Shown: positions 1-64,000 of the stretch, in pieces
Layout: each line of letters starts with the position of its first letter
Position numbering within the stretch: position 1 is the stretch's first letter
Source of the DNA: Escherichia coli
GTDB taxonomy: Bacteria > Pseudomonadota > Gammaproteobacteria > Enterobacterales > Enterobacteriaceae
Strand: one strand, 5' to 3'
NCBI RefSeq assembly: GCF_041248615.1
Contig: NZ_CP158426.1
Length of the DNA stretch: 64,000 nucleotides
Notes under the pieces: generated by a model
Database searches by the model: none
What the model was told of the DNA's origin: nothing
What the model saw: only the letters and a program-made list of their open reading frames with translations
Program-made: the position numbers and the translations under genes

Positions 1-44
1 TTACCGAAAGCGATACCCGGGGATGCTAAAATGCCTGAAATCAT
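1..44 (-). CDS. ptsI: PTS enzyme I, 5' end only (gene continues beyond window start)
   Basis: Reverse complement of 1-44 translates MISGILASPGIAFGK, the PtsI N-terminus; lies directly downstream of ptsH as in the ptsHI-crr operon. Confidence 0.85.
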   Translation of the reverse strand, partial: MISGILASPGIAFG

Positions 45-88
45 AACCCTACCTTACTTGTGACTGATTTTTAAAAGAACCCGGGAAA

Positions 89-346
89 TTACTCGAGTTC
101 CGCCATCAGTTTAACCAGATGTTCAACCGCTTTCTGCTCGTCTTCGCCTTCTGCGGAGATAGTCACAACGGTACCTTGAGTCAGGCCCAGAGTCTGCAGT
201 TTAAACAGGCTTTTCGCGCTGGCGCTTTTGCCGTTGGAAGTCACAGTAATTTCAGAAGTGAAGCCCTTAGCTTCTTTTACAAACTGGGCAGCAGGGCGGG
301 TGTGCAGACCGTTCGGAGCGGTAATGGTAACTTCTTGCTGGAACAT
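89..346 (-). CDS. ptsH: Phosphocarrier protein HPr
   Basis: 85-aa [32 protein letters not shown]..., matches HPr as recalled. Confidence 0.95.
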
Positions 347-680
347 TGTATTTCCCCAACTTATAGGTTTAGTGTTGTGGAACTAAAGTCTAGCCTGGCG
401 GTTCGACTTTAGCCTGTATTGTTAGCGCCAGTTTTTAACAGACGCGACGCACGAAGAGCGCAATACAGTCCATTGCTGGCGGGTGTTGACCGCTGACGTT
501 TCGTACGTCATTAAACATTATGCCGCTAAAGGAAGAATTGAACCAAATCATAAAATCGATTCAGCTTTGGCTTTTCCTGTAACGATTAATTTCGCGCATC
601 AAAATAATTAGTCTGGTTAAATACCAGTTCCGACAGGCTGAATCAATGCCAGGAGGGGCGAAAGTTTGAAGCAGGCCACA

Positions 681-708
681 AAAAAGCACCTGAAAAGGTG
701 CTTTTTTA
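681..708. terminator. Bidirectional intrinsic terminator downstream of cysK
   Basis: Hairpin agcacc-tgaaaa-ggtgct flanked by an A-run and a T-run, seen directly in sequence. Confidence 0.6.
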
Positions 709-729
709 CGCATTTTTAACAAGCTGGCA

Positions 730-1701
730 TTACTGTTGCAATTCTTTCTCAGTGAAGAGATCGGCAAACAATGCGGTGCTTAAATAACGCTCACCCGATG
801 ACGGTAGAATAACCACAATATTCTTGTTGGTAAAGCTTTCATCTTCTTGTAGTTTCAACGCCGCAGCAACAGCTGCTCCAGAAGAGATACCTGCAAGAAT
901 ACCTTCTTCTTCCATCAGACGACGCGCGGTAGAAATGGCTTCTTCATTGGTGATGCCAATGACTTTATCGACCAGCTTGAGATCGAGGTTCGCCGGGATA
1001 AAACCAGCGCCAATACCCTGAATTTTATGCGGGCCAGGTTTAATCTCTTCACCTGCCAGCGCCTGGGCGATAACTGGAGAATCGGTTGGCTCAACGGCGA
1101 CAGAGATAAGATCGGTCTTGCCTTTGGTGCCTTTAATGTAGCGGCTGACGCCGGTCAGCGTACCGCCAGTCCCAACGCCAGCAATAAATACATCAACCTG
1201 ACCGTCGGTATCTTCCCAGATCTCCGGACCGGTGGTTTTTTCGTGAATTTCAGGGTTTGCCGGATTGCTGAATTGTTGCAGCAGCAGGTATTTCTCTGGA
1301 TTGCTGGCGACAATTTCTTCTGCTTTTTGGATTGCGCCTTTCATGCCTTTAGCACCTTCGGTCAGCACCAGGTTTGCACCTAACGCTTTCAGCAGCTTGC
1401 GGCGTTCAATACTCATGGTTTCTGGCATGGTCAGGGTGAGTTTGTAACCGCGAGCGGCAGCGACATAGGCCAGTGCAATCCCGGTATTACCGCTGGTCGG
1501 TTCAACCAGTTCAACGCCTGGTTTCAGCACGCCGCGCTTTTCGGCATCCCAAATCATGTTGGCACCGATACGGCACTTAACGCTGAAGCTGGGGTTACGA
1601 GATTCCACCTTCGCCAGAATGCGTCCGTTACCGATGCGATTCAGGCGAACCAGCGGCGTGTGACCGATAGTCAGCGAGTTATCTTCAAAAATCTTACTCA
1701 T
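730..1701 (-). CDS. cysK: Cysteine synthase A (O-acetylserine sulfhydrylase)
   Basis: 323-aa ORF with PLP-enzyme motifs, recognised as CysK. Confidence 0.95.
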
Positions 1702-1885
1702 GGCCTGTCCTTAACTGTATGAAATTGGGATACAACAGGTAGCATACCCGCTCAGAGAATATGCGGAAGTAAGGATTTAGCATATCTATATGCAGAAGGG
1801 AAATAATGACATGCAAGATGGAATAAGGGGCGGCATAAGCCACCCCTGTTTCACACAAGCGGTTTACAAAATAACCGGTAGATTG

Positions 1886-2647
1886 TTACCGCCACATCGC
1901 GTGTTTATCGCGATAGCAATCGACCCACATCGCCGTCGCACCACAAACGGCAACGGGCATGATGAACAGATTAAGCAGCGGGATCATCGTAAACAGGCTG
2001 GTTAAAGCACCAAACTGCATATTGGTGATTTTGCGTGTGCGCAGGGCGGTGCGCATCTCTTTAAACGGCACTTTGTGGTTATCGAAGGGGTAATCGCAAT
2101 ACTGGATGGCTAACATCCAGGCGCTAAACAGGAACCACAGTACCGGCGCGACGGTTTGCCCAATACCAGGGATGAAGTAAAGAATTAGTAATACAATTGC
2201 GCGCGGCAGATACCAGGCAAATTTTTGCCATTCGCGTTTCATGATTCGCGGCACATCTTTCATGATACCGAAAATCCCGGTATCTGGCGGTGTAGCGCCA
2301 GTCAATCGTGCTTCCAGTTGTTCAGCCAATAAACCATTGAACGGAGCGGCAATCCAGTTAGCAATCGTTGAGAAGAAATAGCCAAACACTAACAGCACAG
2401 AGATGACAGCCAGAGGCCACAACAGATAGCTCAGCCATTGTAACCAGTCCGGAACATAACTCATGAGAGTCGGGATCCAGACATCGAGTTGCGTAAAGAG
2501 CCACCAGAATGCGCCCCCCATCAACAAAATATTGACCAGCAGCGGTAAAATAACGAAACGCCGAATCCCAGGTTGCGAGACGAGCTTCCAGCCTTGCGCA
2601 AAATAGTAAAAACCGCTGCGTGGGGCAGATGTGAATGATGAAACCAT
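1886..2647 (-). CDS. cysZ: Sulfate transporter CysZ
   Basis: 253-aa polytopic membrane ORF, recognised as CysZ; conserved position between cysK and zipA. Confidence 0.9.
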
Positions 2648-2876
2648 AATCAGGATGAGCTCCTTTTGACCAATCCCAGGAAAATTCTGCGTATTTTACC
2701 GGGTAATTGCGCAATGGACAGTTAGGATATGTTCGAAAAAACAGCAAAAAGCACGATTTCATCTATCTTTGTGCTGTGAAAGTTAATAGTGCACTTGCAC
2801 TTGAGGTAATCGGCAAATACTCTTAGTGAGTAAATGTTTGCCGTGGTGGCAAGGTGTTAGAACAACAGAGAATATA

Positions 2877-3875
2877 ATGATGCAGGATTTGCGTCTGATA
2901 TTAATCATTGTTGGCGCGATCGCCATAATCGCTTTACTGGTACATGGTTTCTGGACCAGCCGTAAAGAACGATCTTCTATGTTCCGCGATCGGCCATTAA
3001 AACGAATGAAGTCAAAACGTGACGACGATTCTTATGACGAGGATGTCGAAGATGATGAGGGCGTTGGTGAGGTTCGTGTTCACCGCGTGAATCATGCCCC
3101 GGCTAACGCCCAGGAGCATGAGGCTGCTCGTCCGTCGCCGCAACACCAGTACCAACCGCCTTATGCGTCTGCGCAGCCGCGTCAACCGGTCCAGCAGCCG
3201 CCTGAAGCGCAGGTACCGCCGCAACATGCTCCGCGTCCAGCGCAGCCGGTGCAGCAACCCGTGCAGCAGCCTGCCTATCAGCCGCAGCCTGAACAGCCGT
3301 TGCAGCAGCCAGTTTCGCCACAAGTCGCGTCAGCGCCGCAGCCAGTGCATTCAGCACCGCAACCGGCACAACAGGCTTTCCAGCCTGCAGAACCCGTAGC
3401 GGCACCACAGCCTGAGCCTGTAGCGGAACCGGCTCCAGTTATGGATAAACCGAAGCGCAAAGAAGCGGTGATTATCATGAACGTCGCGGCGCATCACGGT
3501 AGCGAGCTAAACGGTGAACTGCTTCTTAACAGCATTCAACAAGCGGGCTTCATTTTTGGCGATATGAATATTTACCATCGTCATCTTAGCCCGGATGGCA
3601 GCGGCCCGGCGTTATTCAGCCTGGCGAATATGGTGAAACCGGGAACCTTTGATCCTGAAATGAAGGATTTCACTACTCCGGGTGTCACTATCTTTATGCA
3701 GGTACCGTCTTACGGTGACGAGCTGCAGAACTTCAAGCTGATGCTGCAATCTGCGCAGCATATTGCCGATGAAGTGGGCGGTGTAGTGCTTGACGATCAG
3801 CGCCGTATGATGACTCCGCAGAAATTGCGCGAGTACCAGGACATCATCCGCGAAGTCAAAGACGCCAACGCCTGA
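2877..3875 (+). CDS. zipA: Cell division protein ZipA
   Basis: Start placed at [21 protein letters not shown] (track ORF starts upstream at GTG 2826); N-terminal TM helix, P/Q-rich linker, C-terminal FtsZ-binding domain. Confidence 0.9.
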
Positions 3876-3904
3876 TACACTTAAGGCAAATTAACTCCTC
3901 TTCG

Positions 3905-3928
3905 AACCCCCGCTTGTCGGGGGTTTTT
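3905..3928 (+). terminator. Intrinsic terminator after zipA
   Basis: cccccg...cggggg stem followed by TTTTT. Confidence 0.55.
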
Positions 3929-3936
3929 AGCATTGA

Positions 3937-5961
<2,025 letters not shown>

Positions 5962-5962
5962 G

Positions 5963-6181
5963 ATGGAAAAAGAGCAGCTGATTGAAATAGCCAATACGAT
6001 AATGCCGTTTGGCAAATACAAAGGGCGTCGCTTAATCGACCTGCCGGAGGAGTATCTTCTGTGGTTTGCCCGCAAAGATGAGTTCCCGGCAGGGAAGCTC
6101 GGTGAGCTAATGCAAATCACGCTGCTGATTAAAACTGAGGGGCTGACGCAACTGGTCCAGCCCCTGAAGCGTCCTCTTTAA
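5963..6181 (+). CDS. ypeB: DUF3820 family small protein
   Basis: 72 codons starting MEKEQLIEIANTIMPFGKYKGRRL, ATG one base after the ligA stop; track ORF 5870-6181 is a 5' over-extension. Confidence 0.8.
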   Translation: MEKEQLIEIANTIMPFGKYKGRRLIDLPEEYLLWFARKDEFPAGKLGELMQITLLIKTEGLTQLVQPLKRPL

Positions 6182-7176
6182 GCTTTATTGGCGCGGCTTT
6201 CCTGCTGCGCCTGTAACTGTTCGGTCTGGTGTTTGTATCGACGCGCCAGCACCGCACAGACCATCAATTGGATCTGATGGAAAATCATCAGAGGCAGCAC
6301 CATCATACCGATCACCGATGTGGGGAAAAGAATGTTTGCCATCGGGATGCCATTTGCCAGACTCTTTTTCGAACCACAAAAGACGATAGTAATTTCATCT
6401 GCCTTATTGAAGCCCAGTCGGCGTGCCATAAAGACGTTAACTACAATCACGATAGCCAGAAGAACGCAGCTGACCACCACGATAAACAGCAATGATCCCC
6501 AGCCAACTTTATGCCAGATACCATTAACGACGGCTTCGCTGAACGCTGTATAAACCACCAACAGAATGGACGTCTGGTCAGTTTTCGCAATCCATTTTTT
6601 ATTGCGCGACACCCAGTCACCAATCCACGGCCGGGAAAGATGCCCCAACACAAACGGCAGCAGCAGTTGCAGCATAATTTTACCGACCTGCTCAAGGCTG
6701 CCTCCCGCACCGTGAACATTCATCACCAGACCAACCAGCAATGGTGAAAGGAAAATCCCCAACAGGCTGGATGCTGACGCAGAACAAACCGCTGCCGCGA
6801 CGTTACCGCCCGCCATTGAAGTAAAGGCGATTGCAGACTGCACGGTAGCGGGGAGAATGCACAAGTAGAGAAAACCGGAGTAGAGCATCGGGTCGACATT
6901 TACCGGTTTCCACCAGGCAAACAGCACGCCCAGAATCGGAAATAGTACAAAGGTGCTGCACATTACCCACAAATGCAGTCGCCAGTGACCACCGCCAGCA
7001 ATAATCGCTTCACGCGACAACTTCGCGCCGTGCATAAAGAACAGCAGGGCAATAGCTGCGGTGGTCAGATTTTCAAAGAAGGGGACGAAATCGCCTCTGG
7101 CCGGAAAGAAAGAGGCCAGCAACACCACCGTGATCAGGGTTAAGGTGAAAGGATCGAGGATACGAAAAAGTTTCAT
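6178..7176 (-). CDS. yfeH: Putative bile acid/sodium symporter family transporter
   Basis: 332-aa polytopic membrane ORF, recognised as YfeH. Confidence 0.85.
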   Translation of the reverse strand: MKLFRILDPFTLTLITVVLLASFFPARGDFVPFFENLTTAAIALLFFMHGAKLSREAIIAGGGHWRLHLWVMCSTFVLFPILGVLFAWWKPVNVDPMLYSGFLYLCILPATVQSAIAFTSMAGGNVAAAVCSASASSLLGIFLSPLLVGLVMNVHGAGGSLEQVGKIMLQLLLPFVLGHLSRPWIGDWVSRNKKWIAKTDQTSILLVVYTAFSEAVVNGIWHKVGWGSLLFIVVVSCVLLAIVIVVNVFMARRLGFNKADEITIVFCGSKKSLANGIPMANILFPTSVIGMMVLPLMIFHQIQLMVCAVLARRYKHQTEQLQAQQESRANKA

Positions 7177-7265
7177 AAAGACTCCAGATGATCGATGGTT
7201 CTATTGTGCTTCTTCCAGTTTGAGAAATAAAATTGATTTATTGCATCCATTCATGAAGAAAACAG

Positions 7266-8192
7266 ATGAATTATTCTTTAAAGCAATTAAAGGTTTTCGT
7301 CACAGTAGCGCAGGAGAAAAGTTTTAGTCGTGCAGGAGAGCGTATCGGCCTGAGTCAGTCGGCAGTAAGTCACAGTGTGAAGGAGCTGGAAAATCATACT
7401 GGTGTTCGCCTGCTGGACAGAACCACGCGTGAAGTGGTGCTTACAGATGCAGGGCAGCAGTTGGCTTTGCGTCTTGAGCGACTGCTGGATGAACTTAACA
7501 GCACGTTGCGCGATACCGGGCGTATGGGGCAACAACTGAGCGGAAAAGTTCGGGTCGCTGCCAGCCAGACCATTTCCGCGCATCTTATTCCGCAATGCAT
7601 TGCTGAAAGTCATCGCCGCTATCCAGATATTCAGTTTGTCCTGCACGATCGTCCGCAGCAGTGGGTGATGGAAAGTATTCGCCAGGGAGATGTCGATTTT
7701 GGCATCGTCATCGATCCAGGCCCAGTGGGCGATCTGCAATGTGAAGCGATTCTTTCCGAGCCTTTCTTCTTGCTTTGCCATCGCGATAGCGCTTTGGCCG
7801 CGGAAGATTATGTACCCTGGCAGGCATTACAGGGAGCGAAATTGGTGTTGCAGGATTACGCGTCAGGCAGCCGACCGCTGATTGACGCAGCGCTGGCGCG
7901 CTATGGTATTCAGGCGAATATTGTGCAGGAGATTGGACATCCGGCGACGCTGTTCCCGATGGTAGCCGCAGGCATCGGCATTAGTATTCTTCCCGCACTG
8001 GCGCTGCCATTGCCTGAAGGTAGCCCACTGGTGGTGAAGCGCATTACGCCGGTGGTGGAACGCCAGTTGATGCTGGTGCGCAGGAAAAACCGTTCACTTT
8101 CCACCGCCGCACAAGCGTTATGGGACGTGGTACGAGACCAGGGCCGTGCTCTAATGGCTGGGCGGGAAGGGGATCCGCTGTATCAGATATAG
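7266..8192 (+). CDS. yfeR: LysR-family transcriptional regulator
   Basis: 308 aa with N-terminal HTH ([38 protein letters not shown]), divergent from yfeH. Confidence 0.85.
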
Positions 8193-8229
8193 AGCTATTC
8201 ATACTGCCGGGAGCCCCGGCAGTAATCAA

Positions 8230-8994
8230 TCAGAAATTAAATTTGATGGAGTAGATTATTGCATCCTGGTAAAAATCTTCGCCCAGTTTGTCATCCGCAT
8301 AACGATACTGAATTCCTGTGGTGATGTGTGAAGTTGCATTCCACCAAAGTGCGACGGCACCGTTCAGACCTTCTTTGCCGCCATTACCTGCCGCGTAGGT
8401 GGCATCACGATCAAACTCGTACTCGTTCCAGTTGGTGAGGGTGAATTTCTCACTGCCCAGCATAAAGCTGTAACCTGCAACCCAACCGGCGACATAACCG
8501 TTATCGCCGGTATAATAGGTTTGGTCTGTATAGCGTTTTGCAAAGAACGGTTTGAACCACCAACCGCTGCCGGTGAAATTGTAGCCGATACCGTACAGGA
8601 ACATATCGTCGTGGAAATTCACGCGATTCGCAGAACCGTAGGTGCCATACGCATGCAAGTAGAAATTAAATCCGGTGTCACCCAGGTAAATACGGTTGGT
8701 ATTTTTAAATGTATAACGCTGCTCGCTACCCGGTTTATCATGACGATCATTATAAAAGTTTTCCCAGTCGAAGAACCCGTACATTTCTCCCCAACTAAAG
8801 TTAGCGCCGCCTTCCAGTTCCAGATATCCAAAATCATCTTTGTGTGATTTGGTCGACGATTTCTCAGTGGTTCTGCTAGTCCAGTCAAGATAATGAATAC
8901 CTATATCAGCAAAACCGCCTTTAAATTCTGCATGGGATACTGCTGGTATCGCCAATACAGAAGAGAGTGTCAGAGTAAAAAGATGTTTTTTCAT
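8230..8994 (-). CDS. yfeN: Tsx-like outer membrane protein
   Basis: 254 aa, signal peptide MKKHLFTLTLSSVLAIPAVSHA, aromatic-rich beta-barrel-like sequence ending in F. Confidence 0.8.
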   Translation of the reverse strand: MKKHLFTLTLSSVLAIPAVSHAEFKGGFADIGIHYLDWTSRTTEKSSTKSHKDDFGYLELEGGANFSWGEMYGFFDWENFYNDRHDKPGSEQRYTFKNTNRIYLGDTGFNFYLHAYGTYGSANRVNFHDDMFLYGIGYNFTGSGWWFKPFFAKRYTDQTYYTGDNGYVAGWVAGYSFMLGSEKFTLTNWNEYEFDRDATYAAGNGGKEGLNGAVALWWNATSHITTGIQYRYADDKLGEDFYQDAIIYSIKFNF

Positions 8995-9242
8995 AGCATA
9001 ATTCCCTATGCCGATCGTTATTAGTTGATTGCTTAATAAAAAGGTTGATTAAAAGCGGCATATTGTTAATGCAAGGGAAAGGAGAGTACCAATACAGTTT
9101 TTTCAGCCTATTAATAGTGAAAAAATATAAATATATCGATATCGAATAACTATCGGATACATGAAAAAAGTGTATTGGTATGAGGTAGGGCAATCTCGTT
9201 ATAAAAAGGCGTTAGATTCCACCCTACAAAAAAAGGATATAT

Positions 9243-10076
9243 ATGTCTCAGGCTCAGTTTTCTCATAACCCACTGTATTGCGTAGATATTATCAAGACTT
9301 ATAAACCTGATTTCACGCCACGAGTGGCCTTTATTTTAGGTTCCGGGCTGGGCGCGCTGGCCGATCAGATTGAGAACGCGGTCGCAATTTCCTACGAAAA
9401 GCTGCCTGGGTTCCCGGTAAGTACCGTACATGGCCATGCGGGTGAGCTGGTGCTGGGTTATCTCCAGGGGGTGCCAGTGGTGTGCATGAAAGGTCGCGGA
9501 CATTTCTACGAAGGTCGTGGGATGACCATCATGACGGATGCAATCCGTACCTTTAAGTTGCTGGGCTGCGAGTTGCTGTTCAGCACCAATGCGGCTGGCT
9601 CACTGCGTCCTGAAGTGGGGGCCGGCAGTCTGGTCGCATTGAAAGATCACATCAACACCATGCCGGGAACGCCGATGGTGGGTCTTAATGATGAACGTTT
9701 TGGTGAGCGCTTCTTCTCGCTGGCGAATGCCTACGATGCGGAATACCGCGCACTGTTACAAAAAGTGGCGAAAGAAGAGGGGTTCCCTCTGACGGAGGGC
9801 GTGTTCGTCTCGTATCCGGGTCCGAATTTCGAGACTGCGGCGGAAATTCGCATGATGCAAATTATTGGTGGGGATGTTGTTGGTATGTCTGTGGTGCCTG
9901 AGGTTATTTCTGCTCGCCATTGCGAACTTAAAGTCGTTGCGGTCTCTGCGATTACCAACATGGCGGAAGGTCTGAGTGACGTGAAGCTTTCTCATGCCCA
10001 AACGCTGGCAGCAGCGGAGCTCTCAAAGCAAAACTTTATTAATCTTATTTGCGGCTTTCTGCGCAAAATTGCCTGA
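9243..10076 (+). CDS. xapA: Xanthosine phosphorylase (purine nucleoside phosphorylase II)
   Basis: 277-aa ORF, PNP family, recognised as XapA. Confidence 0.9.
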   Translation: MSQAQFSHNPLYCVDIIKTYKPDFTPRVAFILGSGLGALADQIENAVAISYEKLPGFPVSTVHGHAGELVLGYLQGVPVVCMKGRGHFYEGRGMTIMTDAIRTFKLLGCELLFSTNAAGSLRPEVGAGSLVALKDHINTMPGTPMVGLNDERFGERFFSLANAYDAEYRALLQKVAKEEGFPLTEGVFVSYPGPNFETAAEIRMMQIIGGDVVGMSVVPEVISARHCELKVVAVSAITNMAEGLSDVKLSHAQTLAAAELSKQNFINLICGFLRKIA

Positions 10077-10136
10077 GTAAAACAACAATAAACGGCCTCA
10101 CTGAGTGAGGCCATATGATGCGACAAGGAAACGATT

Positions 10137-11393
10137 ATGAGCATCGCTTTGCGCTTAAAGGTAATGTCCTTTTTGCAATATTTTATCTGGGGGAGCTGGC
10201 TGGTTACCCTCGGTTCTTACATGATTAATACCCTTCATTTCACCGGCGCTAATGTTGGCATGGTTTACAGTTCCAAAGGGATCGCCGCGATTATTATGCC
10301 TGGTATAATGGGGATCATCGCAGACAAATGGCTGCGTGCAGAACGTGCATACATGCTGTGTCACCTGGTGTGTGCAGGCGTACTTTTTTATGCGGCATCC
10401 GTAACTGATCCGGATATGATGTTTTGGGTGATGTTAGTCAATGCGATGGCGTTTATGCCGACTATTGCGTTATCGAACAGCGTCTCTTATTCCTGTCTTG
10501 CCCAGGCAGGGCTTGACTCGGTGACCGCTTTCCCGCCCATTCGCGTTTTTGGTACGGTGGGGTTCATTGTCGCCATGTGGGCAGTAAGCCTGCTGCATCT
10601 GGAATTGAGTAGTCTGCAGCTGTATATCGCGTCCGGTGCGTCATTGCTGCTGTCGGCTTATGCGCTGACTTTGCCGAAGATTCCGGTTGCGGAGAAAAAA
10701 GCGACTACATCGCTTGCCAGCAAGCTGGGTCTGGATGCCTTCGTGCTGTTTAAAAATCCACGCATGGCTATCTTTTTCCTCTTCGCCATGATGCTGGGCG
10801 CGGTGCTGCAAATTACCAACGTTTTTGGCAACCCGTTCCTGCATGATTTCGCCCGTAATCCTGAGTTTGCTGATAGCTTCGTGGTGAAATACCCGTCCAT
10901 TTTACTGTCAGTTTCACAGATGGCTGAAGTCGGTTTCATTCTGACGATACCGTTCTTTTTGAAGCGTTTCGGTATTAAAACCGTCATGCTGATGAGTATG
11001 GTGGCGTGGACGCTGCGCTTTGGCTTCTTCGCCTATGGCGATCCGTCAACAACCGGATTTATTTTGCTGCTGCTGTCGATGATTGTTTATGGCTGTGCAT
11101 TCGATTTCTTCAATATTTCTGGTTCGGTATTTGTCGAACAGGAAGTTGATTCCAGCATTCGTGCCAGCGCGCAGGGCCTTTTTATGACGATGGTAAATGG
11201 CGTCGGCGCATGGGTTGGCTCGATTCTGAGCGGTATGGCAGTGGATTACTTCTCGGTGGATGGCGTAAAAGATTGGCATACCATTTGGCTGATGTTTGCA
11301 GGGTATGCTCTTTTCCTCGCAGTGATATTTTTCTTTGGGTTTAAATATAACCATGACCCTGAAAAGATAACGCATCGTTCAGTTACACATTAA
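10137..11393 (+). CDS. xapB: Xanthosine permease (MFS nucleoside:H+ symporter)
   Basis: 418-aa 12-TM ORF, recognised as XapB. Confidence 0.9.
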   Translation: MSIALRLKVMSFLQYFIWGSWLVTLGSYMINTLHFTGANVGMVYSSKGIAAIIMPGIMGIIADKWLRAERAYMLCHLVCAGVLFYAASVTDPDMMFWVMLVNAMAFMPTIALSNSVSYSCLAQAGLDSVTAFPPIRVFGTVGFIVAMWAVSLLHLELSSLQLYIASGASLLLSAYALTLPKIPVAEKKATTSLASKLGLDAFVLFKNPRMAIFFLFAMMLGAVLQITNVFGNPFLHDFARNPEFADSFVVKYPSILLSVSQMAEVGFILTIPFFLKRFGIKTVMLMSMVAWTLRFGFFAYGDPSTTGFILLLLSMIVYGCAFDFFNISGSVFVEQEVDSSIRASAQGLFMTMVNGVGAWVGSILSGMAVDYFSVDGVKDWHTIWLMFAGYALFLAVIFFFGFKYNHDPEKITHRSVTH

Positions 11394-11445
11394 AAGGATT
11401 CGCAGCTCTGTTCCTTGGGGCTGCTTTTATGATAAAGGTTAATTA

Positions 11446-11604
11446 GTGAAAGATATTTTATTTTCTTCTGGCGTTGGTTTTGGCATTGGTGCTTTGTTTA
11501 CAATCGTGCGCTTGCCTATTCCTGTACCAAATGTATTACCGGGTATATTATCCATTGTGTTTATGTATGTCGGATATCTGGTGGTGAAATACTTTATGCC
11601 ATGA
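11446..11604 (+). CDS. Small hydrophobic protein, XapX-like
   Basis: 52-codon ORF (GTG start, AAGG 8 nt upstream) VKDILFSSGVGFGIGALFTIVRLPIPVPNVLPGILSIVFMYVGYLVVKYFMP; too short for the ORF track; sits between xapB and xapR. Confidence 0.5.
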   Translation: MKDILFSSGVGFGIGALFTIVRLPIPVPNVLPGILSIVFMYVGYLVVKYFMP

Positions 11605-11644
11605 TAATTTAATACGATGTATTTTTTATATGGAGCACTTAATT

Positions 11645-12529
11645 ATGGAACGCGTATATAGAACAGATCTTAAGTTGCTCCGTTATTTTCTTGCAGTAGC
11701 GGAAGAGTTGCATTTTGGTCGCGCAGCAGCGCGTTTAAATATGTCTCAGCCTCCGCTCAGTATTCATATTAAAGAGCTGGAAAATCAACTCGGCACGCAG
11801 CTTTTTATTCGCCATTCGCGCAGCGTCGTACTGACACACGCGGGCAAAATCTTGATGGAAGAATCGCGTCGATTGTTGGTGAATGCAAATAATGTATTGG
11901 CTCGGGTTGAACAAATAGGTCGGGGAGAAGCAGGGCGGATTGAACTCGGGGTTGTGGGAACGGCAATGTGGGGACGGATGCGCCCGGTTATGCGGCGATT
12001 CCTTAGAGAAAATCCTAACGTTGAAGTTCTGTTTCGCGAAAAGATGCCTGCGATGCAAATGGCCTTGCTGGAACGCCGCGAACTTGATGCCGGAATCTGG
12101 AGAATGGCGACAGAACCACCGACTGGTTTTACCAGCTTACGGTTGCATGAATCGGCGTTTCTGGTGGCGATGCCTGAAGAGCATCATCTCTCATCATTTT
12201 CCACCGTCCCGCTGGAAGCGCTAGGTGACGAGTATTTCGTTACAATGCCGCCCGTGTACACTGACTGGGATTTTTTGCAGCGAGTTTGCCAGCAGGTGGG
12301 ATTTTCACCGGTTGTTATTCGCGAAGTTAATGAACCGCAAACGGTACTCGCCATGGTCAGTATGGGTATTGGTATCACATTGATAGCGGACAGCTACGCG
12401 CAGATGAACTGGCCCGGTGTCATATTCCGTCCGCTCAAAGAACGCATCCCGGCAGACTTATATATTGTTTATGAAACGCAGCAGGTGACGCCCGCGCTGG
12501 TTAAACTGCTGGCGGCGTTGGCGCAGTAG
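11645..12529 (+). CDS. xapR: LysR-family activator of xapAB
   Basis: 294 aa from MERVYRTDLKLLRYFLAVAEELHFGRAAARLNMSQPPLS; track start 11630 is an over-extension. Confidence 0.9.
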   Translation: MERVYRTDLKLLRYFLAVAEELHFGRAAARLNMSQPPLSIHIKELENQLGTQLFIRHSRSVVLTHAGKILMEESRRLLVNANNVLARVEQIGRGEAGRIELGVVGTAMWGRMRPVMRRFLRENPNVEVLFREKMPAMQMALLERRELDAGIWRMATEPPTGFTSLRLHESAFLVAMPEEHHLSSFSTVPLEALGDEYFVTMPPVYTDWDFLQRVCQQVGFSPVVIREVNEPQTVLAMVSMGIGITLIADSYAQMNWPGVIFRPLKERIPADLYIVYETQQVTPALVKLLAALAQ

Positions 12530-12605
12530 ATGAGAGGCACGGGAACTGCCGGACATAGTTGGTCTGATAAGCGAAGCGCATCAGGCAATTTCGCAAATTG
12601 CAGAT

Positions 12606-12636
12606 AGCAAAAAAGCGCCTTTAGGGCGCTTTTTTA
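12606..12636. terminator. Bidirectional terminator (tRNA operon / xapR)
   Basis: aaaaaagcgcc-ttta-gggcgctttttt hairpin with flanking A and T runs. Confidence 0.6.
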
Positions 12637-12639
12637 CAT

Positions 12640-12715
12640 TGGTGGGTCGTGCAGGATTCGAACCTGCGACCAATTGATTAAAAGTCAACTGCTCTACCAA
12701 CTGAGCTAACGACCC
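12640..12715 (-). tRNA. lysV: tRNA-Lys (anticodon UUU)
   Basis: Reverse complement reads GGGTCGTTAGCTCAGTTGGTAGAGCAGTTGACTTTTAATCAATTGGTCGCAGGTTCGAATCCTGCACGACCCACCA. Confidence 0.9.
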
Positions 12716-12719
12716 GAAG

Positions 12720-12795
12720 TGGTGGGTGATGACGGGATCGAACCGCCGACCCCCTCCTTGTAAGGGAGGTGCTCTCCCAGCTGAGCTAATCACCC
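12720..12795 (-). tRNA. valY: tRNA-Val (anticodon UAC)
   Basis: Reverse complement reads GGGTGATTAGCTCAGCTGGGAGAGCACCTCCCTTACAAGGAGGGGGTCGGCGGTTCGATCCCGTCATCACCCACCA. Confidence 0.9.
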
Positions 12796-12841
12796 ACTTC
12801 GGTACTTCACATTGTTACAAGAAATTTAGCTGGCGAGAAAG

Positions 12842-12917
12842 TGGTGGGTGATGACGGGATCGAACCGCCGACCCCCTCCTTGTAAGGGAGGTGCTCTCCC
12901 AGCTGAGCTAATCACCC
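12842..12917 (-). tRNA. valX: tRNA-Val (anticodon UAC)
   Basis: Second identical 76-nt tRNA-Val unit. Confidence 0.9.
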
Positions 12918-12961
12918 ACTTCTCAATTTCTTGCTACACGGCGGAGACTACATAAAGTAGT

Positions 12962-13037
12962 TGGTGGGTGATGACGGGATCGAACCGCCGACCCCCTCCT
13001 TGTAAGGGAGGTGCTCTCCCAGCTGAGCTAATCACCC
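12962..13037 (-). tRNA. valU: tRNA-Val (anticodon UAC)
   Basis: Third identical 76-nt tRNA-Val unit, first gene of the valU-valX-valY-lysV operon. Confidence 0.9.
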
Positions 13038-13295
13038 CCGCTGTGTGGATTCGCATTATAGGGAGAGTTCAAAATGAGTCAACGCATTTTCTAAAGAAAT
13101 TGTTCGTTCGTCGTAAATTTAAGCAAGATGATCGCAAAACAGACCGTGTTGCGCAATTTGTCAACGAAAACAATAATGCGTAAGGTTGCAACCCGAACTA
13201 CATTGAGGAATCAGGCGGGAGTGATAGAATATCGCCCACTCAATTTTTCCAGGATTTGCCGGTTGTCGGCATCTTTCTAAACGTAAGGCCATTTC

Positions 13296-14711
13296 ATGAA
13301 AATCAAAACTCGCTTCGCGCCAAGCCCAACAGGCTATCTGCACGTTGGCGGCGCGCGTACTGCTCTTTACTCCTGGCTTTTTGCACGTAACCACGGCGGT
13401 GAGTTCGTGCTGCGTATTGAAGACACCGATCTTGAGCGTTCCACGCCGGAAGCTATCGAAGCCATTATGGATGGCATGAACTGGCTGAGCCTGGAGTGGG
13501 ATGAAGGTCCGTACTTCCAGACCAAACGTTTTGATCGCTACAACGCGGTGATCGATCAGATGCTGGAAGAGGGCACTGCTTATAAATGCTATTGCTCTAA
13601 AGAGCGCCTGGAAGCGCTGCGCGAAGAACAAATGGCGAAAGGTGAGAAGCCGCGTTATGACGGTCGCTGCCGCCACAGTCATGAGCATCACGCTGATGAT
13701 GAGCCGTGTGTCGTACGTTTTGCTAACCCGCAGGAAGGTTCTGTTGTTTTTGACGATCAGATCCGTGGTCCGATCGAGTTCAGCAACCAGGAACTGGACG
13801 ATCTTATTATCCGCCGTACCGATGGTTCCCCAACCTATAACTTCTGTGTGGTTGTCGATGACTGGGATATGGAAATCACCCACGTTATCCGTGGCGAAGA
13901 CCATATCAACAACACGCCACGCCAGATCAACATTCTTAAAGCCCTGAAAGCGCCGGTACCGGTTTACGCGCACGTTTCTATGATCAACGGCGATGACGGC
14001 AAAAAACTGTCCAAACGTCACGGGGCAGTCAGCGTAATGCAGTATCGTGATGACGGTTATTTGCCAGAAGCACTGCTGAACTATCTGGTGCGTCTGGGCT
14101 GGTCCCACGGCGATCAGGAAATCTTCACTCGTGAAGAGATGATCAAATACTTCACTCTGAATGCCGTCAGCAAATCTGCCAGTGCGTTCAACACCGACAA
14201 GCTGCTGTGGCTGAACCATCACTACATTAACGCGTTGCCGCCGGAGTATGTTGCTACTCATTTACAGTGGCACATTGAGCAGGAAAATATCGATACCCGT
14301 AACGGCCCGCAGCTGGCTGATCTGGTGAAACTGCTGGGCGAACGCTGCAAGACGCTGAAAGAGATGGCACAGAGCTGCCGTTATTTCTACGAAGATTTTG
14401 CTGAGTTCGATGCCGACGCCGCGAAAAAACATCTGCGTCCGGTAGCGCGTCAGCCGCTGGAAGTTGTTCGTGACAAACTGGCCGCGATTACTGACTGGAC
14501 CGCTGAAAACGTTCATCACGCTATTCAGGCGACGGCGGATGAGCTGGAAGTGGGTATGGGTAAAGTTGGTATGCCGCTGCGTGTCGCCGTAACCGGTGCG
14601 GGGCAGTCTCCGGCACTGGATGTTACCGTTCACGCAATCGGTAAGACCCGCAGTATCGAGCGTATCAACAAAGCGCTGGCTTTTATTGCTGAACGCGAAA
14701 ATCAGCAGTAA
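13296..14711 (+). CDS. gltX: Glutamyl-tRNA synthetase
   Basis: 471 aa with class I HIGH-type motif ([24 protein letters not shown]) and KLSKR. Confidence 0.95.
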
Positions 14712-14727
14712 TTAGCGCATAAAAGAT

Positions 14728-14760
14728 AAACGGCAGGAGAGATACCCCTGCCGTTTTTTA
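14728..14760. terminator. Terminator between gltX and yfeD
   Basis: cggcagg-agagataccc-ctgccg hairpin followed by TTTTTT. Confidence 0.6.
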
Positions 14761-14761
14761 T

Positions 14762-15154
14762 TTATTCTGATTCATCTATGTCGAGACGAGCAAGGAAATG
14801 ACGAATTCCTTCGCGTGACAAAAATTGCGCAACTTTTTCCTGCTCACTGTGAGTCATGTTGTCTATTGCGCTGATGATTTGCCGATAAGCAGGAGTGCGA
14901 ATCCCCGGTGCGTATTCGGCAAGGGGTTCTTCGGCTTCCAGAAGCATCGGCGTGTTATGGAAGGCTGGCGTGTTCTGAATAAACTCGCAAACTTGCGTAT
15001 CGACCAGAATAAGTCTGGCACGACCGCCTTTCACGCCAGGAAATTTTTCCGTTTTCCAGCCTTTTTCTCTGATCCAACGGTTAACAGTTTGTTTAGCCAC
15101 ACCGAGGCATTCAGCCAGTTCTTCGGTGGTCATTTTATTGCGTAATCTTTTCAT
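14762..15154 (-). CDS. yfeD: Putative DNA-binding protein (DUF1323)
   Basis: 130 aa, paralogous to the adjacent yfeC (shared LAxxxGxxxQTVNRWIRKEGW motif). Confidence 0.8.
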   Translation of the reverse strand: MKRLRNKMTTEELAECLGVAKQTVNRWIREKGWKTEKFPGVKGGRARLILVDTQVCEFIQNTPAFHNTPMLLEAEEPLAEYAPGIRTPAYRQIISAIDNMTHSEQEKVAQFLSREGIRHFLARLDIDESE

Positions 15155-15155
15155 A

Positions 15156-15500
15156 TTATTTGCTATCGCGAATCCCTAAGCGTTGTAATAATCCGATAAT
15201 CCCTTCCCGCAGAAGCAAGGATGTAAACTGTTTTTGTTCAACTGGCGTCATCTCTTTCGCCAGTGTCACCAGCAACACTTCAAGCGGCGCATCACCAGAC
15301 AGGGCAGGCGCTTCTCCCTGACCTTCTGGACGTTCAGCATTGAGAATATATTCACGAACCTGTTCATTGACGTGAACCAGTCGGGCTTTGCCACCCTGGA
15401 CGCCTGGTTTTGGTGACGTTGTCCAGCCTTCCTTGCGTACCCATTTATTAATGGTCTGGCGGCTATAGCCGGTCAGTCTGGCAAGTTCATCTGGCGTCAT
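15156..15500 (-). CDS. yfeC: Putative DNA-binding protein (DUF1323)
   Basis: 114 aa from MTPDELARLTGYSRQTINKWVRKEGW; track start 15515 is an over-extension. Confidence 0.8.
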   Translation of the reverse strand: MTPDELARLTGYSRQTINKWVRKEGWTTSPKPGVQGGKARLVHVNEQVREYILNAERPEGQGEAPALSGDAPLEVLLVTLAKEMTPVEQKQFTSLLLREGIIGLLQRLGIRDSK

Positions 15501-15735
15501 CCTCTCCTTGAACATAACAATTCCCTGAATGTATGTGGGTCTATTAGTCGTTCATTTTATAACACCACTTTACAGGAAACCGTGACATGAATAACTACTG
15601 AATGCGAGCGGTTTTCCAAAATTGGTCATTTGCCTGATTTTTCAGCGATTGAAACTACACGTTGCAATTTGCCGTTGACACATTCGGGCGGAATTCATAT
15701 GATGCCGCCCGTCAACTCGACAAGCTTTACGTGAC

Positions 15736-15811
<76 letters not shown>

Positions 15812-15850
15812 AATTTTGCACCCAGCAAATTTGGTACGTAAACGCATCGT

Positions 15851-15926
<76 letters not shown>

Positions 15927-16133
15927 AATTTCAAACCCTCGCTGTAAAGCGGGGGTTTTTTGTCTCTGCTTTTTGCCGCTTTTGTAATACAGTCTACGTC
16001 CGGGTTAGCGCCGCCTGGTGAAAGCATCATTGGATGAAAAATCGGCAACAGGCTGGCCCCTGTTTGCTTCGCGATGCGAATAAACTTATTATTTGTGTGC
16101 CTGAAAACCCCGATCAGTGAGAGTAGTGTACTC

Positions 16134-18323
16134 ATGTTTGTGGAGCATAACCTGATAAAAAATATCAAGATATTCACACTAGCGTTTACGCTCACCGTGG
16201 TACTTATTCAGCTATCCCGTTTTATTTCGCCACTTGCCATTATCCATTCCAGTTATATCTTTCTGGCGTGGATGCCACTGTGCGTAATGCTGTCAATCTT
16301 GTTTATCTTTGGCTGGCGCGGTGTCGTCCCCGTTTTATGCGGGATGTTTTGCACCAATCTGTGGAACTTTCATCTCTCTTTTTTACAGACTGCGGTCATG
16401 CTCGGCAGCCAGACGTTTGTCGTGTTGTGTGCCTGCGCAATATTACGCTGGCAGCTGGGGACGCGTTGGCGTTATGGATTGACCAGCCGATATGTCTGGC
16501 AACGTCTGTTCTGGCTTGGTTTGGTGACGCCGATCGGCATCAAATGCAGCATGTATCTTGTGGGGAGCTTCTTTGATTTCCCGCTAAAGATATCCACCTT
16601 TTTCGGCGATGCGGATGCCATTTTCACGGTCGTTGATTTGCTAAGCCTTTTCACCGCTGTGCTGATTTACAACATGCTTTTCTACTATCTCACTCGCATG
16701 ATTGTAAGTCCCCACTTTGCGCAGATATTGTGGCGCAGGGATATCGCTCCGTCGTTGGGCAAAGAGAAACGCGCATTTACCTTAAGCTGGCTGGCAGCGT
16801 TAAGCGTGCTGCTACTTCTGCTGTGCACACCGTATGAAAATGACTTTATTGCCGGTTACCTGGTGCCCGTTTTCTTCATTATCTTTACCCTCGGGGTCGG
16901 TAAGCTCCGCTATCCGTTTTTAAATCTCACCTGGGCTGTTTCAACGCTTTGCCTTCTGAATTACAACCAGAACTTTTTGCAAGGGGTGGAAACCGAATAT
17001 TCGCTGGCATTTATTCTCGCGGTGCTGATTTCCTTTAGCGTTTGCCTGCTCTATATGGTGCGCATTTATCATCGCAGTGAATGGCTTAATCGCCGCTGGC
17101 ATTTGCAGGCGCTGACCGATCCGTTAACGCTCCTACCCAACTTTCGTGCGTTAGAACAAGCGCCGGAGCAAGAGGCGGGCAAGAGTTTTTGCTGCCTGCG
17201 CATTGATAATCTTGAGTTTATGAGTCGTCATTACGGCTTAATGATGCGCGTTCACTGTATCCGATCAATTTACCGTACGCTGCTGCCGTTGATGCAGGAA
17301 AATGAAAAGTTGTATCAATTGCCGGGTAGTGAACTGCTGTTAGTGCTGAGTGGGCCGGAAACGGAAGGGCGACTCCAGCATATGGTTAACATCCTGAATA
17401 GTCGGCAAATTCACTGGAACAATACCGGGCTGGATATGGGCTATGGTGCTGCCTGGGGGCGTTTTGATGGAAATCAGGAAACCCTGCAACCCTTGTTGGG
17501 GCAGTTAAGCTGGCTGGCGGAGCAATCCTGCGCACATCACCATGTGCTGGCGCTGGATAGCAGAGAGGAGATGGTTTCCGGGCAGACCACTAAACAGGTG
17601 CTATTGCTGAATACCATTCGCACGGCGTTAGATCAGGGTGATTTGCTGCTCTACGCCCAGCCAATTCGCAACAAAGAGGGTGAAGGTTATGATGAGATCC
17701 TCGCGCGACTGAAATATGACGGTGGCATTATGACCCCGGATAAGTTTCTGCCCCTTATTGCTCAGTTTAACCTTAGCGCGCGTTTTGATTTGCAAGTGCT
17801 GGAATCCCTGTTGAAGTGGCTGGCAACACATCCTTGCGACAAAAAAGGCCCGCGCTTTTCAGTCAATTTAATGCCGCTCACGCTGCTGCAAAAGAATATT
17901 GCCGGGCGGATTATTCGTCTGTTTAAGCGTTATAACATCTCCCCGCAGGCGGTCATTCTTGAGATCACCGAGGAGCAGGCGTTTTCTAACGCAGAAAGCA
18001 GCATGTACAACATCGAGCAACTGCATAAGTTTGGTTTCCGGATTGCGATTGATGACTTTGGCACCGGTTATGCCAACTACGAACGGTTAAAGCGTTTGCA
18101 GGCTGATATCATCAAAATTGATGGCGTCTTTGTGAAAGATATCGTCACGAATACGCTGGATGCGATGATTGTGAGATCAATTACCGATCTGGCGAAAGCG
18201 AAGTCATTGAGTGTGGTCGCGGAGTTTGTCGAGACGCAACAGCAGCAGGCGCTATTGCATAAGCTCGGGGTGCAATATCTGCAAGGGTATTTGATTGGTC
18301 GCCCGCAGCCATTAGCTGATTAA
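16134..18323 (+). CDS. pdeA: c-di-GMP phosphodiesterase PdeA (MASE1 / degenerate GGDEF / EAL)
   Basis: 729 aa from MFVEHNLIKNIKIF; N-terminal multi-TM domain and C-terminal EAL domain; formerly yfeA. Confidence 0.85.
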   Translation: MFVEHNLIKNIKIFTLAFTLTVVLIQLSRFISPLAIIHSSYIFLAWMPLCVMLSILFIFGWRGVVPVLCGMFCTNLWNFHLSFLQTAVMLGSQTFVVLCACAILRWQLGTRWRYGLTSRYVWQRLFWLGLVTPIGIKCSMYLVGSFFDFPLKISTFFGDADAIFTVVDLLSLFTAVLIYNMLFYYLTRMIVSPHFAQILWRRDIAPSLGKEKRAFTLSWLAALSVLLLLLCTPYENDFIAGYLVPVFFIIFTLGVGKLRYPFLNLTWAVSTLCLLNYNQNFLQGVETEYSLAFILAVLISFSVCLLYMVRIYHRSEWLNRRWHLQALTDPLTLLPNFRALEQAPEQEAGKSFCCLRIDNLEFMSRHYGLMMRVHCIRSIYRTLLPLMQENEKLYQLPGSELLLVLSGPETEGRLQHMVNILNSRQIHWNNTGLDMGYGAAWGRFDGNQETLQPLLGQLSWLAEQSCAHHHVLALDSREEMVSGQTTKQVLLLNTIRTALDQGDLLLYAQPIRNKEGEGYDEILARLKYDGGIMTPDKFLPLIAQFNLSARFDLQVLESLLKWLATHPCDKKGPRFSVNLMPLTLLQKNIAGRIIRLFKRYNISPQAVILEITEEQAFSNAESSMYNIEQLHKFGFRIAIDDFGTGYANYERLKRLQADIIKIDGVFVKDIVTNTLDAMIVRSITDLAKAKSLSVVAEFVETQQQQALLHKLGVQYLQGYLIGRPQPLAD

Positions 18324-18331
18324 CAGGCGTA

Positions 18332-18363
18332 AAAAAGCCGGGGAATGATCCCCGGCTTTTTTA
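18332..18363. terminator. Bidirectional terminator between pdeA and nupC
   Basis: aaaaaagccgggg-aatgat-ccccggctttttt. Confidence 0.65.
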
Positions 18364-18372
18364 TGTATGGTC

Positions 18373-19575
18373 TTACAGCACCAGTGCTGCGATTGACGCA
18401 GACAGCACACTCACCAGGGTAGAGCCGTAAACCAGCTTCAGACCGAAGCGAGAAACCACGTTACCTTGCTCTTCATTCAGGCCTTTAACCGCACCGGCGA
18501 TAATCCCGATAGAAGAGAAGTTAGCGAAGGAAACCAGGAACACAGAGATGATGCCTTCAGCACGCGGAGAGAGCGTGGAAGCAATTTTCTGCAGATCCAT
18601 CATCGCAACGAACTCGTTGGAAACCAGTTTGGTCGCCATGATACTGCCCACTTGCAGTGCTTCACTGGAAGGAACACCCATCACCCATGCAATCGGATAG
18701 AAGATGTAGCCCAGGATGCCCTGGAAGGAGATGCTGTAGCCAAACCAGCCAGTCACGGTAGCAAACAGTGCGTTCAGCGCGGCGATCAGGGCGATAAAGC
18801 CGATCAGCATTGCGGCAACGATAATGGCAACTTTGAAACCTGCCAGAATGTATTCACCCAGCATTTCGAAGAAGCTCTGACCTTCGTGTAGGTTGGACAT
18901 CTGAATGTTCTCTTCGCTGGCATCAACACGGTAAGGGTTGATCAGCGACAGCACGATAAAGGTGCTGAACATGTTCAGTACCAGCGCTGCAACGACGTAT
19001 TTCGGTTCCAGCATGGTCATGTATGCACCAACGATGGACATCGACACGGTGGACATCGCCGTTGCTGCCATGGTGTACATACGGTTACGGGAGATTTTGC
19101 CAAGGATATCTTTATAGGCAATAAAGTTTTCAGACTGACCCAGAATCAGGGAGCTGACGGCGTTAAAGGATTCCAGTTTGCCCATGCCGTTGACTTTGGA
19201 GAGCAGGAAACCAATTGCGCGGATAATCACCGGCAACACGCGAATGTGCTGGAGAATACCGATCAGTGCAGAGATAAAGACGATTGGACACAGCACTTTC
19301 AGGAAGAAGAATGCCAGGCCTTGATCATTCATGCTACCAAAGACGAAGTTAGTCCCTTCGTTGGCAAATCCGAGCAGTTTTTCGAACATTTCGGAGAAGC
19401 CTTTCACGAAGCCTAAACCAACGTCGGAGTTCAGGAAGAACCACGCCAGTAACACTTCGATAACAAGCAGTTGAATAACATAACGGATACGAATTTTTTT
19501 GCGGTCGCTGCTTACCAGCAGTGCGAGAATCGCAACAACGGCAAGTGCCAGTACAAAATGAAGGACGCGGTCCAT
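18373..19575 (-). CDS. nupC: Nucleoside:H+ symporter NupC
   Basis: 400 aa from [23 protein letters not shown]-family transporter. Confidence 0.9.
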
Positions 19576-19847
19576 ATTTGCTCCAAATATGAGGCAGGTT
19601 AAATTTCCGTGCACATTCTATGTAACATGGTTATGGAAAACGAGATCTGACACACACTATAATGACGTCCTGTGACCAGCTTCAAAAATAGTGAGCTGTC
19701 ATACATTTCTGCTATGTTGTGTATGGAAGCTGAAAGTTATGTAAATGTGCTAACATTAAACATAACCATAACATTCAAGTCATCAATCTTTTCGTAGTCA
19801 TAATCCTGGTCTATCAGAGAAATCACCACAACCCATTTAAATGAATT

Positions 19848-19861
19848 TGATAATCATTCTC
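19848..19861 (+). promoter_or_regulatory. Fur box-like site in the mntH promoter
   Basis: tgataatcattctc is one mismatch from the TGATAATCATTATC core of the Fur consensus; about 50 bp upstream of the mntH start. Confidence 0.5.
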
Positions 19862-19876
19862 GTTTGGCATAGCATG

Positions 19877-19898
19877 AAACATAGCAAAGGCTATGTTT
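19877..19898 (+). promoter_or_regulatory. MntR operator palindrome in the mntH promoter
   Basis: Near-perfect palindrome aaacatagc-aaag-gctatgttt immediately upstream of the mntH RBS. Confidence 0.6.
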
Positions 19899-19901
19899 TA
19901 G

Positions 19902-21149
<1,248 letters not shown>

Positions 21150-21176
21150 TTCAACTGGTGTCGCATTTGGCACCAT

Positions 21177-21268
<92 letters not shown>

Positions 21269-21289
21269 GTGCTCCATTGGCGAATGTGT

Positions 21290-21616
21290 TTAATGGCGGT
21301 GTCCATGTCCGCGGCCTTTTCCACGATGATCGTCACGATCGCGCCAGCCTTCACGATAGCCACGCTCATACGCCTTACGCTTATCCCAGCCACGATGGTA
21401 GCCATTATCATGACGCCACCAGCGGTTCTTACGCCATTCATAATTGCGATGCCAGTAGTCACGGTCGCGCCAGTGACCACCGTCCCAGTAATTACCGTAA
21501 TGATCGCGATCGCCAATTTGTAATTTGATCGATGGCAGTAGGGTGATTTCACCTGCGTTTGCCGCAAGCGGGGTAAATGCCATCAGGGCGGCCGCCAGAA
21601 ACAGTGACCTGAACAT
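21290..21616 (-). CDS. ypeC: DUF2502 periplasmic protein
   Basis: 108 aa with signal peptide [21 protein letters not shown] and an R/D/H/W-rich repetitive mature region. Confidence 0.8.
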
Positions 21617-21730
21617 TGTTATTCTCCTTCACGATCGAAGCCGTCAGCGGCCTGTTAACGCAATATTACGGGGAGGTAAAGCCCCGTATCATCGCCATAA
21701 CTCTTAAATCATAAAGGAGAGCATTATTTG

Positions 21731-22987
21731 CTAAACGTTATCGTGGGGTGGCTGTTGCTTCGGACGATTGACCATCATCATCGGCTTACCTGCTAATAAC
21801 AGCCATGCCGGAAGCATGACGATACAGAGCAGCGGTAGCAATGTGGTATTGGGTACAACGACTGCCGCCATAAAAAGACTTAACCAGCCATCGCGTGTTA
21901 CCACCAGCACGATGCCGAGAATAGCGCAGGAAACGGTTATTGCCGCTGGAACGGGGGGAACGTGCTCATGCAGCATCAACCCTAATGCCACGCCGACAAA
22001 CACTGCCGGGAAGATTCGTCCACCGCGAAAGCCACTGGCGGCAGCAACGACCAGGGCGGCAAGTTTAATCACCGCCAGCAAAAAGTAATCGCTGGTGCTG
22101 AAAGCCTGATTTGCCACCATCTGCTGCATCTCATCCAGCCCTTTAAACAGCGAAACTGGTCCACCCATAACCCCCAGAATACCGAGAATAAATCCGCCAA
22201 TACCCAGCACGAGCACCGGATTTTTCATTTGATGCATCATCGCGTGCAACCGTGGTAAGCACCATACGGCGACCATCCCTGCTGCGATGGCAATCGCCGC
22301 GACAATTGCACCGCTGAGAATATCGGTCATTTCCATCTGTCCGTAATGCGCAATGGGCAGTGAAAAATGGGGATGGAAAAATAATCCGGTAGTAAGTGCA
22401 CCAGCTGCTGCCGCCATTAATGGCGCAAAAAGACGATCCCATAGCGGAACTTCACTACTGCCATTTAAGGTTTGCGAAAATATCAACGCCGCCGCAACAG
22501 GTGTGCCAAACAGCGCGCCGATGGTGCCGGCAGAGGCTAAAATAGTCCACTCCATTCGGTTGACGCGCGGTAACAGACGAGCGCCAATGGCAACCGCAAG
22601 GGCGATATTGACGGTCATGATCGGATGTTCCGGCCCCAGGCTGACGCCGCCAGCAAGACCGAGAATTAATGCTACGATAAGTCCTGGTAGCGCAGAGGGC
22701 GGAACTGGTGCGCCGATCAGCGGTTCACAGGCGGGGTCTGGTCCGGCATGCCCCTGGCTGAAACGGATAACCAACCCCACCGCAATACCTGTTAGCGTTA
22801 ATATGGCGATGATCCAGAAAGGTGAATCCTGGGCTATCCCCAGAGTTCCCGGCAGTCGTTGCCAGAGCAAATTCTGTAATACCGAGGCGATTTTCATCAC
22901 CACAATCAGAATAAGACTGGACGCAATCCCAATTGCCACGGCGGGGAGCGATAATAACAACATGGTTCTGGCTCGCGGATGGAGCAT
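21731..22987 (-). CDS. yfeO: Putative ClC-family ion channel
   Basis: 418-aa polytopic membrane protein, recognised as YfeO. Confidence 0.85.
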
Positions 22988-23190
22988 ATTCTATTCCTTA
23001 TGCGGGGTCAGATACTTAGTTTGTCCAGCTTGCAAAAAGGCATCGCTGCAATTGGTGCTGAAACGATAAAGTAATTGTGTGACCCAGATCGATATTTACA
23101 GGGAGCCTGCCTTTCCGGCGTTGTTGTTATGCCCCCAGGTATTTACAGTGTGAGAAAGAATTATTTTGACTTTAGCGGAGCAGTTGAAGA

Positions 23191-24156
23191 ATGACAAAGT
23201 ATGCATTAGTCGGTGATGTGGGCGGCACCAACGCACGTCTTGCTCTGTGTGATATTGCCAGTGGTGAAATCTCGCAGGCTAAGACCTATTCAGGGCTTGA
23301 TTACCCCAGCCTCGAAGCGGTCATTCGCGTTTATCTTGAAGAACATAAGGTCGAGGTGAAAGACGGCTGTATTGCCATCGCTTGCCCAATTACCGGTGAC
23401 TGGGTGGCAATGACCAACCATACCTGGGCGTTCTCAATTGCCGAAATGAAAAAGAATCTCGGTTTTAGCCATCTGGAAATTATTAACGATTTTACCGCTG
23501 TATCGATGGCGATTCCGATGCTGAAAAAAGAGCATCTGATTCAGTTTGGTGGCGCAGAGCCGATAGAAGGTAAGCCTATTGCGGTTTACGGTGCTGGAAC
23601 GGGGCTTGGGGTTGCGCATCTGGTCCATGTAGATAAGCGTTGGGTAAGTTTGCCAGGCGAAGGCGGTCACGTTGATTTTGCGCCGAATAGTGAAGAAGAG
23701 GCCATTATCCTCGAAATACTGCGTGCAGAAATTGGTCATGTTTCGGCAGAGCGCGTGCTTTCTGGTCCTGGGCTGGTGAATTTGTATCGCGCGATTGTGA
23801 AAGCCGACAACCGCCTGCCAGAAAATCTCAAGCCAAAAGATATTACTGAACGCGCGCTGGCTGACAGCTGCACCGATTGTCGCCGCGCGTTGTCGCTATT
23901 TTGTGTGATTATGGGTCGTTTTGGCGGCAACCTTGCATTGACGCTGGGAACTTTCGGTGGGGTTTATATTGCAGGTGGCATCGTGCCACGTTTCCTTGAG
24001 TTCTTCAAAGCCTCCGGTTTCCGTGCCGCATTTGAGGATAAAGGGCGCTTTAAAGAATATGTCCATGATATTCCGGTGTATCTCATCGTCCATGACAATC
24101 CGGGCCTTCTCGGTTCCGGCGCACATTTACGCCAGACCTTAGGCCACATTCTGTAA
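23191..24156 (+). CDS. glk: Glucokinase
   Basis: 321 aa, [23 protein letters not shown]/glucokinase N-terminus. Confidence 0.95.
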
Positions 24157-24374
24157 CTCCTTCCTGTTATATCGGGAGGTAACTCTCCCGATAATCTTTT
24201 AAATCATACAGTTAATTCAATTTTCCTTTGTGTCCCCTCACAAGGCCGACCTGCGTCACACTTCCGTACAGCGGGATTAATTCTCCAGTAAATGCATTAT
24301 TTGTCTGGTAACGGCGATTTGTTTTGCACGTTCATAATTTCACTCGTCAACTATCACTGAACGAGGAATTAACG

Positions 24375-24701
24375 ATGAGTAAGAAACTGATTGCTTTATG
24401 TGCCTGCCCGATGGGTCTGGCTCACACCTTTATGGCAGCCCAGGCGCTGGAAGAAGCGGCGGTGGAAGCAGGCTATGAAGTGAAAATTGAAACTCAGGGC
24501 GCGGACGGCATCCAGAATCGCCTGACCGCGCAGGATATCGCCGAAGCGACCATCATCATCCACTCCGTGGCGGTTACCCCGGAAGATAACGAACGTTTCG
24601 AATCACGCGACGTTTATGAAATCACTTTGCAGGACGCAATTAAAAACGCTGCGGGCATCATCAAAGAAATCGAAGAGATGATTGCCTCTGAACAACAGTA
24701 A
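24375..24701 (+). CDS. fryB: PTS fructose-like IIB component
   Basis: 108 aa from MSKKLIALCACPMGLAHTFMAA (phospho-Cys motif); track start 24324 is an over-extension. Confidence 0.85.
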   Translation: MSKKLIALCACPMGLAHTFMAAQALEEAAVEAGYEVKIETQGADGIQNRLTAQDIAEATIIIHSVAVTPEDNERFESRDVYEITLQDAIKNAAGIIKEIEEMIASEQQ

Positions 24702-24722
24702 TATTCGACAGGGATAATTGTT

Positions 24723-25970
24723 ATGGCCATTAAAAAACGCAGTGCAACCGTTGTGCCTGGCGCATCCGGTGCGGCAGCGGCAGTTAAGAATCCGCAGGCC
24801 TCTAAAAGCAGCTTCTGGGGTGAACTCCCGCAGCATGTGATGTCAGGGATTTCACGCATGGTGCCGACCTTAATTATGGGCGGTGTGATCCTCGCTTTCA
24901 GCCAGCTGATTGCTTATAGCTGGCTTAAAATTCCTGCTGATATCGGCATCATGGATGCTCTTAATAGCGGGAAATTCTCCGGTTTCGACCTTTCCTTACT
25001 GAAATTTGCCTGGCTGTCGCAGTCCTTCGGCGGCGTGTTGTTTGGTTTCGCCATTCCGATGTTTGCCGCTTTTGTGGCGAACTCTATCGGCGGCAAACTG
25101 GCGTTCCCGGCTGGTTTTATTGGCGGCTTGATGTCTACCCAGCCGACGCAACTGCTGAACTTCGATCCCAGCACTATGCAATGGGCGACCTCTTCGCCGG
25201 TGCCGTCCACCTTCATTGGTGCCCTGATTATTTCTATCGTTGCTGGTTACCTTGTGAAATGGATGAACCAGAAAATCCAGTTACCGGATTTCCTGTTAGC
25301 GTTCAAAACCACATTTTTGCTACCGATTCTTTCCGCCATTTTTGTCATGCTGGCGATGTACTACGTCATCACCCCCTTTGGCGGCTGGATCAACGGCGGT
25401 ATCCGTACCGTGCTGACTGCCGCAGGTGAGAAGGGCGCGCTGATGTACGCGATGGGGATCGCCGCGGCGACAGCAATCGACCTTGGTGGCCCGATCAACA
25501 AAGCAGCTGGTTTCGTTGCCTTCAGCTTTACCACGGACCACGTATTACCGGTCACCGCACGTTCTATCGCTATCGTTATTCCGCCGATTGGTCTGGGTCT
25601 GGCGACCATTATCGACCGCCGTTTAACCGGCAAACGTCTGTTCAGTGCTCAGCTTTATCCGCAGGGTAAAACCGCCATGTTCCTGGCGTTTATGGGGATC
25701 AGTGAAGGTGCGATTCCGTTTGCACTGGAAAGCCCCATCACCGCCATTCCGTCCTATATGGTTGGCGCGATTGTCGGCTCAACCGCAGCTGTCTGGCTGG
25801 GCGCAGTGCAATGGTTCCCGGAGTCCGCTATCTGGGCATGGCCGCTGGTCACTAACCTCGGCGTCTACATGGCGGGGATCGCGCTGGGGGCAGTCATTAC
25901 TGCGCTGATGGTGGTGTTCCTGCGTCTGATGATGTTCCGCAAAGGTAAATTGTTAATCGATAGCCTGTAA
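24723..25970 (+). CDS. fryC: PTS fructose-like IIC component
   Basis: 415-aa polytopic membrane ORF. Confidence 0.85.
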   Translation: MAIKKRSATVVPGASGAAAAVKNPQASKSSFWGELPQHVMSGISRMVPTLIMGGVILAFSQLIAYSWLKIPADIGIMDALNSGKFSGFDLSLLKFAWLSQSFGGVLFGFAIPMFAAFVANSIGGKLAFPAGFIGGLMSTQPTQLLNFDPSTMQWATSSPVPSTFIGALIISIVAGYLVKWMNQKIQLPDFLLAFKTTFLLPILSAIFVMLAMYYVITPFGGWINGGIRTVLTAAGEKGALMYAMGIAAATAIDLGGPINKAAGFVAFSFTTDHVLPVTARSIAIVIPPIGLGLATIIDRRLTGKRLFSAQLYPQGKTAMFLAFMGISEGAIPFALESPITAIPSYMVGAIVGSTAAVWLGAVQWFPESAIWAWPLVTNLGVYMAGIALGAVITALMVVFLRLMMFRKGKLLIDSL

Positions 25971-25985
25971 GAAGGAAAAATCCAG

Positions 25986-27071
25986 ATGACATTACTCGCT
26001 TCGCTGCGTGACTGGCTTAAGGCGCAACAACTGGATGCGGTGCTTCTCTCCTCACGGCAGAACAAACAGCCGCATCTGGGGATCTCCACCGGATCAGGCT
26101 ATGTGCTGATTAGCCGTGAAAGTGCGCACATTCTGGTGGATTCGCGCTATTACGCGGATGTAGAAGCCCGCACGCAAGGCTACCAGCTGCATTTGCTTGA
26201 CGCGACGCACACGCTTGCAACCATCGCCAGGCAAATCATTGCCGATGAGCAGTTGCAAACGCTCGGTTTTGAAGGCCAGCAGGTGTGTTGGGAAACCGCG
26301 CACCGCTGGCAGTCTGAACTCAATGCGAAACTGGTTAGCGCCACGCCGGATGTGCTGCGGCAAATCAAAACGCCAGAGGAGGTGGAGAAAATCCGCCTCG
26401 CCTGTGGGATTGCCGATCGCGGTGCTGAGCATATTCGCCGCTTTATTCAGGCGGGGATGAGCGAGCGCGAGATAGCCGCTGAACTGGAGTGGTTTATGCG
26501 CCAGCAGGGCGCAGAAAAAGCCTCTTTCGATACCATTGTCGCCAGTGGCTGGCGTGGGGCGCTGCCGCACGGCAAAGCCAGCGACAAGATTGTTGCAGCG
26601 GGCGAGTTTGTCACTCTCGATTTCGGTGCGCTCTATCAGGGTTACTGCTCTGATATGACGCGTACCTTGCTTGTGAATGGCGAAGGGGTGAGCGCCGAAT
26701 TTCACCCGCTGTTTGACGTCTATCAGATTGTTTTGCAGGCACAGCTCGCAGCAATCTCCTCGATTCGCCCCGGCGTGCGCTGCCAGCAGGTTGACGACGC
26801 CGCGCGCCGGGTGATTACCGAGGCTGGATTTGGCGACTATTTCGGTCATAACACCGGTCATGCCATCGGTATTGAAGTCCATGAAGATCCGCGTTTTTCA
26901 CCGCGGGACACCACGACGCTACAGCCAGGAATGTTACTGACCGTGGAGCCGGGGATTTATTTGCCAGGGCAAGGGGGCGTGCGCATCGAAGATGTTGTGC
27001 TGGTCACCCCGCAAGGCGCAGAAGTGCTCTACGCCATGCCGAAAACAGTGTTGCTCACGGGAGAGGCATAA
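25986..27071 (+). CDS. ypdF: Xaa-Pro aminopeptidase (M24 family)
   Basis: 361-aa ORF, recognised as YpdF; embedded in the fry operon. Confidence 0.85.
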
Positions 27072-28108
27072 TGGATTTATCGTTATTAAAAGCGTTGAGC
27101 GAGGCAGATGCGATCGCCTCCTCGGAACAGGAAGTACGGCAGATCCTGCTGGAAGAAGCGGATCGCCTGCAAAAAGAAGTGCGATTTGATGGGCTGGGAT
27201 CGGTGCTGATCCGCCTCAATGAATCGACAGGTCCGAAGGTGATGATCTGTGCGCATATGGACGAAGTGGGATTTATGGTGCGCAGCATCTCCCGCGAAGG
27301 GGCGATCGATGTGTTGCCGGTTGGCAATGTACGCATGGCTGCCCGCCAGCTTCAGTCGGTGCGTATCACTACCCGTGAAGAGTGCAAAATTCCAGGCCTG
27401 CTTGACGGCGACCGGCAGGGGAATGATGTCAGCGCCATGCGCGTGGACATTGGTGCGCGCTCGTATGACGAAGTGATGCAGGCGGGAATTCGTCCAGGCG
27501 ATCGCGTCACCTTCGATACCACTTTTCAGGTCCTCCCTCACCAGCGGGTGATGGGGAAAGCTTTTGATGACCGCCTCGGTTGTTATCTGCTGGTGACGTT
27601 ACTGCGCGAGCTGCACGACGCCAAACTGCCTGCGGAAGTGTGGCTGGTGGCAAGTTCCAGCGAAGAGGTGGGATTACGCGGCGGGCAAACTGCCACCCGC
27701 GCGGTGTCGCCGGACGTCGCCATTGTGCTTGATACCGCCTGCTGGGCGAAAAACTTTGATTATGGCGCGGCTAACCATCGTCAGATTGGTAACGGGCCGA
27801 TGCTGGTGTTAAGCGATAAATCGCTGATTGCGCCGCCAAAACTTACCGCGTGGATTGAAACCGTGGCGGCAGAAATTGGCGTGCCGTTGCAGGCGGATAT
27901 GTTCAGCAACGGTGGCACGGACGGTGGGGCGGTGCACTTAACCGGCACTGGCGTACCCACAGTGGTGATGGGGCCTGCCACCCGCCACGGACATTGCGCG
28001 GCATCGATTGCCGATTGCCGTGACATTTTGCAGATGCAGCAGCTTTTATCTGCCCTTATTCAACGTCTTACGCGTGAGACGGTTGTTCAACTGACGGATT
28101 TCAGATGA
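27071..28108 (+). CDS. ypdE: M42-family aminopeptidase
   Basis: 345-aa ORF whose start overlaps the ypdF stop by 1 nt. Confidence 0.85.
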
Positions 28109-28132
28109 TCTCCTGATTAACCCGGAGCGGTT

Positions 28133-30628
28133 ATGTTAACGATTCAATTTCTCTGTCCTTTGCCTAACGGTATTCATGCTCGTCCGGCGTGGGAACTTAA
28201 AGAACAGTGCAGCCAGTGGCAAAGCGAAATCACTTTTATTAACCATCGCCAGAACGCAAAGGCCGATGCGAAAAGTTCGCTGGCGCTGATTGGCACCGGC
28301 ACTTTATTTAATGACAGTTGCAGCCTGAACATTAGCGGCAGCGATGAAGAGCAGGCGCGGCGCGTGCTGGAAGAGTACATCCAGGTGCGCTTTATCGACA
28401 GCGACAGCGTCCAGCCAACGCAGGCAGAACTGACGGCGCATCCGCTGCCGCGTTCATTAAGCCGTCTGAATCCTGATTTATTGTACGGCAATGTGCTGGC
28501 AAGCGGCGTCGGCGTGGGTACGCTGACCCTGTTACAGAGCGACAGCCTCGACAGTTATCGGGCCATCCCGGCCAGTGCGCAAGACTCCACCCGGCTGGAG
28601 CACAGCCTGGCAACGCTTGCCGAGCAACTGAACCAGCAGCTGCGTGAGCGTGACGGCGAAAGCAAAACTATCCTCAGCGCCCATTTGTCGCTGATTCAGG
28701 ATGATGAATTTGCAGGCAATATCCGTCGCCTTATGGCAGAACAGCATCAGGGGCTGGGGGCGGCGATCATCAGCAATATGGAGCAGGTTTGCGCCAAACT
28801 ATCTGCTTCTGCCAGCGATTATCTGCGCGAGCGGGTCAGCGACATTCGCGATATCAGCGAACAGTTGCTGCATATCACCTGGCCGGAACTGAAGCCGCGC
28901 AACAATCTGGTGCTGGAAAAACCGACTATTCTGGTGGCCGAGGATTTAACCCCAAGCCAGTTTTTGAGCCTCGATTTAAAAAATCTTGCGGGCATGATTC
29001 TGGAGAAAACCGGGCGCACCTCGCATACCCTGATTCTGGCCCGTGCCTCGGCGATCCCGGTTCTTAGCGGCCTGCCGCTGGATGCGATCGCGCGCTATGC
29101 CGGGCAACCGGCGGTGCTTGACGCCCAGTGCGGTGTGCTGGCGATTAACCCGAATGACGCGGTGAGCGGTTATTATCAGGTCGCGCAGACGCTGGCGGAT
29201 AAACGCCAAAAACAACAGGCGCAGGCTGCCGCGCAGCTGGCCTATTCCCGTGATAACAAGCGTATTGATATTGCGGCGAATATCGGCACCGCTCTGGAAG
29301 CGCCAGGCGCGTTTGCCAACGGCGCGGAAGGCGTTGGGCTGTTTCGTACCGAAATGCTCTATATGGAGCGCGACAGCGCGCCGGACGAGCAGGAGCAATT
29401 TGAAGCCTACCAGCAGGTGCTACTGGCAGCGGGCGACAAGCCGATTATCTTCCGCACAATGGACATCGGCGGCGATAAAAGCATTCCTTATCTGAATATT
29501 CCCCAGGAAGAGAACCCGTTCCTCGGCTATCGTGCGGTACGAATTTACCCGGAATTTGCTGGCCTGTTCCGCACTCAACTGCGGGCCATTTTGCGCGCCG
29601 CCAGTTTCGGCAACGCCCAGTTGATGATCCCAATGGTTCACAGCCTCGATCAGATCTTATGGGTGAAGGGCGAGATCCAAAAAGCGATCGTTGAGCTTAA
29701 GCGCGATGGCCTGCGTCATGCAGAGACGATTACGCTGGGTATCATGGTGGAAGTGCCGTCGGTGTGCTACATCATCGATCACTTCTGCGATGAGGTAGAT
29801 TTCTTCAGTATCGGTTCTAACGATATGACCCAGTATCTGTATGCGGTCGATCGTAATAACCCGCGCGTATCGCCGCTGTATAACCCGATTACGCCATCGT
29901 TCCTGCGCATGTTGCAGCAGATTATTACCACTGCGCATCAGCGGGGTAAATGGGTAGGCATTTGCGGTGAACTGGGCGGTGAAAGCCGTTATCTGCCGCT
30001 ACTGCTTGGGCTGGGCCTGGACGAGTTAAGTATGAGTAGCCCGCGCATTCCGGCGGTGAAAAGCCAGCTTCGTCAACTGGATAGCGAGGCGTGTCGGGAA
30101 CTGGCGCGTCAGGCATGTGAATGCCGCAGCGCGCAGGAAATTGAAGCGTTACTCACCGCCTTTACGCCGGAAGAAGACGTTCGCCCACTGCTGGCGCTGG
30201 AGAATATCTTTGTTGATCAGTCCTTTAGCAATAAAGAGCAGGCGATCCAGTTCCTGTGCGGTAACCTCGGCGTTAACGGGCGCACTGAACATCCGTTCGA
30301 GCTGGAAGAGGATGTCTGGCAGCGGGAAGAGATTGTTACCACAGGCGTTGGTTTTGGCGTAGCGATCCCGCACACCAAATCTCAGTGGATCCGTCATTCC
30401 AGTATCAGCATTGCCCGGCTAGTGAAACCGGTTGACTGGCAGTCAGAAATGGGCGAAGTCGAACTGGTGATCATGCTGACACTGGGCGCTAACGAAGGGA
30501 TGAATCATGTGAAAGTCTTCTCGCAGCTGGCGCGTAAACTGGTGAATAAAAACTTCCGCCAGTCGCTGTTCGCCGCGCAAGATGCGCAAAGCATCCTGAC
30601 GCTGCTGGAAACGGAATTAACCTTCTGA
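28133..30628 (+). CDS. fryA: PTS multiphosphoryl transfer protein (HPr-EI-IIA fusion)
   Basis: 831 aa; N-terminal HPr-like LHARPA motif, central enzyme I-like domain, C-terminal IIA-like domain. Confidence 0.9.
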   Translation: MLTIQFLCPLPNGIHARPAWELKEQCSQWQSEITFINHRQNAKADAKSSLALIGTGTLFNDSCSLNISGSDEEQARRVLEEYIQVRFIDSDSVQPTQAELTAHPLPRSLSRLNPDLLYGNVLASGVGVGTLTLLQSDSLDSYRAIPASAQDSTRLEHSLATLAEQLNQQLRERDGESKTILSAHLSLIQDDEFAGNIRRLMAEQHQGLGAAIISNMEQVCAKLSASASDYLRERVSDIRDISEQLLHITWPELKPRNNLVLEKPTILVAEDLTPSQFLSLDLKNLAGMILEKTGRTSHTLILARASAIPVLSGLPLDAIARYAGQPAVLDAQCGVLAINPNDAVSGYYQVAQTLADKRQKQQAQAAAQLAYSRDNKRIDIAANIGTALEAPGAFANGAEGVGLFRTEMLYMERDSAPDEQEQFEAYQQVLLAAGDKPIIFRTMDIGGDKSIPYLNIPQEENPFLGYRAVRIYPEFAGLFRTQLRAILRAASFGNAQLMIPMVHSLDQILWVKGEIQKAIVELKRDGLRHAETITLGIMVEVPSVCYIIDHFCDEVDFFSIGSNDMTQYLYAVDRNNPRVSPLYNPITPSFLRMLQQIITTAHQRGKWVGICGELGGESRYLPLLLGLGLDELSMSSPRIPAVKSQLRQLDSEACRELARQACECRSAQEIEALLTAFTPEEDVRPLLALENIFVDQSFSNKEQAIQFLCGNLGVNGRTEHPFELEEDVWQREEIVTTGVGFGVAIPHTKSQWIRHSSISIARLVKPVDWQSEMGEVELVIMLTLGANEGMNHVKVFSQLARKLVNKNFRQSLFAAQDAQSILTLLETELTF

Positions 30629-30630
30629 AG

Positions 30631-31488
30631 TTAGCCCTGAAAGCGGGCGCTGTACTCTCCCGGCGTCAGACCAAACTGACGCCGGAAGACGCGACAAAAA
30701 TAATCGCTATCCGGAAAACCGCAACGCTGCGCCACTTCATGAATCGACAGATGATATTTCTGCAAAATCATCCTCGCCTTCGCCATTCGCACCCAGCGAA
30801 CATACTCGATAAAACGCATCGTCCCATGTTGGGCAAACAGTTTTGACAGATGATTGGGCGTGATATTAAAAAACTGCGCCACGCTCTCGCGGGTGAGCGG
30901 CTGGGCATAATTATCCTGAACCCAGTTACAAATGCTGTGATAGAGAAAATCGCTGCGCGGCTGCGAATTGCCCGGTGGCATATTCACCACGTTGCGGCAA
31001 AGATGCAGCAAACTTAACACCAGTGGCTGAATGATATTCTGCTCCAGCGGTGAACGGCTAAGATGGGTGAGGGCGGTAAGCATCGCTTCACCTTCACCGC
31101 GTTGCAGGCTGGGAAGCTGGATCTGGCGAGCAGGATGCAACAACGACGTGGTGCGGCTATCGTAAAACGATAACCCAAGCCAGGTCGGAGCGAACACCAG
31201 GCTTAACAGCATCACCGGTTTGTTGTTGACCGGTAAATTAGCCGCGCGTGCCGGAATAAACAGCATTTCTCCTTCCACCATACGTTGCTGCTTTGCTTCC
31301 AGCAGATTGCCGTATTCGCCGCGTAGCACGATATCCAGACGGGGAAAATCAATACATAAACTGCCCACTGGCAATGAGGCAGGCTGGCTGGCAAACCAGA
31401 CGCGCCCAAGTAGTTGCGGGTTAAGCACCAGGCCGCTGAACAGATCGGCGAAAAATTGTTGATCGGCGGGCAAGCCTGGTGCTTTCAT
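30631..31488 (-). CDS. ypdC: AraC-family transcriptional regulator
   Basis: 285 aa with C-terminal AraC-type HTH. Confidence 0.8.
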   Translation of the reverse strand: MKAPGLPADQQFFADLFSGLVLNPQLLGRVWFASQPASLPVGSLCIDFPRLDIVLRGEYGNLLEAKQQRMVEGEMLFIPARAANLPVNNKPVMLLSLVFAPTWLGLSFYDSRTTSLLHPARQIQLPSLQRGEGEAMLTALTHLSRSPLEQNIIQPLVLSLLHLCRNVVNMPPGNSQPRSDFLYHSICNWVQDNYAQPLTRESVAQFFNITPNHLSKLFAQHGTMRFIEYVRWVRMAKARMILQKYHLSIHEVAQRCGFPDSDYFCRVFRRQFGLTPGEYSARFQG

Positions 31489-31500
31489 GAAAGTTCCCGA

Positions 31501-32235
31501 TTAAAGATGCATTAACTGGCGGAATTCTTTAACTTTGCTGCGGCTGACTGGCACTTCAAAATCCAGATCTTTCAGCCGCAGAATATAGGTGTTATTAAAC
31601 CACGGTTCGATCTCGCGGATTTTGTTCAGATTGACACAAAATGAGCGATGGCAGCGGAAAAAATGCGACGGCGGCAGCTTGCTGCAAAACTCGGTAATGT
31701 TCATCGGCATTACGTAGGATTCACGCCGCGTATAGACAAAGGTCATTTTCTCGTGCGCTTCGGCGTAATAGATATCGTTAATTGGCGTGACAATGATTCG
31801 CTCATCTTTCACCAGATTAATGGTGTCATTCTCACGCGTTACCGTCGTGGCAGGCGTACTGCTGGTCTGCTGTTGTTGCCAGGCCGCTTCCAGTTTTTGC
31901 AGCATCCCGGTAATGCGTGACTCCTGATACGGTTTGAGAATGTAGTCAAACGCTTCCAGTTCAAATGCTTCTACCGCATGTTCTTTCCACGCGGTGATGA
32001 ACACAATAAACGGTTTATGGGCGAACTGGCTGATGTTTTGCGCCAGCAACACGCCATCCAGCGACGGAATATTGATATCCAGAAAAATGGCGTCGACGCG
32101 GTTATGCTGCAAAAACTTCAACACGTCCAGACCGTCGTCAAAGGTGCCGACAATCTCCATCTGGCTGTGCTCTTTAATTAGCCAGCTCAGTTCCTGTTGT
32201 GCCAGGAATTCGTCTTCAACAATGATGACTTTCAC
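31501..32235 (-). CDS. ypdB: LytTR-type response regulator
   Basis: 244 aa if started at the GTG giving VKVIIVEDEF; the track uses an upstream TTG (32253) that would overlap ypdA. Confidence 0.8.
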   Translation of the reverse strand: MKVIIVEDEFLAQQELSWLIKEHSQMEIVGTFDDGLDVLKFLQHNRVDAIFLDINIPSLDGVLLAQNISQFAHKPFIVFITAWKEHAVEAFELEAFDYILKPYQESRITGMLQKLEAAWQQQQTSSTPATTVTRENDTINLVKDERIIVTPINDIYYAEAHEKMTFVYTRRESYVMPMNITEFCSKLPPSHFFRCHRSFCVNLNKIREIEPWFNNTYILRLKDLDFEVPVSRSKVKEFRQLMHL

Positions 32236-32249
32236 AATATCACTCCGGC

Positions 32250-33947
32250 TCAAAGCAATAACGTAGCCTGTGAGGCGACTGGGGTGCGTTGGTTAGGAAT
32301 GTAAAACGCAATTTCCGTCCCCGGTTCCAGGCGGCGGATATGCAGCCCCTCGCCATACAATAACTTCACGCGATGATGGACATTCAGCAGGCCAATTTTA
32401 TTGCCCGGCATTTCGTTCGCTTCGACCCGCTCAATCACCTTTGGATCGATGCCGTGCCCGGTATCTCGCACCGCAATACGTACCCGATTACCGCACTCTG
32501 CAACGCTGATGGTGACAACGCCTTTACCTTTGCAAGGCTGGATACCGTGGACAATGGCGTTTTCCACCAACGGCTGGATCAGCAGGCTGGGAATGCAGCA
32601 ATTCACCTCTTCATCAATATCATAGATAACCGTCAGCTTGTCGCCAAAGCGGGCCTGCTCAATGGCAATATAGTCTTTAATTTGATACAGCTCTTTTTTG
32701 ATATCGATTTGCTCATCGTCTTTTAATTCAATGTTATAGCGCAGATAACGCGACAGATTAAAGATCAGCTGGCGAGCGGTATCCGGATTCAGACGGATTG
32801 ACGATGAAATAGCGTTCAAAGCGTTAAACAGGAAATGGGGATTAATTTTGCTTTGCAGGGCGCGAAGCTCTGCCTTATTTGCCATTTCACGTAGCTGCTC
32901 GGCGCGTGAAACCTCCAGTTGCGTGGAGATGATTTGCGACAGACCGACCGCCATTTCCTGTAATGATGACGTAATCTGATGCGCGTGGCAGTAGTAAATT
33001 TTCAGTGTTCCGGTCACAACGCCTTTCTCCCACAATGGGATCACCAGCATGGAATGAATCTCTGGTGTGCGGTGGGCTTCATCATTGTTTTTAATGATGA
33101 TTTTTCCGTAATTCATCGCCTGTCGGGTAGTCGGGCTAATGAAGTCATCGCCATTCTGATAGTTGTGTTCACCCACGCCAACATAGGCCAGCACATGATC
33201 GGTATTGGTAATCGCCACCGCATCGGCATGAATATCATCGCGGATAATTTCACAAACTTTGCGTAATGACTCGCTATTGACATGGCGAAACAGCGGCAGC
33301 GTTTTGTTGGCGATATCCAGCGCCAGCTTGGCCTGCCGCGCGGCGCTGGCCTCTTTTTCGCCCTCAACGCTTTGCACCAGCAGCACAATAAAGCCGATAC
33401 AGACGCTACCGAGGATCATTGGAATCCCGATTTTAGAGACGATATCGATCCCCAATGCGGTAGTTGGTGCCCAGACAATCACCAGAATCATGGTCAACGT
33501 TTCACACAACATGCCGCCGAGAATACCGACGCGCCAGCGCTGTGCTTTGGGGATTTTCAGGTTGATCCAGCCCGATATACAACCCGCCAGAATGCTGGTG
33601 ATAAAGCAGGGGATTGCCGTCACGCCGCCGATATCAATTAAATAACGGTGAATACCTGCGATCACGCCGGTAATAATGCCTACCCACGGGCCAAACAGAA
33701 TCCCGCCTGACATCACCGCGATAATACGAACGTTCACCAGCGAGCCTTCTACGGGAACGCCGGACCAGGTGCTGAACAGGGCGAACAGCGAGAAAATGGC
33801 GGTAACAGCGAGCAGCTCTTTTGGGGAGTGCGCCGACTTGTGCAACAGTTCGCGAAACAGGCGGATACGGATGAGAAAGAACAGGCAGATAAGCATTAAC
33901 GCTGCCCGATCGAAGACCGCCAGCAGCATGTTGAATATTTCGTGCAC
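32250..33947 (-). CDS. ypdA: LytS-type sensor histidine kinase
   Basis: 565 aa with N-terminal multi-TM domain, GAF and HATPase regions; pairs with ypdB. Confidence 0.85.
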
Positions 33948-34323
33948 GGGTGACTCTGAATAAGGATTAAACCTCTATGATAGGTAACCTGAAGGCTGAT
34001 GACCAGCAGGCCGTTTTTGAGGAAAAACCACAATTTTAAAAGGGGATTGAAAGATAAATGGTGTATTAGCAATGCATCTCTTGATAATGCACATCTGCTT
34101 GGTAAATTTATTGAAATTATAATGTTAATAAAATGAGTGGTAATTTTCTTGTTAGCGCAGATAAATTTCCTGTTTTTGAAGTGGAGTTCCTCATTTAAAG
34201 CGATTGATAAAAATGTTCTAAAACGCTGGACAGACAGAAATTAATCAGGCTATTTTCAAAACAGCCACCATCGTGGCAGCGTCGCTCGGACGGTCCGGGC
34301 GCTAACGTTAATCTGAGGAAATT

Positions 34324-35562
34324 ATGGCTGACACTCGCCCTGAACGTCGCTTTACGCGCATTGATCGTCTCCCGCCCTACGTTTTTAATATTACCGCTGA
34401 ACTGAAAATGGCTGCGCGTCGGCGCGGCGAAGATATTATCGATTTCAGTATGGGTAACCCGGACGGTGCGACTCCGCCGCACATCGTCGAAAAATTATGT
34501 ACTGTGGCCCAGCGCCCGGACACGCATGGTTACTCCACGTCACGCGGCATTCCGCGGCTACGTCGCGCCATTTCCCGCTGGTATCAGGATCGCTACGACG
34601 TTGAAATCGACCCGGAATCAGAAGCCATCGTCACTATTGGTTCGAAAGAGGGACTGGCGCATCTGATGCTGGCGACGCTGGATCATGGTGACACGGTGCT
34701 GGTGCCTAATCCAAGCTACCCCATTCATATTTATGGCGCGGTGATTGCAGGGGCGCAGGTACGCTCAGTGCCGCTGGTGGAAGGTGTCGATTTCTTCAAC
34801 GAACTGGAACGCGCCATTCGCGAAAGTTATCCGAAACCGAAGATGATGATCCTCGGCTTCCCGTCGAACCCAACCGCGCAATGCGTGGAACTGGAATTCT
34901 TTGAGAAGGTTGTGGCGCTGGCAAAACGCTACGATGTGCTGGTGGTCCATGACCTGGCCTATGCCGATATCGTCTACGATGGCTGGAAAGCGCCGTCAAT
35001 CATGCAGGTGCCGGGCGCACGCGACGTGGCGGTCGAGTTCTTTACCCTGTCGAAAAGTTACAACATGGCGGGCTGGCGTATCGGCTTTATGGTTGGCAAC
35101 AAAACGCTGGTCAGCGCGTTGGCACGTATTAAAAGCTATCACGATTACGGCACCTTTACGCCGTTGCAGGTGGCAGCGATTGCGGCGCTGGAGGGCGATC
35201 AACAGTGCGTGCGCGACATTGCTGAACAGTACAAACGCCGCCGTGATGTACTGGTAAAAGGGCTGCATGAAGCGGGCTGGATGGTCGAAATGCCGAAGGC
35301 TTCGATGTATGTCTGGGCGAAAATCCCGGAACCGTATGCTGCCATGGGCTCGCTGGAATTTGCCAAGAAGCTGCTGAACGAAGCGAAGGTCTGTGTCTCT
35401 CCGGGGATTGGCTTTGGCGACTACGGCGACACGCATGTTCGCTTTGCACTGATTGAAAACCGCGACCGTATTCGTCAGGCGATTCGTGGAATTAAAGCGA
35501 TGTTCCGTGCCGACAGTTTACTACCCGCCAGCAGCAAACATATTCACGAAAACGCGGAATAA
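34324..35562 (+). CDS. alaC: Glutamate-pyruvate aminotransferase
   Basis: 412-aa PLP-dependent class I/II aminotransferase; formerly yfdZ. Confidence 0.9.
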
Positions 35563-35583
35563 ACACCATCGCCAGAAATGCAA

Positions 35584-35609
35584 ACAGGAGCCAGATGGCT
35601 CCTGTTTTT
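35584..35609 (+). terminator. Intrinsic terminator after alaC
   Basis: caggagcca-ga-tggctcctg hairpin followed by TTTTT. Confidence 0.65.
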
Positions 35610-35626
35610 CATTGCACAGTTTGCTT

Positions 35627-35698
35627 TTAGATCATCAGGGCAAAAGTACCGGCCCAAACGATGACCATAAAAGAAATGCCCATAAAGAAATATTTCAC
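35627..35698 (-). CDS. ypdK: Small membrane protein YpdK
   Basis: 23 codons (GTG start) giving VKYFFMGISFMVIVWAGTFALMI, matching the K-12 small protein YpdK as I recall it. Confidence 0.55.
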   Translation of the reverse strand: MKYFFMGISFMVIVWAGTFALMI

Positions 35699-36052
35699 TT
35701 TACATCTCTCCGCGTAATTACTGTTACGCCTGAATGACTTCATTACACCTGATACAGTGAGTTGACACCGGGCAAAACGACCTTAAAAGTCCTGTATTTT
35801 ACCGTGGGCATCACCCCAGAATTCTGAGCTAAACTGCTCCAGACGGCGCTAATGTACGCCTAAAACTGAAACGAGACAAGAGGCATTTTCTTATTTACTT
35901 TTAGTAACTTACAGGTGTCTCATATCGGCGACAGTTTAATTTCTGACGGTAATAATTAGAGATTCAGCGAAGGAAAAAACTTAAGAAAAAAGCCATAAAA
36001 ACCATGAGGTTATTATGGCTGATTTGAGGAGGGAAAGAGTAAGAGCAGTTTG

Positions 36053-36973
36053 TTAAATGTATAGCGACGATTCTCCCACCGGGCGCGTTTTAAAGCGACG
36101 GTGGATCCAGAGGTACTGCTCCGGTGCGCGCATGATCTCTTTTTCGATAATCTTGTTCATATAGGCAGCGGCTTGATTTTCATCTGCCGGGTAGCCTTCC
36201 ATCTCTGGGGTGATGTACAAACGATATCCGCTGTAATCCGCTTTTCTTACCATCGTTACGGTTAACATGGCTGCGCCAGAGAGACGTGAAAGGACATACG
36301 TACCATTGGTTGTGGCGACATTTTCCACCGCAAAGAACGGCGCGAAGGAGCTGCCTTTACGACCATAATCCTGATCGGGAGCAAACCATACCGCTTCACC
36401 TTTCTTCAGTGCACCGACAATGCCGCGCAGATTATTTCTGCCGATCATCGCTTTGTTAGAGCGCATGCGCCCACGGGTCTGCACCCATTCCATCAGCTGA
36501 TTATTATGTGGACGATAGGTAGCCATCATTGGTTGGCACAGTCCCATCACGCGGCCGCCCAGTTCCAGCGACATAAAATGGACGCCGACAACCATTACGC
36601 CGCGATTTTGCATTTGTGCGCGTTTAAGGTTATCCAACCCTTCAACATCAAACCATTTACGTACGCGACTGTCGGGCCAGAACCACGCCATGCCGGTTTC
36701 TACCAGCGCCATGCCGAGTGAACGAAAGTTTTCGGCAATCATCTTCTCGCGTTCTTCCGCAGAATGCTGTGGGAAACAAAGTTCCAGGTTTTTACGGGCG
36801 ATAGATTCACGCCGTTTCAGGAATGGTCGCGCCATTGCGCCAATACGCGTGCCGAGAAAGCAGAGAACAGGATAAGGAAGCTGTACCCAAAGCCAGAGTA
36901 CACCAAGCCCAAACCACGTGAGCCAGTAGCGAGGATGCAGAAACTCGCGGGAAAATTTGCATTTTGGAAACAT
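36053..36973 (-). CDS. lpxP: Lipid A palmitoleoyltransferase (cold-induced LpxL paralogue)
   Basis: 306 aa from MFPKCKFSREFLHPRYWLTWFGLG; track start 37039 is an over-extension. Confidence 0.9.
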   Translation of the reverse strand: MFPKCKFSREFLHPRYWLTWFGLGVLWLWVQLPYPVLCFLGTRIGAMARPFLKRRESIARKNLELCFPQHSAEEREKMIAENFRSLGMALVETGMAWFWPDSRVRKWFDVEGLDNLKRAQMQNRGVMVVGVHFMSLELGGRVMGLCQPMMATYRPHNNQLMEWVQTRGRMRSNKAMIGRNNLRGIVGALKKGEAVWFAPDQDYGRKGSSFAPFFAVENVATTNGTYVLSRLSGAAMLTVTMVRKADYSGYRLYITPEMEGYPADENQAAAYMNKIIEKEIMRAPEQYLWIHRRFKTRPVGESSLYI

Positions 36974-37325
36974 AGTTACCTTCTGTAGATACGAATTGTT
37001 GTATCGCAGAAGATTCCATGTCGACAGCGGTACACTCAATTGATTAGGCCATCATGTACGACAATGGTTCCTGTAAAGAGTGTAAAGACTAGTCAGGACA
37101 TAACCACGAGGAGCATGAATGCGGTATCTGTACTTTATCACTCGCTGACTGCTTTCAGCTACTGATTATTAATCGTGCAAAGTAAATATTTTTCCGTACG
37201 CAACAGTCTTGCATTTAACATGCTGTTTTCATTGATGCTTAGCAAAAATTGCCAGAGGTTAAGGATTGTCTTACTATTAAAGTGACTGAAGTTACAGGTT
37301 TTTTAGCGCGGCAGGAGGTTGAGCT

Positions 37326-37568
37326 ATGATTTATTTATGGATGTTTCTCGCCCTGTGTATTGTCTGCGTAAGCGGATACATCGGTCAGGTACTGAACGTG
37401 GTATCGGCGGTCTCTTCTTTCTTCGGCATGGTGATCCTCGCTGCACTCATTTATTACTTCACCATGTGGTTAACTGGCGGTAATGAACTGGTGACGGGGA
37501 TATTTATGTTTCTTGCCCCGGCTTGTGGCTTGATGATTCGCTTTATGGTGGGATATGGCAGGCGGTAG
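37326..37568 (+). CDS. yfdY: DUF2545 small inner membrane protein
   Basis: 80-aa two-TM ORF. Confidence 0.8.
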   Translation: MIYLWMFLALCIVCVSGYIGQVLNVVSAVSSFFGMVILAALIYYFTMWLTGGNELVTGIFMFLAPACGLMIRFMVGYGRR

Positions 37569-37644
37569 TGGGTCAGGATGGCTCATTTGGGCAGGTGTTC
37601 ACATCAGCATCAGACATGATTGTTCACCTGCCGTGTGACAGACG

Positions 37645-37872
37645 CTATCGCACAGGATGGATAAGATAATTCGCCTTTGTCGGAAAAGGGGGCGGAATTT
37701 CTTCTGTGAGGTTTAATGGTGGCGCATCTTCTCTCATTTTTAACAAAATCGCCTGTGATGGCTGAAATTTTGTAGAGTGAGTTGTCGTCATCGCTGACGT
37801 TTTTTCCGTCTCTTTATAGCTCGTCTCACTTCCACCACCAGAAATGGAAAATGCAAAAACATTGCATGCCAT
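37645..37872 (-). pseudogene. ypdI: Probable 5'-truncated ypdI (lipoprotein gene) abutting IS1
   Basis: 75-codon ORF MACNVFAFSISGGGSETSYKETEK... whose upstream frame runs straight into the IS1 left end at 37878; no signal peptide remains. Confidence 0.45.
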
Positions 37873-37932
37873 AATAGGGTGATGCTGCCAACTTACTGAT
37901 TTAGTGTATGATGGTGTTTTTGAGGTGCTCCA

Positions 37933-38208
37933 GTGGCTTCTGTTTCTATCAGCTGTCCCTCCTGTTCAGCTACTGACGGGGTGGTGCGTAACGGCAAAAG
38001 CACCGCCGGACATCAGCGCTATCTCTGCTCTCACTGCCGTAAAACATGGCAACTGCAGTTCACTTACACCGCTTCTCAACCCGGTACGCACCAGAAAATC
38101 ATTGATATGGCCATGAATGGCGTTGGATGCCGGGCAACCGCCCGCATTATGGGCGTTGGCCTCAACACGATTTTCCGCCATTTAAAAAACTCAGGCCGCA
38201 GTCGGTAA
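37933..38208 (+). CDS. insA: IS1 InsA
   Basis: 91 aa [43 protein letters not shown]... Confidence 0.95.
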
Positions 38209-38630
38209 CCTCGCGCATACAGCCGGGCAGTGACGTCATCGTCTGCGCGGAAATGGACGAACAGTGGGGATACGTCGGGGCTAAATCGCGCCAGCGCTGG
38301 CTGTTTTACGCGTATGACAGGCTCCGGAAGACGGTTGTTGCGCACGTATTCGGTGAACGCACTATGGCGACGCTGGGGCGTCTTATGAGCCTGCTGTCAC
38401 CCTTTGACGTGGTGATATGGATGACGGATGGCTGGCCGCTGTATGAATCCCGCCTGAAGGGAAAGCTGCACGTAATCAGCAAGCGATATACGCAGCGAAT
38501 TGAGCGGCATAACCTGAATCTGAGGCAGCACCTGGCACGGCTGGGACGGAAGTCGCTGTCGTTCTCAAAATCGGTGGAGCTGCATGACAAAGTCATCGGG
38601 CATTATCTGAACATAAAACACTATCAATAA
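38127..38630 (+). CDS. insB: IS1 InsB frame (expressed as InsAB' by -1 frameshift)
   Basis: 167-aa [19 protein letters not shown]... overlapping the insA 3' end in the -1 frame. Confidence 0.9.
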
Positions 38631-38646
38631 GTTGGAGTCATTACCT

Positions 38647-39222
38647 AATGCATTAAGTGCTGTGCGCGATGTATTGCGCGAGAACCAGGATATTTATTTA
38701 GTTAATGAAGGTGCAAATACCCTGGATAATGCACGAAATATTATTGATATGTATAAACCACGTCGCCGTCTGGATTGTGGTACCTGGGGTGTCATGGGCA
38801 TCGGTATGGGCTATGCCATCGGTGCTAGCGTGACCTCTGGTTCTCCGGTTGTCGCCATTGAAGGTGATAGTGCTTTTGGTTTCAGTGGGATGGAGATTGA
38901 AACGATTTGTCGATATAACCTGCCGGTGACGATCGTTATTTTTAATAATGGCGGCATTTACAGAGGAGACGGTGTTGATCTCAGTGGCGCTGGTGCACCA
39001 TCACCAACGGATCTGCTGCACCATGCAAGGTATGACAAATTAATGGATGCGTTTCGTGGCGTTGGCTATAACGTCACTACGACAGATGAACTTCGTCATG
39101 CTTTAACCACCGGTATTCAGTCGCGCAAACCGACCATTATTAATGTGGTCATCGACCCTGCAGCAGGAACTGAAAGTGGCCATATTACCAAACTTAACCC
39201 AAAACAAGTCGCTGGTAATTAA
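38647..39222 (+). pseudogene. oxc: oxc 3' remnant (C-terminal ~192 codons of oxalyl-CoA decarboxylase)
   Basis: Frame [27 protein letters not shown]...[33 protein letters not shown] is the TPP-binding C-terminal domain; N-terminal two-thirds absent; the track ORF begins at a TTG inside the IS1 right end (38632). Confidence 0.85.
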
Positions 39223-39290
39223 ATACTGACATCGTCTCCTCTTGCCAACTCATTATCGATGGTGAGGGGACCCTTATCGGAAATACTATT

Positions 39291-40235
39291 ATGCTAACAT
39301 TTTTTATTGGCGATTTATTGCCTATTATCGTAATCATGCTGTTGGGTTATTTTAGCGGCAGACGAGAAACTTTTTCAGAAGATCAAGCCCGGGCATTTAA
39401 TAAACTGGTATTAAACTACGCTCTTCCTGCGGCCCTATTTGTTTCTATTACCCGGGCAAACAGGGAAATGATTTTTGCGGACACTCGCCTGACCCTTGTA
39501 TCACTTGTGGTTATTGTCGGATGTTTCTTTTTCTCCTGGTTTGGTTGCTACAAATTTTTTAAACGTACTCATGCAGAAGCAGCAGTATGTGCATTAATTG
39601 CAGGTTCACCTACCATCGGATTCCTGGGATTTGCAGTTCTCGATCCTATTTATGGTGATTCCGTATCAACAGGTTTAGTTGTAGCAATTATTTCTATTAT
39701 TGTTAACGCAATTACTATTCCTATTGGTCTGTATTTGCTGAATCCTTCCTCAGGAGCAGATGGTAAGAAGAATAGTAATCTGAGCGCATTAATTTCTGCG
39801 GCAAAGGAGCCAGTAGTATGGGCACCTGTTCTGGCAACGATCCTGGTGTTGGTTGGGGTAAAAATTCCGGCAGCATGGGACCCAACCTTTAATCTGATTG
39901 CGAAGGCTAACTCAGGGGTAGCGGTATTCGCTGCGGGGTTGACTCTGGCTGCACATAAATTCGAGTTCAGTGCTGAAATTGCTTATAACACCTTCCTGAA
40001 GCTGATTCTGATGCCACTGGCGCTGCTTCTCGTGGGTATGGCATGTCATTTGAACAGCGAACATTTGCAGATGATGGTACTGGCAGGCGCCTTACCGCCG
40101 GCATTCTCCGGAATCATTATTGCCAGCCGGTTTAATGTCTACACCCGCACTGGTACAGCATCATTGGCTGTGAGCGTACTGGGCTTTGTCGTCACGGCTC
40201 CTTTGTGGATTTATGTCAGTCGACTGGTTTCATAA
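39291..40235 (+). CDS. yfdV: AEC-family (auxin efflux carrier-like) transporter
   Basis: 314-aa polytopic membrane ORF. Confidence 0.85.
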
Positions 40236-40262
40236 TTAATCATGTTATTGATTTTACATAAA

Positions 40263-40296
40263 TGCCGAAGTGTCTTTTCACCTTCGGCTTTTTTCA
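40263..40296 (+). terminator. Hairpin plus T-run between yfdV and yfdE
   Basis: gccgaagtg-tcttttcac-cttcggc followed by TTTTTT. Confidence 0.5.
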
Positions 40297-40308
40297 AGGC
40301 ATAAGCAA

Positions 40309-41454
40309 ATGACAAATAATGAATGCAAAGGGCCGTTTGAAGGCTTATTAGTTATCGATATGACACATGTCCTTAATGGACCTTTCGGAACTCAACTTCT
40401 TTGTAATATGGGCGCAAGGGTAATTAAAGTTGAGCCGCCGGGTCATGGTGATGATACCCGCACATTTGGTCCCTATGTGGATGGGCAGTCACTCTATTAC
40501 AGTTTTATTAATCATGGCAAAGAGAGTGTGGTTCTTGATTTAAAGAATGCTCACGATAAAAGTATATTTATAAATATGCTTAAACAAGCTGATGTATTAG
40601 CTGAGAATTTTCGCCCAGGTACAATGGAAAAACTGGGGTTTTCATGGGAAAGGTTACAAGAAATCAACCCGCGCCTCATCTATGCTTCATCGTCGGGTTT
40701 CGGGCATACCGGTCCGTTAAAAGATGCTCCTGCCTACGATACCATTATTCAGGCAATGAGCGGGATAATGATGGAAACAGGGTACCCTGATGCTCCTCCA
40801 GTGCGTGTTGGTACCTCTCTTGCGGATCTATGCGGCGGTGTCTATTTATTCAGCGGAATAGTGAGTGCACTTTATGGTCGCGAAAAGAGCCAGAGAGGGG
40901 CGCATGTCGATATAGCGATGTTTGATGCCACGCTGAGTTTTCTGGAGCATGGTCTGATGGCATATATTGCGACAGGGAAGTCACCACAACGCCTGGGAAA
41001 TCGCCATCCCTACATGGCACCTTTTGATGTTTTTGATACTCAGGATAAGCCGATTACGATTTGTTGTGGTAATGACAAGCTTTTTTCTGCGTTATGCCAG
41101 GCACTGGAGCTTACAGAACTGGTTGATGATCCCCGATTTATCAGCAATATTTTACGCGTACAAAACCAGGCTATTCTTAAACAATATATTGAGCGGACGT
41201 TAAAAACACAGGCAGCTGAAGTTTGGTTAGCCAGAATACATGAAGTTGGTGTACCCGTAGCGCCGTTATTAAGTGTGGCTGAGGCCATTAATTTGCCACA
41301 AACTCAGGCGAGAAATATGTTGATTGAAGCCGGGGGAATAATGATGCCGGGTAATCCGATAAAAATCAGCGGCTGCGCGGACCCGCATGTTATGCCGGGA
41401 GCGGCAACGCTCGACCAGCATGGGGAACAAATTCGCCAGGAATTCTCATCGTAA
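40309..41454 (+). CDS. yfdE: Acetyl-CoA:oxalate CoA-transferase (family III CoA transferase)
   Basis: 381 aa from MTNNECKGPFEGLLVIDMTHVLNGPFGTQ; track start 40270 is an over-extension. Confidence 0.85.
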   Translation: MTNNECKGPFEGLLVIDMTHVLNGPFGTQLLCNMGARVIKVEPPGHGDDTRTFGPYVDGQSLYYSFINHGKESVVLDLKNAHDKSIFINMLKQADVLAENFRPGTMEKLGFSWERLQEINPRLIYASSSGFGHTGPLKDAPAYDTIIQAMSGIMMETGYPDAPPVRVGTSLADLCGGVYLFSGIVSALYGREKSQRGAHVDIAMFDATLSFLEHGLMAYIATGKSPQRLGNRHPYMAPFDVFDTQDKPITICCGNDKLFSALCQALELTELVDDPRFISNILRVQNQAILKQYIERTLKTQAAEVWLARIHEVGVPVAPLLSVAEAINLPQTQARNMLIEAGGIMMPGNPIKISGCADPHVMPGAATLDQHGEQIRQEFSS

Positions 41455-41508
41455 ATTAAGATGTGCTGGTAAATAGCTCCCACATTTGAACATTGTGGGA
41501 GCCGCTAT

Positions 41509-44500
41509 TTAGTCATTTTGTTGACAGAAAACAGCAATCTCCTGGTCCAGCTCTGCAATGTGTTCTTTAACAGAGTTCAGCAGCTGAAGAATTTCAGGCT
41601 TACTGTCATCTGAAACAGGTGTTATTTCTAACTGATGGCTAATATTAATCAACTTTTGCAAATTCAGGATGTTAGCCGCACCGTGGATGCGATGAATACA
41701 CTGATGGAAAGTTCTGTTGTCGCCAGCTTCTAGTGCATGAAACGCAGCGGGTAGATCTTTATGCGTTTCATGCTGGAAAGTCATGAGAATCTCCTGCATC
41801 AGTTGTAGATCGTTCGCCGTATTATTTTTCAGGGCCTCGATATCAAGGTGGCGATACTGAGGTGCAATAGGCGCAACCTGGTGTAACTGACTTAAATGTG
41901 TTTTCATTACATCCAGGGTCAACGGTTTGAACAAACATAAGTTCATGCCGTAATTTAACCCTTTTTCACGTTCGTTAGCCTGTGCGTTGGCTGTAAGCCC
42001 CCAGATGGGTAAGGAAGAATTTTGCTCACGGAGTTTGCGAGTCAACTCAAAACCATCCATATTCGGCATATTAACGTCAGTAATAAGCAGATCATAATGT
42101 TGCATACTGACTTTGTGTAGCGCTTGCACACCATCAGTTGCTTCATCAACATCATATCCTAATAGGTTTAGCTGGCGTTTGAGTAATAGCCTGTTGGTCG
42201 GATGATCATCCGCGATTAATATGCTCAACTTTTCAGGGAGTGTCATGGGTTGTTCTGCTTTTGCCTCGACAGTCGCCACTTGTTGGGTAATTTCTACCGG
42301 GATTGTGATCGTAAATGTCGTTCCTATGCCTGGATGACTTTCTAATGACAAATCGCCCTGCATGTTTTTAATTAATTCTTTGCAGATCATTAAGCCTAAA
42401 CCAGAACCTGTTTGCTGACGACCTGCACTTGTTTGGCTATAGCGTTTAAACAGTTGTTGTTGTTCTTCCTGTGATAATCCACTTCCAGAATCCATAATCG
42501 TCATTTTGATTACAGCGTGGTTGTCATCAATGTTAACCAGGGAGGTCGTAATTTTTACTGCCCCCTCGGTGGTAAATTTGAGAGCATTGCTCAGTAAATT
42601 AGATAAGACCTGCTTAAACGCCTGAGGGTCGATCTTAACCAGGTAATGTTCAGGAAACGTACTGCTGCAACTTAATGCGATCGATTTGCTTGCAGCAATC
42701 GCACCGAAAGAGTGACAAGTGTTCTGGACTAAAGTAGGGATATCGACCCATTGTGGTTGAAGTTGATAGTTACCCGACTCAATTTTGTCGACATCAAGGA
42801 TTTCACCAATTAAGCCGAGGAGTGATTGTCCGGTGGCGTAGGCAAGTGAAATCGCCTCCACCCGTTGCTCCTTGCTAAGACCAGAACCCGACAGAAGTTC
42901 CAGGAAGCCCATAATGGAGCTTATTGGTGTTCTTATTTCGTGACTCATTGTTGCCAGAAACTGGCTTTTTGCGACAGTTGCATTGATCGCTTTATTTCTC
43001 TCTACTTCGAGTGCATGAATTAAATCACGCGTCTCGGTAATATCTTGCCAACCACAAATATAAACAGCATGATCGCTGGCTGGCAGATTGCATAATGTAT
43101 GCCAGTGATTAATGCATCTTTTCTCTATGCCATTATCAATTTCAAATACCTGTGTGTATATTGTTCGATTTTCTTTCGTTTCTGCTGTGACTTCATGCGC
43201 ATTAGAAAAAACATCTTTAAAGGGTGAGTCACTGTTTTCTAATGGTAACATTGCATTTTTGTAGTAATCCGCAGTGAAATAATGTTCAAAAGCACTATTA
43301 TGACTAATGACATTACCTTGCCAGTTTACAACATAAGTTGGATTCGGTAAGGAATCCGAGAGTGCTTTTCGGAATGATATTTGGTTTTCTAAATCACCCT
43401 GAATGACTTTACGACGACGAACTGAGCGTAACAGGTAGAATCCCCATAAAAGGCTACTGCCAACTAATAAAACGGATAATGTCGTGACAATATAAAATTG
43501 CTCGCTATAGAGGTCCCATGTGTCAATGGTCACATTGGGCATTTTAATCCATTTTTCCGTCAGGCGCAGAACTTCGCTTGGGGGAATTGCATTCAGAGCT
43601 TTATTAATAATATCCTTAAGTTCCGGTTCTCCGCGAGGAAAAGCGAACGAAAGCGATGCATTCTGAACGCCGGGAATAAGAAAATGATAAAGTTCATTAG
43701 GATAGTAATGGTCGATCATGTAACGTGAATTTAGCTGTGTCGCGACCAGAGCATCAAGTTCACCTTCCTTGACCTTGTGAAATGCAGCGCTGGCGTTATC
43801 GACTTTTATCCACTCTACCTCCGGATACATCTCTTTTAATTGCGAATGCAGCTCATAATAATATGGAATGGCAACTTTCATTCCTTTTTTTAATGTTTGT
43901 TCACTGTCAGGCGCTTTTTGCATGACAAAAACGTAAGGCGTTGTTATGAAGGCTTCAGCAAATAAAACATTATTTTCTCTATCTTCACTATAAATAGCAC
44001 CGGGTAATATATCCCATCCGCCGGGATTCAGCTGTGTTCCAGCATGGATATTGTGTGAAACGGTGATCGGAGAAAAATTTAAACCTGTTTGCAAGGTAAT
44101 AATATTAAGAATATCCCCCATAACGCCCCGAACCGAGCCATTTTCATCCGTCATAGAATAGGGAGGGGAGTAAGGATTTTCCAGCACCTTTAAATCGGGA
44201 TGCTGCTTAATCCACTGTTTTTCATGTTCAGTGAGTTCTAATGGTTTGTTCAGAAAGGCCAGGTTTCCTGTATCAAGCCAATTTTGTGATACTTCATAGC
44301 GAACTTCGTTTGTCAAAGCATCAACAAATCGATTGAGTACTTCATTAAGAACGACAGATTCTTTTCTGGTCAAGAAAAAATTATATTGACGCGGTGAGTT
44401 ATAATATTTCACTACATTTAAGGAGTGAGTGAAATAGCGGGAAATCATACTGCTGGTAATAATGTTACTACCAATAAAGTAATCATTCTGTCCGGCTGAG

Positions 44501-45102
44501 ACGGATGCTAATGCCTGATATAAATTTGTAAAAGAGATAATTGTTGCTTTTGGAAATGATTGATGAATTACCTCGTCTGGAGGGTAATTTGCTACCCGAG
44601 CAATATTTACTGGTTTTGATGAGGTAAGCGGTCTCATTGAATCGTGAAGGGTGGTGACGAGCGCCGGAAAGGTAATTATCAGCGGTTTGGTTGCAGCAAT
44701 GTCATCATTAAGAGGCGGCGAAGCAACTAAATGTGATAACACTATATCGACTTCCCCTTCTGTAAGCGCGTCCATTGCTTTTTGATGATCTGCGTATTCC
44801 CGGAGTGTTAATTTGATATTTAACGCTCTTTTTAAAAGATTTAAATAATCAGCATTAATACCACGAACCCGTTGCTGCGAATCGGTATGCAACAAAGTAG
44901 CCGTTTGGGACTTGTGTACTGCAATCACAAGATTTTTTTTGCTCGCTAACCAACGTAATTCCTTGTTGCTCAGACGTAGTGGATCAAGCGTGACACGGTT
45001 GTTACTACTGATGCCACGATATTCGATGTAATCTTCGTCTGCGAAACTTATGGTCGACCAAAGACCACAACAGAGAAGAATAATATAGGGTAAAAACTTC
45101 AT
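41509..45102 (-). CDS. evgS: Hybrid sensor histidine kinase EvgS
   Basis: 1197 aa with periplasmic domains, HisKA/HATPase, receiver and HPt domains. Confidence 0.95.
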   Translation of the reverse strand: MKFLPYIILLCCGLWSTISFADEDYIEYRGISSNNRVTLDPLRLSNKELRWLASKKNLVIAVHKSQTATLLHTDSQQRVRGINADYLNLLKRALNIKLTLREYADHQKAMDALTEGEVDIVLSHLVASPPLNDDIAATKPLIITFPALVTTLHDSMRPLTSSKPVNIARVANYPPDEVIHQSFPKATIISFTNLYQALASVSAGQNDYFIGSNIITSSMISRYFTHSLNVVKYYNSPRQYNFFLTRKESVVLNEVLNRFVDALTNEVRYEVSQNWLDTGNLAFLNKPLELTEHEKQWIKQHPDLKVLENPYSPPYSMTDENGSVRGVMGDILNIITLQTGLNFSPITVSHNIHAGTQLNPGGWDILPGAIYSEDRENNVLFAEAFITTPYVFVMQKAPDSEQTLKKGMKVAIPYYYELHSQLKEMYPEVEWIKVDNASAAFHKVKEGELDALVATQLNSRYMIDHYYPNELYHFLIPGVQNASLSFAFPRGEPELKDIINKALNAIPPSEVLRLTEKWIKMPNVTIDTWDLYSEQFYIVTTLSVLLVGSSLLWGFYLLRSVRRRKVIQGDLENQISFRKALSDSLPNPTYVVNWQGNVISHNSAFEHYFTADYYKNAMLPLENSDSPFKDVFSNAHEVTAETKENRTIYTQVFEIDNGIEKRCINHWHTLCNLPASDHAVYICGWQDITETRDLIHALEVERNKAINATVAKSQFLATMSHEIRTPISSIMGFLELLSGSGLSKEQRVEAISLAYATGQSLLGLIGEILDVDKIESGNYQLQPQWVDIPTLVQNTCHSFGAIAASKSIALSCSSTFPEHYLVKIDPQAFKQVLSNLLSNALKFTTEGAVKITTSLVNIDDNHAVIKMTIMDSGSGLSQEEQQQLFKRYSQTSAGRQQTGSGLGLMICKELIKNMQGDLSLESHPGIGTTFTITIPVEITQQVATVEAKAEQPMTLPEKLSILIADDHPTNRLLLKRQLNLLGYDVDEATDGVQALHKVSMQHYDLLITDVNMPNMDGFELTRKLREQNSSLPIWGLTANAQANEREKGLNYGMNLCLFKPLTLDVMKTHLSQLHQVAPIAPQYRHLDIEALKNNTANDLQLMQEILMTFQHETHKDLPAAFHALEAGDNRTFHQCIHRIHGAANILNLQKLINISHQLEITPVSDDSKPEILQLLNSVKEHIAELDQEIAVFCQQND

Positions 45103-45106
45103 GTGG

Positions 45107-45721
45107 TTAGCCGATTTTGTTACGTTGTGCGAATGTGTAAAGATCCATCAGTGATTTACATTCTAATTTTTCCATCAGGCGACTTTTATAAGTGCTGACA
45201 GTTTTGTTGCTGATGAACATTTTTTCCGCAATGTCATTATTATCCTTGCCATCAAGAATATATCGCATGACACTAATTTCTTGTTTCGATAAGGAGTCGA
45301 GTTTTTGCTGGTCGGACGTTAAACTTCCAACAAACCGGTTGAGAGAGAAGGGGAAATAGCAGTAGCCATTTTTTGCAGCTTCAATAGCCGCAATGATATT
45401 GTTCATGCCTTCTTTTTTACTCACGAATCCATTAGCGCCAGCATCAGCACAATGTTTCCCGTAAAAATGGTCATTTTTAGCGGAGACGATAATAATAATT
45501 CCGCTATATTGGCGCTTCCTCAGCGTTTCTAACACCTGGATACCGTTAACTCCGGGGATATCGACATCAATGATGACGATATCAGGTTTAAGTGTTTCCA
45601 CCCGCTGAACGGCACTTCCCCCTTCAGTCAACTCCGCTAAGATTTCAATATCGTTTTTGATCAATAAATTACGAATTGCTGCGATAGCAAGAGGATGGTC
45701 ATCAATAATTATTGCGTTCAT
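45107..45721 (-). CDS. evgA: Response regulator EvgA (NarL/FixJ family)
   Basis: 204 aa, MNAIIIDDHPLAIAAIRNLL receiver plus LuxR-type HTH. Confidence 0.95.
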   Translation of the reverse strand: MNAIIIDDHPLAIAAIRNLLIKNDIEILAELTEGGSAVQRVETLKPDIVIIDVDIPGVNGIQVLETLRKRQYSGIIIIVSAKNDHFYGKHCADAGANGFVSKKEGMNNIIAAIEAAKNGYCYFPFSLNRFVGSLTSDQQKLDSLSKQEISVMRYILDGKDNNDIAEKMFISNKTVSTYKSRLMEKLECKSLMDLYTFAQRNKIG

Positions 45722-45945
45722 AGATTATTCCCTTTGCAATGAAGCATCTCCCTTCTCCCTGTAGTAATACAGACATAAGGCATCATCTCATTTTCTCAAT
45801 AAAAATAAGAAAATTTGAGCTTCCTTTAAGATAATTCGACAAGTATACCATATAAATAGTCGGCATAAATGAAATGTCAACAATAAAATCAGGGATTGTA
45901 CCGATGATTTATAGTTTCACATTAGCACTATAAGTCTTCTCACTA

Positions 45946-45963
45946 ATCCTACATGCGTAAGAA
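45946..45963. promoter_or_regulatory. Candidate EvgA box in the evgA-emrK divergent region
   Basis: atcctaca-tg-cgtaagaa resembles the 18-bp EvgA inverted-repeat consensus TTCYTACA-NN-TGTARGAA (2 mismatches). Confidence 0.4.
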
Positions 45964-46136
45964 TTGTATTGCAAAAGCTACGGTTTAGTCCTCTGTTGTT
46001 TTTTTTGCACCTCATTTAAATTAGGCCTCCAACGTTCCTGGGACAATGTGCAACACATGCACTGTGTTTGATATGAAGAATGAATACTCTTTTCATTCAA
46101 TTCATAAATTTCATCTATGCGAAATGAGAGATAATA

Positions 46137-47300
46137 GTGGAACAGATTAATTCAAATAAAAAACATTCTAACAGAAGAAAATACTTTTCTTTATTGGCGG
46201 TAGTTTTATTTATTGCGTTTTCAGGTGCCTATGCCTATTGGTCAATGGAATTAGAAGACATGATTAGTACAGATGACGCCTATGTCACGGGGAATGCAGA
46301 TCCAATTTCTGCACAAGTTTCAGGCAGCGTCACTGTCGTTAATCATAAAGATACGAACTACGTTCGACAGGGTGACATTTTAGTCTCACTGGATAAGACT
46401 GATGCCACTATCGCACTCAATAAAGCTAAAAATAATCTGGCCAATATTGTTCGGCAAACGAATAAACTGTACTTACAGGATAAACAATACAGTGCCGAAG
46501 TCGCTTCAGCACGTATTCAGTATCAACAATCTTTAGAAGATTATAACCGTCGTGTACCTTTAGCGAAGCAGGGGGTTATTTCAAAAGAAACGCTGGAGCA
46601 TACCAAAGATACGTTAATAAGTAGCAAAGCGGCATTGAATGCTGCTATTCAGGCTTATAAAGCGAATAAAGCTTTAGTAATGAACACACCATTAAACCGT
46701 CAGCCACAAGTCGTTGAAGCGGCGGATGCAACCAAAGAAGCCTGGTTGGCGCTTAAACGTACGGATATTAAGAGTCCGGTTACCGGCTATATTGCCCAGC
46801 GAAGTGTTCAGGTCGGCGAAACAGTGAGTCCCGGACAATCGTTAATGGCTGTCGTACCGGCACGTCAAATGTGGGTTAATGCTAACTTTAAAGAAACACA
46901 ACTCACGGATGTACGGATTGGTCAATCGGTCAATATTATCAGCGATCTTTATGGTGAAAATGTTGTGTTTCATGGTCGGGTGACAGGGATCAATATGGGA
47001 ACCGGCAATGCGTTCTCCTTATTACCTGCACAAAATGCGACAGGGAACTGGATCAAAATCGTTCAGCGTGTACCGGTTGAAGTTTCTCTTGATCCAAAAG
47101 AACTCATGGAACATCCCTTACGTATTGGTTTATCGATGACAGCAACTATTGATACGAAGAACGAAGACATTGCCGAGATGCCTGAGCTGGCTTCAACCGT
47201 GACGTCCATGCCTGCTTATACCAGTAAGGCTTTAGTTATCGATACCAGTCCGATAGAAAAAGAAATTAGCAACATTATTTCGCATAATGGACAACTTTAA
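46137..47300 (+). CDS. emrK: Multidrug efflux periplasmic adaptor (EmrA paralogue)
   Basis: 387-codon ORF from a GTG; true start may be an internal ATG; HlyD-family adaptor. Confidence 0.85.
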   Translation: MEQINSNKKHSNRRKYFSLLAVVLFIAFSGAYAYWSMELEDMISTDDAYVTGNADPISAQVSGSVTVVNHKDTNYVRQGDILVSLDKTDATIALNKAKNNLANIVRQTNKLYLQDKQYSAEVASARIQYQQSLEDYNRRVPLAKQGVISKETLEHTKDTLISSKAALNAAIQAYKANKALVMNTPLNRQPQVVEAADATKEAWLALKRTDIKSPVTGYIAQRSVQVGETVSPGQSLMAVVPARQMWVNANFKETQLTDVRIGQSVNIISDLYGENVVFHGRVTGINMGTGNAFSLLPAQNATGNWIKIVQRVPVEVSLDPKELMEHPLRIGLSMTATIDTKNEDIAEMPELASTVTSMPAYTSKALVIDTSPIEKEISNIISHNGQL

Positions 47301-48838
47301 TGGCAATCACTAAATCAACTCCGGCACCATTAACCGGTGGGACGTTATGGTGCGTCACTATTGCATTGTCATTAGCGACGTTTATGCAAATGTTGGATTC
47401 CACTATTTCTAACGTCGCAATACCGACAATATCTGGCTTTCTGGGAGCATCAACAGACGAAGGCACCTGGGTTATCACCTCGTTTGGCGTAGCAAATGCC
47501 ATTGCGATCCCTGTTACCGGCAGGCTGGCACAAAGAATAGGCGAATTAAGATTATTTTTACTTTCAGTCACTTTTTTTTCGCTGTCTTCCTTAATGTGTA
47601 GTTTATCGACCAATCTTGATGTGCTGATATTTTTTAGAGTCGTTCAGGGATTAATGGCGGGGCCGTTAATTCCACTGTCACAGAGTTTATTATTAAGGAA
47701 TTATCCACCAGAAAAAAGAACATTTGCTCTGGCATTATGGTCTATGACCGTGATTATCGCGCCGATATGTGGGCCGATATTGGGCGGTTATATTTGTGAT
47801 AACTTTAGCTGGGGTTGGATATTTTTAATCAATGTCCCTATGGGGATTATCGTCCTGACATTATGCTTAACCTTACTTAAAGGAAGAGAAACTGAGACTT
47901 CACCGGTCAAAATGAATCTACCAGGACTGACCCTGTTAGTGCTCGGTGTTGGTGGCTTGCAAATTATGCTCGATAAAGGGCGCGATCTGGATTGGTTCAA
48001 CTCGAGTACAATAATAATACTAACAGTAGTGTCAGTTATTTCTCTGATCTCTTTAGTCATTTGGGAGTCGACCTCAGAGAATCCGATTCTTGACCTCAGT
48101 TTGTTTAAGTCCCGTAATTTCACCATTGGTATTGTGAGTATCACATGCGCGTATTTATTTTACTCTGGGGCAATAGTCCTTATGCCGCAATTACTCCAGG
48201 AAACGATGGGGTATAATGCGATATGGGCCGGACTTGCCTATGCGCCCATCGGCATCATGCCGCTATTAATATCGCCTTTGATAGGACGTTATGGCAACAA
48301 AATTGATATGCGGTTGTTGGTGACATTTAGTTTTTTAATGTATGCGGTTTGCTATTACTGGCGTTCTGTGACATTTATGCCAACGATTGATTTTACAGGC
48401 ATCATTTTGCCACAGTTTTTCCAGGGATTCGCCGTCGCCTGTTTCTTTTTACCCTTAACAACGATTTCGTTTTCAGGTTTGCCAGATAATAAATTTGCCA
48501 ATGCCTCGAGTATGAGTAATTTTTTTCGTACCTTGTCAGGATCAGTTGGTACGTCGTTGACAATGACGCTGTGGGGACGACGCGAATCGTTACACCATAG
48601 TCAGTTGACAGCAACCATCGATCAATTTAACCCCGTGTTTAATTCATCGTCACAAATTATGGATAAATACTATGGTTCGCTTTCAGGGGTTCTTAATGAA
48701 ATTAATAATGAAATAACTCAGCAGTCACTTTCAATTTCTGCAAATGAGATTTTCCGTATGGCGGCTATTGCTTTTATCTTACTTACGGTTTTGGTTTGGT
48801 TTGCGAAACCGCCGTTTACAGCGAAAGGCGTTGGGTGA
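47300..48838 (+). CDS. emrY: MFS multidrug efflux transporter (EmrB paralogue)
   Basis: 512-aa 14-TM MFS protein; start overlaps the emrK stop (TAATG). Confidence 0.9.
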   Translation: MAITKSTPAPLTGGTLWCVTIALSLATFMQMLDSTISNVAIPTISGFLGASTDEGTWVITSFGVANAIAIPVTGRLAQRIGELRLFLLSVTFFSLSSLMCSLSTNLDVLIFFRVVQGLMAGPLIPLSQSLLLRNYPPEKRTFALALWSMTVIIAPICGPILGGYICDNFSWGWIFLINVPMGIIVLTLCLTLLKGRETETSPVKMNLPGLTLLVLGVGGLQIMLDKGRDLDWFNSSTIIILTVVSVISLISLVIWESTSENPILDLSLFKSRNFTIGIVSITCAYLFYSGAIVLMPQLLQETMGYNAIWAGLAYAPIGIMPLLISPLIGRYGNKIDMRLLVTFSFLMYAVCYYWRSVTFMPTIDFTGIILPQFFQGFAVACFFLPLTTISFSGLPDNKFANASSMSNFFRTLSGSVGTSLTMTLWGRRESLHHSQLTATIDQFNPVFNSSSQIMDKYYGSLSGVLNEINNEITQQSLSISANEIFRMAAIAFILLTVLVWFAKPPFTAKGVG

Positions 48839-48943
48839 TGGTAAAAAGAGAGAGCTATAGCAGGTAAGACGGTAGAATCTTAAGTCTGCGCCATCGGCAG
48901 CATCGCTCACCCAGGGAAAGGATGGCGATGCTGCGTTGAAACG

Positions 48944-50275
48944 TTATGAACGGCCTTTTGCCAGATATTGCTCCATCTCTTCTTCCGGCACCATTCCACC
49001 TCCCGTCGCCCACACCAGATGAGTGGCATTACGCAGTTGTTCTGCGCTGAAACCGTGCATCTGTTGGTAACTTACTGATGCGCACACGCGCTGAGGCCCG
49101 GCCATACCCGCCAGTGCCGAAGGTTCAAGACGAATACCTTCTTCCTGCGCCAGCCAGCCAAGCATGTCATACATGGTTTGATCGCTAAGGGTATAGAAGC
49201 CATCCAGTAGACGCTCCATTGCCCGCCCGACAAAGCCTGATGCGCGACCAACTGCAAGGCCATCCGCTGCGGTAAGGTTGTCGATACCAATATCCTGAAC
49301 AGAAATCTGATCGTGTAATCCTGTATGGACGCCTAGCAGCATACAAGGGGAGTGCGTTGGTTCGGCAAAAAAGCAGTGAACATGATCGCCAAATGCCAGT
49401 TTAAGCCCGAATGCGACGCCACCAGGACCACCGCCAACACCACACGGCAGATAGACAAACAGTGGGTTATCAGCATCGACAATACGACCTTGCTCGGCAA
49501 ATTGCGCTTTAAGACGCTGGCCTGCGACGGAATACCCAAGGAACAACGTGCGGGAATTCTCGTCATCAATAAAGAAACAGTTCGGGTCAGACTGCGCTAC
49601 TTTACGTCCTTCCTCGACGGCAACACCATAATCTTGCTCATATTCCACGACCGTAACGCCATGGCTGCGCAGTTTCGCTTTTTTCCATGCCCGGGCATCA
49701 GCAGACATATGTACTGTCACCTTAAAGCCAATGCGGGCGCTCATAATGCCGATTGATAACCCCAGATTTCCGGTTGAGCCCACAGCAATGCTGTATTGAC
49801 TAAAGAACTGTTTAAACTCCGGAGAAAGCAGTTTGCTGTAGTCATCTTCAATCGTCAGCAACCCCGCTTCCAGAGCCAGTTTTTCTGCATGTGCCAGGAC
49901 TTCATAAATCCCGCCGCGTGCTTTTATGGAGCCGGAAATGGGCAAATGGCTATCTTTTTTCAGTAGCAGTTGCCCGCTGATCGGTTGTTGATATTCCTTT
50001 TCCAGCCGTTTTTGCATAGCCGGAATGGCAACCAGTTCTGATTCAATAATCCCCCCAGTAGCAGCAGTTTCAGGAAATGCTTTTGCCAGATAGGGTGCAA
50101 AACGGGATAAGCGCGCATGGGCGTCCTGAACATCCTGTTCGGTCAGGCCAACATAAGGTAAACCTTCAGCCAATGAGGTCGTGCCAGGATTAAACCAGGT
50201 GGTTTCTTTAAGAGCAACCAGATCCTTTACCAACGGATACTGGGCGATGAGCGAGTTCATTTTAGCGTTTTCCAT
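48944..50275 (-). CDS. dsdA: D-serine ammonia-lyase (dehydratase)
   Basis: 443-aa PLP enzyme, [20 protein letters not shown]..., recognised as DsdA. Confidence 0.95.
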
Positions 50276-50292
50276 AGTACGTCTCTTTGCGC

Positions 50293-50511
50293 TTAGATGA
50301 TAAATGACAGCAGGAATGTGCCCGCCAGAGCGACGACTGAAGCGATAAATGTCGCGGTCGTATAGTATTTAAATGTTTCATTGAGCGTAGCGTCGCAATA
50401 TTGCTTCACCAGCCAGAAAAGCGAGTCCGTAACGATCGTGCAGCCAATCGCACCTGAACCGATAGCAATCGCAATAATTTCCGGGCTGATGTCGGGATAC
50501 AGCGGCAGCAC
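50293..50511 (-). pseudogene. dsdX: dsdX 3' remnant (last ~70 codons of the D-serine permease gene)
   Basis: Frame ...[71 protein letters not shown] is a GntP-family C-terminus; the upstream frame hits a stop within 15 nt, so the 5' ~85% of the gene is absent. Confidence 0.8.
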
Positions 50512-50753
50512 AATGATCCATATTTATATTTTCTTCTCCAGATTGGCGATGCCAGTTGGCATGTTTTACCTACTTGCCTACATGGTTACTCGTTGGCGAG
50601 AACAGAGGCGGAATTGGGTACAATTGTCCGGGAATTATTGTTATTTTTTATTGTATTGCCGTGTCGGGTGATAGGGCGTCGAGAATATCGTTGGATCTCG
50701 CCAGTGACGTCTGTTTCTGCTACAGTGCCCGTTTTACGGCAAACGGCTTGGGT

Positions 50754-51749
50754 ATGGCTTCATTAAAGGATGTCGCACGCCTGGCGGGAGTGTCGATGAT
50801 GACAGTCTCCCGGGTGATGCATAATGCAGAATCTGTGCGTCCTGCAACGCGTGATCGCGTATTGCAGGCAATCCAGACCCTGAATTATGTTCCTGATCTT
50901 TCCGCCCGTAAGATGCGCGCTCAAGGACGTAAGCCGTCGACTCTCGCCGTGCTGGCGCAGGACACGGCCACCACTCCTTTCTCTGTTGATATTCTGCTTG
51001 CCATTGAGCAAACCGCCAGCGAGTTCGGCTGGAATAGTTTTTTAATCAATATTTTTTCTGAAGATGACGCTGCCCGCGCGGCACGTCAGCTGCTTGCCCA
51101 CCGTCCGGATGGCATTATCTATACAACAATGGGGCTGCGACATATCACGCTGCCTGAGTCTCTGTATGGTGAAAATATTGTATTGGCGAACTGTGTGGCG
51201 GATGACCCAGCGTTACCCAGTTATATCCCTGATGATTACACTGCACAATATGAATCAACACAGCATTTGCTCGCGGCGGGCTATCGTCAACCGTTATGCT
51301 TCTGGCTACCGGAAAGTGCGTTGGCAACAGGGTATCGTCGGCAGGGATTTGAGCAGGCCTGGCGTGATGCTGGACGAGATCTGGCTGAGGTGAAACAATT
51401 TCACATGGCAACAGGTGATGATCACTACACCGATCTCGCAAGTTTACTCAATGACCACTTCAAATCTGGCAAACCAGATTTTGATGTTCTGATATGTGGT
51501 AACGATCGCGCAGCCTTTGTCGCTTATCAGGTTCTCCTGGCGAAGGGGGTACGTATCCCGCAGGATGTCGCCGTAATGGGCTTTGATAATCTGGTTGGCG
51601 TCGGGCATCTGTTTTTACCGCCGCTGACCACAATTCAGCTTCCACATGACATTATCGGGCGGGAAGCTGCATTGCATATTATTGAAGGTCGTGAAGGGGG
51701 AAGAGTGACGCGGATCCCTTGCCCGCTGTTGATCCGTTGTTCCACCTGA
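50754..51749 (+). CDS. cscR: Sucrose operon repressor (LacI family)
   Basis: 331 aa from MASLKDVARLAGVSMMTVSRVMHN (LacI-type HTH); track start 50556 is a TTG over-extension. Confidence 0.9.
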   Translation: MASLKDVARLAGVSMMTVSRVMHNAESVRPATRDRVLQAIQTLNYVPDLSARKMRAQGRKPSTLAVLAQDTATTPFSVDILLAIEQTASEFGWNSFLINIFSEDDAARAARQLLAHRPDGIIYTTMGLRHITLPESLYGENIVLANCVADDPALPSYIPDDYTAQYESTQHLLAAGYRQPLCFWLPESALATGYRRQGFEQAWRDAGRDLAEVKQFHMATGDDHYTDLASLLNDHFKSGKPDFDVLICGNDRAAFVAYQVLLAKGVRIPQDVAVMGFDNLVGVGHLFLPPLTTIQLPHDIIGREAALHIIEGREGGRVTRIPCPLLIRCST

Positions 51750-51756
51750 TATTATG

Positions 51757-53190
51757 TTAACCCAGTTGCCAGAGTGCTCCATGTTGCAGCACAGCCACTC
51801 CGTGGGAGGCATAGAGCGACAGTTCCCGTTCTTCTGGCTGCGGATATATTCGGCTACTCATCACCGCCTCCCCGTCGTTAATAAATACTTCCACGGATGA
51901 TGTATCGATAAATATCCTTAGGGCGAGCATGTCACCCTGCGGGAGGGGAATACTACGGTAGCCATCTAAATTCTCGTGTGGGTAATACCGCCACAAAACA
52001 AGTCGCTCAGATTGGTTATCAATATACAGCCGCATTCCAGTGCCGAGCTGTAATCCGTAATGTTCGGCATCACTGTTCTTCAGCGCCCACTGCAACTGAA
52101 TCTCAACTGCTTGCGCGTTTTCCTGCAAAACATATTTATTGCTGATTGTGCGGGGAGAGATAGATTGATGCTGCTGGCGTAACGACTCAGCTTCGTGTAC
52201 CGGGCGTTGTAGAAGTTTGCCATTGCTCTCTGATAGCTCGCGCGCCAGCGTCATGCAGCCTGCCCAGCCTTCACGTTTTGAGGGCATTGGCGATTCCCAC
52301 ATATCCATCCAGCCGATAACAATACGCCGACCATCCTTCGCTAAAAAGCTTTGTGGTGCATAAAAGTCATGCCCGTTATCAAGTTCAGTAAAATACCCGG
52401 ATTGTGCAAAAAGTCGTCCTGGCGACCACATTCCGGGTATTACGCCACTTTGAAAGCGATTTCGGTAACTGTATCCCTCGGCATTCATTCCCTGCGGGGA
52501 AAACATCAGATAATGCTGATCGCCAAGGCTGAAAAAGTCCGGACATTCCCACATATAGCTTTCACCCGCATCAGCGTGGGCCAGTACGCGATCGAAGGTC
52601 CATTCACGCAATGAACTGCCGCGATAAAGCAAGATCTGCCCCGTGTTGCCTGGATCTTTCGCCCCGACAACCATCCACCATGTGTCGGCTTCACGCCACA
52701 CTTTAGGATCGCGGAAGTGCATGATGCCTTCTGGTGGAGTGAGGATCACGCCCTGTTTCTCGAAATGAATACCATCCCGACTGGTAGCCAGACATTGTAC
52801 TTCGCGAATTGCATCGTCATTACCAGCACCATCGAGCCAGACGTGTCCGGTGTAGATAAGTGAGAGGACACCATTGTCATCGACAGCACTACCTGAAAAA
52901 CACCCGTCTTTGTCATTCTCGTCTCCTGGCGCTAGCGCAATAGGCTCATGCTGCCAGTGGATCATATCGTCGCTGGTGGCATGTCCCCAGTGCATTGGCC
53001 CCCAGTGTTCGCTCATCGGGTGATGTTGATAAAACGCGTGATAACGATCGTTAAACCAGATCAGGCCGTTTGGATCGTTCATCCACCCGGCAGGAGGCGC
53101 GAGGTGAAAATGGGGATAGAAAGTGTTACCTCGGCGCTCGTGAAGTTTTGCTAGTGCGTTTTGCGCCGCATGTAATCGAGATTGCGTCAT
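51757..53190 (-). CDS. cscA: Sucrose-6-phosphate hydrolase / invertase (GH32)
   Basis: 477 aa from MTQSRLHAAQNALAKL; GH32 motifs WMNDPNG and RDP. Confidence 0.9.
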   Translation of the reverse strand: MTQSRLHAAQNALAKLHERRGNTFYPHFHLAPPAGWMNDPNGLIWFNDRYHAFYQHHPMSEHWGPMHWGHATSDDMIHWQHEPIALAPGDENDKDGCFSGSAVDDNGVLSLIYTGHVWLDGAGNDDAIREVQCLATSRDGIHFEKQGVILTPPEGIMHFRDPKVWREADTWWMVVGAKDPGNTGQILLYRGSSLREWTFDRVLAHADAGESYMWECPDFFSLGDQHYLMFSPQGMNAEGYSYRNRFQSGVIPGMWSPGRLFAQSGYFTELDNGHDFYAPQSFLAKDGRRIVIGWMDMWESPMPSKREGWAGCMTLARELSESNGKLLQRPVHEAESLRQQHQSISPRTISNKYVLQENAQAVEIQLQWALKNSDAEHYGLQLGTGMRLYIDNQSERLVLWRYYPHENLDGYRSIPLPQGDMLALRIFIDTSSVEVFINDGEAVMSSRIYPQPEERELSLYASHGVAVLQHGALWQLG

Positions 53191-53405
53191 TTTTATCATC
53201 CTGGTTAAGCAAATTTGGTGAATTGTTAACGTTAACTTTTATAAAAATAAAGTCCCTTACTTTCATAAATGCGATGAATATCACAAATGTTAACGTTAAC
53301 TATGACGTTTTGTGATCGAATATGCATGTTTTAGTAAATCCATGACGATTTTGCGAAAAAGAGGTTTATCACTATGCGTAAGTCAGATGAATTTAAGGGA
53401 AAAAA

Positions 53406-54329
53406 ATGTCAGCCAAAGTATGGGTTTTAGGGGATGCGGTCGTAGATCTCTTGCCAGAATCAGACGGGCGGCTACTGCCTTGTCCTGGCGGCGCGCCAGC
53501 TAACGTTGCGGTGGGAATCGCCAGATTAGGCGGAACAAGTGGGTTTATAGGTCGGGTCGGTGATGATCCTTTTGGTGCGTTAATGCAAAGAACGCTGCTA
53601 ACTGAGGGTGTCGATATCACGTTTCTGAAGCAAGATGAATGGCACCGGACATCCACGGTGCTTGTCGATCTGAACGATCAAGGAGAACGTTCATTTACGT
53701 TTATGGTCCGCCCCAGTGCCGATCTTTTTTTAGAGACGACAGACTTGCCCCGCTGGCGACATGGCGAATGGTTACATCTCTGTTCAATTGCGTTGTCTGC
53801 CGAGCCTTCGCGTACCAGCGCATTTACTGCGATGACGGCGATCCGGCATGCCGGAGGTTTTGTCAGCTTCGATCCCAATATTCGTGAAGATCTATGGCAA
53901 GACGAGCATTTGCTCCGCTTGTGTTTGCGGCAGGCGCTACAACTGGCGGATGTCGTCAAGCTCTCGGAAGAAGAATGGCGACTTATCAGTGGAAAAACAC
54001 AGAACGATCGGGATATATGCGCCCTGGCAAAAGAGTATGAGATCGCCATGCTGTTGGTGACTAAAGGTGCAGAAGGGGTGGTGGTCTGTTATCGAGGACA
54101 AGTTCACCATTTTGCTGGAATGTCTGTGAATTGTGTCGATAGCACTGGGGCGGGAGATGCGTTCGTTGCCGGGTTACTCACAGGTCTGTCCTCTACGGGA
54201 TTATCTACAGATGAGAGAGAAATGCGACGAATTATCGATCTCGCTCAACGTTGCGGAGCGCTTGCAGTAACAGCGAAAGGGGCAATGACAGCGCTGCCAT
54301 GTCGACAAGAACTGGAAGGTGAGAAGTAA
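53406..54329 (+). CDS. cscK: Fructokinase (pfkB/ribokinase family)
   Basis: 307 aa, MSAKVWVLGDAVVDLL...GAGDAF motifs. Confidence 0.9.
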   Translation: MSAKVWVLGDAVVDLLPESDGRLLPCPGGAPANVAVGIARLGGTSGFIGRVGDDPFGALMQRTLLTEGVDITFLKQDEWHRTSTVLVDLNDQGERSFTFMVRPSADLFLETTDLPRWRHGEWLHLCSIALSAEPSRTSAFTAMTAIRHAGGFVSFDPNIREDLWQDEHLLRLCLRQALQLADVVKLSEEEWRLISGKTQNDRDICALAKEYEIAMLLVTKGAEGVVVCYRGQVHHFAGMSVNCVDSTGAGDAFVAGLLTGLSSTGLSTDEREMRRIIDLAQRCGALAVTAKGAMTALPCRQELEGEK

Positions 54330-54390
54330 ACGGCGAGGCCGCTCTTATCTCTAAATAGGACATGAATTTTTTAACGACAGGCAGGTAATT

Positions 54391-55638
54391 ATGGCACTGA
54401 ATATTCCATTCAGAAATGCGTACTATCGTTTTGCATCCAGTTACTCATTTCTCTTTTTTATTTCCTGGTCGCTGTGGTGGTCGTTATACGCTATTTGGCT
54501 GAAAGGACATCTAGGATTAACAGGGACGGAATTAGGTACACTTTATTCGGTCAACCAGTTTACCAGCATTCTATTTATGATGTTCTACGGCATCGTTCAG
54601 GATAAACTCGGTCTGAAGAAACCGCTCATCTGGTGTATGAGTTTCATTCTGGTCTTGACCGGACCGTTTATGATTTACGTTTATGAACCGTTACTGCAAA
54701 GCAATTTTTCTGTAGGTCTAATTCTGGGGGCGCTCTTTTTTGGCCTGGGGTATCTGGCGGGATGCGGTTTGCTTGACAGCTTCACCGAAAAAATGGCGCG
54801 AAATTTTCATTTCGAATATGGAACAGCGCGCGCCTGGGGATCTTTTGGCTATGCTATTGGCGCGTTCTTTGCCGGTATATTTTTTAGTATCAGTCCCCAT
54901 ATCAACTTCTGGTTGGTCTCGCTATTTGGCGCTGTATTTATGATGATCAACATGCGTTTTAAAGATAAGGATCACCAGTGCATAGCGGCGGATGCGGGAG
55001 GGGTAAAAAAAGAGGATTTTATCGCAGTTTTCAAGGATCGAAACTTCTGGGTTTTCGTCATATTTATTGTGGGGACGTGGTCTTTCTATAACATTTTTGA
55101 TCAACAACTCTTTCCTGTCTTTTATGCAGGTTTATTCGAATCACACGATGTAGGAACGCGCCTGTATGGTTATCTCAACTCATTCCAGGTGGTACTCGAA
55201 GCGCTGTGCATGGCGATTATTCCTTTCTTTGTGAATCGGGTAGGGCCAAAAAATGCATTACTTATCGGTGTTGTGATTATGGCGTTGCGTATCCTTTCTT
55301 GCGCGCTGTTCGTTAACCCCTGGATTATTTCATTAGTGAAGCTGTTACATGCCATTGAGGTTCCACTTTGTGTCATATCCGTCTTCAAATACAGCGTGGC
55401 AAACTTTGATAAGCGCCTGTCGTCGACGATCTTTCTGATTGGTTTTCAAATTGCCAGTTCGCTTGGGATTGTGCTGCTTTCAACGCCGACTGGGATACTC
55501 TTTGACCACGCAGGCTACCAGACAGTTTTCTTCGCAATTTCGGGTATTGTCTGCCTGATGTTGCTATTTGGCATTTTCTTCCTGAGTAAAAAACGCGAGC
55601 AAATAGTTATGGAAACGCCTGTACCTTCAGCAATATAG
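54391..55638 (+). CDS. cscB: Sucrose:H+ symporter (MFS oligosaccharide:H+ symporter family)
   Basis: 415-aa 12-TM MFS protein, LacY-like. Confidence 0.9.
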   Translation: MALNIPFRNAYYRFASSYSFLFFISWSLWWSLYAIWLKGHLGLTGTELGTLYSVNQFTSILFMMFYGIVQDKLGLKKPLIWCMSFILVLTGPFMIYVYEPLLQSNFSVGLILGALFFGLGYLAGCGLLDSFTEKMARNFHFEYGTARAWGSFGYAIGAFFAGIFFSISPHINFWLVSLFGAVFMMINMRFKDKDHQCIAADAGGVKKEDFIAVFKDRNFWVFVIFIVGTWSFYNIFDQQLFPVFYAGLFESHDVGTRLYGYLNSFQVVLEALCMAIIPFFVNRVGPKNALLIGVVIMALRILSCALFVNPWIISLVKLLHAIEVPLCVISVFKYSVANFDKRLSSTIFLIGFQIASSLGIVLLSTPTGILFDHAGYQTVFFAISGIVCLMLLFGIFFLSKKREQIVMETPVPSAI

Positions 55639-56079
55639 ACGTAAACTTTTTCCGGTTGTTGTCGATATCTCCATATCCCTCAACCGGAAAATAATAATAC
55701 AAAAATGCTTAGCCCAACTAATAATCACCTAATCCAAACGCCTCATTCATGTTCTGGTACAGTCGCTCAAATGTACTCCGGATACGCGGTTCGCTGATTT
55801 CCAGGACATTGTCGTCATTCAGCGACCTGTCCCGAGTATCACGGGCCTGCGAATTCATCAAGGAATGCATTGCAGAGTGAAGTATCGAGTCACGCCATAT
55901 TTCGCTATCAGGATTCTGTATGATGGTTACATCGCCCAGCCCAGGGCTGTTTAGTCATCAGCGCTTTCTGACAGTGCTGAGATTTCAACCTGTTGCAGTA
56001 AAAATGAGTAGATATAGGGCAAGTGTGCTGCCAAACCCATCTTTTACGGGGTGAAGGTAGATTTGGTTTGAAGGGTATC

Positions 56080-56154
56080 TGGTGTCCCCTGCAGGAATCG
56101 AACCTGCAATTAGCCCTTAGGAGGGGCTCGTTATATCCATTTAACTAAGAGGAC
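56080..56154 (-). tRNA. argW: tRNA-Arg (anticodon CCU)
   Basis: Reverse complement reads GTCCTCTTAGTTAAATGGATATAACGAGCCCCTCCTAAGGGCTAATTGCAGGTTCGATTCCTGCAGGGGACACCA. Confidence 0.9.
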
Positions 56155-56229
56155 AATGCGGCATGAGTATACCCGCTAATGGACTGCGGGGTAAGTACGC
56201 TGCCGCTCGATTGCTTAAACCCTCGCCAT

Positions 56230-57162
56230 TTATGCCGGGTTTTTATCATTTTTCTTAATGTTTTCCGCACGTTCTGCTTTTTGGCGTGCTTCTGCTTTGC
56301 GCTTGTTGCTCATGTCGTTGCGGATCTGTGCATGACTCATTAACGCGAAGATAAAGGTGCCGCCGCAGATGTTCCCCGCTAAAGTAGGTAGTGCGAAGGG
56401 CCAGATGAAATCGCTCCAGTGCAGCGTACCGTTAAACACCAGATAGAGGATTTCAACAGAACCGACAACGATGTGAGTGGTGTCACCCAGGGCAATAAGC
56501 CAGGTCATCAATATAATCACCACAATCTTTGCCGCACCCGCTGCAGGAAACATCCAAACCATAGTGGCGATCAGCCAGCCGGAAATGATCGCGTTGGCAA
56601 ACATCTCGCTGGGGGTGTTCTTCATCACATCCATGCCGATTTTGACAAATGCATCGCGAGTTTCTTCATTGAAGATTGGCATATATTCAAATGCCCACGC
56701 CGCAATACCTGTCCCGAGAATATTACCCAGCAGCACGACGCCCCATAACCGCATAAGTAAGCCAACGTTGCTCATTGTCGGTTTTTGCATGACGGGTAGT
56801 ACCGCAGTCACGGTGTTTTCGGTAAATAATTGCTGGCGGGCCATAATGACGATAATAAAACCAAAGGTATAACCGAGATTCTCAAGCAAGAAGCTGCCCG
56901 GCACGCCTTCCAGTTCGACATGAAATATCCCTTTTGCCAGTAATGACGCGCCCATCGACAGACCCGCCGCAATGGCTGACCACAGTAGTGCCATTGCGTC
57001 GCGTTCCAGCTCTTTTTCACCATCCTGGCGGATATGCTCATGAATTGCCATCGCCCGGGAGGGGAGTCGGTCTTCATCTATTTCTATTTTTTTGCCGCGC
57101 TCTTTTTCTTCGCTCTCAACTTCAATTTCGTCGCTGTGTTGATCAATTTTGTCGTTGTCCAT
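56230..57162 (-). CDS. yfdC: Formate/nitrite transporter family inner membrane protein
   Basis: 310-aa ORF with charged N-terminal extension and FNT-like TM core. Confidence 0.85.
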   Translation of the reverse strand: MDNDKIDQHSDEIEVESEEKERGKKIEIDEDRLPSRAMAIHEHIRQDGEKELERDAMALLWSAIAAGLSMGASLLAKGIFHVELEGVPGSFLLENLGYTFGFIIVIMARQQLFTENTVTAVLPVMQKPTMSNVGLLMRLWGVVLLGNILGTGIAAWAFEYMPIFNEETRDAFVKIGMDVMKNTPSEMFANAIISGWLIATMVWMFPAAGAAKIVVIILMTWLIALGDTTHIVVGSVEILYLVFNGTLHWSDFIWPFALPTLAGNICGGTFIFALMSHAQIRNDMSNKRKAEARQKAERAENIKKNDKNPA

Positions 57163-57455
57163 GGTCTCTTCTCTTGAATTAGCACGTATAGCTAAAGCGT
57201 AGCGGCTTTTTTGCTCGCAACTGGCGGGAGTTACTCTGAAAATGTAGAAAAGGCCGCGTTTGCCTTTTTCTGTTTCTATAGAATCAAGTAGCCTACAGGG
57301 CGGCGATTACCAGGCTATGATCAAATCAGCAAATCAGGGCGTCTGGACATCAGTTGACGTGCTGTTACAATCGCCCACACCTAAACAGGCGGATACGGTA
57401 TCGTTCCGTCATGGATGGCAAACTGCATAAGCCATAAAAAAACAGGGAGACATTT

Positions 57456-58211
57456 ATGAAGCTTCGCCTGTCGGCGCTTGCTCTGGGAACTACGCTTCTG
57501 GTGGGGTGTGCGAGTTCCGGTACAGATCAGCAAGGGCGTTCTGACCCGTTAGAAGGGTTCAACCGCACCATGTACAACTTCAACTTCAATGTATTAGACC
57601 CGTATATTGTTCGACCGGTCGCTGTCGCCTGGCGTGATTATGTTCCGCAACCGGCGCGTAACGGTTTGAGCAACTTTACTGGCAACCTTGAAGAACCTGC
57701 GGTGATGGTTAACTACTTCTTGCAGGGCGACCCTTATCAGGGGATGGTCCACTTTACCCGCTTTTTCCTGAACACCATTTTGGGGATGGGCGGCTTTATT
57801 GATGTTGCAGGGATGGCGAACCCGAAACTGCAACGGACTGAACCTCACCGCTTCGGTAGTACGCTTGGTCATTATGGTGTGGGTTATGGGCCATACGTTC
57901 AGTTACCGTTCTACGGTAGCTTCACGCTGCGTGATGACGGTGGTGATATGGCGGATGGTCTTTACCCGGTTCTTTCCTGGCTGACCTGGCCGATGTCTGT
58001 GGGTAAATGGACGCTTGAAGGGATAGAAACTCGTGCGCAGTTGTTGGACTCCGATGGTCTGCTGCGTCAGTCGTCCGATCCTTATATTATGGTGCGCGAA
58101 GCGTACTTCCAGCGTCATGATTTCATCGCTAATGGCGGCGAACTCAAACCGCAGGAAAATCCGAACGCGCAAGCGATTCAGGATGATTTAAAAGATATCG
58201 ATTCTGAATAA
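57456..58211 (+). CDS. mlaA: Outer membrane lipoprotein MlaA (VacJ)
   Basis: 251 aa, lipobox LLVGC in MKLRLSALALGTTLLVGCASSG. Confidence 0.9.
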   Translation: MKLRLSALALGTTLLVGCASSGTDQQGRSDPLEGFNRTMYNFNFNVLDPYIVRPVAVAWRDYVPQPARNGLSNFTGNLEEPAVMVNYFLQGDPYQGMVHFTRFFLNTILGMGGFIDVAGMANPKLQRTEPHRFGSTLGHYGVGYGPYVQLPFYGSFTLRDDGGDMADGLYPVLSWLTWPMSVGKWTLEGIETRAQLLDSDGLLRQSSDPYIMVREAYFQRHDFIANGGELKPQENPNAQAIQDDLKDIDSE

Positions 58212-58220
58212 GAAATAAAT

Positions 58221-58252
58221 AAAAAAGGTGAGTCACAAAACTCACCTTTTTT
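58221..58252. terminator. Bidirectional terminator between mlaA and yfdF
   Basis: aaaaaaggtgagt-cacaaaa-ctcaccttttttg. Confidence 0.65.
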
Positions 58253-58389
58253 GTTGTTATCCCTCAATTACCCCAAGTAAAAGAAGATAAACCGACAATG
58301 ACCTGGACATAATTATGTAAAAATACTGATGTTCGTCATTGTCTGTTTCCGATATTCAGACGTTGAAAAATCAAAAAAACTGGACAATT

Positions 58390-59637
58390 TTAATTATCAT
58401 CAAAATTAACACCCAATGCAGATAGTTGATTAATTTCATTTTGATATTTAGCCTGGCGATTTTGAAGCCTTTTTTCAACTTTATCTTCGATTTCCTTAAA
58501 GTGGTCATATTTATTTTGAGAACGGTCAACTTCGTTATCGACTAAAGTAGAAATTATTTCTTTTACATTATCGCGTCTAAATTTTGCATCGTCTACTTGA
58601 AAATTATATCTTATTGCTCGACCTAAACGTTTAAAAACTTCGTTTGGCTCTCTCAGTCTTTCCCCGTTGAGCTCGTTTACAACCTGATGATCGGAACCTG
58701 TTGCAAATGATTCTGCCATGATAGCTTTACTGCTTTCAAACCACGCTGAAGCATTCCTGGCTTTTTCACTACAATATTGGGTGAGACTATCACCATTAAT
58801 ACGAATTCCTCTTTGAATGTGGTAGTCGTCCTGATCATAGTAACCGAGAGATAAGTAATCATTTCCGTTTTTATTTTTAATTACAATAGCGAGAGAATCG
58901 CCTTTTTTATCTTTACCGTACCAGGTAAATAAGTCCGTTGGTTCGCTTTTCCCATTCTCATCAAATTCCGTTATCGTATGTCTGAGTTTTTGTGATATCT
59001 TATCGAAGATAAAACCAGGATCTCCATCATATATTTCTTTTAATGCGCTGAAGATCATTTCCTTGTTATTGATATCATGAGTATTCTCTACTACATTTTC
59101 ATGGATGATGGTTTGGCCGACTTTTTTGTTTTCATCGTTCGTAGGTGATTTTATTGGTTCTTGATTATAGATACCACTAGTAATATCGGCTGTATCATTG
59201 GAGTCAATAGCACCCTCATTACCACTAACAACGATACTACCATCAGTAAAGTCAGCATTATTTATATCATTATGAGTCTTCTCAACTATGTTGTCATTAA
59301 TGATAGCACGGACGAGTTCTTTGTCTTTATAGCTCGCAAGTAATTTTATTGTTTCTTGGTTATCGATACCAATAGTAATATAGTCTGTATCATTGGAGCT
59401 AATATCAATATAAGTAACTGAGGAATTATTAATATTAAATCTATCAGGATTGTCGTTTCCTCGTATGGCGTTTTTTATAAGCGCAAGTAGATGTTTAACA
59501 CAGGTGCTTATTCCTTCCTTACCATTAAAAAGGTTTTTGAGCTCTTGTACTAATCCATTAACTTCATCATTGTTATTTTCATTGATGGATTCTGTGTAAG
59601 CTGCGCTGGTATTGTTGATTGAAATAGATGGTAGCAT
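58390..59637 (-). CDS. yfdF: AT-rich protein of unknown function with internal 65-aa tandem repeat
   Basis: Start placed at MLPSISINNTSAAYTESINENNND (track extends to 59700); N/D/K-rich, no signal peptide or TM segment; position between mlaA and fadL matches K-12 yfdF. Confidence 0.7.
   Translation of the reverse strand: MLPSISINNTSAAYTESINENNNDEVNGLVQELKNLFNGKEGISTCVKHLLALIKNAIRGNDNPDRFNINNSSVTYIDISSNDTDYITIGIDNQETIKLLASYKDKELVRAIINDNIVEKTHNDINNADFTDGSIVVSGNEGAIDSNDTADITSGIYNQEPIKSPTNDENKKVGQTIIHENVVENTHDINNKEMIFSALKEIYDGDPGFIFDKISQKLRHTITEFDENGKSEPTDLFTWYGKDKKGDSLAIVIKNKNGNDYLSLGYYDQDDYHIQRGIRINGDSLTQYCSEKARNASAWFESSKAIMAESFATGSDHQVVNELNGERLREPNEVFKRLGRAIRYNFQVDDAKFRRDNVKEIISTLVDNEVDRSQNKYDHFKEIEDKVEKRLQNRQAKYQNEINQLSALGVNFDDN

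Positions 59638-64000: not shown

What the first reader, a model, noticed from the sequence alone, without database searches (positions are those of the whole stretch)
50512..56079. cscRAKB sucrose catabolism island occupies the argW-dsdA interval
Between the dsdX 3' remnant and tRNA-Arg argW lie cscR (+), cscA (-), cscK (+) and cscB (+), with cscA and cscKB diverging from a shared 215-bp control region (53191-53405). K-12, as I recall it, has dsdC, dsdX and a prophage with its integrase at this tRNA instead. The island is only about 5.5 kb and carries no intact integrase or transposase. This is a known alternative occupant of the argW site in sucrose-positive E. coli, not a new system, but it is the main accessory block in the window.
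Basis: partly seen in the sequence, partly recalled or inferred. Interest (0 to 1): 0.5.

Follow-up and report, generated by a model that had tools for sequence, protein, structure and literature searches.

The report
Known E. coli sucrose-use gene island
This is the well-known four-gene csc sucrose-utilisation cluster that about half of E. coli strains carry next to the argW tRNA gene in place of two D-serine genes; it is intact here and ordinary.

Summary
A 5,569-bp block (50511-56079) lies between a 72-codon 3' remnant of dsdX and the 3' end of tRNA-Arg(CCU) argW. It holds intact cscR (+), cscA (-), cscK (+) and cscB (+). cscA and cscKB diverge from a 215-bp control region. That region carries two perfect 12-bp palindromes (GTTAACGTTAAC) and two CRP-like sites.

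The block is 100% identical to a clinical E. coli chromosome. It is present in 2,645 of 5,426 complete E. coli genomes. E. coli B has dsdC and full dsdX at this position, and K-12 has these plus the CPS-53 prophage.

The locus, its position, the loss of dsdC/dsdX, the operators and the CRP sites are all already published.

Additions from this work:
- A frameshifted DUF4942 pseudogene scar lies between cscB and argW, left by a decayed CP4-like island.
- There is no integrase, no att repeat and no GC anomaly, so the block is fixed and not mobile.
- The operator pair with 63-64 bp spacing, and the tail-to-tail cscA/cscR arrangement, are conserved across many Enterobacterales.

Verdict: real, correctly interpreted, already known, low interest.

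The parts
48944..50275 (-). dsdA, intact D-serine ammonia-lyase (context). It is left without its activator gene dsdC.
   Evidence: TIGR02035 at 810.8 bits. RefSeq annotation. Reported as silent in csc-type strains in PMC7486766.
50293..50510 (-). dsdX 3' remnant, residues about 374-445 of the 445-aa D-serine transporter
   Evidence: NF007395 profile positions 374-445 of 445. Homology to E. coli B and K-12 dsdX stops at 50510. RefSeq marks it as a partial pseudogene.
50511..50753 (.). Left end of the island and cscR upstream region (243 bp)
   Evidence: Found once per genome in 2,691 E. coli genomes. It abuts the dsdX remnant in all 20 rows listed.
50754..51749 (+). cscR, LacI-family repressor of the csc regulon (331 aa)
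   Evidence: PF00356 plus PF00532. Its cluster includes the E. coli W 'Sucrose operon repressor'. One residue differs from a RefSeq-named cscR.
51757..53190 (-). cscA, cytoplasmic GH32 sucrose hydrolase (invertase), 477 aa
   Evidence: PF00251 at 355 bits plus PF08244. Motifs WMNDPNG at 36, RDP at 160 and EC at 215 are present, with no internal stops.
53191..53405 (.). Divergent cscA / cscKB control region (215 bp)
53225..53236 (.). CscR operator O1 (GTTAACGTTAAC), proximal to cscA. It is inferred to cover the cscA transcription start.
   Evidence: These are the only two matches in 64 kb, against 0.16 expected. Invariant in an 8-species alignment. PMC11251922, citing Jahreis 2002, describes two 12-bp inverted repeats here.
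53289..53300 (.). CscR operator O2 (GTTAACGTTAAC), 64 bp from O1
   Evidence: The 63-64 bp spacing holds in 46 of 50 csc-linked operator pairs in other genera.
53270..53285 (.). CRP site 1 (TGCGATGAATATCACA, 9/10 to consensus). Inferred to be a class II site for PcscA.
   Evidence: Conserved as TGyGA-N6-TCACA in alignment A1. PMC3938415 reports two cAMP-CRP sites in the bidirectional csc promoter.
53311..53326 (.). CRP site 2 (TGTGATCGAATATGCA, 7/10). The left half TGTGAT is invariant. Inferred to be a class I site for PcscKB.
   Evidence: PMC3938415.
53406..54329 (+). cscK, PfkB-family fructokinase (307 aa)
   Evidence: NF006957 fructokinase at 506.8 bits against a cut-off of 450. DSTGAGD motif at residue 245.
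54391..55638 (+). cscB, LacY-family sucrose:H+ symporter (415 aa)
   Evidence: PF01306 at 644 bits. The exact sequence is named 'Sucrose permease ... CSCB_ECOLX'.
55648..55691 (+). Stable hairpin just after the cscB stop codon. It is a candidate 3'-end structure of the cscKB transcript and has no U-tract.
   Evidence: MFE -18.4 kcal/mol, z = -4.5, 0 of 200 shuffles as stable. The terminator scan did not call it.
55727..56013 (-). DUF4942 pseudogene remnant (aa about 38-151 of a 281-aa protein, with a frameshift and stop codons). It is a scar of a CP4-like island once sited at argW. It is probably EDL933 z3622, though that equivalence rests on position only and was not checked.
   Evidence: tblastn at 50% identity, E = 1e-18, plus a second out-of-frame piece. 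PF13708 at E = 8e-6. The intact homologue lies a few genes downstream of the cbtA/yeeU toxin-antitoxin genes in a CP4-like island. Present in 2,623 genomes.
56080..56154 (-). argW, tRNA-Arg(CCU). This is the right boundary and a known integration hotspot.
   Evidence: ARAGORN. Rfam at 63.4 bits. Identical to argW of E. coli B.

Best explanation
This is the chromosomal csc (non-PTS sucrose catabolism) regulon of E. coli in its usual place.

Pathway: CscB imports sucrose with a proton. CscA, a GH32 invertase, hydrolyses it in the cytoplasm to glucose and fructose. CscK phosphorylates the fructose. The host glucokinase, glk, is also in this window.

Regulation: the LacI-type repressor CscR binds two identical 12-bp palindromes in the 215-bp divergent control region and keeps cscA and cscKB off. 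cAMP-CRP at two sites is needed for activation. Expression therefore needs sucrose and the absence of glucose.

Inferred promoter geometry: PcscA has a -10 TATTTT at 53249-53244 (minus strand), CRP1 at about -41.5, O1 over +1 and O2 just upstream of CRP1. PcscKB has a conserved TATCAC at 53367-72 as its -10 and CRP2 at about -61.5.

Status of the block: it is a fixed, non-mobile replacement of dsdC plus the first 373 or so codons of dsdX. As a result dsdA is orphaned, and such strains gain sucrose use but lose D-serine use and tolerance.

Origin: an old insertion at argW followed by deletions on both sides, since spread within E. coli by homologous recombination of the flanks. This last point is inference.
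For: Gene content and order. All four ORFs are full length with catalytic motifs.

Junctions lie at 50510/50511 and 56079/56080 relative to E. coli B and K-12.

The locus is 100% identical to NZ_OW967178.1, and 2,645 of 5,426 complete genomes cover at least 80% of it. The left junction and the right-hand scar are present at 80% or more coverage in 2,656 and 2,623 genomes respectively, close to the number that carry csc.

Operators occur only in the control region. They are invariant across Pluralibacter, Tatumella, Rosenbergiella and Citrobacter, while the surrounding sequence diverges. The 63-64 bp spacing holds in 46 of 50 csc-linked pairs from other genera, although 54-74 bp was allowed by the search. 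CRP sites score 9/10 and 7/10.

Literature:
- Location of the csc regulon between argW and dsdX, and loss of D-serine use: PMC3032704.
- dsdC and part of dsdX substituted in EDL933: PMC4366372.
- CscR represses cscBKA, and dsdA is silent unless PcscA is brought next to it: PMC7486766.
- Two 12-bp repeats, an operator mutation and a CRP site: PMC11251922.
- Two CRP sites, an absolute cyaA requirement, and a high sucrose threshold: PMC3938415.
Against: Nothing contradicts the identification, but several points are weaker than the rest.
- No phenotype can be tested here. Many csc+ strains grow only slowly, or only above about 1% sucrose (PMC3938415, PMC11251922).
- The simple sigma-70 scan found no promoter-like site in the island. 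The promoter positions are my inference from conservation and CRP spacing, not mapped starts.
- Neither operator overlaps the inferred PcscKB core promoter, so how CscR represses cscKB is not explained by simple occlusion.
- The primary papers (Jahreis 2002; Moritz & Welch 2006) were not readable here.
Confidence: 0.95

Rival explanations
1. The block is a still-mobile genomic island (an integrative element) that can excise from and re-integrate at argW.
For: It abuts the 3' end of a tRNA gene that is a documented integration hotspot. It also carries a fragment of a mobile-island gene, DUF4942.
Against: There is no integrase or transposase, and no room for one. The window has no second copy of the argW 3' end, so there are no att repeats. 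GC is 0.481 against 0.488 for the window. The junctions present in essentially every carrier are the same ones. No true plasmid carries the block.
Confidence: 0.02
2. The cluster is a decayed, cryptic locus that no longer supports sucrose use in this strain.
For: Many csc+ E. coli are scored sucrose-negative or slow growers (PMC11251922). CscR repression is tight below about 1% sucrose (PMC3938415).
Against: All four ORFs are intact with catalytic motifs. The CscB sequence carries the UniRef cluster name of the characterised EC3132 permease CSCB_ECOLX, and is probably identical to it. Operators and CRP sites are perfect or conserved.
Confidence: 0.05
3. It is a PTS-type scr sucrose regulon, or a fructo-oligosaccharide/raffinose cluster, rather than csc. 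RefSeq labels cscA as 'sucrose-6-phosphate hydrolase'.
For: CscA passes the scrB_fam subfamily model TIGR01322. PGAP names it sucrose-6-phosphate hydrolase. Plasmid-borne GH32/LacI/MFS clusters share 66-68% DNA identity over part of the block.
Against: The block has no EII (ScrA) and no porin (ScrY). The transporter is a LacY-type symporter (PF01306, 644 bits), so the substrate reaches the cytoplasm unphosphorylated. The proteins fall in the named CscB and CscR clusters.
Confidence: 0.01

Closest known systems
csc regulon of E. coli EC3132 / W / O157:H7 EDL933 (z3623-z3626)
   Same: It has the same four genes, order, orientation, divergent control region with two 12-bp operators and two CRP sites, and the same chromosomal site with a truncated dsdX. 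The CscB sequence carries the CSCB_ECOLX name.
   Different: There are only allelic differences, 1-7 residues per protein against another RefSeq csc locus. In this strain argW carries no prophage, whereas W, EDL933-like strains and many others have a further element inserted at argW.
dsdCXA D-serine locus (E. coli B, K-12, UPEC)
   Same: It occupies the same argW-emrY interval, and dsdA and the last 72 codons of dsdX are shared.
   Different: dsdC and the first 373 or so codons of dsdX are absent here and replaced by csc. K-12 additionally has the 10-kb CPS-53 prophage with intS.
scr PTS sucrose regulon (pUR400 / Klebsiella scrKYABR)
   Same: Both are sucrose catabolism systems with a GH32 hydrolase, a fructokinase and a LacI-type repressor with paired operators and CRP control.
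   Different: scr takes up sucrose through the ScrY porin and ScrA EII, and hydrolyses sucrose-6-phosphate. csc uses a proton symporter and hydrolyses free sucrose.
csc-like clusters of other Enterobacterales (Pluralibacter, Tatumella, Rosenbergiella, C. amalonaticus; Yersinia/Serratia/Rahnella/Proteus variants)
   Same: They share the perfect GTTAACGTTAAC operator pair at 63-64 bp and the convergent cscA/cscR pair.
   Different: Protein identity is 60-75% in most of these genera, and 86-92% in C. amalonaticus. Many of the variants have an MFS transporter only about 40% identical to CscB, and no adjacent cscK was detected. None has the DUF4942 scar. Whether they lie next to argW was not examined.

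Membership tests
E. coli csc regulon (cscRAKB) | LacY-family sucrose:H+ symporter CscB | tested here: met
   PF01306 at 644.4 bits and TIGR00882 at 594.6 bits. The exact sequence is named CSCB_ECOLX.
E. coli csc regulon (cscRAKB) | GH32 invertase CscA with nucleophile, RDP and EC motifs | tested here: met
   PF00251 plus PF08244. WMNDPNG at 36, RDP at 160, EC at 215.
E. coli csc regulon (cscRAKB) | PfkB fructokinase CscK | tested here: met
   NF006957 at 506.8 bits, above the 450 cut-off. DSTGAGD motif present.
E. coli csc regulon (cscRAKB) | LacI-family repressor CscR | tested here: met
   PF00356 plus PF00532. Its cluster includes the E. coli W Csc repressor.
E. coli csc regulon (cscRAKB) | cscA and cscKB divergent from one control region with two 12-bp inverted-repeat operators and two CRP sites | tested here: met
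   Described in PMC11251922 and PMC3938415.
E. coli csc regulon (cscRAKB) | Chromosomal site between argW and dsdA, replacing dsdC and the 5' part of dsdX | tested here: met
   PMC3032704 and PMC4366372.
E. coli csc regulon (cscRAKB) | Sucrose-inducible, cAMP-dependent growth on sucrose | not testable with these tools
   This needs culture work. The sequence is intact.
scr PTS sucrose regulon | ScrA EIIBC transporter and ScrY porin | tested here: not met
   Only four genes fit in the block, and none is a PTS or porin gene.
tRNA-integrated mobile genomic island | Integrase next to the tRNA | tested here: not met
   There are 441 bp between cscB and argW, holding only a DUF4942 pseudogene.
tRNA-integrated mobile genomic island | Direct repeat of the tRNA 3' end at the far boundary | tested here: not met
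   The window has no second copy of the argW 3' 12-15 nt, even with one mismatch allowed.
tRNA-integrated mobile genomic island | Atypical base composition | tested here: not met
   GC is 0.481 against 0.488 for the window.

The most novel reading that the evidence does not exclude
Two conserved architectural features may add an unstudied layer of control.

First, cscA and cscR are tail to tail, with only 7 bp between their stop codons and no terminator or stable structure downstream. The same arrangement recurs across Enterobacterales: the gap is -31 to +7 bp in 13 of 18 adjacent pairs. Induced cscA transcription may therefore run antisense through cscR, and on toward dsdX'-dsdA. That would lower repressor synthesis and give positive feedback.

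Second, the operator pair is locked at 63-64 bp, about six helical turns, in 46 of 50 loci. This could mean that CscR represses both divergent promoters cooperatively or through a DNA loop. That would explain repression of PcscKB even though no operator lies over its core promoter.
Probability: 0.2. Interest if true: 0.3.

Novelty: already known. Interest (0 to 1): 0.08.

Why it matters
The locus matters as annotation rather than discovery. It predicts that the strain can use sucrose, probably only at high concentration unless cscR or an operator mutates. It also predicts that the strain cannot use D-serine and is inhibited by it, a trade-off linked in the literature to gut versus urinary niche (PMC4366372, PMC7486766). 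The locus is also the module used to engineer sucrose-fed industrial E. coli. Nothing here opens a new question.

Tried and rejected
- The primary papers could not be read: Moritz & Welch 2006 (PMC1698345) and Jahreis 2002 are not held. I relied on four open papers that cite them.
- The sigma-70 consensus scan gave 0 sites in the island, against 8.1 expected by chance. This is uninformative for CRP-dependent promoters.
- The terminator scan found nothing convincing after cscA, cscR or cscB. Folding the 160 nt downstream of cscA gave less structure than shuffled sequence, z = +2.2.
- Rfam found only the tRNA.
- The plasmid search found no csc on genuine plasmids. Of the four full-length hits, three are 1.4-4.9 Mb records that look like mislabelled chromosomes and one is a 365-kb record I did not inspect; the rest are 66-68% homologues.
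- I tested the idea that csc travelled as cargo of a CP4-like island. The DUF4942 scar supports a former island at argW in E. coli, but no DUF4942 lies near csc-like loci of other genera. The link is positional, not shown.
- I looked for intermediate forms with a longer scar. The 90%-identity variant has the same layout plus a prophage at argW. Another strain has lost csc through an IS3-linked deletion.
Full report
**Observation**

| Feature | Coordinates | Strand | Note |
|---|---|---|---|
| dsdA | 48944-50275 | - | intact |
| dsdX remnant | 50293-50511 | - | 72-codon ORF; matches only positions 374-445 of the 445-residue DsdX model |
| cscR | 50754-51749 | + | LacI-family regulator, RefSeq start |
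| cscA | 51757-53190 | - | GH32 enzyme |
| cscK | 53406-54329 | + | PfkB fructokinase; NF006957 at 506.8 bits, cut-off 450 |
| cscB | 54391-55638 | + | LacY-type symporter; PF01306 at 644 bits |
| argW | 56080-56154 | - | tRNA-Arg(CCU) |
| yfdC, mlaA | beyond argW | | flanking genes |

All four csc ORFs are full length without internal stops. CscA carries the GH32 motifs WMNDPNG, RDP and EC, and CscK carries DSTGAGD.

**Boundaries**

BLAST of the window against E. coli B (argW-dsdC-dsdX-dsdA, no prophage) and against K-12 loses homology at 50510 inside dsdX. It regains homology exactly at the last base of argW, 56080. K-12 reads argW-intS...CPS-53...torI-pawZ-dsdC-dsdX-dsdA.

The island is therefore 50511-56079, 5,569 bp. 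The non-coding pieces are 243, 7, 215, 61 and 441 bp, which leaves no room for an integrase or transposase. The window has no second copy of the argW 3' end. GC is 0.481 against 0.488 for the window. The block is fixed, not a mobile element.

**Identity and frequency**

Window 50000-56400 is 100% identical to the chromosome of clinical E. coli isolate 362, NZ_OW967178.1. At least 80% of it is present in 2,645 of 5,426 complete E. coli genomes. A 98.9% identical locus is annotated by RefSeq as cscR, cscA, cscK and cscB, and the proteins differ by 1-7 residues.

An exact-sequence look-up returns the name 'Sucrose permease ... CSCB_ECOLX' for CscB. It places CscR in the cluster holding the E. coli W 'Sucrose operon repressor'.

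The 250-bp dsdX'-cscR junction occurs once per genome in 2,691 genomes, next to the dsdX remnant in every row listed. The 441 bp between cscB and argW occur in 2,623 genomes. This points to one ancestral arrangement shared by essentially all carriers.

No genuine plasmid carries the block. Of the four full-length 'plasmid' hits, three are 1.4-4.9 Mb records that look like mislabelled chromosomes and the fourth is a 365-kb record I did not inspect. All other hits are 66-68% homologues.

**Control region**

GTTAACGTTAAC occurs exactly twice in the 64-kb window, at 53225-36 and 53289-300, against 0.16 expected by chance.

A scan of one genome per species for two such palindromes 42-62 nt apart found 111 loci. 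The 80 returned were examined. In them, 50 operator pairs lie within 400 bp of Csc homologues. The genera include Yersinia, Serratia, Rahnella, Proteus, Pantoea, Pluralibacter, Tatumella, Rosenbergiella, Pectobacterium and Citrobacter amalonaticus. In 46 of the 50 pairs the start-to-start spacing is 63-64 bp, although 54-74 bp was allowed.

An alignment of the cscA-cscK/B intergenic region from eight loci has a mean column identity of 67%. The following elements stand out:
- O1, ATTGTTAACGTTAAC, invariant.
- O2, TGTTAACGTTAAC, invariant.
- A CRP site, TGyGA-N6-TCACA, largely conserved; here it is 53270-85 and scores 9/10.
- TGTGAT, the left half of a second CRP-like site, invariant; here the site is 53311-26 and scores 7/10.
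- TATCA.T at 53367-73, invariant.

This agrees with published descriptions: two 12-bp inverted repeats, one hit by an up-mutation, plus a CRP site next to the cscA -35 (PMC11251922, citing Jahreis 2002), and two cAMP-CRP sites in the bidirectional promoter with an absolute cyaA requirement (PMC3938415).

My inferred geometry, which is not mapped experimentally, is as follows. PcscA has a -10 TATTTT at 53249-44 (minus strand), CRP1 at about -41.5, O1 over +1 and O2 just upstream. PcscKB has a -10 TATCAC at 53367-72 and CRP2 at about -61.5.

**Mechanism**

These steps are established for the family and inferred for this copy. CscB imports sucrose with a proton. CscA hydrolyses it to glucose and fructose. 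CscK makes fructose-6-phosphate. CscR represses both operons until sucrose is abundant, and cAMP-CRP is required.

Because dsdC and most of dsdX are gone, dsdA is silent and D-serine is toxic (PMC4366372). Deletions that bring PcscA next to dsdA reactivate it (PMC7486766). The geometry needed for that is present here: cscA and dsdA are co-directional, with cscR antisense between them.

**Additional anatomy**

Between cscB and argW lies a frameshifted remnant at about 55727-56013 (minus strand). It corresponds to residues about 38-151 of a 281-aa DUF4942 protein. Its intact homologue sits a few genes downstream of the cbtA/yeeU toxin-antitoxin genes in CP4-like islands.

In strains with another element at argW, a 23-bp argW' repeat follows this scar. 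The csc block plus scar is therefore the resident sequence into which newer elements integrate. I infer an old argW insertion trimmed by deletions on both sides. No DUF4942 accompanies csc-like loci in other genera.

A stable hairpin follows cscB at 55648-91 (z = -4.5) but has no U-tract.

cscA and cscR end 7 bp apart. No terminator was found and no stable fold lies downstream. This tail-to-tail arrangement is conserved in other genera.

**Comparison and verdict**

Every defining feature of the E. coli csc regulon that could be tested is met. The features of the scr PTS regulon and of an active integrative island are not met. The locus, its site, its regulatory elements and its D-serine trade-off are all in the literature (PMC3032704, PMC4366372, PMC7486766, PMC11251922, PMC3938415). 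The finding is already known and of low interest.

The only unexcluded novelty is regulatory fine structure: antisense read-through into cscR, and cooperative or looped operators. I rate this at about 0.2 probability and modest interest.

Noticed in passing
window 37878-38645: An IS1 copy sits where K-12 has about 3.9 kb: the 5' part of oxc, then frc and yfdX, up to ypdI. This strain has therefore lost frc and yfdX and has a truncated oxc, all oxalate/acid-resistance genes. Only 2 of 5,426 complete genomes share this junction.
   Followed up: partly
window 55727-56013 (-): A frameshifted DUF4942 pseudogene lies between cscB and argW.
   Followed up: yes
window 51747-51759: The cscR and cscA stop codons are 7 bp apart, tail to tail. 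No terminator or stable structure lies downstream of cscA. Gaps of -31 to +7 bp recur in 13 of 18 convergent cscA/cscR pairs in other Enterobacterales. Overlapping convergent transcription is possible.
   Followed up: partly
L009-L087 (other genera): The perfect GTTAACGTTAAC operator pair at 63-64 bp is shared by csc-like clusters of many Enterobacterales. Most of these use an MFS transporter only about 40% identical to CscB, and no adjacent cscK was detected. Bacillus and Neobacillus loci have the same palindrome pair, mostly at 65 bp, next to a LacI regulator only 25% identical to CscR.
   Followed up: partly
window 18341-18352: K-12's IS186C, between nupC and pdeA, is absent here. The flanks join directly.
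   Followed up: no
window 58390-59700 (-): The region next to mlaA (yfdF in K-12) is AT-rich (GC 0.31-0.38). It encodes a 436-aa ORF, against 352 aa for K-12 yfdF, and RefSeq calls it hypothetical. There is a small rearrangement relative to K-12 near 59212-59258.
   Followed up: no
window 51757-53190 and 53406-54329: Database names are misleading. PGAP labels CscA 'sucrose-6-phosphate hydrolase' and CscK 'aminoimidazole riboside kinase' in most records. PMC11251922 calls CscA a sucrose phosphorylase, but the sequence is a GH32 hydrolase.
   Followed up: yes
L120 (NZ_CP074977.1) and L119 (NZ_CM128600.1): These are variants of the same site. One strain keeps only dsdX' plus 132 bp of the csc left end, next to an IS3 element and a P22-like prophage. 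The other has csc plus a CPS-53/lambdoid prophage with torI abutting the csc block.
   Followed up: partly
window 55648-55691: A stable hairpin (z = -4.5) lies directly after the cscB stop codon. It is flanked by a T-run upstream and an A-run downstream, so it is not a canonical terminator on either strand.
   Followed up: partly

What the first reader, a model, noticed from the sequence alone, without database searches (positions are those of the whole stretch)
55639..56079. 440-bp island/tRNA junction with a decayed open frame on the minus strand
Between the cscB terminator-like hairpin (tttccggttg...caaccggaaa, about 55648-55690) and the 3' end of argW there is sequence with no full-length gene. 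The minus strand carries an open frame of about 75 codons ending ...SEPRIRSTFERLYQNMNEAFGLGDY that is preceded by an in-frame stop; its only in-frame ATG gives about 50 codons. Its position is where an island integrase or a former neighbouring gene would have been, so it is likely a gene remnant marking the island boundary. I could not identify it.
Basis: seen in the sequence. Interest (0 to 1): 0.35.

Follow-up and report, generated by a model that had tools for sequence, protein, structure and literature searches.

The report
Dead island-gene fragment beside argW
The 440 bp between the sucrose permease gene cscB and the tRNA gene argW holds a decayed, non-functional fragment of two genes (DUF957 and DUF4942) that normally end a "CP4-type" genomic island; it is an ordinary relic, already labelled in public E. 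coli annotations.

Summary
cscB ends at 55638. An 11-bp inverted repeat lies at 55648-55658 / 55681-55691. argW (tRNA-Arg CCU) lies at 56080-56154 on the minus strand. A 78-codon open minus-strand frame (55718-55951) contains a 50-codon ATG ORF (55718-55870).

The frame is a pseudogene fragment, not an integrase. It matches Pfam DUF4942 (E 8e-6; 3.6e-9 when reconstructed). At DNA level it is 69-78% identical, in three collinear blocks, to the DUF957-DUF4942 gene pair that ends CP4/P4-type islands: DUF957 codons 35-45, then DUF4942 codons 38-66 and 85-151. It has two internal deletions, frameshifts and stops, and lacks the last 130 codons.

It evolves neutrally: pN/pS is 0.57 against 0.08 for cscB, its divergence is close to cscB dS, and several alleles carry extra stops. 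It occurs in 2624 of 5426 complete E. coli genomes, almost always fused to cscB, and always lies outside attR when a prophage or island occupies argW.

The 5-kb csc module in Citrobacter lacks it. It is therefore most likely the last piece of an old argW island that was cut down by deletion and by the replacement that brought in csc. It is ordinary and already annotated by PGAP, so interest is low.

The parts
54391..55638 (+). cscB (sucrose permease), an intact gene; its stop codon is the left edge of the finding
   Evidence: 415-aa ORF. Annotated as MFS or sucrose transporter in RefSeq genomes. pN/pS 0.08 among 7 alleles.
55648..55691 (.). 11-bp inverted repeat with a 22-nt spacer, just after cscB. 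It belongs to the csc module and is not a canonical terminator.
   Evidence: Sequence read. Fold -17.3 kcal/mol, z -4.4. No T-tract, and not called by the terminator scan. Conserved in Citrobacter amalonaticus-group csc loci and in divergent Escherichia.
55706..55716 (.). Right end of the 5-kb csc module, i.e. the junction with the island relic
   Evidence: Homology to Citrobacter csc loci (80-83% identity) spans window 50713-55706. ETEC strain L7_E1373 shares sequence up to 55715 and then carries ISEc46. tblastn homology to DUF4942 starts at 55727.
55718..55870 (-). 50-codon ATG ORF, annotated by PGAP as 'DUF4942 domain-containing protein' (WP_001316510.1); a pseudogene fragment
   Evidence: Pfam PF13708, E 8e-6, profile positions 18-62 of 190. 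In-frame stops occur in other alleles.
55727..55954 (-). Main DUF4942 fragment, corresponding to codons 76/85-151 of a 281-codon gene. DNA block C is 55735-55926. It lies in the 78-codon open frame 55718-55951.
   Evidence: tblastn 51% identity over 76 aa, E 4e-20. blastn 74-78% over about 192 nt against L004/L005 DUF4942.
55926..56013 (-). DUF4942 fragment for codons 38-66, in a different frame, with two in-frame stops. It is separated from the main fragment by a deletion of about 54 bp.
   Evidence: tblastn second HSP. blastn 67-73% over 44-88 nt, collinear with the other blocks.
56011..56043 (-). Fragment of DUF957 (codons 35-45), the gene immediately upstream of DUF4942 in CP4-type islands. 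It is joined to DUF4942 codon 38 by a deletion of about 258 bp.
   Evidence: blastn 76% over 33 nt (E 0.004). In the divergent Escherichia allele L008 it is 87.5% over 32 nt (E 1e-6), with the 9/9 peptide match DSAALLPCI.
56044..56079 (.). 36 nt between the relic and the tRNA end; origin not assigned
   Evidence: No significant similarity to the K-12 attR-dsdC spacer or to DUF957 codons 20-36.
56080..56154 (-). argW, tRNA-Arg(CCU). Its 3' end (56080-56094, TGGTGTCCCCTGCAG) is the att core used by argW-integrating elements.
   Evidence: ARAGORN. Rfam tRNA 63.4 bits. K-12 homology ends exactly at 56080, and the 15-bp core equals K-12 pawZ/attR. The same core flanks a prophage or island in L006, L008 and L018.

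Best explanation
The region is a non-functional relic of the last two genes, DUF957 and DUF4942, of a CP4/P4-type genomic island that once sat in the argW attachment site.

Such islands place their integrase next to the tRNA. A conserved module (DUF932, antirestriction, RadC, DUF987, YeeU, CbtA, DUF5983, DUF957, DUF4942) sits at the far end, on the same strand as the tRNA. The relic has exactly that strand and gene order.

**Shown**
- Only about 0.36 kb survives: DUF957 codons 35-45, then DUF4942 codons 38-66 and 85-151.
- It has two internal deletions, frameshifts and stops.
- It has no DUF4942 3' half and no attR.
- It drifts neutrally.
- It is fixed in the csc-type haplotype of the argW-dsdA interval, about 48% of complete E. 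coli genomes.
- It stays on the chromosomal side of attR whenever a new prophage or island occupies argW.

**Inferred**
1. An ancestor carried such an island between argW and dsdC.
2. A roughly 5.2-kb foreign piece (a decayed permease-gene end plus cscR, cscA, cscK, cscB and the hairpin) replaced everything from DUF4942 codon 151, through the island end and dsdC, into dsdX.
3. A deletion removed the rest of the island from the argW 3' end up to DUF957. This may have occurred at a core-like CTGCAGGACA inside DUF957.

The order of steps 2 and 3 is unknown. The fragment does nothing today.
For: **Identity of the fragment**
- Pfam DUF4942, E 8e-6 for the 50-aa ORF and 3.6e-9 (37 bits, profile positions 5-62) for the reconstructed frame.
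- PGAP labels the ORF 'DUF4942 domain-containing protein'.
- tblastn against a 281-aa island DUF4942 gives 51% identity, E 4e-20.
- Three collinear DNA blocks cover DUF957 codons 35-45 and DUF4942 codons 38-66 and 85-149 at 69-78% identity.

**Synteny of the module**
- DUF957 followed by DUF4942 ends the conserved module in an EDL933 island, a Klebsiella oxytoca record and a K. pneumoniae plasmid.
- In the Shigella SRL island, which excludes orf1 as the integrase, DUF957 and DUF4942 are orf55 and orf56 of 59 (PMC6980539).

**Architecture at argW itself**
- Strain NCCP 13963 has argW, an integrase on the same strand, about 55 kb of cargo, then DUF987 and a YeeU pseudogene on the same strand, then a 19-bp attR, then this relic, then cscB.

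**Pseudogene status**
- pN/pS is 0.57 for the relic against 0.08 for cscB.
- Relic divergence is 0.039-0.118, similar to cscB dS of 0.03-0.18.
- Alleles L018, L021 and L022 carry extra in-frame stops.
- 75-78% DNA identity but only 51% protein identity is the signature of decay.
- No promoter-like site and no RNA family other than the tRNA.

**Not part of the csc module**
- Citrobacter csc loci match window 50713-55706 only, and are followed there by a chemoreceptor gene.

**Fixed flank of the attachment site**
- The relic is contiguous with cscB in 2614 genomes and present in 2624 of 5426.
- It lies outside attR in a P22-like prophage record (L006), in L008 and in L018.

**Age**
- A 90%-diverged Escherichia lineage (L008) carries the same relic with three further deletions.
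Against: - No intact parent gene closer than about 78% DNA identity was found. This holds for 5426 E. coli genomes, for 5.8 billion proteins and for 100,044 species representatives. The source island is therefore not identified.
- No old attR and no integrase remain in the window.
- The relic starts only 36 nt from the tRNA end. That needs a deletion ending almost exactly at argW. The pseudo-core explanation for this is not statistically supported, because the intervening 41-44 nt are not significantly like DUF957.
- Two known CP4-type islands (EDL933 at serW; K-12 CP4-6 at thrW, from my own knowledge) have the module next to the tRNA and reading towards it. Geometry alone is therefore not decisive.
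- The left csc flank carries donor-context sequence, so a donor origin for the right flank cannot be fully excluded.
Confidence: 0.8

Rival explanations
1. The relic arrived with the csc genes as donor-side flank. On this view csc sat next to a CP4-type module in the donor molecule, and the whole piece (relic, csc and left flank) was inserted downstream of argW in one event.
For: - The relic and cscB are almost never separated: 2614 contiguous out of 2624-2650 genomes.
- All alleles share the same ...GLGDY* end at the csc junction.
- The left flank of the insert (50511-50712) does carry decayed donor-context sequence.
Against: - The only non-Escherichia loci with an E. coli-type csc module (Citrobacter amalonaticus group) have a chemoreceptor gene, not DUF4942, after the hairpin.
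- The relic abuts the argW att core, where CP4-type islands demonstrably integrate in this orientation.
- Tight linkage is expected anyway for sequences less than 100 bp apart.
Confidence: 0.15
2. The 50-78-codon frame encodes a functional small DUF4942-domain protein that has been retained by selection, as its RefSeq CDS annotation implies.
For: - PGAP calls a CDS here in many genomes.
- The C-terminal 19 residues are nearly invariant among seven alleles, and pooled pN/pS is 0.57, below 1.
Against: - It covers only profile positions 5-62 of the 190 in the domain.
- Start codons and lengths vary: 44, 50, 60, 73 and 79 aa.
- In-frame stops occur in the AR_0014, O111 and NCCP 13963 alleles, and large deletions in L008.
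- Many genomes have no CDS called here.
- Overall divergence is about equal to cscB dS.
- No promoter-like site.
- The pN/pS value rests on few, non-independent substitutions.
Confidence: 0.03
3. It is the remnant of an integrase gene, or of a former core chromosomal neighbour of argW.
For: - Integrases do sit at this position and on this strand in other strains: intS in K-12, an intS N-terminal fragment in ETEC L7_E1373, and an integrase in NCCP 13963.
Against: - The only family hit is DUF4942 (plus DUF957 at DNA level), with no integrase domain.
- There is no similarity to the K-12 sequence beyond the tRNA end.
Confidence: 0.01

Closest known systems
DUF4942 (Pfam PF13708) genes at the distal end of CP4/P4-type tRNA-associated islands, e.g. 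L0010 of the LEE island and orf56 of the Shigella SRL island
   Same: - Sequence homology at protein and DNA level.
- Preceded by DUF957, as in those islands.
- Same strand as the tRNA gene.
- Lies next to a tRNA attachment site.
   Different: - Only codons 38-66 and 85-151 of 281 survive, with frameshifts and stops.
- About 75% DNA identity to the nearest intact E. coli copies.
- No island body, integrase or attR remains.
The argW-dsdCXA variable region, or csc substitution haplotype, of E. coli (Jahreis 2002 and Moritz & Welch 2006, as cited in PMC11251922, PMC4366372 and PMC3032704)
   Same: - Same locus: cscRAKB replaces dsdC and most of dsdX next to argW, at a known recombination and integration hotspot.
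   Different: - The papers I could read do not describe the fragment between cscB and argW.
- This work assigns it to an older island and shows that the csc module proper ends at about 55706-55715.
K-12 pawZ and the CPS-53 attR (a scar of an element at argW)
   Same: - Also a leftover of element integration at argW.
- Uses the same 15-bp core.
   Different: - pawZ is the duplicated tRNA end of a resident prophage.
- This relic is decayed coding sequence of a vanished island and has no core repeat on its far side.

Membership tests
Pfam DUF4942 (PF13708) | Significant profile match above the gathering score | tested here: met
   26.1 bits against a cutoff of 25, E 8e-6 for the 50-aa ORF. 37 bits, E 3.6e-9 for the reconstructed frame.
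Pfam DUF4942 (PF13708) | Complete domain (190 profile positions) in an intact reading frame of about 280 codons | tested here: not met
   Only profile positions 5-62 are matched. Codons 1-37, 67-84 and 152-281 are missing, and stops and frameshifts are present.
CP4/P4-type tRNA-associated genomic island (distal conserved module) | DUF957 immediately upstream of DUF4942 on the same strand | tested here: met
   Block A (DUF957 codons 35-45) is followed by blocks B and C (DUF4942), collinear on the minus strand. Reference synteny.
CP4/P4-type tRNA-associated genomic island (distal conserved module) | Adjacent to a tRNA attachment site, module on the same strand as the tRNA | tested here: met
   The relic lies 36 nt from the argW 3' end, and both are on the minus strand. 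The living argW island in NCCP 13963 has the same orientation.
CP4/P4-type tRNA-associated genomic island (distal conserved module) | Tyrosine integrase next to the tRNA, and a direct repeat of the tRNA 3' end (attR) at the far end | tested here: not met
   No integrase ORF lies between cscB and argW. There is no second copy of the 15- or 25-nt argW end in the 64-kb window, allowing up to 2-3 mismatches. What remains is a relic, not an island.
Tyrosine integrase remnant | Similarity to Phage_integrase or Arm-binding domains, or to intS | tested here: not met
   No such Pfam hit. No similarity to K-12 intS DNA.
Intrinsic (Rho-independent) terminator, for the hairpin at 55648-55691 | G+C-rich stem with a short loop, followed by a T-tract | tested here: not met
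   A stable 11-bp stem exists. However, the loop is 22 nt, the stem is followed by A-rich sequence on both strands, and the scan did not call it.

The most novel reading that the evidence does not exclude
The two decayed fragments that bracket the csc genes may record how E. coli acquired sucrose utilisation. They are a yjfF-like permease end at 50511-50712 and this DUF957/DUF4942 relic at 55716-56043.

On this reading, a single illegitimate replacement put about 5.2 kb from a Citrobacter-like yjfF-csc-fbp locus into an ancestor that carried a CP4-type island at argW. That event removed the island end, dsdC and most of dsdX. The rest of the island was later lost by recombination between the argW att core and a conserved core-like CTGCAGGACA inside DUF957. 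Such a built-in secondary site would let these islands be trimmed precisely from argW.
Probability: 0.25. Interest if true: 0.3.

Novelty: already known. Interest (0 to 1): 0.1.

Why it matters
It matters little on its own. It is a dead fragment in one of the best-known variable regions of the E. coli chromosome, and RefSeq already labels it with the right family.

- **Annotation.** The 44-79-aa 'DUF4942 domain-containing protein' or 'hypothetical protein' CDSs called here in thousands of genomes should be pseudogene features.
- **History of the locus.** The relic shows that the csc module proper ends about 70-80 bp after cscB. It also shows that the csc haplotype was built on the remains of an older argW island. 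Together with the Citrobacter comparison, this constrains how and from where csc was acquired.
- **Practical use.** The relic is a convenient neutral marker that always lies outside attR of argW-integrated prophages and islands.

Tried and rejected
**Direct repeat of the argW 3' end.** I searched the 64-kb window with 25 nt (up to 3 mismatches) and 15 nt (up to 2 mismatches). Only argW itself matched.

**Similarity to K-12 beyond argW.** There is none; homology stops at 56080. I then tested whether the 36 nt next to argW match the 95-bp attR-dsdC spacer of K-12, after noticing a shared TTTATCCCT. The score is at chance level, reached by 14-93% of shuffles depending on the allele.

**Search for an intact parent gene.**
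- The word-indexed search of 5.8 billion proteins returned only same-locus fragments.
- The exhaustive HMMER search gave a best full-length hit of 53% identity.
- The peptide-pattern scan of 100,044 species genomes found nothing.
- Distant blastn of 5426 E. coli genomes showed a gap between at least 90% (orthologous relics) and at most 80% (paralogous intact genes), with a single record in between.

**Family searches that gave nothing.**
- Pfam DUF957 on the short translated peptides: no hit, as they are too short. The DUF957 assignment rests on DNA blastn and the 9/9 peptide in L008.
- NCBIfam and PDB sequence searches with the fragment or with a full-length DUF4942: no hits. DUF4942 remains of unknown function.

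**Missing DUF4942 3' half.** I tested whether it lies on the other side of csc, at 50511-50712. It does not. That stretch instead resembles the end of a Citrobacter yjfF-like permease gene.

**Is the relic part of the NCCP 13963 island?** Rejected. A 19-bp attR separates them. The island's YeeU and DUF987 are 90% identical to canonical copies, whereas the relic is 75-78% identical.

**Pseudo-att site in DUF957.** The core-like 10-mer and the spacing fit, but the intervening sequence similarity is not significant. I keep this only as speculation.

**Paper not held.** Moritz & Welch 2006 (PMC1698345) could not be read.

Full report
**1. What is in the sequence**

- cscB is an intact 415-codon ORF ending at 55638.
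- Ten bases later comes an 11-bp inverted repeat with a 22-nt spacer: TTTTCCGGTTG at 55648-55658 and CAACCGGAAAA at 55681-55691. It folds well as RNA (-17.3 kcal/mol, z = -4.4).
- The repeat is flanked 5' by T and 3' by A on both strands, so no T-tract follows it. The terminator scan did not call it.
- argW, tRNA-Arg(CCU), is at 56080-56154 on the minus strand.
- Between them, the minus strand has a 78-codon open frame (55718-55951) preceded by two stops. Its only ATG gives 50 codons, at 55718-55870.

**2. Identity of the frame**

- The 50-aa ORF matches Pfam DUF4942 (PF13708): E 8e-6, 26.1 bits against a cutoff of 25, profile positions 18-62 of 190.
- RefSeq genomes identical to the window annotate it as 'DUF4942 domain-containing protein' WP_001316510.1.
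- tblastn searches of plasmid and phage records found full-length DUF4942 genes of about 281 codons at about 50% protein identity. These sit at the end of a conserved island module: DUF932, antirestriction, RadC, DUF987, YeeU, CbtA, DUF5983, DUF957, DUF4942.
- In the Shigella SRL island the same order is orf52-orf56 of 59 ORFs, with the integrase as orf1 (PMC6980539).

Aligning one such gene (L004:6776-7618) to the window gave two matches:

| DUF4942 residues | Window coordinates | Result |
|---|---|---|
| 76-151 | 55727-55954 | 51% identity, E 4e-20 |
| 38-70 | 55915-56013 | other frame, interrupted by two stops |

At DNA level there are three collinear blocks:

| Window coordinates | Corresponds to | Identity |
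|---|---|---|
| 56011-56043 | DUF957 codons 35-45 | 76% (87.5% in allele L008) |
| 55926-56013 | DUF4942 codons 38-66 | 67-73% |
| 55735-55926 | DUF4942 codons 85-149 | 74-78% |

In the divergent allele L008, the DUF957 block translates to DSAALLPCI, a 9/9 match to DUF957.

The relic therefore carries several lesions:
- a deletion of about 258 bp that fuses DUF957 to DUF4942;
- a deletion of about 54 bp inside DUF4942;
- frameshifts and stops;
- no codons 152-281.

The 36 nt next to argW (56044-56079) could not be assigned.

**3. It is dead**

I aligned seven E. coli alleles and compared substitution patterns.

| Measure | cscB | Relic frame |
|---|---|---|
| pN/pS | 0.08 | 0.57 |
| Divergence | dS 0.03-0.18 | total 0.04-0.12 |

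- The relic's total divergence is of the same order as cscB synonymous divergence.
- Three alleles (NCCP 13963, AR_0014, O111) carry additional in-frame stops.
- Called ORF lengths vary from 44 to 79 aa among genomes, and many genomes have no call at all.
- About 75% DNA identity with only 51% protein identity to intact relatives is itself a signature of unconstrained decay.
- There is no promoter-like site and no Rfam family other than the tRNA.

**4. Where it belongs**

*Against K-12.* Homology to K-12 stops exactly at the argW 3' end, position 56080. In K-12 the CPS-53 prophage follows argW. Its attR (pawZ, the same 15-bp core) lies 95 bp from dsdC, with no relic.

*Distribution.*
- The relic is present in 2624 of 5426 complete E. 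coli genomes.
- It is contiguous with cscB in 2614 of them.

*Not part of the csc module.*
- Two Citrobacter amalonaticus-group genomes carry csc at 80-83% identity over window 50713-55706 only.
- There the module is followed by a chemoreceptor gene and fbp, and preceded by yjfF-like ABC permeases.
- One ETEC strain shares sequence up to 55715, then has ISEc46 and an intS N-terminal fragment instead of the relic.

*Always outside attR.* When an element occupies argW, the relic lies on the chromosomal side of attR. This holds for:
- a P22-like prophage record (L006);
- a prophage in a 90%-diverged Escherichia (L008), whose relic has three extra deletions;
- a roughly 55-kb island in strain NCCP 13963.

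The NCCP 13963 island shows the expected architecture at this very site. argW is followed by an integrase on the same strand, then cargo, then DUF987 and a YeeU pseudogene on the same strand, then a 19-bp attR. This is the strand and end at which the relic's genes would sit in an older island.

**5. Most likely history (inferred)**

1. An ancestor had a CP4-type island at argW, upstream of dsdC.
2. A foreign piece of about 5.2 kb replaced the stretch from DUF4942 codon 151 through the island end and dsdC into dsdX.
   - Only the last 218 bp of dsdX remain, and K-12 homology resumes at 50510.
   - The left 200 bp of the piece (50511-50712) weakly resembles the 3' end of the Citrobacter yjfF-like gene, at 66% identity in two collinear blocks.
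3. The island body was deleted from the tRNA end to DUF957.

A conserved CTGCAGGACA in DUF957 (codons 17-20) resembles the att core CTGCAGGGGACA. It lies 50 nt before the DSAALLPCI codons, compared with 41-44 nt in the relic. This suggests recombination at a pseudo-core. However, the intervening bases are not significantly similar, so this step is speculative.

The main rival is that the relic came in with csc from the donor. I cannot exclude it, but the Citrobacter context and the demonstrated use of argW by CP4-type islands make it less likely.

**6. Comparison with what is known, and novelty**

- The csc/dsd substitution next to argW is a textbook recombination hotspot (PMC11251922, PMC4366372, PMC3032704).
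- DUF4942 is an uncharacterised family, with no NCBIfam or PDB relatives by sequence.
- The fragment is already labelled with the correct family by PGAP.
- No intact parent closer than about 78% DNA identity was found anywhere.

It is an ordinary pseudogene relic, so interest is low.

Noticed in passing
window 55648-55691: The inverted repeat after cscB is conserved in Citrobacter amalonaticus-group csc loci and in divergent Escherichia. There it sits directly before the start codon of the next gene. It lacks a T-tract on either strand, so it is not a canonical terminator. Its role (RNA stabiliser, protein site or atypical terminator) is unknown.
   Followed up: partly
window 50511-50712: The 200 bp between the truncated dsdX (K-12 homology ends at 50510) and the csc module match neither K-12 nor DUF4942. 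They do show two collinear matches of about 66% identity to the 3' end of the yjfF-like ABC permease gene that precedes csc in Citrobacter. This looks like a decayed piece of donor context, and it hints at the direction of csc transfer.
   Followed up: partly
L009 and L013 (Citrobacter amalonaticus-group genomes), about 2320-7319: An E. coli-type cscRAKB module (80-83% DNA identity, CscB 90-92%) lies between yjfF-like permease genes and a chemoreceptor gene plus fbp. This is a different chromosomal site, with no tRNA and no island genes. It is too diverged to be a recent export from E. coli.
   Followed up: partly
L002 (ETEC L7_E1373) 8078-10284, equivalent to window 55716-56079: In this strain the relic is absent. 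ISEc46 (an IS200/IS605-family element with tnpA and tnpB) starts exactly after window position 55715, followed by an N-terminal intS fragment and argW. The IS end coincides with the csc/relic junction, which I did not explain.
   Followed up: partly
L023 34616 to L019 40196 (E. coli NCCP 13963, record 3439616-3495210): A composite island of about 55 kb occupies argW. It carries an integrase, fecIRABCDE, a decarboxylase/antiporter set, a Qat anti-phage system, a nucleotide-binding/SLATT gene pair, gentisate-pathway genes and many IS copies. It ends with DUF987 and a YeeU pseudogene, then 135 nt and a 19-bp attR, with no toxin gene after YeeU.
   Followed up: partly
L006 (GenBank ON470594, 'Escherichia phage vB_EcoP-683R2, complete genome'); also ON470589, ON470608, ON470622: These phage records contain host DNA beyond attR: the relic plus cscB, cscK, cscA and cscR. 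They are prophage excerpts whose boundaries overshoot, so csc genes appear as phage genes in phage databases.
   Followed up: partly
L020 (O157:H7 SS52) about 1942-2724; L022 (O111:H-) 2211-3380: In O157:H7 the relic is followed by a core copy lacking one C (TGGTGTCCCTGCAGG) and a 'recombinase family protein' rather than argW, so another element occupies the site. In O111 a tyrosine integrase lies on the 5' side of argW, where yfdC is expected.
   Followed up: no
L004 6542, L005 6542, L016 4516 (DUF957 codons 17-20): All three DUF957 genes examined contain CTGCAGGACA, which resembles the argW att core CTGCAGGGGACA. Its distance to the DSAALLPCI codons (50 nt) is close to the distance from the argW end to that motif in the relic (41-44 nt).
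   Followed up: partly
L004 7618-7855 (EDL933 island next to serW): Here the intact DUF4942 gene ends 150 bp from the 3' end of a complete tRNA-Ser gene and reads towards it. This is the opposite geometry to the argW island of NCCP 13963, so CP4-type modules occur in both arrangements relative to tRNA genes.
   Followed up: no
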